Shown here: positions 1-53,247 of the stretch, piece after piece
Position numbering within the stretch: the stretch's first letter is position 1
Layout of the letters: every line of letters begins with the position of its first letter
Assembly: GCA_003427395.1 (NCBI GenBank)
Contig: BFEA01000019.1
Location: 4,463,737-4,516,983, forward strand
Length of the DNA: 53,247 bases
DNA from: Chara braunii
Lineage: Eukaryota > Plantae > Charophyceae
Direction: 5' to 3'
Notes under the pieces: model-generated
Database searches by the model: none
The model's input: only the letters and a program-made list of their open reading frames with translations
What the model was told of the DNA's origin: nothing
Translations under genes and position numbers: made by a program

Positions 1-153
1 TAGCGATGTCCAAAAATAGTCCCTTGCTGATGTCCAATCAATGTCTGTCTCAGGAATGTCGAAGCAGATCCTGGGCGCAATGCCCACTGTACCCCTGCCT
101 GTATCCTCTGCCTGTAACCTCTCTCTTACTCTCGTATCTGAAGAAGAAGAAGA

Positions 154-216
<63 letters not shown>

Positions 217-974
217 GGGGGGGGGGGGGGAGATGGATGGGGAGACGAAGAGATCGTCTTCCCTACTGTCTCACCTGCAGGAAGGCCGCCAGCACTGACT
301 ACCGCGAGGTTGCTGTCTGGTGCAGGTCACGAGGAGTCCCAGCTATGGCGCCAGGTAAGTCTGCCGTCCGCAGGTATGCCTCCGCCCTCTCCTACCTACT
401 CCCCTACTTCTAGTTCTCGCAGCGCAGCGCTAAGCTGCAGCGCTGGTCCAGCAGCGTGTCGCTCGAGAAGTGAGCTACCTGAACTCCCTCAGCCCAGCCT
501 CAGCTCAGCTATAAGTATCGCTGGGCGAGGCTGAGTCTCCCTGGTGCTGGCTTCAAACGGTCCAGCCGATCTGGGTCCCTACCGGACATCCAGACCGTGC
601 TGCAGATGCAGCAAGGCGCGAAAAGGCGCCTGGCCTTGGTCCGGTCTCGTCTCAGTGTACCCGGCCCAAGGTGCTGCCTTGGTGCCTGCAGTCCAAAACG
701 GCTTTGGTACCGTTGAGTCAGGTGCCAAAACGTGCCTGCTTTCGGAAGGGCCTCGTCCCTCTGTACCTGGCCCAAGGCGCTGCCTTGGGGTCTGCAAGTC
801 CGAAACGACGTCTGCACAGGCGAGCAATAGGACAACAGGTAAGTAAGTAAATAAATAAATAAATACTGCCGCCTATATCTGCAATCTGCGGTCTGGGCGG
901 CCGCCTTGGGCCTCCAGGGCGCATGTCTGCTGGCATGCGGCCTGGGGCCCCTCAGAATCCGTCGGGCCTCTCAA
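1..974 (-). mobile_element. 3' LTR (partial, runs off window) of minus-strand Ty3/gypsy element B
   Basis: Lies directly after the minus-strand polypurine tract (975-987) that follows the integrase/chromodomain. 634-974 is closely similar to the LTR fragment at 7598-7938. Contains a (GA)n tract like the other LTR. Confidence 0.8.
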
Positions 975-987
975 CCCCCCCCCCTCC
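975..987 (-). promoter_or_regulatory. Polypurine tract of element B
   Basis: Reads GGAGGGGGGGGGG on the minus strand between the end of pol and the LTR. Confidence 0.75.
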
Positions 988-1992
988 TTATGAAGTCAAG
1001 CGGGGTCGAGGGCGAAGCTGACGATCTGAAGGTGGTGCGACATGGAGCCGAAGATACCGGCTTGCCTTGCATCTTGCGTTCGTAGTGTGTGAGAACATCC
1101 GGTGCTGTTGCTTGGAGTTCCGCACGGGTCAACCGACGGGCAACTTTGTGGGTGCAGTACGCAAAGTGTACCAAGTATTCGGTCGGCCTGTTGCTGTAGC
1201 GTCACTGGGAGACAATGTCGCAGACCTCTTGAAAACCGTCCATAGAGAGTGGGTCTTGCGATCGTCACCCGGGAAAGTCGTCATGTTCCGCTGGCGTGTA
1301 AAGAGCCAACTTGGAGCAATGAAAGACCAGGTAGACGGGCAAGTGGGCGGGCACGTGAATGATGAAGGTCCAGCGGGTGCTACGATGGGCCAGGGCCCCA
1401 TCAATTTCGGGAGGAGCTTGGGAGGGAGATGTTGTTCGAGGCTGAATTCTGCGGCAGAGACCCAAATGAGGTCGCCGACGCAGAATGGACAAGGAAGACG
1501 CTGGCGATTGGCCTGTTGGCTCATGCATTGCTGCGTCTTAGCCATCTGGTTGCGTGCCTTGACAAGTAGCTCTTGCATCCGACGCAAGAAAAGAAGATGG
1601 TCGTCGCTCTTGGCCGCTCGAGGAATGATTGTGTCCAACGGAGAAGTGACCGGCGAGCCGTGCTCGAACTCGAAGGGCGACATCCCGATAGCCGGGTGGA
1701 TGGACGAGTTGTATGCTAACTCGACATCCGGCAGCCGCTCAACCCAATCCTTTTGGTCGGGACGGATGAGAGTGTGAAGGAGAACTTATGAGGTCTCATG
1801 CACCCTCTCCGTTTGGCCATCGGTTTGGGGGTGGCGATCCAAACTTGGCTTGAGAGATGAGCCCCATCGTTTGATGAGCGCCAACCAAAAATCGAACATG
1901 AACCGAGTCTCGGTCGCAGACGATTTCCTTGGGGTAACCCTTGGTTCGAATCCAACGGGCGTAAAGAACCTCTGCCAACTCCGGTGCCTTGG
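988..1992 (-). pseudogene. Frameshifted Ty3/gypsy integrase core, GPY/F motif and chromodomain (element B)
   Basis: APELAEVLYARWIRTKGYPKEIVCDRD, HPQTDGQTERVH, SPFEFEHG, LLPKLMGPWPIV and chromodomain-like VHFAYCTHKVARRLTRAEL, split over several frames. Confidence 0.88.
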
Positions 1993-2769
1993 ATTTTGTT
2001 TTCCCACTATTTCGTTTGTGGAAAATCGCAATAGCGCAACACCTGAAATTTCCGTTTTCATTTCTCTTTTGAAAATTCAAAATTTCATTGTTGGAAATCC
2101 AGAATATCTTTCTTTTGATAATTTTGAATTCCTTTTGCGATTTCCCGTTATTTGGAAATCCGGAATATTTTTTGTAATTTCCGAAATTTGTTTTTTTCTT
2201 GAAAAACGGTCCGGGAAATGCCTCTTGCAGTTGCCATTTTCCAAACTGTGCGTACTCTGATCCGAGTAATTTTGAATATTTTTTTTATTTTATTTTCGGA
2301 ATTCTTTTATCGGAGAGTCATTTGCAGTTTGAAAGTTCAATTTTTTTTTTCCTCATTGGTAATTTCGCACTTCAAGGGGAATTGGGAGGCCTACTGAACT
2401 TGCAAACGAGTATTTTTTTCTCTCGAATTTTTTTGCAAAGTTCAAACTTTTCTTTTTAATTAGTGGCTCCTTATCTGGGCGATCAACCCACCCCTCCCAA
2501 CCTATGTTGTTGCCCCCTCTTGTCTTCTCTATCTGTCTCCGGGTACCCCCTGCGGCGACATTGGTGAGTTGCCACTTCAGCAGGCTACATCAGCAGGCTA
2601 CGTTAGCAGACCCCGTCAGTAGGCCACAAGGGCAGACCACGTTAGCAGGCCATGTCAGCCGACAGCCGCACCACGTCAGCAGCCGAACAGTGCCATGTCA
2701 GCAGCAAGGAGTGCCTCGTCAGCAGTCCTCCGGCCTGGTCTATGCTCACGCGCTTACAAACAGCCGACA

Positions 2770-4238
2770 TGGACAAGAAGTCCGGGGAAACGGCTGAGGC
2801 CTATCAGGCCCGGATGCTGGCTTTGATTACTGAACCCAAGAAATGGGCGGACGAGGTAGCAGCCGCGGAGAAGAAGAAGACAGAGGACGCCGAGAAGTCA
2901 CGTCTATTGGCAATCGAACAACAATGCCAGTAAGATGAGGCAGCAACAAAGGCTGCAGATGAAGAACGAAGTCAACGACGCGAGGAGATATTCAAGGGAG
3001 AGCAAGCCTTGCTCACAATGGCAGTGGACTGACAAGCCGAGGCCGAGAATGGTAAGATGGAAGAGTGAAAGCAAGATCGCTCTACTCTCCCATTTCACGG
3101 ATCTCCTGGCAACGTGAATTGCACAACAGGAGGACATCCACAACCTCGATGACGGGGTTCAGACGCACAACCAGGCGTTTGATCAAGTCAACAGCCCCCT
3201 CCAGCAGCTGGAGAAACGACCCATGGCCGCCCCCGTGGCCGGCTCCTCCAACACCTCTGCTCGCCTCGATACTTCGGAGATCGACGTCGGAGCCCTCAAG
3301 GACGGAGCGAAGTTACAGCAAACCGCCACGCAACAACTGGAGCAGCGGTTTTGTGTTGCTGTTGCCAACCCGAGCTCGGCACCCCGTGAGACAACTCCGA
3401 AGTTCGATGACCAGGAAATCCTCTGCGATTCGACGAAGACGGAACCGATCCCGTGGTTCCGCAAGTTTGAGCTCAGGTTGCAGCTACACCAGGTCAACGA
3501 CGGCAAGAAACATGCGTACTTGTACTCCGGGTCGGATGCGCGTGCCACGCATGGTTGGACAATCTCTTGTCCAAGTACGGGGTAGTAGCTGCCAACTTAT
3601 ACACCAAGATCAGCTGGGATGATCTAAAGGCGGCGTGGCATATGCGGTTCCAAGTAGAGCCGTCGAAGATCAAGGCAATGGACAAATTGATGACCTTCGA
3701 ATAAGGCATGCTGCCGAGTGTTGGTTGGATTGCCGAGTACCAACGTTTGACATCAGTCCCAAACATTCACATGGGGTTCAAGGTCGTCAAACACTACATC
3801 TCGAGGTCGTGTCCGGCGTTGGGCAACGCCTTGACTCCTGTCGAGGAGACCCTGACGACAACGACCGAGCTCTTCGGCAACCTTTTGTCTGCGGCAGGCC
3901 CGAGTAGAGATCAGCATCGGCTGAAAGTGGTCGTGGTCGCGACGACAAAGCCAACCGACCCTTCTAGCGAGGCCCTGTCTGCCAATGAAGGGGACAAACT
4001 CGCAGCCGCCCGGGATGGTGGCCGCCCTGGCGAAGGCCGAGGACGCGGTAAGCCGAAGACAAACGCCACATCTATCCCCGGGCCCGACGCAGTAGCTCCA
4101 GCCCCATGGACCCACTATGGCCTCTCAGAGCAAGCACACAAGCAACGCACGAGATTCCACTATTGTCTGTGGTGTAACAACAATCTCCACGACAAAGTGG
4201 GCTGCCCGTCGAAAGGCAAAGGCAAATCGGGAAACTGA
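2770..4238 (+). pseudogene. Degenerate gag with CCHC zinc knuckle
   Basis: MDKKSGETAEAYQARMLALI start, coiled-coil region, capsid-like WFRKFELRLQLH, and CLWCNNNLHDKVGC (CX2CX4HX4C) near 4164-4205. Several stops and frameshifts. Confidence 0.82.
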
Positions 4239-4386
4239 GCACGGCCGGGAGTGAATCGACGACACTCTCGACGCCTTCGGAACCGGTCGCTTCACGGGTG
4301 ACTGCCCTTTCTAAGGACATGCGAAAGTAGATAGTCCTCCTCTTCTATATTCTTATGAGGACTATGCTGCCCGACTCGTTCCTACG

Positions 4387-6380
4387 TTGGGTACTCATGC
4401 TCAAGGACAAGACGTGTGTGCGACATCTTCCCCGTCCGACAGCGACGACTTGTCGTCTTCAAGTGGTTCTTCACGAGATTCGGCGAGCGAGTTCAACATA
4501 GAGGTATTGGACCCTCTCACGTTCGAGGATTTCTCATGGCTTCCTCTCCCGACCACGGGCCGTTTGTTGGGACCGCAATGCGCAGCATTATGCGCTCATC
4601 TTCACACGTATCTATCTTTCTATGCACCAACAACTTCGCCGACGGAGGACGAAGTTGTGTTGGGGGACATCCATGCATATGTTACCAAGGTGGCCCGCGA
4701 GTTTCACAAGCAGCGGTACGATGACAGCAATGCACCGCTCCTCTATGTCCGCATCCAAGTTGGGCAAGCGTCTTGCAGCGCTTTGCTGGATAGCGGCGCG
4801 TCTCGCAATTTCATGAGCCAAGCCTGTATGCAAAGGGCTGGCCTTGGCGCACAAGTTAGGAGGAAGGCAAACCCGGCGGCGATTAAGTTGGCAGACGGAA
4901 GGACACAACAACTTATCGACCGCTACATCAAGGCCGCATCGGTATATTTCGCACCTCATGCATGGGAACCGGTGACGCTCGACATTTTGGACATGAACTT
5001 CAACATTATTTTGGGAATGCCTTGGCTTGCAAGTGCGGATCACACAGTCAACTTCCACCGGCGGACTCTTACCGTTCGGGACGCCTTCGACGCCGAAGTG
5101 CCGTGTACTATTCCTCTTCTTCACTCTTCGATTCAGTGCCAAGTGGTGACGACCAAGTCATTCCGGGCTACTTGCGCTTACTAGCAGCCCGACGAGATAG
5201 GCCTATGCTTCCTACGGATCGTCGCGGTAGCCGACTCTTCCCCCATGGACTTGTCTTCAGACCCCTGTGTGGTATGGTTGCTTGACGAGTTCACCTACAT
5301 CTTCGAGTCACCTACCGGTGTGGTGCCGGATTGGCCAATCTCTCACGAGATCATTCTTGAGGCTGGTGCCGTGCCGCCGAAAGGTTGCATTTACCTTATG
5401 AGCGATCATGCCGAGGCACCGGAGTTGGCCGAGGTTCTTTACGATGGTTGGATTCTAACCAAGGGTTACCCCAAGGAAATCATCTGCGACCACTACACTC
5501 GGTTCATGTCTGATTTTTGGTTGGCACTCATCAAACGATGGGGCTCATCTCTCAAGCCGAGTTTGGCTCGCCACCCCCAAACGGATGCCCAAATGGAGAG
5601 GGCGCATCAGACCGCATAGGTTCTCCTTCACACTCTCATCCGTCCCGACCATAAGGATTGGGTTGAGCGGCTGCTGGATGTCGAGTTAGCATACAACTCG
5701 TCCATCCACCCGGCTATCGGGATGTGGCCCTGCGAGTCCGAGCACGGCTCCCCGGTCACTTATCCGTTGGACACAATCATTCCACGAGCGGTCGAGAGCG
5801 ACGGCCATCTTCTTGTCTTGCGTCGGATGCAAGAGCTACTTGTCAAGGCACGCGACCAGATGTCTAAGACGCAGCCACGCATGAGCCAACAGGCCAATCG
5901 CCAGCGTCTTCCTTGTCCATTCTGCGCCGACGACCTCGTTTGGGTTTCCGCTGCGGAGTTCAACCTTGAACAAGACATCTCTCGCAAGCTCCTCCCGAAA
6001 TGGATGGGGCCCTGGCCGATCGTGGCACCTGCTGGGGATGCACCCGAAGGACCTTCCTTCATCATTCAGGTGCTCGCCCACTTGCCCGTCTACCCGGTCT
6101 TTCATTGCTCCAAGTTGGCTCTTTACATGCCAGCGAAACATGACGATTTTTCTGGGCGACGATCGCAAGACCCACCCTCTATGGATGGTTTTCAAGAGGT
6201 CGGCATCTCCCAGCGACGATACGGCAACAGACCGACCAAATACTTGGTACCCTTTGCGTACTGCGCCCACAAAGCTGACCTGTGTGGAACTCCAAGCAAC
6301 AGCTCCAGATGTTCTCAGACGCTACGAATGCAAGATGCAAGGCAGGCCGGTATCTTCTGCTCCACACCACACCTGCGTCC
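4387..6380 (+). pseudogene. Degenerate pol: aspartic protease joined to integrase/chromodomain, RT and RNaseH missing
   Basis: ALLDSGASRNF and IILGMPWL (protease). Pre-RT PPKGCIYLMS joins directly to DHAEAPELAEVLY...GYPKEIICD...HPQTDAQMERAHQ. GPY/F-type LLPKWMGPWPIV. In-frame stops at 5182-5184 and 5617-5619. Confidence 0.88.
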
Positions 6381-6388
6381 AGGGGGGG
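6381..6388 (+). promoter_or_regulatory. Polypurine tract of element A
   Basis: AGGGGGGG immediately before TGTTACATG. Confidence 0.8.
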
Positions 6389-7007
6389 TGTTACATGCTG
6401 CGCCTGCAAAGAGGGCCATTTTTAGGCCCTGTGTCGTTTCAGCCTGAAAGCCTGAAAACAAGGCCTATATGCCCTGTGTCGTTTCAGCCTGAAAGCCTGA
6501 AAACAAGGGCCTACAGGCCCTGTGTCGTTTCAGCCTAGAAAGGGCACTCCAGGCCCTGAGTCTTTTCAGCCTGAAACGGAGGGCCATTTTCAGGCCCTCA
6601 TAAGATCGACCTGCCCTGAAACTTAGGCACCAGACTAGGGTTTGAGCACAGGCCATTTTGGGCCTGTTTTCAAGACAACCTTTGTTTGAACTTCAACGCC
6701 AGGGTCTGGCACATTTTGGCATTGGCAAGAGCGGGCTCCTGGACGGGCCAGCACTATATAAGACTGGCCTGCCCTGAGGTAGTCTTCAGGATTCGGCAGC
6801 AGCACTCTGGAGGAGCGCTGCAGTAGTAGTAGTAGTAGCGTTAGCAGTAGTCTTCAGCGCTGGGCGCTATTAGGAGCTAGACTAGCACTGCAGAGAGATA
6901 GAGATTGGGCGGAGGCCAGGGAGATTCACGTGCAGCGCCATAGCTCCAGCTCGTCGCCGAGGTACCTGCAGCACAGCGCCATCTTCACAGGTTAGTACGT
7001 GGCACAT

Positions 7008-7071
<64 letters not shown>

Positions 7072-7597
7072 CTTCTTCCTCTTCTCAGTCCACCATCTCC
7101 CCCTCACCCTCTCGCTACCTGACTTCACTGCAGCAGCAGACTATGAGAGAGAGGGATTGGTGCATTGGGCTTCAGACATCTGACGAGGGATTATCTGGGA
7201 CTCGTACCGAAGACTTGGTGTTGACGACATTCCCATCTTCCCCCTCTTCTTCGTCTGATCCCCTCCTCTTCGTCTGTGTATGGTGTGGACCTGGCGCATT
7301 CTTCCTGTGTGTACACCTTGTGATGAGGATGATGTATGTGTGGTCTGCATTGCAACATTGATTGGGCTAGTCATTGGTATTCTAGCATTGCGCTGCGCTG
7401 TCTTGTACTATGTGAGAGAGGTCAGTCCCGGTCAGGTCAGGGCTTATATCTAAGTCTTCCACTGCGCTACAAGGTGCCATTTTGTATGTATCAGGATGTA
7501 CATTGCTTGTTGGGATTCCACTAACACCGCATTGTCCATTCAGTATCAGATTGTGGATCCTTGGCTATACATACATTGCCCAACTGGGCATGTAACA
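6389..7597 (+). mobile_element. Complete 3' LTR of element A (about 1.2 kb)
   Basis: Begins TGTTACATG after the PPT and ends CATGTAACA (inverted termini). Tandem GCCCTGTGTCGTTTCAGCCT motifs at 6426-6537, TATA-like TATATAA near 6755-6761, (GA)n tract. Confidence 0.88.
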
Positions 7598-7967
7598 CCT
7601 TGGTCTGGCCTCGTTTCGGTGTACCCGGCCCAAGGTGCTGCCTTGGTGCCTGTAGTCCGAAATGGCGTTGGTACCGTTGAGTTAGGCGCCAAAACGCGCC
7701 TGGTTTCAGAAGGGCCTCGTCCCTCTGTACCTGGCCCAAGGTGCTGCCTTGGGGTCTGCAAGTCGGAAACGACGTCTGCACAGGCGAGCAATAGGACAAC
7801 AGGTAAGTAGATGAATAAATAAATAAATACTGCTGCCTATATCTGCAATCTGCGGCCTGGGGGGCCGCCGTGGGCCTCCAGGGAGCATGTGTGCTGGCAT
7901 GCGGCCTGGGGCCCCTCAGCAACCGTCGGGCCCCTCAAATGGGGCCCACGTGGAGGCTCAGCATGTA

Positions 7968-7970
<3 letters not shown>
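7598..7970 (-). mobile_element. 5' end of the 5' LTR of element B, interrupted by element A
   Basis: Homologous to 634-974. Ends in CATGTAACA (TGTTACATG on the minus strand) abutting a (CA)n(GA)n microsatellite. Confidence 0.8.
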
Positions 7971-8005
<35 letters not shown>

Positions 8006-9780
8006 GTGCCATGATTGCAGTGCTGTTAGCACGTAGTCTTCTTTAGTGGGCCAAGTCTTAGCACATTTCGCGTGCTTGGTACAAAGATTGGCTCTTGTTT
8101 TTCTTTGTACGTGGTAAGACTTCTGGTAGAGACTGGAGCAGGTGAGTGAAGCTGAGTGGCTGGTGAGCACATCTTGTGTCATATGGTATCTCAAGGTTAT
8201 TGTTGATTTGGTTGGCTTTAGATGTTCCGTCTTTTTTGCGCTCCTGTTTTGCATGTGGATGCATGCTGGTCACTGAATGGCAAAGCTAAGGATTGTGATT
8301 CAGGCATCATGTTGGGTTACGGAATGAGTGATAGAGACAGGGCAATGCTTGTTTTAGTCATCTCAAGCAACTCCTGTGCAAAGCCAGCATGCTGATCCAC
8401 TTTGCTAGGATGATGATCTCCACGTTTTCCTTGGTCCTGGCAAGTCTTTTTTAGGGGGCTCAAGCTGGCACTGGAGTGTGGCTTGGTGCCGGGTCATGCA
8501 GTCTGCTCTGTTTCCATGCATGGGCCGACTGGTATGATAGGTTATGGTGGTGCAGGCAGCCAGTTCAAGGGACCATCTGCACTTTGGGTTGTGGCTTCAG
8601 TCCATCTGGTGGTCCTGCTATCGAACTGCGTTGGCGCTCCAGCACCGCCCGAGTAGGTTATCTCACTTGCAGCACTTCCCCTGTCGAGTGTCATTAATGG
8701 TGGCACTCAGCGTGTGGTTTAGTCCTGAGTCATGAGTTCTGCTGTGTTTCCATATGAGATCAGACTGATATGATAGCTGATGGTGGTTCAGGCGGCTAGT
8801 GTAATGGCTTGTTTGCACTTTGGGATATGCCTGGAGTCGGTCTGGTGATCCTGCTAGCAAATTTCTTTGGTGCTCTGGTACTGCCTGAGAAGGTCATCTG
8901 AATTGCGACATTTGGTGTATGTCACAGACGTTCATATTTCTTTCCATATTTATTTCCCTGTCTTGTGTCATCAAGCCGTGGGTTGTCTGCGGTCTTTGTG
9001 GGGGTGCTGATAACACGTGTCGAGTTTTGGGGACAGCATCCGTTGAGTACAATTCTCAATCTTACGAAGTGTGGGTCTTTGAATTTGGTGTGCAAACGAG
9101 AGGGCGAAGAGACTGGTCCTTGGGTGCCTATTAGGCATAGGTTTGTGTTGGAGGTGCGGAAACCTTAACACGTATGAGTGTCAAAGATGAGGTAGAAAGC
9201 ATAGTTGTCGTCTTGGGGTGGAAAGTGAGGACTGGTGGGTTGAGCACGAACAGATGAAGCACTGGAGTCGTGCACTAGTAATTGTCAGCCTTGGTGATGA
9301 AATTGTGGCAATCAGCAATGTACATACATTCGCTATTGCCATGAGAGGAGCATCGTTTCACAGCTGGTTGAAGAGGGTGTAAGCATCTGATTATGCCTAA
9401 GGGTTTGCGTAGCATGTGATCTTCCTATCATGCCTTTCTTCTATTTTTTTGACGACCTGTAAGAGATATTTGCTGTTAAACCAGCAGATGTTGCCCCAGC
9501 TTTTGGGAAAAGGCACACTGGTTAACACGGGGTCCTGAAAGATTTTGCCCACTCAAGGTCGGCGGATGTAGAAAGCGGGTGCACAATTTCGTGTATCCCT
9601 TCTCTGTCGATTTTTCACTCTCATTTTCTTCAACAGAAGAATCTGAAATTAATTATGCTACCGGCCAGGACTTCCATGCCATTTTTAGTTGTCCAGAATG
9701 TCCTTGTGGACGCCTCGGGACAGCTGCCCATCTGCATTGTATGTAGGCCTAGCTGTGCTCATAATCCCCCCCCCTGTGAT

Positions 9781-9955
9781 TTAAAGCACCAGTACACCAC
9801 ACATTGGACCGTGGGTGTCAGCATGAAACCCGCACCACTTCGGAGGCCGTCGCTTTCTCTTCTTCAACGGTGCCCCTGGCCGCATTGCGCCTCCAAGTTT
9901 TGCTTGTGGCGACAAAACCTTTCTGCAAGGCTGGGGCCGTGTACTAGCGGTTTAA
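9781..9955. mobile_element. MITE-like element, TTAA-bounded TIR family
   Basis: Left TTAAAGCACCAGTACAC and right GTGTACTAGCGGTTTAA are imperfect inverted termini. Confidence 0.55.
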
Positions 9956-10423
9956 GCTGATTTCTGTTTTTTAACTCGAATTCGGCTAGGAATTTGGAGA
10001 CGACTCCCAGGCAAGAGTTGTTTGTATTGGAATGCTGCATAACATTTTTCTTTTTATAGAGTTTTTTTTTTTTTTTTTTTTTTTTTCCCAATGATGTCTG
10101 GGTAATCTACACTCAGCTCTACACTCAGCTAAGGTCTGTAGCCCACAAACCGGTGTCGTTGGAGCCTGGCATACATGGCGGATGTAGTGTCTGGATAGTG
10201 TGATGGGATAGTATTAGGATATCTGATCATATCTCTGATGTAAAAGCACCTTTAATTATGTTGAGCATCCCTTCCTCCTGTACCGTAAGTGTTCCCCCCA
10301 CTTCCCCTGGACCCATGTTTTTTTTATGCTGAATGCACATGTGCAAGCCAGCCATCAAGTCGGGCATATTATGAGCCAAATCGTGCACCACAAGCCGGCC
10401 CTTCACCCATGCTTTAAAGCCTG

Positions 10424-10608
10424 TTAAACCAGCAGTTCTTTTCTCTGAGGCGGCCCTGCATGCGCCACGGATTTCAGGGCATAGCCTACTGGAGCGAAAT
10501 GGCTGGCGATGCCAGCCAGAAATGGGAAATGTGCCGATTCATGCTTTTTTGGCATGAAGAGGGAAATCCACTTCAGCGAAAGGAAACCTCGAAGTACTGG
10601 TGGTTTAA
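10424..10608. mobile_element. MITE-like element, TTAA-bounded TIR family
   Basis: TTAAACCAGCAGTTC...GTACTGGTGGTTTAA. Internal palindrome GGCTGGC-gat-GCCAGCC is shared with copies at 14145, 31959 and 33674. Confidence 0.6.
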
Positions 10609-12092
10609 AGCCTTGAGAAGTTGGGAGGATAAATTTGCTTTCTTGCATGAGCAGCATGAGAGCGAAGGGAAAATATTATGTGGACTGTAGTATGCAGCTG
10701 TACGGAAATCGGTAGAGGACCAATGTTGTGGTGTTTTATCAATGCCTCACCATATCTATCGGTTTTGAATCTGCTGCCAGCAAAATCTCCTTGAATCGAT
10801 ATTTATCTCTGGATATGCTCTTTATTGCTGTTATGCTAACAGATACACGGTTGCGATCCGGAATTCCAGAACAACCATGCAAATTGTTTTGGTATGATTT
10901 GCAGTACTGGGTGGACAAGTCATTCATTCAAATATATTAATAGCAGGAACTTGAAATTTTCAATTCACAGAACAATTGAAAAGAAAATTTGGGAAAGCTA
11001 TGAAACCTGTCTGGCCCTGGGCAGCCCAGCGCAACACAATAAACATCAAAAAGTTCTGGAGACAGAAAAACGTTGTGTACAATTGCAATGCAAAGTTCTG
11101 AAGAACATTTTGCTGATGGTCATCTCAGAATTCTTTAGTGAATCTAAGATATTGAATCTAAGATTCTAAGATAGAAATGGGGGGGGGGGGAAATCAGCCG
11201 CACCTTTTGAAGTTTAAAGCCCTTGGAAAAGTATGCAGCGGAGCAGTACAAAAGTACCTCACGCAGGGTGTGTCATCTTGAAATTCGTAGCTACATTCTT
11301 CAAGAAAAGACCCAGGCCCAGAAAAAATAAAAAATTTGTTGGAAAGGCTGCCTTGACCTATGTTGGTTGCTGCTGGTGTTCGTCTAGCATGATTATATGC
11401 TAATATATAGACTTTAAAGTTTAATAAAGTATCATTATACTATAAAGAAAAATAGAAAAATAAAAATAAAAATAAAAAATTTGTTGGTCGACGCTGCGTG
11501 TTTTGTTTGCATGGCGTTTTTGATGTTATTTGACTTTGCAAGTATGATAAGATGCATAACGATGACCCGAAAAAAACGACAACTCTGGGTCTGTTCGTCT
11601 GGCACATCCTTTTCTGAGAGTGCCAATGATGTCCCGGAAGTGTGCACATATTCTCAAAACTTGGGTAGGAAAAATAAAAAATAAAAAATGAACGAAATCT
11701 CGATACTATTGTTTCTCCGTAGTGATAAGTTGATGTCAGGTGCTGTTTACTGAAAAGAAATGAGCAGTGCTTATAAGGCCCAGCAGCTTAGGTTTTGGGA
11801 ATTAGCAAATTGCCAGCAGGATTCTCTCAGCTCAGATCCTGATGAGGGTTTTGGGAACGACCGTTTTCACACGACTATAATAATGCCTGGTTCTAATCAG
11901 GCGAGGACGATATCTGGTTCTAATAATGCCTGGTTCTAATGAACGGTATCTGGACTGGAAGTTGACTCAAATTCAGCTATAAAATGCTGGGTGTTCTGTT
12001 CGGGTGAGGACGATAGCAAGTTGGCAGCAGCTTAGCCTTGTGTGCCTTGGTTTGATAAATCAACCTGACAAGAGATGTGATTGAATTTTCAG

Positions 12093-13121
12093 GTTTTGGT
12101 TTCAGATGATGAGCAGGATGCGCTCAGCACAGACCCTGATGAGATTTTGGATACAGACAGCGAAGAAGTCAGTGGCGATGAAGAAGACATTTTCAGAAGC
12201 CTTCTTGAGCGTGCTGGTTTCCACCTCAGCTTTGGGGATAGTCCGCCGTTGATACTGGACCCTTCGCAACTACAAGTCACGCTGCGGGAGAAGCTGCTGA
12301 TGGATGCAGGGGCTGTGGCTGCATTTCTTGCCGGACTACGAATGTATCTTGATGACCCAGCCAAGGTGAAAAGATTGCTAATGCCTACCAAAGCTGCCGC
12401 ACCTTCAGTGACTACTGTTAGTGGACCTGCTGGCATGCAGAAAGGGCTGGGATGTGGCATCAATGGGAAGGGTCAAGCATATGGGGTTGTGGGAGGACAA
12501 GCGGCTGGAGGCGGGGAAGCTACCTCGCCAAGCTTGATGAACCTGCTCATGGGGGTGAAAGTGCTCCAACAGGCAATAGTTGACCTGTTGCTAGATATCA
12601 TGGTGGAGTGTTGTACGGAAGGAGGTGCTTTTGGAGGGTCTTCCTTGAAAGGGGCAGACAATGGAAACAACTTGTTTGCAAACACAGGTGTTGCCTCCAT
12701 GGCATCAGGAGGGGCTGCCCCTGCAGTGGAAGGGAAGGCTACGAGAACGACCGAATTTGGGTCTAGAGCAGGAGCAAGTAATGGTGCTGCTGCCGCTGGT
12801 GCTGCTGGGGTCTCAGAGCGGAAAGCAGGAGGGGGATCTCCGTCTTCGCTGGCAAGGCCTGTGGATGTCCGACTTGAGTCTGGAGCAGATTCTGGTGAAG
12901 GAGGGCAGTGTGTCAGCAGTGATTCATCCATAAGTGATGGAGTGGGCATGGGCGTAGGAGTGGGGATTGGTATGGTTCGAGGAGCTGGAGGAGGCATGCA
13001 TGGGTCCAGAGGTAGCGCAAATGGGAGCGGAAGCGGCAGTGGAGGTGGCTCGTCTCCAATGCCTCCAGAACCTCCTGGTCAAGAGCCCTTGAAAAGTCCG
13101 ACCAATTGTCATGTGCAAAAG
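12093..13121 (+). CDS. MATH/TRAF-like coiled-coil protein (At2g25320-like), internal exon
   Basis: ttttcAG acceptor and AAG|GTATGT donor; 343 codons. DALSTDPDE...SGDEEDIFRSLLERAGFHL...QVTLREKLLMDAGAVAAFLAGLRMYLDDPAKVKRLL...SPSLMNLLMGVKVLQQAIVDLLLDIMVECC matches the family as I recall it. Confidence 0.92.
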
Positions 13122-14605
13122 GTATGTCTTTGCACATCCCCATGCTGCATGCACTCTGCGGGGATCGTCGACTTGTCGTTTAAGTGGTCTTTAAGTGGTC
13201 TGCCAGTCACATACATGGACAACTGTTTGCCTGTGTGCAAGCTTTGTTTTTTTGTCATGCGCTTGTGTTTGGCTCTTTGCACACTTCTTGTCTGCTTGTC
13301 TGAGGCTGATAGACTATGAACCTTTTTGTCTGCTTGTCCATAGCGAGGCCTGCGGATTGCTGAGTTTTGCCCACTGAGTGATGCTCAAATTGTTCGCACC
13401 TCGGGCATGTAGGAAAATGATGCAAACACTTTGTAGCTGTGCAACAAACCTTTGCAGGTTGCTTAGTTTGTAGACTTGCGACCAAGATGATGCGTCCCAT
13501 TGAACATTGTTCTCACAGCTCACCAGGAGATGGCACCAGCATACGGATATCATTTCGGTGTAACAATTCCTCGTCCTTGAATCTACGAAAACCAATCGTT
13601 TCTCAGGCGGCGAGTTACGAGTCTTCCTGGGTGCTTCATACCTTATGTGAGGGATGCTCCCTGTGAATGCTCTGATGAAAAATGACTGTTTTCAATATCA
13701 ATATGTTGGGTTACTTTTCATCGGCAGTCAGCGACAATGCTCTTAAAGCGTCTTGTTCTTGCTGTTTGTCGGCAATTCTCTCATGCCACCTTCTTCTGCT
13801 GTTCCCTTCCAGCAACACTTCACGCAAATTCACCACCTTTTTACACGCTCAAGATTTGATTGGATGCAATAACAGTTGATTGGAGGCTTCATAAAAAAAT
13901 GAAATTGAACATACACACCTTAGTACTCCATCAAGCAGAGAAGTCGAGATCGCACGGGGGCGCCCAGCTTCGTTGGTCACAGAGCATCAAACGGGATCCA
14001 AAATGATCCGTCATATGCAGAAACTGCCTGAATATGTATGTGCCCAAGCTCCCTGATATTAGTGTAAAACACTCCCAAGCCTGATGGACTCGCATGCGCG
14101 CCAGGCCTTGCCAAACAAGGAGCGGTGCAGCTTTTTTCTCTTTTGGCTGGTGCTGCCAGCCATTAAGGTCTTGTTGGTCTGAGCCTCGGAATTTTCATCA
14201 GTGAACCATGAGTTTTTTAAAGGTGGCTGGGGCTGTGTACCGGCGGTTTTAAAGATGGTGCTGCTTCTTCTTCCCACCCAAGCAAAGGTACCAACTGAAA
14301 ATTCGTTCGCTCTGCTTCCCAGCTCGTCGTATTTATAGAGCTGTCACATTTATAGAGCTGCTTTTCAACCAAGGCTACTGGGTCTGCCTTCTAGAAAACT
14401 TGAAATCTACATGGTAGGGCCTCGGCCTATATAAAGTTGCATGGCAGGGCCTCGTCCTATATAAAGTCGTAGGTTTGAATCCTGACAGCAGCAGAGCGAA
14501 AAGACAAAAAAAATACAAGAGAAAATCTGGGCAGGTTGTGGGTTCGATTCCCGTTGTGCCAACAACACTCCCCTCAGTTCGAAGTCCCCTGAGAACGTTA
14601 CTTGC

Positions 14606-14912
14606 ATCAACTGAGAAAGACTCTGTCAGAGTCTAGATCAACTGAGAAAGACTCTGTCAGAGTTCAGATCAACTGAGAAAGACTCTGTCAGAGTCTAGAT
14701 CTAGAACTGAGAAAGACTCTGTCAGAGTCCAGATCAACTGAGAAAGACTCTGTCAGAGTCTAGATCTAGAACTGAGAAAGACTCTGTCAGAGTCCAGATC
14801 AACTGAGAAAGACTCTGTCAGAGTCTAGATCTAGAACTGAGAAAGACTCTGTCAGAGTCTAGGTCTAGAACTGAGAAAGACTCTGTCAGAGTCTAGATCT
14901 AGAACTGAGAAA
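14606..14912. repeat. Minisatellite, nine-plus 31/34-bp units with internal palindrome
   Basis: AACTGAGAAAGACTCTGTCAGAGTC(T/C)AGATC(TAG) in tandem. Confidence 0.95.
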
Positions 14913-17609
14913 AACACATATATTCAAACTGTAATAAACTAAAAGAGACATCAAATTACTCTTATGTCACTGTCTGTACACAAATGGTCAGTTTGCAGTG
15001 CACCTGTAATCCTGCGACTAACTGTTGTGCTTCTCCTGCCGGAGTTGCCTCCTCTCATAATGGGGACTATGTGGATCTCATGCGGTAGATGATATTTGGT
15101 CTCCACTTTTGCTGCTGCACCCACGACTTGAATCTGATGGGGTAGATGGTAATTATGCTATCAGACGGCAAGTAAATACGTATATGCATGTATCATCCAC
15201 TTTTCTTCTTTGTCCTCACGAAGCTTTTGTAGTGCCCCTGCTTGCTTATCTGCTGCTACTGCAGTTCCTACTGCTACTACCACAGGTTCTGTTGCTGCAG
15301 TTTCCTCTGCAGCAGTTTCCACAGCTGAAGTCCCCCCTGCGTACGTTTCGCGGCAAGAGCTTCCTCCACTGCAGTTCGAGTGCAAAAATCATCAGTCTCT
15401 TCGGCACTCACGTCCTTAAATTTCTGACTCGTTCGCAATCAACCTCCCTCTCATGGCTGCATTCCTCCTTGCAACCCCTGTTGCTTCCACGGTCTCGGTT
15501 GAGAACGAACTCTTGCGGAATAACCCCCCTTCTCATGGTTGTGTTCCTCCTTGCGACCCCCGTCTCTTCCATGACCTCGTTTGTGAAAAGACTCTCGTGT
15601 TCCCATTGTTCCACCCTCCTTGCTGGAGAAATGCTCATCTCCGGTTTGCCACAACGCCACTGCTCTTATTGTGCATCGTGAAAGGCATGCAATGCACCCC
15701 TCGTCCAGGGATGAGCAGCCTGTCTCTTTGTCTGCCCCGATCCTCACTGTGCCTGGTCCACAGGTTGATGCAGTTCCTTCCTTCTTAACAGCAATATACG
15801 GTACAATGCCCCCTGCAGACAGTCCAGCTTCCTGCGGGCAGCCACCTGGCCGTCTTGTATGCCCTGCAGCATTGGATATTCGCGAGTCACATGCACAACA
15901 GCATAGGCCCACAGTCCACTCCTGATTCGAGGGGCAGTCCCTACTCGGGGCTAATAGGCTGTAACCCCAAACGCCCACGGATTAGAACGTGATTTGCCCG
16001 AATTGCAAATTGTCGCATAAGGCTTAGACCACTTGGGTGATCTGCAAAAGGCTGACTAGCATCCTTTGACTGAACTGCAGAATTTTGCCCCGACAAGGAG
16101 TAGACCACAGGTGTGATCTGCAAACGACTGACCAGCAAACAGCCTAGGACATTTTGCGCTTGCAAACACAATCTGGATGATCACAAATTGTTGGCCAACC
16201 AGCATCCTGCACGCCAGCCTGAGATACCCCAAATCTCTGTGGTGGTGTTCGAATTTTGTGGGGGACCGCTCTCTAAAGTATTTCTCAGTGACTGATAGTG
16301 TGCGAGCACCATGAGGGAAAGGTGAATAGAACCCTAAGAAAAGGAGTGAGATAGGAAACCTGAGACCTGTCGCTAGCAACATCTTCACATTTTCCGCCTC
16401 CCGCTTCATACGCCAGTGAACTTGCTTGCACTTGCCTTTTGGCTTGATGCTGATCTTCCCGGCATACAGGCAGAGGATGATGATAATACCAGGGAAGGAG
16501 GCCTTACAACTGCGGTCATACAAGTAGCAAGTAGGGACTGCCAACCTGAACTACGGAATGCTCCGGCAGGTGAGTGATTTCATCCTCCATTGGACATCTC
16601 TGCCTGCATTGTACACAGACCTGGCTGTTACACGACCATGTTGATTGTTCGAGACCTCACTCATTGTCGGAACAGAACGTTTTTAGGCTGATCCCCTTAA
16701 GGGTCCGCACAGGACAATTCTTACTACGGGATCTCTGAATTGTCCTTGGTGTGGTACCACCGTGGAGTTATTTGTACATGCCTCTTGTCATGGAAAGCTG
16801 TGGGACATCGGCACACCATGGTTCATGCGATGACTGCAGTTACTGATTTCTTACATAATGATGCTGTTTTCTTGCCACTCCACCGTCTGCACACTCTTTC
16901 ATGTTGAAAATCATTCTTCTGCCTCCGTGCTGGAGAGGAATAGTCTTTGACATGAAAGAGTGTGCCGACTTTGTTAGCTCGAGCTTTGAACACCAAAAGC
17001 AGGACAGCACTAATGCTCCTGGAAATTGTGCAATACTTGCTGAGAAATCTCTGCAGGATACAAGGGCTGCCCTTCCTTGAATGAAATTTGTGCCTGGTCC
17101 TTAACGCTTTGCCCATTTGTTAGCCACTCGGTCTTGATTTTTCACATCATGGACAACCCAAAGTTCGGCTTGATTCGCTGTATGCACGCATGTAAAACAA
17201 ACGTGCGATTACAAGAAGGGACAGAGCTTAGCATGCACACAGGGGAACTTCAGATGAGCAAAATAAGCGAATCAGATAATCGTAGAAAGGCTTGTTCCGT
17301 GGATGGCTGTTGGCTTAGTGGTCAGAGCACCGGTTGGAAATGCGCGTTGTGGTATGAGGTTGCGGGTTCAAAACTCTGTTGCCTTGCACATGTACACCCG
17401 CAGCGATTTCGTAGTGCACAAGCCATTAACACACTCCAATTGGACTGACGCATGGTAATTATCACAGACAATGCCTGTGCACCACCCAATGTGTTTAGTC
17501 CATGGTTGCAGTATGCTGGTAGCAGGGCCTTGGGGAAGGGCTGCTCGGCCTTGGGGTGGTCTGACGAGGGTGTGTGTGTAGTGTGTGGTCCAATTGCAAG
17601 GGACCTGAC

Positions 17610-19487
17610 TGTCAACACTTGCCAGAGTGTAACACAATGCATTCCACTTCACCATTCACACAGACTCCACACACAACGCAGAATGGGGATGAGATGAGAA
17701 CCAAGTCGCGCAGCTCATATTATCTCAAACACATTATAAAGAGTATCTCGAGTTCATGTCTCCAAGGGCTCAACAACATGACGTGTCTCTCTCTCGAACA
17801 TCAGCATAATGGGGCCTGGCTTAGCCAGCGCCACCTCTCACAGCAACTCGTCAAGCGCAGAGCAGGTAAGTAGTCACCATAGCCATTTGTCAACCTGTCC
17901 TTCTTCTCCCTCTCTCTCTCTCTCTCTCTCAACATCTCAGTCTTAGTCCTCCTCTCGCATCATACATGCACACTCCTACCACGAAGATCTACTTTGAATG
18001 CAACTCACTGTAGACTAACAGCTAACCCTCTAACTATGCTATCTGGCTGGTGCAGCTATGGCTGCCTTGCAAGCCAGCGCCCAGTTCCTTCCTCCTTCCA
18101 GCACAGCTTCTCCTCCAGCGCTAACCCAGCTAGCCAGCGCACAAGTGCACGCAGCACTTTCCACGTTGATAATGCCAGTGGGGATCTGATGTCAAGGGAG
18201 GCTGGCTTATTGCTTTATACTGCTGGCCTCCCCTGGCGAGGTCTGCATTGGTCTGCATTGGCACTTTGGGCCTCCTTCAGTCCCAGACCCATGCATATGT
18301 GTGTGTCCCAGTGTTTTCCCCTCAGGGTCTGCTGCTGCTGCGGCCATCTGGCCTGAATTTCGGACTGGGGTCTGAACCTAGACCCCCTATTAGACTTTAG
18401 ACAGAACTGGGAACCTGCCCTTTGACTTCCCTTTGGACAGACACACATTCTGCACGAACAGACACTCATACTGCACGAACGGACACATCTCTTGCCTGAA
18501 CAGACATGACCTGCGCACCCCCCTGGACGAGCAGATGAGAATCCCAAATCCAAATATTGCAGCTGTTCGTACAGGGCACAACTGTGACCTTTGACATTAG
18601 CTTTTACTTAGCTAGGATGTGACTTCTGACCCAGAGAACATGTCCTTTGCTCTGCTTTCACGAGTTGGGCCCTGGCGAGTGACCCCTCTATGCTGCATTT
18701 GCCGAACAGGGTCTGAATCGGGTAAAGGCCCTTTTACAATGATCTCTGGGTCATGTCTCGTGTACTCACCATGGACAGGGTAGAGGAGGTAGGTTGGGTA
18801 GAGGTCTTAGGTCTAGATTAGGTTTGTGCACCGCCTTGTTCATATGCAGTGCTCTGTGGGTGTGTCACAGGTGTGTCTGGGTACCGTAGTAGTTTCCTGG
18901 TCTCATGGGACAGCTGCGAGAGTCCATGCTTGCATTGTACGATCCTGGTTCTGGTCTGGCTCCGCACTCTACACCCCCCTTGAGTAGTAGTAGGGGTTGG
19001 GTGTTAGGGACATACGATTCCCAAGGGCGGGCGTCATTTCTATCGATGATGCTTGCGGGCTGGATGTCATCCGCGCTGGTTCTTGTCTGCGTTCCCATTG
19101 AGGGTGTCGATTGGGCCATGAATCTGAGGAAAGGTCTCTGGGTAGGGGTCTCATCTCAGGCAGGGGAGGGTGGGTCATGGCATTGGTAGTAGAAGGGTGG
19201 TAGACACCCATAGAGTCTGCTAGATGTGATACAGGTGGGGAATGACCACATATCCGTGACCCCTCCTGTGTCCGGGTCGGCCTCAAGAATTTGGGGTGCC
19301 CCTATGGTAGCGCCCCGGGGGGACACTCAGTTGAGACCCTCGAAAGGTGAGGGTTGGCGTAGGTCTAGGTTTAGAGACAGGTCTGGGTTGCACCACTGTA
19401 GGGTTCTACTTGCGATCTGATTAGGATAACAAAAAAGAGTTCTCGAATGATGCCCCCCTGGAGGAGACTGTCCTTGGGGCTGTCACA
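17610..19487 (-). mobile_element. Probable LTR (solo or remnant) of an LTR retrotransposon
   Basis: Starts TGTGACAGCCCC on the minus strand at 19487. Candidate other ends at 17610 (TGTCAACA) or 17628 (TGTAACA). Minus-strand GGCCAGCAGTATAAAG near 18212-18227 resembles the TATA context of LTR A. (CT)n tract. No TSD found. Confidence 0.45.
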
Positions 19488-19586
19488 AGCCATCTTATCT
19501 CCCCACTGGTCGAGTACAATAACAGGTGTGTCCTGACGCCTAGCATCCGACCTCTACAACTACGTGGTAGGGGCTGTGCCCATCAC

Positions 19587-19640
<54 letters not shown>

Positions 19641-20779
19641 TGCAAGGGGGTTGTGTGTTGTGTGTGAGTCCTGGCCATAGACACTGCTGTCTCTTGATGG
19701 GGACGGGGGAAGCAGATGGGAGGTGACGCCGCTGCCAAATGCTGTGTCTTTGCGTTAGCCCCCCCCCTCCTCCCCCCGTGGCCCCACCCTACTCCCTGAC
19801 CGCTACTGATTAGGGCGAGGGCCAACATGCATCACCTTGATTATTGTGCAGGTAGCTATGCGTGCAGGGGTCCCCTGTAGAGGCTTAGGAGTAGTGGTAG
19901 GTAGGTAGTGCAAGGTAGAAAATGAAAAAAGGAAAATCCAGCAAATTGCATGCCAAACCTTGTCAAAGTCAGCATTGCTCACTGCGTTACGCTGGGGAAT
20001 TTGATGATGATGACAATTAAGGTGGGTGAAATACGTAGCCTGAGACCTGACAGTGTAAGGATGACATTGATTGACTAAATGTGGCCGTAAGGGTTATCAT
20101 GCCGATAACCATGATGATGGCGATGATGTCTGATGAATGTGCAAATGAACTTGATGATGACATGGCGCACAATAATTTTGAAACGTCTGTGACAACACTG
20201 ACAACTGATCAAAGTGAACTATGGACCGTGAATGATGATTTGGTAATTATTGTATCAGAATCTACCATGATGACGATCAAACGACCAGGTAACAACAGCA
20301 AATTTCAGAACTGCCATTGGATCAGACACTGCTGCCATGAATCTAAGTGCTGTAATAATTCGACCATTGAATATCTGTGTGTCATTCTTGTGCAGGGGCA
20401 ATGCTAAAATTATCTGCCTGCATCTTTCCGATTTAAACGGATGTCCCGAAGGACACAGAGGTTCTATGTAAAAGGAGCTGTATTCAGAAACCCCAAGCCT
20501 CCCCTTCTCCCTTCCCCCCCCCCCCCCCCCCCCCCCACACACCACCACCACCACCACTGCTACCAAAGAAAAGGAAACAAAAAGAAAAGATAAAGAGGGT
20601 ATAAAACAGGCATTTTGTTGCCAGAGTGGTACTTCTTTGAAGTTCTTTCCACTTTTTCAATATTAAAAAGGAAGATTGGTTGTGCAAAGCAATTCCTTTT
20701 GTGGCAGTGGAATGCCATTGTGCTCAGCTCCTACTCTGTAATTTGCCTCTCTGGTTCGATTTTGTCTTCTTTTGTTCAG

Positions 20780-21229
20780 TCTGCAGGTCCAAGATGGCCC
20801 GAGCAATCTGACGAACTCCTTGGTTTAATCGTGGACTCTCTACGAACTCTGGACAGTGTTGTTACACAGGGGTGTCCAGAGCCTAGGCGGAGGCCCCAGT
20901 CAGCACAAAAGATTGCTCTTGTTCTTCAAGCGGCGCCATCTCACCTTCACCAGGACCTGATCGGGCTCGTACCAAAGCTGGTGGATGCAGCCGAGCACCC
21001 AATTGCCGCTCAGGCGTTGCTAGAGCGGCTGAGAGTACCAGATGCAGATCCTGCAACGCGCATGCCTGTCCTTGCATCTCTTAGTCAGCTGGAGGTTGGT
21101 CCTGACGTGTGGGATCACGTCTTCCGTAGTGGACTGGAAACAATGGTTGCGGTGGACGACGATTTGCTTGCAACTGCTGTAAGCATTGTTTTCAAGGCTG
21201 CGGCCGAAGTCAGGGCACTACCTCTAGCG
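20780..21229 (+). CDS. MATH/TRAF-like protein, internal exon
   Basis: Polypyrimidine tract, cAG acceptor and GCG|GTGAGT donor; 150 codons. WPEQSDELLGLIVDSLRTLD...QGCPEPRRRPQSAQKIALVL...LVPKLVDAAEHP. Confidence 0.92.
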
Positions 21230-24200
21230 GTGAGTATTCCCCACTTGCGGACTTTTCCGCTCGTTAATGTGGCCCTAATAGTTTGACAGTGGCTATCTGA
21301 CTGTCGCATCTGATTTTGTCCAATGTTTTGCTGTCCTGTTTCAGCATCTAAATTTGCAGACACCGTGCAACGCATGGCTGTGGAACCCTGAGACGTATGT
21401 GCAGGAGATGAGCACACAAAGTTCTGCTCTGGGCAGTCATGGAAAAATGGCGGCAGCTTCAACATCCAGCTGCGGGTGACTTATTAAAGTCAGATTTGGG
21501 CACTCAGCCGTGTATAACTGGCACTTCCCCGGCCATCTTGTTGCGTCAACTTATAATCACGGGGCCATTTGAAAGGGGTTTGCGTCGCTCACAGTATCCA
21601 GAGAAGATTGACGGACGGAAAAAACAATGACCGTATTCTCTATTCTGAATTTTCTTGTCCATTCTAGAGCACATAGCTGACAGTATTGAGCGGATTGACC
21701 TCCTTGCTTGATAAAAAAACAATGACCCTACTCGATTGGCCTGTCCATTCAAGAGCAATTTATGCTGGATACAATAGAGCGCAAACAACCTGTGTCTCGA
21801 ATATGCCGGTTACAAAGTGTGGTGCACCTTCTCGGGCCGCAGTAGAATCCGGTGGGCCCGCTGATCAGCTCCAAATGTTAGGATCGGGTCTGCAAAACCC
21901 CTGTGGAGGGTAACGAGAGCGAGACGGTCGGAGTCAGCGTTTGGGCGCGAAGTTAGTGGGGGATGGTTGGAATGAGTCTGTGGAACCCATTGGTCGGAAG
22001 CTGGGAACCCATTGGTAGTGCATTTCATTTCGTACGTTTGATGATATGGAATATGTTTGCGTGCAGCGCATAGCGTAACCTCTGTTAGCAACAGTTGGAT
22101 CTGTGTGATCGTATGCTCGCTGCTAGTGTGTTGTCTTGAGTGTCCTAATGAAGCATTATCATGTACTCATCCTTGCTGCTAATTCATGCACTCATCCTTG
22201 CTGCTAATGTGTGCCTTAAGGGCTGTAATGAGGCGTTGTTTGTATTCGTCACCTTCATCTGCACATCACCCCTCGTTTACGGCTTGTTGTCCCTGTAGCA
22301 TACCTAGCCTTGACTCATCATACTGTCAGTTGCATTGCGTTATCGTTTTGTTACAAGTGTTGCAGTGAGCCATCATGATGTTGTACGCATCCAGTTGTCA
22401 TGTCAAACCGTTGAATCATCATCGTGGTGTTGCGCGCGTTGACTTATTGATCCCCTTGATCGACACATTAGCTCGCTGTATGGCTTGGTATTCGTCGTTG
22501 GCATGCCTAAGTAGCTATGAGCAGGTTTCCGTCTCTGTTTCTTTGGCTTCTCAGTCCAGACAACGCACAAGGAATGCATCCAAGAAGAAGCTCTGGGCAG
22601 CATGTGGCTATATTGTGTGAATGATCCCTCGTCCAGGAACCTTGTGTCTGCACCGTGAACACTGCCTGCTTTCTGCTACTCCTAACAGATGAACTCGCTC
22701 TTGGAAATGGTAATGAACCAGAAAGGCAGCCAGGTAGAGAACTCGAGTGTGGGGAGGTTGTCCTACCTACCGCCAGGACAATGGCTGTCAACGTGGTGCA
22801 AATACGACATCTGTGAGTGACTCAGTCACAGCCATCAGAGGGGATTGTTCAAAGCCAACCTCGACAGCCCGTTGAGGATCAGCGACTGCATTCTCTGCAG
22901 CTGAATAACCTCTGTGTGATGATGTAGGTGACGTGCGGTTAGCATATGAGCGCCATCACCTCTGCCAGGACAAATTTGATGGAAGGTTGAGGCTACCCTC
23001 TGCTTGGATAATCCAGGTGACCCTTCTCTCTGTACTCACCTTGGCCATCCTTTTATTGCATGCCCTTTATTTCCGGAAGGGCTTGATCCACACTTTATGT
23101 TGGAGTGTCATAGCCATGCCTGTCTTTCTGGCCTGTGGAAGTCTTGTTGCGTGCCTCACCCGTCTCTGGCACAATCAGGAACAATGCGTATTATTTTGAC
23201 ATTCGGATGAACTGTTTTTCACACAGCATTGCATCGTGCTTGTCCCATCTTGAGTCGTGGGCACCTAGCATTCCCTCGGTATTTCCCATTCATGTTCCAC
23301 GGTGAGCTCATCCGTTGATGCCAGCTATGATGTTGCAACCTGAGCGCAGGTGTGGCCATTATGATGGTTAAGTGGATGTACGATCATCTCCTGCTGCGGA
23401 GCCTTGTGCTCGGTTGATAATGCCGGGGTTGTTTCTGTGATTTTGGCTCCATGCGTGTGTATGTTCGTGCATGTCCGTGCATGTGGGTCCTCTCATTGTT
23501 TTTTTTTTTTTTTTTGTGGGCGCTGTCTGTCTGTCTGCTGTTTCATTTTCAACCGCTTTCCTCTTGCTCCTACTATGGATCTAGTTTCTATTTCAATGGC
23601 TGATGGCCCCAAGTGGTAGCAGTGACACAGCAACTGTTTTCATACAGCAATTTGTATAATGGCGCCAAGTTTGTGAGCTGTGCATATGTTTGAACTTTGA
23701 ACCTTTGTTCTATTTTGCATAATGGCGTTATCGTGATTTCATCACCGTGCCGTCCTAACAAAGGTACAGTCATCATCGTGCCGTCCAAATCGGCTCTAGT
23801 CCATGTCTGGCTGGCCACATGTTTTGAAGAAGAACCTGCACATATGCATGCGCATATGCCTGCACGTATCTCTGATTGTTTAGCACTTGAAAAGTGGCAT
23901 GCCGTCCACTGCAGTGCATCTGAAACTGTTCACAGGCCTGGCAAACACTTTTGAGCTGTGCTGGCCCCCTAGGAACCAGGGTGGCTTGGAGACGACCACT
24001 GTGCAGGCACCTCTGGATGAAATGTACACGCTGTGCACACCACTTGTTGAATGCGCGATAAAGCCCTTCTACAGCATAGTTGTTTTTCGTCCGTGGGATA
24101 TGGCCATGTTTGTTTGGCTTGTTGTACTGAGTCTCAACATGTTCGTTCCTTTGTTGTCGCAGATTCGTACGAGGTCGCCGGTCCTGTTTGGTTAGAATGT

Positions 24201-24672
24201 GTGAAAATTTGTGGGTGTGATATTGATAGATGGTTTAGTGTTGAGGTGTAGGTCTGGGGGCAAGTTTTCGTGTTGTTGCTGGGTTTCGTGGGAACAACAA
24301 GATGAGCTGCTTTTTCAGTAGCTTCATGTGCAGCTTGGTGTGACTGCTACATTTTAGTGGGGGAATTTCTGGCCTATAGGACAGGTGGCCACTGTGCACG
24401 ATCGATCTCTCCGGGGCGGATTCAAAGAAGGACGTAATAATTCCCAAGAGGTGGACGCATCCGACCTTCTCCGACTCACTGCACTATGTTGCTAGGTGCG
24501 ACTCATGGCGTTTTTAGGGGTCTCAGCTCAGAGGCAGTTGGTAAGGTTAATAAGGATGTCACTGATGCTTGATTGACTTCTTATGCTGGAATGAGAGTTT
24601 GATAGCTTGCAAAACCGTATTCGAGATATCATGGTTTGTTGTTTCGGTGCAACGAATGAAACCTGTTTTTTG

Positions 24673-26844
24673 CTAGGCTGGGCCGCCGCCCGGCTGGGCA
24701 TGCCCCGGCCGGTTGGGCCCAGGGGGGTCCGCCCGGCAAAACCGGGCGATGCAAAAACGCAGCAAGGATTTTTTTATTTTTTTTTTGAAGGCGGGGTTGT
24801 GNNNNNNNNNNNNNNNNNNNNNNNNNNNNNNNNNNNNNNNNNNNNNNNNNNNNNNNNNNNNNNNNNNNNNNNNNNNNNNNNNNNNNNNNNNNNNNNNNNN
24901 NNNNNNNNNNNNNNNNNNNNNNNNNNNNNNNNNNNNNNNNNNNNNNNNNNNNNNNNNNNNNNNNNNNNNNNNNNNNNNNNNNNNNNNNNNNNNNNNNNNN
25001 NNNNNNNNNNNNNNNNNNNNNNNNNNNNNNNNNNNNNNNNNNNNNNNNNNNNNNNNNNNNNNNNNNNNNNNNNNNNNNNNNNNNNNNNNNNGAAGAAGAA
25101 GAAGAAGGGAAGGAGGGGGAGAAGAAGAAGAAGAAGGGAAGGAGGGGGAGAAGAAGAAGAAGAAGGGAAGGATGGGGAGAAGAAGAAGAAGAAGAAGTGA
25201 AGAAGAAGAAGGGAAGAAGAAGCAGCGAAGGAGGGGGAGAAGAAGAAGAAGCGAAGGAGGGGGAGGAGGAGGAGAAACGAAGGAGGGGGAGGACGAGGAG
25301 GAGGAGGAGGGGAAGAAGAAGAAGAAGAAGGAGCTGAAGAAGTTGAAGCAGCGAAGGGGGAGAAGAAGAAGAAGACGGCTGGTGGAGGACGGCGGGAAGG
25401 GGGGCTCGAAACGGGGGCAAAGAAGAAGAAGAAGAAGCGAAGTAGAAGCAAAGTAGAAGCGAAGAAGAAGAAGAAGAAGAAGAAGAAGAAGAAACGAAGG
25501 CGAAGGCGAAGGTGAAGAAGAAGAAGAAGATCTCTCTCTCTCTCTCTCTCTCCCTCCCCCAAACTAAGTCCCTTACCTTGTTGAGGCGACCGTTGGGGGG
25601 CGACGGCGGGGTCACGTGCGATGGCGGGCGTTGGCTGGTGCTGGCGGGGNGCGTCGAAGAATTGCGTTGAAGTTGCGCGTCGTGCCGGCGGACACACAGT
25701 GGTGCAAGGCAGGGAAGGGGGGACGTCGGGGCACATCTTCAGCATGGGGGAGGGAACGGGGGCCGGTAGTTCCCGCCCCCAGCAATTTGAAATGGGTGCA
25801 ATCTGGGCCGTCGATCTTCGAGATCGACGATCCAGATGGGGCCTGCTTTCAAATCGGTGAAATCGGGCCTACCGGCCCCGTTTTTCTTTTTTTCGCGGTC
25901 CACACGGTCTATGAAGGGGGGGGGGGGAGAAGAAGAAGTAGAAGGGAAGGAGGGGGAGAAGAAGAAGAAGAAGTGAAGAAGAAGAAGGGAAGAAGAAGAA
26001 GCGAAGGAGGGGGAGAAGAAGAAGCGAAGGAGGGGGAGGAGGATGAGAAGCGAAGGAGGGGGAGGAGGAGGAGGAGGAGGAGGAGGGGAAGAAGAAGAAG
26101 AAGAAGGAGCCGAAGAAGAAGTTGAAGCAGCGAAGGGGGAAAAGAAGAAGAAGACGGCTGGTGGAGGACGTCGGGAAGGGGGGCTCGAAACGGGGGCAAA
26201 GAAGAAAAGAAGAAGAAGCGAAGTAGAAGCGAAGAAGAAGAAGAAGAAGAAGAAGAAGAAGAAACGAAGGCGAAGAAGAAGAAGAAGAAGAAGATCTCTC
26301 TCTCTCTCTCTCTCTCTCCCTCCCCCAAACTAAGTCCCTCACCTTGTTGAGGCGGCCGTTGGGGGGCGACGGCGAGGTCACGTGCGATGGCGGGCGTTGG
26401 CTGGTGCTGGCGGGGTGCGTCGAAGAATTGTGTTGAAGTTGCGCGTCGTGCCGGCGGACACACAGTGGTGCAAGGCAGGGAAGGGGGGATGTCGGGGCAC
26501 ATCTTCAGCATGGGGGAGGGAACGGGGGCCGGTAGTTCCCGCCCCCACCGATTTGAAATGGGTGCAATCTGGGCCGTCGATCTTTGAGATCGACGATCCA
26601 GATGGGGCCCGCTTTCAAATCGGTGAAATCGGGCCTACCGGCCCCGTTTTTTTTTTTTTTCGCGGTCCACACGGTCTATGAAGGTGGCAAACCCGGCGCC
26701 GGAAAAAAAAAAAAAAAAAAACCTACCCTACAGTCATGCGCTGGGGGTGCCCGGTGGCCAACCAGGCGCGACAACCGGCCAGGCGGCCCGGCACCCCCCC
26801 CGAGGCGACGGCCAGGCCGCCGGGCGGCCCAGGGACCAGCCTAG
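24673..26844. mobile_element. Non-autonomous hAT-type DNA transposon (about 2.2 kb including a 290-N gap)
   Basis: Termini CTAGGCTGG...CCAGCCTAG and perfect 8-bp TSD GTTTTTTG (24665-24672, 26845-26852). GC-rich CCCGG/CCGGG subterminal motifs; interior is (GAA/GGA)n-rich with a ~770-bp tandem duplication. Confidence 0.85.
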
Positions 26845-27149
26845 GTTTTTTGTACTCTTTAGAAATAGACAGCTTGCGCAGGAATGAGAATGGCACACTG
26901 GGCACACTTTGAGAGCGGGATCTCTCAGTGCACTTTGAAAGTCTTGTTTCCTGCATGAGGTGGAGGTAGAAGTCTTATGGCTGATACCGGCAATGTTTAT
27001 TAAATGATGGTCTAGGTGCATGTCCTGTCTGTGGCCTAGCTTTGTAGAAGTGTACATCTTGAACCACCTGCCAATTTCGTTTCTCTTCTCATCTGCATGC
27101 TCCCCTTGCCTGCACGGTTACTTCCCACATGATGCTTTCCTTCTGGGAG

Positions 27150-27960
27150 ACCTTCAATACCTAATGTGCAATGAGTGTATGTGCTATTTGGCGTATTGAT
27201 CACGCATCCGTGTCTAGTTTCTGGAGACCGTCGACACCTAATGTGCAATGGACGTATGTGCAGTTTGGCATATCGATCAGGCATTTCGATTTATGCCTGT
27301 GGCAGGAAGCTTGTTCTGTAGATTTATGTTTGCTGCCATTGCATAGTCATTGCAAAATCCTGTGTTTGGCACCTAATGTGCGACCGGTCTATGTGGTATT
27401 TGGCATACTGATCTGGCAGTTGGATTCAAGACTGTGGCAAGAAGGATATTCTGTAGATGGATGTTTGCTGTCATCGTGCATGGTCGTGGCGAAATCCAGT
27501 GTTCAGGGCTGATTGCAGGCTTATGGAAAAGCATGTTCTTATGCCCTCTGGTATCAGTTTAGTGGGGGTCTTCATAACTACCTTCTTCAACCAATTACAA
27601 CGGTCGGTCATGATAGATTTATTAGGGGCAACGTTGAGTTTAATGAACGGGTGTTCTTTTTGGGTGAAGACGGTAGTAGCGTTGGAATTGATATTCTACA
27701 AGCTGCTGGAGTTTGTTCTCCTCGTCATCATGACAGAGATTGAGGGAGGCAGTTTTTTGGTGGGAGACTTTGTAACTACCTTCTTCAACCGATTGAAATG
27801 GTTGGTCGTTATAGCTGTATTTGGGGCAACTTTGAGTCTAGGTAGAGTGATAATGAACGGGCAATCTGTTTGGGTAAAGAGTGTAGCAGCATTTGAATTG
27901 ATATTCTACAAGCTGCAGGAGTTTGTTCTCCTTGTCATCATGGCAGAGATTGAGGGAGGC
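27150..27960 (+). repeat. Two adjacent degenerate direct duplications (about 140 bp and about 210 bp units)
   Basis: ACCTAATGTGC... occurs at about 27159, 27236 and 27371. TAACTACCTTCTTCAACC...TTGAATTGATATTCTACAAGCTGC...GAGATTGAGGGAGGC occurs at about 27575-27750 and 27773-27960. Confidence 0.75.
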
Positions 27961-28823
27961 GTGGCTGTTCAGTTTTCCTCTGCTTCCCAGAACTGCTCCC
28001 TGGGATGCATACAACAGGAAGTCAAGGTAGCTGGTGGATGAAGTGGTGGTGGTATGGGAAATAATTGCCACTGCATAGTGATGTTAAGCAGCCAAGGGAG
28101 TCGGGAAGGGGCTTTCAAGTCTGTCTGATTTAATGAGTTTTAATCACGAGGAGCCAAAGGTGGTGTATTCTCTGTTGTGGGGAGACACACCTAGGTCACT
28201 GGGAATTGAACATCCTGTGAGCATCTAGTGAAGTCTGGACGGAAGCAGTGGGGCGCGCTGTTGATCAGCGCAACGTAAGCCTTGGCTGCCTGCAGTCAGA
28301 GGCCTGTTGTCACTCTACTTTTTTGATGCCCTGCACTCGATGGCACACAGCAGGTCCCACTTGTCTAGCGGAATCAAAGCCAGGGCCTGCTTTAGAAACT
28401 CGTCGTTTGTTTTTTCAAGAATTACATGGACACCGATAAAGAGAAGCGTGAAGTGGGATGCAACGGAGGATAGACCCGAGTCCTGCAGGCGCAGCACATT
28501 ATGAGCTTCTGTCCCCATGTATCCTCTTCCGTCCAGTACCCTCTACTGATAATGTTTCAGTGAAATGAGTTCAAACAAGTTGTACTTTTATGTCGATTTC
28601 AAAATGGAAAACCGAATGTGGGTTACTAGTACTTATTACCAAGATGTGCGGATTTTCTGGTCAAAACGGTTGGCATGCGTTGCTTGATTTTCAGTGCAAC
28701 TGTCAAAGTTGTGCGGAATTTTTTTTTTTCTTTTTTTCTTTTCAACTCGTGTTGTCCGTTGATGTTGAGTTGGACGAGTATGTGAGTATCCAAAGACCAA
28801 CATGTCAATTTGCTTTCATGCAG

Positions 28824-29828
28824 GCAAGAGCTGTTCGGGAAAAATTGAAAAAGCAAGGCCCGGCAGTATCCCCACGTGTTTTGGAAATGGTAAGGATGCT
28901 GGTTTGCACACGGCTGGATGTCGCTGAAGCTCTCCTGCAAGATATAGATTCAGACTGTGAGCGGAGCGAAGATGAGATTGTGGCGACCACAGCACCTCTG
29001 GTGTTTGGCGACAGAGCAGATGATATCGGTGCCAGTGTGAGCGAGCTTTCGCAGGTGGCAGCAGAGCGGGCGGCAGCAGCTGCTGCAGTGTGCTGGCGTG
29101 TTGCAGATGTGGACATGTTAGTGGAAATGCTGACGGTTCCTCAGCTGAGGGTGGATGCGCAGCGCGTCTTTGAACGGGCCATTGCTCGTGGCGCGTTTGG
29201 GGAGCAGTCGGTGGTCATGGTCCTGGAAAGAAGACAGTCCCAAAGACTGATAATGGACCCAAGAGTTGGTGGAACAACTGCTGGCGGCGGCATGGGACTT
29301 GGTGTAGGAGTGAGCATTGGCTTGCCTGTTGGGGTGATGGACAACAGCGTTCCAATCGTCTCGTCTGGCAGCGAAGAAGACGACGACTTCCCCGTCGTTC
29401 TTGGCCTCGCTGAAGCTCTTGCTGCATCGCAAGATGTTAGAGTGAGAGAATTCGTCAGCACCTTATATGCTGTTATGTTCAAAGTGTATGGCGATGAGGG
29501 ATGTCGGGAGAGGATGCTCCGTGGACTGGTTGAGAGGGCAACAAGCAGTTCGAGTGGGCCGTCGGAAGTGGAATTGGGGATGGACATTCTGACCTTCCTT
29601 GTGAGGGAGGAGGAGGGGACGGCGCGGCCAGTCCTCAGCATGATGCGCGAAACAGCTGAAGTTGCTCATTCCGACCGGTCTGCTCTTTGGCAGCAGCTAC
29701 GTGCAACCGAGGAGGAACTCAATCGGATGAGGGTGGACAGGCAGGCTGATATCACACGCCTTAACCGGGAGAAAGGGGCACTTCAGTCGAAGGTTGGGGA
29801 GCTTGAAGCAGCACAAGCACGGGCAAAG
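28824..29828 (+). CDS. MATH/TRAF-like protein, internal exon
   Basis: cAG acceptor and AAG|GTAAGT donor; 335 codons. DVDMLVEMLTVP...FERAIARGAF...VVMVLERR...VLGLAEALA...RERMLRGLVERAT...RPVLSMMRE...DRSALWQQL. Confidence 0.93.
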
Positions 29829-30527
29829 GTAAGTGCTGCGTTGTACTGCATCGCTTTTCGAACATGCAATTCTCCTTTGGACTCAGGTGGTGTGCTTATG
29901 TTGTGTGATGCTATCTACATTTTCAACCTGGTTGTGCTTGGTGCTGCCCCAATTTCGTGTAATGCTATGGCCCCGACGTAGTTGTGTTTGGTGCCACACC
30001 GAGTTGGTCTACTGCTAATGCTATAGCTCTTCCCGTCTGTCTTCGTCGGTTTTGGGGGCAGTCAAGGAGCGAGGAGTTTGTGGAATGAACTTGGTTGATC
30101 TGTCCATCTACCACATTAGTCTTGCAGGGTGGCCGTTGGGAATGGGGCACCCGTCCAAAATTTCCATTCAAAGAACATTGTGAGGAGGGGGAATACCTCA
30201 AGGGAGTGACTGAACCGTTCCATTCTAGGCATCTGACGAGTCACGAGAAACGTGTAGGTTGGAAAACTACAAAAAGCAAGGCGGCACATGCTTAGCTTTA
30301 GAAACGATGAACAAGTCAACTCTCCATTGGTTCCTGCTTGGTTGCTACTGCTGTGAAAAAAAAAAATGAAGATTCTGAAGCCTCCTCCAATTCATCAGGT
30401 GTTAAAAAAGCGGAGCAGGAAAGCAAGGGTGAATGGAGGCAGGGTTCTGTGTCATGAAATCATAAATATTGTGCCTCACTATCTCCTGTGTTTGTCTCCA
30501 GCCTCCGTGTTGGTCTACCAGTTGGTC

Positions 30528-30541
30528 TGCCCCCCCCCCCC

Positions 30542-30594
<53 letters not shown>

Positions 30595-30637
30595 AGTGCG
30601 TGTGCAGTGCCCATTGGTACAGCTTGAACCCCCCCTT

Positions 30638-30674
<37 letters not shown>

Positions 30675-30904
30675 TATGCTGTCATGTTCGCTACACACAA
30701 AACAGACAGCAGAACTGTGCGAGACTGTTCCATTGCACTGTTTAAATGTGTGTGTGTGCTGTCTCTTATACACATCTAGATGTGTATAGGACACAGGGTG
30801 CAAGGCAGGGAAGGGGGGACGTCGGGGCACANNNNNNNNNNNNNNNNNNNNNNNNNNNNNNNNNNNNNNNNNNNNNNNNNNNNNNNNNNNNNNNNCCCCC
30901 CCTT

Positions 30905-30945
<41 letters not shown>

Positions 30946-31103
30946 CGAGTGCGTGTGCAGTGCCCATTGGTACAGCTTGAACCTTTAGCTGAACTTGTTG
31001 ATGAACATGTGAAGGTGCATTGACAGCGTAGTTCTGCATTAACATCTGTTTGCTTGGTTTAACATTGGTTTGCTTTTGTAAACGGCGCACTTTTCCTGTC
31101 TGC

Positions 31104-31154
<51 letters not shown>

Positions 31155-31212
31155 CGAGCGCGCGTGTAGTGCCCATTTGTACAGCTTGAACCTTTAGCTG
31201 AACTTGTTGATG
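30528..31212 (+). repeat. Repeated (GT)n-(GC)n-GTGCCCATTGGTACAGCTTGAAC unit around an N gap
   Basis: Near-identical unit ends at about 30630, 30983 and 31192; partly an assembly redundancy. Confidence 0.7.
30759..30831 (+). other. Nextera mate-pair junction adapter plus chimeric sequence (assembly artefact)
   Basis: CTGTCTCTTATACACATCT-AGATGTGTATA (Tn5 mosaic-end junction), followed by sequence matching about 25690-25735, then Ns. Confidence 0.93.
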
Positions 31213-31436
31213 CGCAGGACACGATCATCCTCTCTGAGGAGACATGGAGTATTGAGGCGATTTGCTCTCTCAGCGGCCACTGCACCATGAATGAAATGCA
31301 GTCTGAAGTCTCACAGAGGCAAATCATGTTTGAACTTCGATGTGCGTTTATTAGCGGGCACGGTCATGCGGTGAGTGAATTTGGTTGTGTGTGTGCTGTG
31401 TTTCTCATCTCTCCGTCGTTTGTTGGCTTTGTGCAG

Positions 31437-31652
31437 GGAGAGGCGCGAGCGGAGATTGAGAAGCTCACGCGTGAGAAGAAGGAACTGCAGGACAGAGTGC
31501 GTGAGATGGACAATCAACTTGAGTGGGCGAGAGCGGAGAGGGACGAGGAGGTTGGAAAGCTTGTGCAGGATAAGCGAATGCTACAGGATCGGTTACGGGA
31601 GGCTGAAAACCAGTTGAACCAGATTAAGAACCGCAAACGAGATGAGCTTAAG
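31437..31652 (+). CDS. MATH/TRAF-like protein, coiled-coil exon
   Basis: gtgcAG acceptor and AAG|GTTTGT donor; 72 codons. EKKELQDRVREMDNQLEWARAERDEE...LQDRLREAENQLNQIKNRKRDELK. Confidence 0.93.
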
Positions 31653-32088
31653 GTTTGTAGTCCCTTCCTTCCCCAACTCGTATATATAATCGTAAAGTGA
31701 CCGTAGGAAAAATAACTTGCCCGGTTCTTGCCCCATTTGCCCTCCCTACCTTTTGCACTTGGATTCTTACGTGCACAACAGTCTTGTACAGCGTCTAGCA
31801 GTCTGAGAGTTATGCCACCCTTCTTATGAAATACCGCCCGAGGGTTATGTCCCAACTTCTTTTTGTTATCAAGGGACCCCCGTACACGGTCGGGTGGTGG
31901 ACCTGCACAGTGCGCCAAGGTTTGTTGACCCGCCAACAGCGCACTTCTTTTCGTTTTTGGCTGGCGCCGCCAGCCATTGTGGTCTGGTAGCCCGGATGGA
32001 GCCTCCAAAGTTTTAAGAGTGCGCCGTTCGTTTTCTCAAGTTGCCCGGGGCCGTGGACTGGTGGTGTAAAGCGTGACAGCGTTGATAT

Positions 32089-32935
32089 CTAGGCTTCCTG
32101 AGCCGCCCGGCCGGGCCGGCATGGCCGTGCACCTGTTCAGCCTACACGGCCGGGGGGCTGCACGGGTCACCCATGCGAGGTATTTTTTTTTAATTAAAAA
32201 AATAAGAAAAGGTGGTGATCGGGGCCTGCTGCGCATGCAGAGAAGCCCCCGAATCCGCCTTTTCCACACATGGCGGGAGGGATGCAGAGGACGGGAGGAG
32301 GGAGGAAGAAGATAGCAGAAGAAAAGGACCAAAGTGGCAGTAGGGAGGCGATGGATGGCGCGCGAGACGTGGGAGATGTCGAGAGGGGAAGTGGGATGTA
32401 GCGGGAAATAGGTGGGAGACGGAAGGATGGAGGTGGTAAATGGTGGGAGAGGAAGTGGGAGGTGGCGGAAGGTAGGTGGGAGAAGGCGGGATGGAGGTTC
32501 AATATGGCGGAGGGAAGTAGGAGGAAGACGAGGAAAAAGAGGTGGAAGATGGCGGACCAGCAGGAACAAAGTGGGGTGAGGGAGGTGGAGGATGGCGGAA
32601 GAGCAGGGACGAACTGGGGAGAGAGAGGTGGAGGATGGTGGGAGCGACGAGGGAGATGGCGGGAGTGGAAGTAGGAGGTTGTGGGAGGGACGAAGGAGGT
32701 GGTGGCAGGGGAAGTAGGCAGGAGCGGGAGGGACGAAGGAGATCGTGGGAGGGCAAGAAGCAGGTAGACGACAAGGGAGGAGAAAAAGAAGAAGGCGAAG
32801 AAAAAAACTTTGCAATTGTTTTTCTTAACACCGCTGGGGCCGCACGGGGCCCGTACGGGGGACCCGCACGGGCGTGCGGCCGTGCAAGGATCCGTGTGTG
32901 CCGGGGGCACCCGTGCGCACGGAAATGAAGCCTAG
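32089..32935. mobile_element. Non-autonomous hAT-type element (847 bp)
   Basis: CTAGGCTTC...GAAGCCTAG; TSD GTTGATAT/GGTGATAT (7/8 match); GC-rich subterminal motifs and purine-rich interior. Confidence 0.82.
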
Positions 32936-33182
32936 GGTGATATATCATTGTTTCAATTTTCAAAGTTCAAACTGACCAGCCCCAGGTAAATTTACTAAAT
33001 TCATAATTTCAGAGTTGTTTTATCTGTCCGAGTCCAACGGGACTGGTAGGCTTACCGCCAGCACGACTTCCCTATCAACAGCTACGGCTGCATTCCTCCT
33101 GCGTACGGAGATGCCTTGTCATCCTGACTGTATTCACCCCTGCAGCACCTGAGCGCCATACAACTTGCTTCGCCTTCCCTTT

Positions 33183-33339
33183 GCATCCTGATCAGGAAAA
33201 CATGTCCATCCTCATCAGGAAAACATGTGCATCCTCATCAGGAAAACATGTGCATCCTCATCAGGAAAACATGTGCATCCTCATTAGGAAAACATGTGCA
33301 TCCTCATTAGGAGAACATGTGCATCCTCATTAGGAAAAC
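33183..33339. repeat. 23-bp minisatellite, about 7 units
   Basis: GCATCCTCAT(C/T)AGGAAAACATGT in tandem. Confidence 0.93.
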
Positions 33340-33566
33340 TGAGGTCTGTATTTCAAAGTTCAAACACACAGTTCATGGGCATACCAACGTGTTGCCTTGT
33401 CAAGCTGCTGGAATATGTGAGCGCAATCTGATTCGGACAGCATAGTTAACAGCATTAGGTGGCGTAACGTCTATTTTGCATGTTAAATATAAGATTGGAT
33501 AATTTGCAGAATACTACTGGTTATTATTATCCTCTGATATGTGCCGTTAGGATGTGGATGTGGATG

Positions 33567-33803
33567 TTAAACCGTCAGTACCTTTGGGCAATTTGTTTTT
33601 TTTAACTTTTTCTCCAACCGTGTAAGTGCTCTTCGCGCCAAGGGAAACCGAAGCGGCGCTGGCCTCCTTTTTCGGCTGGCACTGCCAGCCATTTTGCTCC
33701 AGTAATCCGAGGTGCTGAACTGAACGTGCGGGGGCATTCGTGGCCGAGTCACCCCCCGAGTGGGTAAAACAAAAAACAATGGACCAAGTATTGGTGGTTC
33801 GAA
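33567..33803. mobile_element. MITE-like element, TTAA-bounded TIR family
   Basis: TTAAACCGTCAGTAC...GTATTGGTGGTTCGAA; palindrome GGCTGGC-act-GCCAGCC at 33674-33690. Confidence 0.55.
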
Positions 33804-35196
33804 GTTGTTTTCGGCAACCACCTAAATGCTTGCGAAAAAGGCAATTCCCTCGCATAGATTGTCATTCTTCTCTAATATGCAGGCCTGATATACCCTTTAT
33901 GATGGTTTTTCTTGTAGGGGGGTAGGTGGTAGGTAACGTTTCGTGGAAGTGTTTGTCACTCAAAAATCTACTGAGGCGCTGAACTAGTAGAGTACTGAGT
34001 CTAGTGACTGAATTGAGCTTATTGAAGTGGATTCTCTTGCTCCTCTTTTACTTGACTTGAGATCGTAGTTGCATTCTGCGATGGCATGCTGATGAAGCAG
34101 TATTGGTCATTTATACTTTTTGGAGTGCATGTCGATTATCGTCATTTATTGGGAGAAAAAGAAGGAAAGAGGTTCGGATCGTGAGAGGAGCAGCGCATAT
34201 CTGTGTGGTGGTGGGTTAAAAGTTAAAACTTTGAAAGTTGAAACATGTTTCAGATCTTTTTGAAAAAAAACAAGAAAAAAAAATTCAACATTTTGCAAAA
34301 GGCAAAAAAAAAAAAAGGACATTGTGGATCCTTATTAGCTTTGTGTGAGAGGCTTCTAGTAAGTCTGGTTGGTGCTTCTCAGGACTCTCTTCCAGACCCA
34401 CTTTTCATTGTGAGCAACAGGTGCCCACACCCACGCCCACTTGCACCCACCCGGCTCTTGAGGCGATGGGTCAGGTGTGGGTCTGGGTGAGATAGTCTCG
34501 TTGGGGCACAACCGGGTCTACACGGTCTGGCTGCCTGAGGCTTTGGCCTGGGTGACCCGCGGAGTGTGTGATGGCGGGGTGAGGCTTTGGCTTGGGCCAT
34601 TCACCGAGTGGGCGACGGGCAAGCCAATCATTGGGGTCTGGGGTCTCAGTCGGTATCAGGTGGGTTACACCTTGGCTTACGTCGCCCGACCCACAGACCC
34701 AGGCTTGCGTCACCCGACCCCCAACCCATAATATCGTACTGTAATTTCATGGTGTGAATGCAAATTTATGACCACCGCCTGTACACCACCAGTGAATAGT
34801 CGAAGGTATTGCGACGGGTGTGTGTGGGGGGGGGGGGATAGAGCTTAAACCACCACCACTACCTTTCCCTCGTATCGCAGCGGGCGCTGTTTGGCCCGGC
34901 CCCTGAAATATGTGGTAAAGGCTAAATAGTAAATTAGTACAAAAATAAATAGTAAATTAGTAAAAATATACTAATTACCTTTTCCCAACACTGGGAAAGG
35001 TATTGGTGTCCAGGGTGCAGGCGGGTTCGGGTGGGATCACGAGTGCAAGCGGGTCTGGGGTGCGGGCGGGTTTTTTCGAGGTATCAGGCCAGGTTCAAAA
35101 AAGGTGAGAAATTCCGAAAGACGATTGGGTGGGTAAGGTGCAAGGGAGGCAAAGACAAATATGATTGGGTGATTGGGTTAGGGTGGTAGAAACGAT

Positions 35197-35297
35197 GTCC
35201 TTCGGGAGGGACATCTGTTAAAATTGGAACGATACAGAGAAGGAAGATTAGCATGGTCCCTGCGCAAGGATTAAAAAAAGAAAAAAAAAAGAAAAAC
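35197..35297 (+). pseudogene. U6: 3'-truncated, polyadenylated U6 snRNA retrocopy
   Basis: GTCC-TTCGGG..GGACATCTGTTAAAATTGGAACGATACAGAGA(AGGA)AGATTAGCATGGTCCCTGCGCAAGGAT, then an A-rich tail. ACAGAGA box at 35234-35240. The U6 3' third is absent. Confidence 0.92.
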
Positions 35298-35583
35298 CTA
35301 GGCTACAAGCCAGGCCGCCCGGGTCCCGGGTGGCCAGCCCGTGCACGGACCAGAGAAAGGTCCCAGCAAAAAAAAAAAAAAAAAAGAAACTAAAAAAAAA
35401 TCCGAACAAAAACTATGTTATGCTGAAAAATAAACTGAACAACTTTGCCTCAGGGTCATATCGAAATTATTTACCAAATTTAAAATAAAATAATAAAATA
35501 TGTATATATATTTTTTGTTTGTTTGTTTGTTTGTTTTTTTGGCCCGGCCGGGCAAGTGACCCCGGGCCACTCTGGTAGCCTAG
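35298..35583. mobile_element. Non-autonomous hAT-type element (286 bp) inserted in the U6 retrocopy tail
   Basis: CTAGGCTAC...GTAGCCTAG; TSD AGAAAAAC/AAAAAAAC (7/8 match); CCCGGG subterminal motifs. Confidence 0.8.
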
Positions 35584-35853
35584 AAAAAAACGATAAAAAA
35601 AGTCGCAGCGTAAGAAAAGTCGCAGCGGGTCATGTGTGCATGAAGGTGAAACGAAAAAATGGCAACGTCCGATTTTTTCAATAATGATTTTGACTCGTTT
35701 TGCGAAGTCGGATGTGCTATCAGGTGGGTGAATGTAAATGAAACAATGCTCACCTGTGCTTTTCAGTAATGATTTCCGCCAGTGTTTTGTGAAGTGCAAA
35801 TTTCGATCTCTGGCTGAAGTTGTTGACTCATGGCAAATCCCTGTCCAACCAGC

Positions 35854-35975
35854 TGTTGACTTTTTAGGTGTTGACTTTTTAGGTGTTGACCTTTTAGGTG
35901 TTGACTTTTTAGGTGGGGTAATGATATCAACCAGCTGTTTAGGTGGGGTAGGATATCACCGAGCTGTTTAGGTGG
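35854..35975. repeat. 15-bp minisatellite followed by 29-bp related units
   Basis: TGTTGACTTTTTAGG x4, then TTTAGGTGGG...GATATC units. Confidence 0.85.
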
Positions 35976-36368
35976 GTTATGATATCGGCGAGCTGTTTCT
36001 TGACTGCTGATTGGGAAGTGTTTACAACATCACTGAGGGCATACTCACTCTAGGAATTTTCTCTACTAAGCTCTGAACGTGATTGCGGTCAGATTCATCC
36101 AGGTCTGGCTGTAATTGGAGTCAGATACATCTAGAGAAGTCCTAGTGTGAGTACCCCCTGAGAGAGTGTTTGCCAAATTACTGCTGTTCGACAGTCTGCA
36201 TGACACCACTGAGCTGTTTCTTGATTGGTTGTTGGGAAAGTGTTGATGACATCACTGAGCTGCTGTTTCTTTTCTTTTCTTTTTTTTCTTTTTTTTTTCA
36301 TTCATCTAGCGTCGTTTGGATTTGAACACAGAGGGTCTGTGTTTCCAAGAGTTCTTAGGTGGAACAAC

Positions 36369-36513
36369 AACTGAGCTAGGCATGTTGGTACACTGGTGTG
36401 GTTCTTGATTGGTGATCAACTGAGCTAGGGATGTAGGAACAGTGGTGTGTTTCTTGATTCGAACAGTTCTTGGGGGCGTAAACTGAGCTAGGCATGTTGG
36501 TACACTGGATGTG
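36369..36513 (+). repeat. Three degenerate 50-60 bp direct repeats before the last splice acceptor
   Basis: AACTGAGCTAGG(C/G)ATGT at 36369, 36418 and 36481. Confidence 0.8.
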
Positions 36514-36540
36514 TTTATGCTTTGGTTTTGGCGGTCGCAG

Positions 36541-37164
36541 AGGGTGGTTAAAGAGAAGAACGTCTTGGCGGAGCGGCTGAAGAACGCTGAAAGTGCAAGG
36601 AAGCGGTTCGACGAGGAACTGAAGAGATTTGCGACGGAAACGATCACGCGAGACGAGGTGCGACAAAGCCTCGAGGATGAAGTGCGGCGGTTGAATGCGG
36701 CAGTCGGACAGACGAAAGGGGGATTACGGGAGAAGGAGGAGCAGGTGATGAGGTGCGAGGCATATATCGATGGGATGGAGGCCAAACTGCACGCGCATCA
36801 GGACTATATTCAGACATTGGAGGCAAGTCTTCAGGAGGAAATGTCTAGGCATGCACCGCTGTATGGGGCAGGGCTCGAGGGCCTCAGCCTAAGTGAACTT
36901 GAAACGCTGGCTCGTATACACGAGGAAGGCCTCCGCCAAGTACGTACCTTGCAGCAGCAGAGGCAGGCGGAAAGCGTTGCTGCTGTCGTTGGTTCGATTG
37001 CAGTCGGTGGCCCGGACCTACCTGGAAGCGCCGGTCCTCCAATGGCCCCCCTGTATGCAACGGCGCCACCGATTGCCGTTGGGTTGCCTCCTCTTAGGGC
37101 GAACGGGATCGTCCATGGGAATGGGCACCTGAACGGAGGCCATCCATGGTACCCCTCAGCTTGA
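36541..37164 (+). CDS. MATH/TRAF-like protein, terminal exon
   Basis: cgcAG acceptor, phase 0. RVVKEKNVLAERLKNAESARKRFDEELKRFATE...RCEAYIDGMEAKL...LQEEMSRHAPLYGAGLEGLS...RIHEEGLRQ...NGHLNGGHPW, ending in TGA. Confidence 0.95.
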   Translation, partial: RVVKEKNVLAERLKNAESARKRFDEELKRFATETITRDEVRQSLEDEVRRLNAAVGQTKGGLREKEEQVMRCEAYIDGMEAKLHAHQDYIQTLEASLQEEMSRHAPLYGAGLEGLSLSELETLARIHEEGLRQVRTLQQQRQAESVAAVVGSIAVGGPDLPGSAGPPMAPLYATAPPIAVGLPPLRANGIVHGNGHLNGGHPWYPSA

Positions 37165-38568
37165 TAAGGACATCAGAGAAAGACTGTGGAGACGCCATCG
37201 TATGTTGAGCGATGGGGGAGATGGGCATGCATGTGCGCCGGAATGTTGGCCGCCCTAAGGTGGATGAGATTTTTTCTGTAAGTTTGGTGATGTCAGGGAT
37301 TAAAGAGGAAGGTATGACGATAGAACGGGCGGGATAGAGACAAGTGGAGAGAAGCGGGAGTGGGTGGGAGATGGTGAAAGCGGGGGAGAGTTCTTCGTTT
37401 CTCTCTCTTGTGACCACTGTCAGCTGCGGTTACAGCATCACTCCACCTCCTTTCCCTTCCTTGCCCTAGTCTCTCCTGCTCTTTGCTCTCTTTCTCCATA
37501 GCCTCCGACCCGACAGTCCAGTTGCGACGAAGCCGGGGCTGCTTTCTATTCTGTGCAGCCATGGAGGACCTTCCTTCCTTGTCCCTCTCTCTCTCTCTCT
37601 CTAACTCTCTCTCTCTCTCTCTCTCTCTCTGCAGGCCCACAGTCTATTTGCTTTGTGTTATCTCCATTCATGCCTTTGTTGTTGGCTTGTTTCTTTGCTC
37701 CGGGTAAACGCCGCCGGCTCCTTGCCAGTCGATGCTGACATCATCATGTAAACCATTGTGAATGCACAGAGTATTAAGATTGCTAAAAGTTTTTTTCTTT
37801 AGTCTCCTCACGCCACCCTCCGTCCTCTCACTAATGTATCAAAAGGACCTTCAGCCTCCCATTTGGCCTCAGTACTTGGGGAAGGCTTTATTGATGATCC
37901 CAGTGCCGCACCACGTGTCGTCAAAGAACGTTGTCCTGTGTGATTGGTAGCTTTGTAATACGCTTCTCTTGCATGTTATGTGTCGACCTGTTGTGAGAAG
38001 TCCTCCTCTTCCGCCAATGAGGCGGTTTGCTGCATGATGTGGGTACATGTGGTGTATGATGATTGCAGGTAGACACATGCAACGTGTGCGCCGGAAGAGA
38101 GATCCGCAGAGGCGGCGGCAACAGGGCTTCTAGAGGAGGCTATTATGTGGTGTGTTAGAAATGCCAGAAGGTAGTAGTATATCTTTCACGTGAGTCGAAC
38201 ATCTACAGTCATGTCTACTTCTATACAGCAATTTGTTGATGTCATCCCACCCCTCACAAATCCTGCTCGTCAAGCGCCTCCGTCCACTTCTGACAACCCC
38301 TTCCCTTGGCCTTCTTTTCTTTTTTTTCTTTTTTTCCTGCTTGGCTTTTTTTTTTCCTGCTTGGGATTATGGGTGATTCACTGATTCTTGGTGATAAATT
38401 TGTGTCTAGACTCTAGATTCATTGTCCGACGTCCGTCTCTCATTGGCATCCCACCTTTTCCTTTTTCTGGTATAATTTTTTAATTTTTACTAATTTTTTT
38501 CGTATAAAGTTTGCTCTCATTTTCAGGGATCCACTTTCAGTATAGGCCTGGTGCAATAATCTTCAAGG

Positions 38569-38614
<46 letters not shown>

Positions 38615-39997
38615 CCCCTCTTTTTCTTTTTTTTTTTCACTTAATCCCCATTTTTTTAAGTGCCTGATGATTGCTGTCTATCGGAATTGTGGCGTTCTGC
38701 GAGGACGCTCTATGTCAGAATGTTTGTCCTTTAGATAAGCTGCACTGTGTCATCCCGCAAACCCTCTTGCAGTCGCTTCACCAGCCATATCTGATCTTCT
38801 CTGCTTTCTCCGGTGCATTGCCTCTCACCAACCTTTCACGACCGTCCAAAATGCTTTCCGTCTTTTTGTCCTTCACTCTCCCTTTTCTCGCCCCCGGCCT
38901 GTGTATGTCCTCCCAATTTGGATAATCTTTTCTTTCGATTTGTTGCTTTACTGAAATACGTCCACGTCTTTTCATGTTGCGCTCACCATCTGTGCTCTGC
39001 TGTCGCTTGGTGATCATTCAGAACTGAATCTGAAGTCGTGTCCTCTTCTTCTCCTTTCTTCTTTTTCGTTTTTTTTTTTTTGAACTCTTCAGTGTGTTCA
39101 TACCAGGCAAATGCAACTTTCCCCCNTTCACGTATATACTCCTCTACTCTCGTTTTGCTTCTGATGGACAGCTCAGGGCCAAGCTATTCTGTGAGGGATT
39201 GCTGTGACAGATGTATCTGGCCTTCCTTTTGGCCACATACCCCTGAAAAACAACTACCCACAAGAAGAGTGTCAAATTGGGAATCACAAGAAGGTTATCA
39301 ATAAAGGGTCTACACTGCAGATGTATCTGACCTTCCTTTTGGCCATATACCCCTGTTGTAGGTAAGCATTTTTTTTTTTTTTCCTGTGATGTGCTAGGCG
39401 GGTCGCATGGGTTGGATATTTTATGCGATGGAATGGAAAAGGAGAAAAGCTGGAGGGAGCTTCGATTTTGTGAAAGAATGACAAGAAGAGAGAGAGAGGA
39501 TAATCCACACAAAATCTGCACTTGGACACTTTTTGAACGCGGTGCATCCGAATCTTACCAGCATAACTATCCGTTAATTGTCCACGCATGCGTATTCACT
39601 CAGAAATTCCAGCCCTTTTCTTTTTTTTTTTTCCAACCTTTAGGCTTTAATCATAGTTATATAATGTAGTAATAGTCCTTGTGTGCGTGCGTGATTCAGA
39701 ATTTCATAAGCAATCTGTGGTGATTGTGATAGGCATATTCTCCACTAGAGAACACTCTACATGCATTTGGCTGCTTTATGGACCCGATACGTATAAAATG
39801 TCGAACTTTTCTGAATGCATCTTGTTCAGAAAGCATCCAAAATGCATGTGGAGTGTTGTGCTGTGGAGTGAGGCCCATAGAATCATTGACTGATCAGTTT
39901 TTAGGGTTTTTGTAACGTTTAACAAGTTTTTATATTTTTGTGCATGGCAACAAGGCGACCAGAATGGCCCGGGACCACATGCCCGGCTGGGGCGATA

Positions 39998-40264
39998 TGA
40001 AACTCCGACGAAACAGTTTGTCACAGCCCCTCGTTTGTTGTCCTCTTCTCTCTCTCTGCCTACGGTTTTACCGGGCAGTTCTGTTTGTGACGGTATATAC
40101 ATACATATATATATATATACACACATACCTCTTCTCTCTCTCTCTGCTTATGGTTTACCGGGCAGTTCTGTTTGTGATGATATATATATCGTTAAACAGA
40201 GCTGCCCGGTAAACCGAAAGCAGAGAGGGAGGGAGAAGAGGACAGCAAATGAGGGGCTGTGACA
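39998..40264 (+). mobile_element. Penelope/retrozyme-like repeat: hammerhead 3' half, tandem and inverted copies around (TA)n
   Basis: TGAAACTCCGAC-GAAA-CAGTTT-GTC, then TGTCCTCTTCTCTC...GGGCAGTTCTGTTTGTGACG. A partial tandem copy at 40128-40179 and an inverted copy at 40190-40264. Confidence 0.55.
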
Positions 40265-40670
40265 TCGGCAATACCTGTGCCTCCCCTCAGGTCCCCTCCC
40301 CTTCGAACATCGGCAGCCTGCCTTCTTCGCTGACGTCAAACACTTCGTCACTCGGCTTCCCTGCGGCCAGCTACGGACGGCGCTGGTTACAGCCGTCACA
40401 TCTGCTCCTTTGTTCTTGAAACATGACGACGGGGAAGGGGCAACCGCCTGTTGAGGCATCATCATAGAACGGACCAGCCTCAGGTCGGTCAGGGTTATTT
40501 AACTCTTGCGATTTCATCCTGATTCCAAATCTTTCAGGTCTGGTTATGTACTAGCAGATCTTGGGCGTAGGATTCAGCAACATGGGGCTTGGTAGCCGAC
40601 AGAAGTGCGAAAGATTTTAACAACTGTGTAGCAGACAGAGCTGCAAAAGAATGTCGCACTGCTCATCGGA

Positions 40671-40975
40671 CAGATCTAGTGTCACTGCCTGTTGGATGGC
40701 ACTACGGTAGTCATACCACACCGCTTCTCTGCTGGCGGGATATTGCGCAATGCTGCAACCCCTTTGTTTGCTGGAGTTTTGTGCAGGGTATGGACTCTAA
40801 CAAGGGTACACAGTTGGGGCGTACCAGATCTAGTGTCACTGCCAGTTGGATTGTACTAGTCATACCACACCGCTTCTCTGTTGAGGGATATTGCACAACG
40901 CCGCGACCCCTTCGTTTGCTGGAGTTTTGTGCAGGGTTTGACTCTAACAAGGGTACACAGTTGGGGTGTACCAAA
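40671..40975 (+). repeat. About 155-bp tandem duplication
   Basis: CAGATCTAGTGTCACTGCC...AACAAGGGTACACAGTTGGGG(C/T)GTACCA occurs twice. Confidence 0.9.
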
Positions 40976-41408
40976 CCATTCTGAAGTGGCTGAATAGGGG
41001 GGTTTAATTTTTTTAACAGGTGCCTTTGAATTGAGCCTCTCCACCTGTACAGGCCCTGGATCAACCTGTGTCGAAAACCTGGTTGCCTTGTGGCGCTTAG
41101 CTGAAAAGCGGAGTCCTTTGAAGAATCTGGCGGCTTCAACCGCCAGCACTTCCCATCCTTTCTTTGAAATTGTTCCCGCGTAAGCTGCTGCCTGCCCCGT
41201 TGAAATGGTGGCTTGGACCGCCGCCGCCGCCACCACCACATAGTTTTTGTTTTTTGTTCCCTCTCCCCTTCCCCCCGCGGCTAAATAAAACAGGTCCTCG
41301 TGGTCCTTGCTCCATATCCATTCTGGAGACCATCAGTCAGTTCGGTTCCTTTTTGTCCCCCTCTCCCCAACACCCCNNNNNNNNNNNNNNNNNNNNNNNN
41401 NNNNNNNN

Positions 41409-41439
<31 letters not shown>

Positions 41440-41997
41440 TACCTCCCAAAAAGCAAAAAGAGGTCCTTATGGTCCTTTGGCTGCGTGCGTAATAGTCCAT
41501 GTCCACTCTGGGGAGCACAAGTCCGTTTCTTCTTTTTCTTTTTTTTTTCCCTGAAAAAGGAGGTCCTTATGGTCCCGGACCTGTAATTGCCCGTACCCAT
41601 TCTGGGGAGCATCGGCCGGTCTTTTTTCTTTTTTTCCTTTTTTTTTCTTCAGAGAAAGGCTAATTCTTTTGAGCCAGACTATTTCAATCACCTGTCGCAT
41701 GTGACAGGGAGGTCTTTCAGGTCTTTTCATATTAGCACAGTAGAATTACGAGGAGCCCATAGCAGCCAGCCCGTGTTCAAGCGTCGAGCGAGGGAACATG
41801 TGGGGACTCCACCTGACCTGCAGGTGGCCGATACCAACCAGGGATCAGCTGGTAGCATCAGGACCGATTTTCTTCAATGGGCCAGTCGCCTAGCCTCCCC
41901 TCCGGTCCCCTTCCCGTACAAAAATCAGAATTGTCTGCCCAGTGCGGAGTGGGGGGACCAGCGGGCTGTCTGTAGGTGGGGCACACCAAGCATGCCC

Positions 41998-42753
41998 AGG
42001 AAGGTACATGAGACAAGTGAGGATTGAACCCATGGCCTCCGGAATGCCACTTCCGTGCCTTACCAACTGAGCCAGGCCGCTGGATCCTTTTCCACCAGCG
42101 AAGTCATCAAGGAAGGTACATGAGGCCAATGAGGATTGAACCCATGACCTTCTGAATGCCCACTTCCATGCCTCGGCAACTGAACTAAGCGGCTGGATCC
42201 TTTTTCCACCAGCAAAGCCATCGAGGAAGGTACGTGAGGCCAGTGGGGATTGAACCCATGGCCTTCTGAATGCCCACTTCTGCGCCTTGTCAACTGAGCA
42301 CAGGGGCTGGATGCTTTGCCACCAGCAAAGCCATCGAGGAAGGTACGTGAAGCCAGCGGGGATTGAGCCTGTGACCTCCTGAATGCCACTTGCATGCCTT
42401 ACGGCTCTTACCAACTGACCCAGGCCAGTGGATCCCTTCTTTTAGCCGCAAAGTCGTCAAGGTGCAGCAACACCCGCGCTGCCTTCCATTTGGCCGACGG
42501 AATCCTGATCGGCATCGGTTGTGCCACTCGCATGGAGGCTCGACCGTCCAGCTTGCCATTGGGGATTGAGCCCATGACCTCCTAGATGCCACTTCCATGC
42601 CTTACGGTCCTTAGCAACTGACCCAGGCCAGTGGATCCTTTCTTTTAGCAAAGTCGTCAAGGTGCAACAACACCCGCGCTGCCTTCCATTTGGCCGATGG
42701 AATCCTGATCGGCATCGATTGCGCCGCTCGCATGGAGGCTTGACCGTCCAGCT
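41998..42753 (-). repeat. Tandem array of five tRNA-derived (SINE-head-like) cassettes
   Basis: Minus-strand A-box-like TGGCTCAGTTGG and B-box GGTTCAATCC/GGCTCAATCC at tRNA spacing. Units of about 115 bp, plus two of about 200 bp. Confidence 0.8.
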
Positions 42754-42769
42754 CAGACCACCAGATCAT

Positions 42770-42884
42770 TTCTGGACAATCTGGTGTACCCAAGATAAAT
42801 TCTGGACAATGTGGTGTACCCAAGATAAATTCTGGACAATGTGGTGTACCCAAGATAAATTCTGGACAATGTGGTGTACCCAAG
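42770..42884. repeat. 30-bp minisatellite, about 4 units
   Basis: TTCTGGACAATGTGGTGTACCCAAGATAAA in tandem. Confidence 0.95.
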
Positions 42885-44174
42885 TCCCTCCTTATGTGAC
42901 CACTGAGTGATGTTTTAAAAGATATGTTGCACCCAACTCCCTCTTATGCGGTTGTTTGGTCTGTCGAACAAAGTAAGCCTAGGCCACTCCTTGACTTCCA
43001 CAGCCAAGCAACAAAAACTGTTCCGTCGAAACCCTTCCAGCTTTGGCGGGTTTAATTTTGACAGGCTCGCCAGATCACAAAGCGGTTGAGGACACTGTGA
43101 GAACGGGAAAGCTTGCATGGGGAGTTTAGACGCACGACGAAATAAGGAATTTTCCCCTGTGGTCAGTGGGGCCATTTTCAACCAGAAGTATGAGGGCCAG
43201 CCAATTTTCTGCAACGCACTGGCAGGTGTGAGCATGACGAATGCTTCCTTTTTGGCGGGATGCACCACCCGGGACGCTTCTCCCCCTAAAAAACAAACAT
43301 GCTGTCAAAGCAACAGTCACATCATGGACCCATTTTTCGCCTGGAAGCTTTTGAAGCAACACGCGGCAGTCGGATGCATCCTTTGAGACGCAGTGCCTTG
43401 ACGGGGGGGCGTCGTATAACATTTTTGATCTCGGAGTTGCGGAACAGAAACCAAACTGACACTCGCGAGAATGGGAGCTAGGCTGAAGAAGAGTTGCTGT
43501 CTTTCATTGGAAAACAACAACAACAACAACAACAGAGGGTTTCATCATGACTCTCATGCACAAGGAAGGTGTGTCGGCACAACTTTTGTCAAGGAAGGTG
43601 TGTCGGCACAACTGTGTCTCCATTCTTTTTTTGATTCTTTTAAAACGACAACTTTAGCGTTACTCGGACTTACTCCGTCTCATTTCCAGTTCCTCCTAGT
43701 GTTGCTATTTGCAAGTGGCAGCATGCTCGTCGTAGCTGTTCTGCTTGGCGTCAAGCAATATCGAGCCAGCCGTGCAGACGTGGCATGCCGACCAACTCCA
43801 AACATGCTCTCATGAACATTGGCGGGTACGCCGCCGGGTAGGCAGGCTAGAAGAAGTCATCTGATATTTTCTTGCTTTTACAATTTCGCGCAACGAGGGG
43901 ATACTCCCACAGGGACGTGATGACCATAAACCACCACAAGTACACGGCCCCAGCCTTGCAGTCCAATACTTGTCGCCCCAAGAAAACGAGGCCGAAACAT
44001 GGAATGGTAAACGCTATGCCAGCCGTTGATACATCCGATCGGTGGGCGCTTTTTTTCTCCTTTCGCGCCTCCAGAATTTGAGGCGTCTGGCCTCGTTTCT
44101 GTGATGCAGAATCCGAAGAGTAGAGATCAAGATCAGCGACCTTTCAATGCTGGTCCTGCATGAGTGTGCTACAT

Positions 44175-44655
44175 GCCAGAAGAGAGCTTGTGAAAGTAAG
44201 TAGACAATGGATCCGCGAGTGAGCAATTACTGTAGACAATGGATCCGCGAGTGAGCTCATGTAGAAGCACCCACCGCTGGATCTGTTATCTTAGCGGAAA
44301 TTCTCTTAAAAATTAAAATTGGGAACTTAAGCTTGTGATATCAAGAATCGCTATCTGTGCAAGCATTTTACGATTCAATAGTACTTCGTGACTTTTTAAT
44401 GAAAAAATCAACTTATTATAGGACAAATCCTGTTCTCGTACTGCAGCAAGTACTTTGTAGTACATTACACTAACCTACATGATGGTAGAGGCCACTTGCC
44501 AGAAGAGAGCTTGTGAAAGTAAGTAGACAACTTGAATGGATCAGCGAGTGAGCAATTAGTGTAGTATATTACACTAACGTACATGATGGTAGAGGCCACT
44601 TGGCAGAAGAGAGCTTGTGAAAGTGAGTAGACAATGGAACCGCGAGTGAGCAACT
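44175..44655 (+). repeat. Three related direct repeats
   Basis: CAGAAGAGAGCTTGTGAAAGT(A/G)AGTAGACAA...GCGAGTGAGCAA at about 44177, 44500 and 44604. Confidence 0.85.
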
Positions 44656-45623
44656 TTAATCGCGGTCATCTTGGCCCGAGGGGCGACTACGTATAACACT
44701 CACTATTTCTTTTCTTCGAGCCTGAAGCGGACACTAAGGTAGAGTCCTTGGTATGTGCGAAGTTGCAAGCCAACAAAATACTTCCCGTTATAAATGTGTG
44801 CACAGTATCCGACCAATTTATGCAAAATACGTTACCAAATTTTCCAAATTTACTAACAGAGATTCTACATTACGAAATTTTCCAACTCTTTCCTACTCTG
44901 GCGAGCCGCACGCGAACGTTTTTTTTTAACAGAAGCATCTACAAATGGACCTTTCCATCAGGTGGCCATGTACTGGAGCTTTAAATTCCAAAAATTGGAC
45001 AGGGCTGCATTTTTAGGGTCACATTGGAGAGACCCGCTCTACCCAAATGTACATCGGGTGGCCCTTTTGTCAGCAGCCTGTGGAGCCGCGGGAGGACCCT
45101 TTTTGAGCCCACCTCCAGAGGAGGTCTCAAATTACCTTTTTTTTATGTTTTTTCTTTCTCTACGAGGTATTTCAAGAAATTTGTGCATGAGCAAAACGTC
45201 CGTGCGTGTTAATTCAGCGTTGGAAAAGAAGAAGAAGAAAAAAGTCTATATATTTTTGGGTGTAAGAAGTGTGACTATGTGCAGTTCCTGTGTCCTTGGT
45301 GGACAGAGTCTACCCATGGGACCACACGAGTCGAACATTGTCCTATGTACCAAACGCCTCTCAAATATTTGCGACTTCAAGTGAAATTAGGTCCCCGAGG
45401 GAGTATGCGCTGAGAGGATGGACCAACCGAAGATTGTCGGCAATCAGCGGGAAACCAAAGTTGTAATGAAATTGAATCTGAAATATTTCAGGTCGAGATC
45501 GAGTTAATAATCGCCTTCCCTCCAGGTCGAAATTAAGTTGATTATTTGGTCTGGAATCGTCGGTTATCTCGACCTGGAGGGAAGGCGTGCTCCCTCAGCA
45601 ACAGCAGGCGAATGGGAGGATGT

Positions 45624-45674
<51 letters not shown>

Positions 45675-45894
45675 CGCGCGCGCGTGTGGGCACGCCCTTG
45701 ACCGAAATCCCTGGCACCCAAAAAAAAGAAAAAGCAAATGTAGCGTAGGCTTGGAGTTCTACCGCCTCTGATTTGGTGCTGCAGAGTCCATCAGTATCAT
45801 GTGGTACAGGCATTGAGTCCAACGGCAGAGTATGCTTCGATGTGAGAGTGGTTATCCATTGTGTTCATCGTCATTATCTCGGAGTTGTTAGCTG

Positions 45895-45929
<35 letters not shown>

Positions 45930-45932
<3 letters not shown>

Positions 45933-46023
45933 TGAGTCGGTGAACTCCAACGAAACAGTTTGCTGTCCTCTTCTCCCTCTTGGCCTACGGTTGACCGGGC
46001 GGTTCTGTCTGACGATATATATA
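45930..46023 (+). ncRNA. Hammerhead-ribozyme-like core (5'-clipped) with the same downstream repeat
   Basis: TGATGA-GTCGG-tgaact-CCAAC-GAAA-CAG-tttg-CTGTC, followed by the repeat also seen at 40038 and 48193. Flanked by (GT)n and (TA)n. Confidence 0.6.
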
Positions 46024-47557
46024 GATGTGTCTAAGTATTTATCTGTTTATAACATTCTTAAACGATGCGTGAGTATCTTGTGATATGCATTTGAGGCACT
46101 ACGAGACTGTTGGGCCCAAGCTGGGCATCGAGAACAGGGTTGTGGGCACCTGTTTTGTTTTTACCACTTTGGTTTGTCTTTATTTTGTTGGACGTAGCCG
46201 GCAGTTTTGCACTCCCTTTTTGTTTTGCGTGCACACTGGTGTGTGTGTCGCTCGCTCTGTCGTCTTTTTTTTTTTTTTTTGCATGCGCACTGGTATGAGT
46301 TTTGCGATCTTTTGTTCTGTTGTACCAAGACATATGAAATGTAAGGATCTAACTTCGTTCCAATATGAGCACACACCTGGGTGATGTGGGTGAGACGAGT
46401 ACATGTTTCGGTCTTTTCGTTTGTGCCCGCAGCTATATACGTAAGGTTGGCAGTTGGTGTTTTTTTTTGCTCTGCTGTTTTGTGCGTTCGTTGTCATGGA
46501 AGCAGGCGTGGCGCTTTATCTTTTTGCCCTCTGTTTGTATTCCAATTGACGAATACGAGTTGTTGAACAACAAGTGCAAACCTGGCTTTGTTTTTTTTTT
46601 CCCCTTTTTTTTTCTTTTTTTCTTTGTTTTTTGCACCCCTTCGCGACGTCTTTTAAAATTGGAGCGTCACAGAAAACGATAAACATGGGCCCGCACGTGC
46701 ATGTGCGCAAAATGATAATAATAATAATAAAAAAGAATCAAATGGATGAAAGGAAGGTACACCGTACACTTTTTTTTTGATTTTTTCTTTTTTATTTCCG
46801 AAGGCCGGTTGTAGGTGGTAGGAGTGGGGACTATCCATGGTGCAGTCAGTCTGGGGTAAACAGGTCGTCGTATCTCGCTAACGTCATGCCCCTATATACC
46901 CACACAACTCCTTGAGGACTCGCCGTAGAGTACATTTGTAACTGTTAAGTGGACAGGTCATGAGACTCAGTTCAAATTGTCGTGGAATCAAATGAGTAGA
47001 ATGATATCAGGCCGTGCCCCTTTTTTTTTGGGTAGTACAATTAGGTAATATAAAAATATATATTTAAAAAACGAAAAATTAAAAACAATAACATATGTCT
47101 TCATTCTAAGATATATGAAACTTGGATTTTAAGTATATCTAACACATTTTGATAGAAAATCAATCTATGGTTCACATTCAGTATTAAGTATGAATTATTG
47201 ATAGGACATATGTCAATTTCCTAACATTATAGTATTTATAGCATAATCGAATATAGAATTCTAGGAGTTTATGTTACTTAAACAAAAAAGAACCCCGAGA
47301 AAGAAAACGTTGCGGATTAGCCGTTGAGCACACTTTTTAAGCTGTGACTGTAAGTCTCCGGGTCATGAGTTTGAATGGCGGTGGAATCAAATGAGTAGTC
47401 TAATATCAGGGGTTACCTTTTTTTTTTTTTGCTGGGGGGGGGGAGGAAGGGGGAGGGGGGGAGGGAGGGACTTCAAAAAAGGAAAAAATACTGTGCAAGC
47501 AGACTCCATGTTTGCCTGTGGTTTTCTATTTTTAGCCCCGACAGATGTATGATGTTC

Positions 47558-47607
47558 AGACTCCTGATGAGTCGGTGAAACTCCAACGGAACTGTCTGTT
47601 AGAGACC
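47558..47607 (+). ncRNA. Degenerate hammerhead-ribozyme-like core
   Basis: CTGATGA-GTCGG-tgaaact-CCAAC-GGAA-C-tgtct-GTT; GAAA is mutated and stem I is weak. Confidence 0.5.
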
Positions 47608-48127
47608 CTCGTGTGGTGCTTTCTTTTGCTCACAGGACCCTCTGCCTACAACTCACAGGACACTTCTCCTTGGCCATGTTTAATAGACACTTTTACACCG
47701 TGCGCCTCTTTTTTCCCTTTTGTGTTTCAAACTTCACACATTCCACAGTGTGCCTCTGTTTTTGCTGGTCTTGATTCGACTTTGTGGTCTGTCCTTGTTC
47801 CAAGTCTACACGCCCACCCGGGACGTCTCAGGGATGAGGTCCTAGTACCAAGGAGGAGGATTGGATGAAGCTCCTTGTTCACATTCTGGATGTGTTTAAT
47901 GGCATTAATGCAGAGTTGCAGAATCTCACTCCGATCTCGATTTTTGCTGCCCCTCGGCACAAACACGTCTAGATTTGGGGTGATCAACCCAATCGTCCAT
48001 GCTAGCGGGACCTCGCCCCTGAGGCGTCCTGCTCCTGGTGTGTGTATCACATATTGTGAGGGACCGGACCGGCTGAAACAGGAGTTGTCCCTTTTTTTGT
48101 AAATAAGAGTCATCAGAGTCTTTTCTC

Positions 48128-48192
<65 letters not shown>

Positions 48193-48200
<8 letters not shown>

Positions 48201-48243
48201 TCTCTCTCTCTGCCTACGGTTTAGCGGGCAGTTCTGTTTGTGA

Positions 48244-48246
<3 letters not shown>
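48193..48246 (+). repeat. Fragment of the hammerhead-associated repeat embedded in (TA)n
   Basis: TGTCCTCTTCTCTCTCTCTGCCTACGGTTTAGCGGGCAGTTCTGTTTGTGACG between two long (TA)n tracts. Confidence 0.85.
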
Positions 48247-48283
<37 letters not shown>

Positions 48284-48622
48284 TCAAAGAAAACACGAGC
48301 ATGCACTCGGGCTAGGTGGCTGAGGGGAACACCCATCAGCCTTTGATAAGCAGACCTGAGTTCCAGTCCTCGTGAGATCAGACGAGTAGAGCGAAGCATC
48401 GAGTATGAGTTCTGATTTCTGTCAAAAGCATCCTCCGTAGCATTTTGCTCTTACCAGCACCACTGGCACTGGAACGGAGTTTATTAAAAAAAAAAAAAAA
48501 AAAAAACCATAACATTTCGTTGATTAAAAGTCCATGGCCTATTTTTGGTTCACTGGGAGCTTTGGAAAGTACCACCATTGGTGGTTTATTTGTGCACATC
48601 CGTTCTTAGTACACAATAGCTA

Positions 48623-48655
<33 letters not shown>

Positions 48656-49602
48656 GCTCCAATCTGTTAGCGGGGAGCAGCACGTGCTGGCAACCAGGCC
48701 CAGCGTCCCATTCAAGATCACATTGAAAAAATGAGAAATTTATGAAGAAGTGTGCCTTAGGGGTTTAGGTTTAGGAATGATTTTGTACGCATATACGATG
48801 TTTGTATTGTGGCGTGATGTAATACGCAAATCCAACTACGAAGGAGAAGGATAGCATACATCAGTGTTTCTAGTGGGACTTCGTTGTTAAGTACACTGCA
48901 AGAACATGGATTTTTGAAAGGAGACCGCCTACCCATGGCAAAACGTGGAATAGTCCCCATGGATCATGCTGACTTATTAAGAAATTTAAGATGATATCAT
49001 TCTACAATCAGAGAATACTCTGAATCCTGAATTATTACTCTTTCTTGGACAATCGATCAATGACATCACATCATTACGGTCGATACTTTACTTAGTGAAG
49101 GTATCTTTTGCATCGACCTTTGCGCTTACATATCGCACAAAGTTTCAAAGACGCTCGCTGAAGAAATTTGGTCAGTCCACAGTTTTTCGAAGTGGTCGCT
49201 TCGCTTCGCTCGTTTTCATAAACCTAAGATTTATGTTTTATGCGAGCAACGCAGCCCGTTTAGAGTCTGGACGAAGAAGAAAGAAAAATCACAATGCGTG
49301 AATTCGTTCTATTCAATCTATTTGGTATTTTACTCTTCAGTGTGCTAAGTTCATCCGTAAAGCACAGGCCGCGTTGGTGGAGATTTCACAACCCCCTGTT
49401 GAACTAATTTGGATTGCGTTCATCTGTAAAGCAAGGTTAATGGAAGTCTCCCAAGTTGACTTGCATTCGTGCGTTTAACTAATTTGTTTAACTAATTTGA
49501 GGTTATTTATCCTTACCCTTCTGAAATAGGAAATAACCACAAGTTAAGTTATTTGGAGCTGGTTAATTCGGTGATATGATAACGACTCAACACCGTGAGT
49601 CG

Positions 49603-51290
49603 TTTTTTTTTTTGTTTTTTTTTTTCTTTTTCTTTTTTTTTTTCCCCCCGTGAACAATGTCTTTATAAAAGCCGGGAACCGGGCCCGGCGTCCCTTACAA
49701 AATTCCGTGGGGCCCTCAGTGGGCGAGGCATCACCGGCCTAACGCATAGAGGACACCACTAGATTTAACCCCACTGTTAATTTCACAATCCCAACAACTC
49801 AAAGAGTGAACGAATTTCCACCACAATCCAAATTATCCCCGAGGAACGAAGACACTAAGAAAATCTAAATCTCGTCACTAAAAAGTTGAAAACACTAATT
49901 CCCCTATCCTAAAATCTTGACGAAAAAAATACCCACTAATTCCCCTATCCTGAAATCTCGACAAAAATTACCAATCCTAATTAGTAACCATAATTCCACC
50001 AATCATAAAAGAAAACATACGCAACAAGGCAATCAAAGGAACAGAGGAAAACCAAAGGTCAGCGCTGCTTGATGATGTCCAGTATCCATCCAATTGTTAC
50101 TGCCAAACCCCTGCTAATCTGCTCTGCTACCCGCACGGCAGGGCTCTGTGCCCACAGGCCCCCAATCTGCAGACAGAGACCCCGCAAAACCCACCCACAC
50201 TCCTCATTCAAAAACACCAACTCCCACCACGATGCTGTTTTTGCTGACCAGGAGATTACCCCACCTCCCGCGCGGCAGGGGCCAAAAAGCCCCGCAAAAC
50301 CCACCCACCTCCTCGCAATTTAGGGTAAACCCCTCCCTCGATTCTGCGTACACCCCCTACGGATGCTTCACCGCCCTCCATGACGAAGCCCCGGTGGGAT
50401 GATGCTCACCATACAACCGCAAATATTTAGATGACAACAGGACACCAGCCTAGACGGATAAAATGTAGCCCAAACCCGTTTCAACATCTCCAACATCTCA
50501 GTGGTAATACCCTACCTCCCGCGCGGCAGGGGTCAAAGACCCCGCAAACCCACCCGCCTCCTCGCGATTTAGGGAAAACCACTACCACTAATGTGCGCCG
50601 TCTCACAAGGAAACACCACCGCCCACCATAATGGCGATTCTGCAGAGCGGCACTCTCTCACTCATCTTATTGCATGCAAAAAACGCTACACCAAAGTTGC
50701 AACAAAGCACAGAGACTATTACCCAACAAAGAACAAGAAAAACACCAGAAAACATACATATGACCTCAGCCCTAATCTAATAAAAACCACTGGTTCACTC
50801 AAACGTACACTCTCTCTAAGCCCTAGAACGGGCTACAACAGGTGAACGCTCCGGAGTCAAAAAGTCGATGAGCGCTCCTGGAGAGCGTAAGCAGAACTGT
50901 GCGTTGAACGTGGGATGTCCCGCAGCAATCTCCATTACTCCTGTTGCCATCACATTCACGGGCTGACCCTGACAAGATATCAGGGCAGGAGACCCCGCAA
51001 AAGCCTCCGTATCAGAGACCGAGGGGCATAGCCCCTGATCAGTCTCGTCAGGTATAGTGCAGCATCCGGATCCCACCCGCCGATGGCCCCCACATATCAC
51101 TCTCTCCTTCCTCCACCGTGCTAGGATTCTTGACAAAGTCAAGTGAGACCAGTAATGACCAGGAGCATGTCACAGCTCCCTCGGCACGCCCCCCAAACAC
51201 CCCCGTGTTCCTCCCTGCGCCGCCATGGTCACCCCTAGCCAAGTTCTGGCAATCGGAGCAGACAAGTTTCGTCAACCCCGTACGCGATCC
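49603..51290 (-). mobile_element. Probable 5'-truncated non-LTR retrotransposon (poly(A) tail, long 3' UTR, decayed ORF end)
   Basis: T-rich tract at 49603-49643 is poly(A) on the minus strand, preceded by TATAAA. Strongly strand-skewed UTR with a ~70-bp internal repeat (about 50257-50330 and 50508-50580). Frameshifted coding-like sequence at about 50820-51290 with no diagnostic motif. Confidence 0.45.
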
Positions 51291-51980
51291 CCCAACGCCC
51301 GAATGCTGCTACTGGGGCGGCGCGTTAGCGCAGCGTTACCGCTGTGCTAACGCACTGTCCCGCCCCCCCCCGGCCCAATGCTTTTTTTTTTAAGACCACC
51401 TCTTGAGCTGGAGCCATGGCGTCCTCGTACTGAGACTCGTAGACCCAAAGGGTGGTAGCCGAGGGGTGTGCAAAACCATGAGTACCAGGAGTTAGGAGGT
51501 TTTTACTTCTTATTTCCAGTGATAGAAAACTTTTGAAAAAAAGGAAAGCAGGGATGTTGCGTAGGCGACACAACATCAAGTTAAAAAACAAAAAAAAAAG
51601 CGAAAAGTTGAAAACAAACAAACAAAAGACGTCAGTGGTGAAAAAATGCTTGCATCAAACCGCATGCGCATTGCAATCGACGTCGGTGTGAGCCGGCAGG
51701 ACTGCCATTTTCGGCTTGGCAGGTCCGAGGGTTCCGTCCGTACGATCTTTCTCGTCCTAAGGGGTAGCTACGAGAAGGGGGAAAAAAAAAAAAAAAACAA
51801 GGGCTCAGATGTACACTCCCGGCAGATGAATAGTACATTACTGCTCGTAAACCACCACTACTTGGCCCACCTATCGACCGCCGCGGGAGGACAACATAAA
51901 GTAGTATCGTTTCTACTCGGATGAATTTGCACACTCGCTTAGTGGTACTGGTGGTTTAAAAAAAAAAAAAAAAAAATAGG

Positions 51981-52020
<40 letters not shown>

Positions 52021-52100
52021 TGAAAAGGTTCGGAGAAGAAAATAAACAATTGTTAGAACTTAGAATTTAGAAGTAAGAAAAGGCAGAATCTCTGCAACGA

Positions 52101-52527
52101 CCCAATTAGTCCCATCCATTACTAGTCCCATTAGTCCCATCCATTAGTCCCAATTAGTCCCATTAGTCCCATTAGTCCCATACATTAGTCCCCATTAGTC
52201 CCATTCATTAGTCCCATACATTAGTCCCAATTAGTTCCAGGACTCCGAGTCCCATCCATTATACCAAATAGCTGTTCAGTGGATTCTTGAAGTAGAACTT
52301 AGAAGTGAGAAAAGTCAGAATCTCTGGAAACACGCAATTAGTCTCATGCATTAGTCCCGTCCATTAGTCCCAATTAGTCCCAGGACTCCCATCCATTATA
52401 CCAAATAGCTCTTCGGTGGATTCGTGAAGTAGTCCCAATTAGTCCCGGGTCGCTTTGGTGGATTCTTGAAGTAGTCCCAATTAGTCCCAAATAGCTCCCA
52501 GGACTCCCATCCAGTCCCAATTAGTCC
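52101..52527. repeat. Satellite of ATTAGTCCC-based 9-13 bp units with higher-order repeats
   Basis: Many CCATTAGTC/CCAATTAGTC units; CCCATCCATTATACCAAATAGCT...GTGGATTC occurs twice. Confidence 0.88.
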
Positions 52528-53247
52528 GGGGCTGAGGTCCCACTAGCAAAAAGGATCGGATCGAGCTCCTGAATCTAGACGTGTTTTAAGCAGAGATGCA
52601 GAAAAACAGTTCAATCTCGATTTTCTGCACCTCTCTATAAACTTGTCCACCTTCAGCCATTCGATCCAATACTCTTTTGCTAGTGGGACAACGCCCCAGA
52701 TGATGCTGATGTGTCACGGCGGTCGTCTTTTTGTTTGTTTGTTTGTTTTTTAGAGTTAGAAAAGGGAAGCCGGGGGGGGGTTGAGAAAACAGAACAGAAC
52801 AGAACAGAAAAGAAAAGAAAAGAAAAGAAAAGAGAGGAAATACAACCAGACACGTGGCCCATGAACAGTTCACGGGACCGTTCCAAAAAAAAAAAAAACA
52901 GCTCTCAGCTCTCGAGTTTGAGTTGTGATGGAATTAGGCCTGGACCCCACAGGGAGAAATCCTTGGAAAACCCGCGTGGAAAAAGCTTATCTCGGACTCC
53001 ATCGGACAAAGCAGACCCTTAGGAAAGCCAATTTTAAGACGGCGGTGAGGTTTTCCGGGACCCCGCAGTATCAGGAATTTAAAGCCACATTAATTTTTGT
53101 CGTTCTCACATCGGTTTCCTGTCGGAAAAGTGGCTGTGGAGAAGTTTCCGCCGCACTTTTGTGCCCTTTCCAGAGAGTAGTGGGGAGTGGGGTATGTCCA
53201 TCGTTGGAAACTCCCTGCCAAGTTGTGGTGGTGGGGCGGGGGGGGGG

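Follow-up and report, generated by a model that had tools for sequence, protein, structure and literature searches.

Six segments in a 53,247-nt stretch of contig BFEA01000019.1 from the streptophyte alga Chara braunii, which has a 2-Gb-class genome, are probably dead copies, each truncated at its 5' end, that represent the 3' portion of a single hammerhead-bearing retroelement family. The whole stretch analysed is hereafter called the window. The copies share a common 3' end, start at variable 5' positions, join microsatellites and retain hammerhead core boxes; the ribozyme is present here only as a composite of two copies. The copies and the features around them are as follows, with the evidence in brackets.

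39998..40092, plus strand: copy A (sequence; nhmmer E 1.5e-30)
40094..40128, unstranded: (TA)n/(ATAC)n microsatellite (TRF rows 40094-40119 and 40097-40128)
40128..40179, plus strand: copy A2, tail only (sequence; self-BLAST; nhmmer E 1.8e-15)
40180..40189, unstranded: (AT)5 separating A2 and Ainv at their 3' ends, which face each other (sequence)
40190..40264, minus strand: copy Ainv, inverted (inverted repeats I17 and I18; nhmmer E 3.1e-22)
41377..41408, unstranded: assembly gap, a run of N (sequence; TRF poly-C at 41409-41439)
45896..45931, unstranded: (TG)18 microsatellite, 5' junction of copy B (TRF)
45930..46014, plus strand: copy B (sequence; nhmmer E 1.4e-26)
47564..47673, plus strand: copy C, a diverged relative (nhmmer match 47551-47673, E 2.5e-19)
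48129..48193, unstranded: (TA)32.5, 5' side of copy E (TRF)
48194..48245, plus strand: copy E, tail only, GTCCTCTTC...GTGACG (sequence; nhmmer E 1.9e-17)
48246..48280, unstranded: (AT)17.5, 3' side of copy E (TRF)

A window-wide profile search detects the six copies with nhmmer E values from 1e-15 to 1e-30, and no seventh copy was found when a profile of the known copies was run against the whole window. Five tails of about 52–75 nt (at 40038, 40128, 40190 inverted, 45962 and 48193) are real, with self-BLAST E values among them of 1e-10 to 1e-21 and 0 matches to a 32-nt tail pattern expected in shuffles. All five adjoin (TA)n, as an earlier note on this DNA had described. Specifically, the common 3' end, ..GTTTGTGACG or a variant of it, is joined to (TA)n in A, A2, Ainv, B and E. 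The shared tail and the (TA)n or (TG)n junctions support the view, also put forward in that note, of a single dispersed repeat family associated with microsatellites. A hairpin in the tail (CUGCC..GGCAG) shows neither covariation nor unusual stability. The 5' ends differ in six of six copies: A starts inside the helix II loop of the hammerhead, B at U4 of the core, C at or before C3, Ainv at TGTC, E at GTCC and A2 at CCTC.

The copies are found solo, head-to-tail (A/A2) and tail-to-tail (A2/Ainv). Copy A has the full tail, ending in GTGACG, and the microsatellite at 40094..40128 is both its 3' junction and the 5' junction of A2. A2 (start CCTCTTC, end GTGATG) lies head-to-tail behind A, and the two tails are 95% identical. 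Ainv reads TGTCACAGCC...GTTTAACG on the minus strand. Copy B immediately follows (TG)18 and is without C3; it has lost TCACAGCCCCTCGTTTG (TC-ACAGCC...) through a 17-nt deletion bounded by two GTTTG repeats, and its tail ends in CTGACG, followed by (AT)4. The tail homology of copy C fades beyond GCCTACAA, and its end is without (TA)n. Copy E, with a tail 98% identical to that of A, sits exactly inside one (TA)n of about 50 units. The window gives a clean record of the family's insertion inside (TA)n. The assembly gap lies in a poly-C and tandem-repeat stretch, flanked by a 31-nt poly-C tract, and touches none of the features, with the A cluster on one side and B, C and E on the other. It is outside every copy, and only the distance separating these two groups is uncertain.

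A common 3' end, differing 5' ends and solo, tandem and inverted copies form the signature of target-primed reverse transcription. Consistent with the microsatellite-targeting retroelement proposed earlier, the common 3' end is accompanied by variable 5' truncation and by tandem and inverted partial copies. The insertion signature is of the Penelope-like kind, with 5' truncation, a partial tandem, an inverted neighbour and (TA)n or (TG)n junctions; target-site duplications are unreadable at junctions inside microsatellites. In the proposed mechanism, an RNA ending ...GUUUGUGACG(AU)n would anneal to a nicked (TA)n target, either strand of which could be used because (TA)n is self-complementary, and the target would prime reverse transcription from the RNA 3' end. 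Copying would mostly stop early, which would leave one 3' end and many 5' ends, at times head-to-tail or tail-to-tail. The most likely source of the enzyme is a Penelope-like element (PLE). The fragments may be truncated PLE ends or, more likely, a short non-coding passenger sharing the PLE 3' end, which is favoured because the fragments are short and have no linked ORF. Linked RT or GIY-YIG ORFs had been suggested as a check, and a Pfam scan of 30 ORFs, comprising the ten longest of the window and twenty from 39–49 kb, gave no match to either domain. The only Pfam matches, to Gypsy protease/SH3 and a FancD2-like domain, lie elsewhere in the window.

Three hammerhead-like segments are found where they had been reported. 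Copy A reads TGAAACT-CCGAC-GAAAC-AGTTTGTC, then ACAGCC (39998-40022); copy B reads TGATGA-GTCGG-TGAACT-CCAAC-GAAAC-AGTTTG (45930-45967); and copy C reads CTGATGA-GTCGG-TGAAACT-CCAAC-GGAAC-TGTCTGTT (47564-47600). An 18-nt pattern is exact in A and has three mismatches in B, with 0.04 chance matches expected. The CUGAUGA box is intact only in C (B has UGAUGA), while A and B keep GAAA intact and C has GGAA in its place. Other than GAAA to GGAA, copy C carries CCGAC to CCAAC and GTC to GTT, and keeps the helix II 5' strand intact. CCAAC, found in both B and C, gives one C.A mismatch in helix II, and the helix II loop of B is 1 nt short. No copy has both boxes and C3 intact together. Rfam hammerhead models (clan CL00010) gave no match at E<=10 in a 10-kb search and none in 91- and 111-nt searches around copies A and C, with a low sensitivity of one in nine control loci passed. 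The statement in the earlier note that no single copy is intact holds.

A composite of C 47564-47582 and A 40005-40034 matches a hammerhead descriptor (CUGANGA / helix II / GAAA / short helix III / UH). This descriptor hits two sites (0.05 per Mb) in 40 Mb of random sequence matched to the window in dinucleotide content. Because the composite passes so rare a descriptor, a hammerhead was very probably part of the ancestral element. The proposed core boxes and stem II are borne out in the composite, where helix II is the 5-bp GUCGG/CCGAC with loop UGAAACU. The 29 nt of its core, running from CUGAUGA to GAAAC, match exactly those of the natural hammerhead of metagenome contig L008, a control that scores 53.6 bits with Hammerhead_3, above the Rfam gathering score. 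About 75 nt from its 3' end, the ancestral RNA would have carried CUGAUGA, this helix II and GAAA, and it may have been active as a ribozyme.

Hammerhead-bearing PLEs are already known in C. braunii, where two PLE types have canonical 3' hammerheads (Craig, Yushenova, Rodriguez, Arkhipova 2021, PMC8557442), and the six dead copies in the window add to a repeat family that seems to be abundant in the Chara genome. PLEs are described as forming partial tandems, as having 5'-truncated copies inverted next to one another and as favouring microsatellites; the reported targets are (CA)n and (C)n in Chlamys and (TA)n in Naiads (PMC8557442). The Chlamys-type and PLE-X elements of C. braunii resemble the present copies in species, in a hammerhead near the 3' end, in heavy 5' truncation, in partial tandems, in inverted truncated copies side by side and in simple-repeat targets, a likeness drawn from the published description (PMC8557442). 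In contrast, the copies here are without RT, endonuclease or a gag-like ORF, and their junctions are with (TA)n and once with (TG)n rather than with the (CA)n and (C)n of Chlamys. Chlamydomonas reinhardtii has non-autonomous PLE derivatives that share 3' ends (PMC8557442). Among such elements, the putatively non-autonomous Chlamys elements such as MRC1 are similarly short and non-coding and form head-to-tail multicopy insertions; their 3' end is also that of an autonomous PLE, whereas the link between the tail here and such a partner is hypothetical, and they belong to another host lineage and have no reported hammerhead (PMC8557442).

Metazoan non-LTR retrozymes and the minimal hammerheads of PLE pseudo-LTRs (PMC4209133; de la Pena et al. 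2020, PMC7229834; Li et al. 2026 preprint, 10.64898/2026.07.22.740005) are also short non-coding repeats, with a weak-helix-III hammerhead and kinship to PLE ends that the present family may share. However, metazoan retrozymes are animal elements, usually in tandem arrays, in which at least two type I ribozymes delimit a circular RNA, whereas the copies here are dispersed, truncated algal stubs, and nowhere in the window do two intact ribozymes occur. Plant LTR retrozymes (Cervera et al. 2016, PMC4918200) are non-autonomous hammerhead retroelements of the plant lineage, as the present family may be, and a type III topology would be common to both if that is the ancestral form here, but they have LTRs, a PBS and a PPT and are mobilised by Gypsy (PMC4918200); the present copies are without LTRs, and their junctions indicate target-primed reverse transcription. 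The wider question, whether the green lineage has a PLE-driven hammerhead retroposon and of which topology, has implications for how plant and animal retrozymes arose.

The ancestral ribozyme may have been of type I, with the cut after a GUC on the 3' side of GAAA, or of type III, with the cut on the 5' side of CUGAUGA; we lean slightly towards type III. We tentatively propose, at somewhat less than even odds, that the fragments belong to a short, very abundant non-coding retroposon of a streptophyte alga that would combine a viroid/retrozyme-style type III hammerhead with PLE-type insertion into (TA)n. If true, this would link the ribozymes of plant retrozymes with PLE machinery, a combination of which no description was found in the literature searched. 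The earlier note had assigned type I, a topology that was not established, as a helix I partner is seen in no copy. According to this rather unlikely alternative, the element would be a PLE pseudo-LTR or non-LTR retrozyme whose type I hammerhead, canonical or minimal, would act as a dimer, with a 2–3-bp helix III (ACA/UGU, loop GUU), a cut after GUC at 40022, and helix I formed by ACAGCC and a GGCUGU just before CUGAUGA. The composite does pass a type I descriptor, with a GUC triplet and a helix III that continues for 2 bp past A15.1:U16.1, and PLE hammerheads so far described are type I, plant Selaginella included (PMC4209133). Two composites are predicted to pair via an extended helix III, 8 bp around a central U.U, at –23.2 kcal/mol for the dimer versus 2 x –9.5 for the monomers. 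But the GGCTGT expected directly before CTGATGA is absent: copy C has AGACTC there (GTCTCT would be required for its own helix), which pairs neither with the ACAGCC of A nor with the AGAGAC of C. C is the only copy with sequence before CTGATGA, and since this flank may lie outside the element, the negative is weak. The minimal stem III and GUC of the earlier note are present in A, as ACA/UGU with loop GUU followed by the triplet, but among simulated sequences 12% (with at least 2 bp) to 29% (with at least 1 bp) carry, by chance, a short helix III and a following UH after GAAA. Canonical type I hammerheads have palindromic helix III loops (Cervera and de la Pena 2014, PMC4209133), and the type I criterion for PLEs, a helix III of 1–2 bp with a palindromic loop of 2–4 nt, allows a dimer (PMC4209133). 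In contrast, the stem-loop ACAGUUUGU is non-palindromic, and its dimer helix would need two G.U pairs and a U.U mismatch. Finally, the 5' end of Ainv, 3–4 nt before the proposed cut site, favours type I by its closeness, but it lies before GTC and not after.

It is very improbable that the hammerhead likeness is a chance feature, never functional, of an unrelated SINE-like repeat. The Rfam results and the unseen helix I would fit such a view, as would the generic pattern CTGATGA-N(4-30)-GAAAC, which is expected 0.28 times per window. Against it stand the null rate of the full descriptor, the identity of the 29-nt core to a bona fide hammerhead, the published hammerhead-bearing PLEs of C. braunii (PMC8557442), and the joint presence of both boxes and the 5-bp helix II in B and, in mutated form, in C. 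Least probable of all is a foldback or MITE-type DNA transposon with a TA-dinucleotide target, of which the tails would be the inverted arms. A2 and Ainv do form a near-perfect, 88-nt hairpin around (AT)5, and the flanks are TA-rich. This reading is disfavoured: A, B and E are single arms without an inverted partner, arm lengths are unequal, the 5' ends fall at six positions while the 3' end is fixed, and the arms of A2 and Ainv meet at their conserved 3' ends, whereas in terminal inverted repeats the conserved ends would be outermost.

The A2/Ainv hairpin has a miRNA-like fold score. In the 10-kb Rfam search it scores 57.6 bits against mir-4433, under the gathering score of 77, and it is a ready source of false miRNA calls in annotation.

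Six copies of the repeat were defined by direct reading, self-BLAST, a repeat finder, multiple alignment and an nhmmer profile. In the 53-kb window the profile detects these six and no other, with E-values of 1e-15 to 1e-30. The copies are as follows:

39998-40092, plus strand: copy A, 5' end inside the helix II loop
40128-40179, plus strand: copy A2, 5' end at CCTCTTC
40190-40264, minus strand: copy Ainv, 5' end at TGTCACAGCC
45930-46014, plus strand: copy B, 5' end joined to (TG)18 at U4 of the CUGAUGA box
about 47564-47673, plus strand: copy C, 5' end at or before the CUGAUGA box
48194-48245, plus strand: copy E, 5' end at GTCCTC

The non-coding 3' part shared by the copies (the tail) is 93-98% identical among A, A2 and E; for Ainv and B, identity to the other copies is 74-81%. 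Copy C is more distantly related, with a similarity that fades ~50 nt past the ribozyme-like part. All copies except C have a common 3' end, ...ACCGGGCAGTTCTGTTTGTGACG (with variants GATG, CTGACG and TTTAACG), which is joined directly to (TA)n, while the 5' ends are different in every copy. The cleanest junctions are those of copy E, 52 nt lying exactly between (TA)32.5 and (AT)17.5. A and A2 follow each other head-to-tail with a (TA)n/(ATAC)n tract between them, and the 3' ends of A2 and Ainv face each other across (AT)5. In copy B, 17 nt are deleted between two GTTTG repeats, and with them the GUC site proposed earlier was lost. CpG decay was considered as the main source of differences among the copies and dropped, as CpG-type changes account for only 1 of the 20 differences in the tail; the CCAAC that B and C have in place of CCGAC is of this type.

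On the minus strand, 48098-48112 (AGACTCTGATGACTC) adjoins (TA)32 and resembles AGACTCCTGATGAGTC of copy C; it was tried as a seventh copy and rejected, the nhmmer match not being significant. Separately, a 38-nt direct repeat (39208-39245 and 39318-39355, 95% identical) has the 11-mer GACAGATGTAT in common with the flank upstream of copy C (47550-47560), which may reflect another small repeat family or chance.

A run of N at 41377-41408, 1.1 kb past Ainv and 4.5 kb ahead of B, adjoins a 31-nt poly-C tract in a low-complexity, tandemly repeated stretch. It is crossed by no copy, junction or relevant reading frame, and leaves uncertain only the true distance from the A cluster to copies B, C and E. 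There is also a single N at 39126 amid otherwise ordinary sequence.

One fixed 3' end, scattered 5' ends and simple-repeat junctions together form the signature of target-primed reverse transcription that often terminates early, a process that would have generated the copies. Partial tandem copies, neighbouring inverted copies with truncated 5' ends and a bias to microsatellites are on record for Penelope-like elements (Craig et al. 2021, PMC8557442). A foldback or MITE-type DNA transposon fails as an explanation, because single arms occur alone and because the arms are unequal at their outer ends and agree at their inner ends. Because no ORF for the reverse transcriptase (RT) or the GIY-YIG endonuclease of Penelope-like elements (PLEs) was found among the 30 ORFs scanned, the copies either represent a short non-coding passenger, which is the likelier reading, or are what extreme truncation has left of an autonomous element. 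In Chlamydomonas, non-autonomous PLE derivatives have 3' ends common to autonomous families (PMC8557442).

No natural copy in the window is a hammerhead. Copy C has an intact CUGAUGA box and 5' strand of helix II, with GAAA changed to GGAA and GUC to GUU. Copy B retains UGAUGA and GAAAC and has a helix II with a single C.A mismatch; copy A retains GAAAC, AGUUUGUC and, of helix II, the loop and the 3' strand. Rfam gives no hammerhead match in the whole window at gathering thresholds, and its hammerhead models give none at E<=10, either in 39-49 kb or when the search is narrowed to 91 and 111 nt around A and C.

The remnants of A and B overlap by ~23 nt, and joining them is therefore legitimate. 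A composite was cut from window pieces only (C 47564-47582 joined to A 40005-40034) and compared with a descriptor: CUGANGA; helix II of 4-6 bp with a loop of 4-8 nt; GAAA; helix III of 1-3 bp with a loop of 2-5 nt; and UH. The composite satisfies this descriptor, with a 5-bp helix II and 7-nt loop, and with a helix III of 2 bp beyond A15.1:U16.1 and a 3-nt loop. The descriptor finds 2 sites per 40 Mb of random sequence with the dinucleotide content of the window, and no match on either strand of the real window. In addition, the 29-nt core of the composite, from CUGAUGA to GAAAC, is identical to the core of a natural hammerhead in the metagenome contigs L008 and L014; the L008 hammerhead scores 53.6 bits as Hammerhead_3. 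Because the composite passes a rare descriptor and its core matches a natural hammerhead, the ancestral element very probably carried a hammerhead. In the two marine contigs (L008:8190-8244, minus strand; L014:3461-3489, plus strand), the type III hammerhead lies just upstream of an ORF.

The earlier note proposed for this element a type I hammerhead with a minimal helix III, a GUC cut at 40022 and ACAGCC as a strand of helix I, and predicted that intact copies have GGCTGT directly before CTGATGA. The minimal helix III and the GUC after GAAA are present in the composite and in copy A; in simulations, however, chance alone places a short helix III with UH after GAAA in 29% of sequences if at least 1 bp is required, and in 12% if at least 2 bp are required. 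Its presence therefore favours type I by only a factor of 3-8. Where GGCTGT was predicted, copy C, the only copy with sequence at this place, has AGACTC, which pairs neither with ACAGCC nor with its own AGAGAC. This is a weak negative, because the flank of C may be non-element DNA. In canonical type I hammerheads of eukaryotes the loop of helix III is palindromic, which permits dimers (PMC4209133), whereas the helix III stem-loop of the Chara family, ACAGUUUGU, is not palindromic, and a dimer helix of the composite is possible only via two G.U pairs and a U.U mismatch. Type I topology is thus a tentative and rather doubtful assignment. The upstream strand of a type III hammerhead (CAAACTGTH plus a hairpin) was also sought in the window, and apart from one unrelated site all matches were the reverse complements of A and B; the 5' reach of every copy is too short to contain this strand. 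Likewise, no antisense arm was found upstream of copy C.

Two local pairings were observed near the proposed cut. The flank before the truncated copy A (39985-39997, GGCTGGGGCGATA) contains GGCUG, which can pair with CAGCC after GUC; this is probably chance and differs from the predicted GGCTGT-CTGATGA. After the same GUC, ACAGC pairs across a 9-nt loop with GUUGU in A (40023-40041) or GCUGU in Ainv (minus strand, 40242-40260). Both copies form this hairpin in their minimum-energy fold, one having a G.U pair where the other has G-C, and it would compete with a type I helix I.

A conserved hairpin in the tail was considered and rejected, as there is no covariation and z-scores are -0.03 to -1.5. 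The inverted pair A2/Ainv folds into an 88-nt hairpin (window 40140-40227), which stays below the gathering score of 77 against Rfam mir-4433 (57.6 bits), reaches 33 bits against mir-8, and is a likely source of false miRNA predictions.

Hammerhead-bearing PLEs of C. braunii are already published: three Chlamys-clade PLE types have been reported, of which two have canonical hammerheads, one of these being termed a '3'-HHR' (Craig et al. 2021, PMC8557442). In the literature searched, this is the only paper with both Chara and hammerheads, and it contains no description of short hammerhead-carrying stubs in (TA)n. The window contributes broken copies only, and the point of interest is the topology of the ribozyme and the driver of the element. 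A literal sequence search of papers returned only unrelated primer matches. In collections without Chara, the core, with its loop left free, matched 14 metagenome loci, each of them an unrelated hammerhead from prokaryotic or phage-like DNA; the tail matched 5 viral loci and CCRACGAAACAGTTTGYC matched 41 loci in prokaryotic genomes, with at most short chance matches to the family. A freshwater metagenome contig with a hammerhead-like core at 4494-4522 holds 13 tRNA genes in the ~3 kb further downstream (L007:4764-7860) and looks phage-like.

Several other features were observed in the window. Two U6 snRNA matches (35197-35305, plus strand, 64.6 bits; 20353-20454, minus strand, 47.9 bits) are both above Rfam's gathering score and mark the DNA as eukaryotic; the weaker may be a retrocopy. 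A tandem array at 41998-42753 has periods of 113-114 nt and 200 nt, with TRF scores of 513-662. Its units (GGATTGAACCC...) look as if derived from tRNA, in the manner of a SINE or Pol III cassette array. The array is followed at 42763-42884 by a 30-nt tandem repeat (AGATAAATTCTGGACAATGTGGTGTACCCA) in four copies that match at 96%. A Gypsy-type retrotransposon remnant lies at 4387-6447 (plus strand), where ORFs match RVP_2, an aspartyl protease of retroviral type (E 5e-9), and, weakly, Tf2-1 SH3. Finally, two ORFs at 20615-21286 and 28590-29981 (plus strand) match different parts of the FancD2 profile weakly and below threshold (E 2e-4 for one, 4e-4 for the other) and may be exons of a FANCD2-like host gene.
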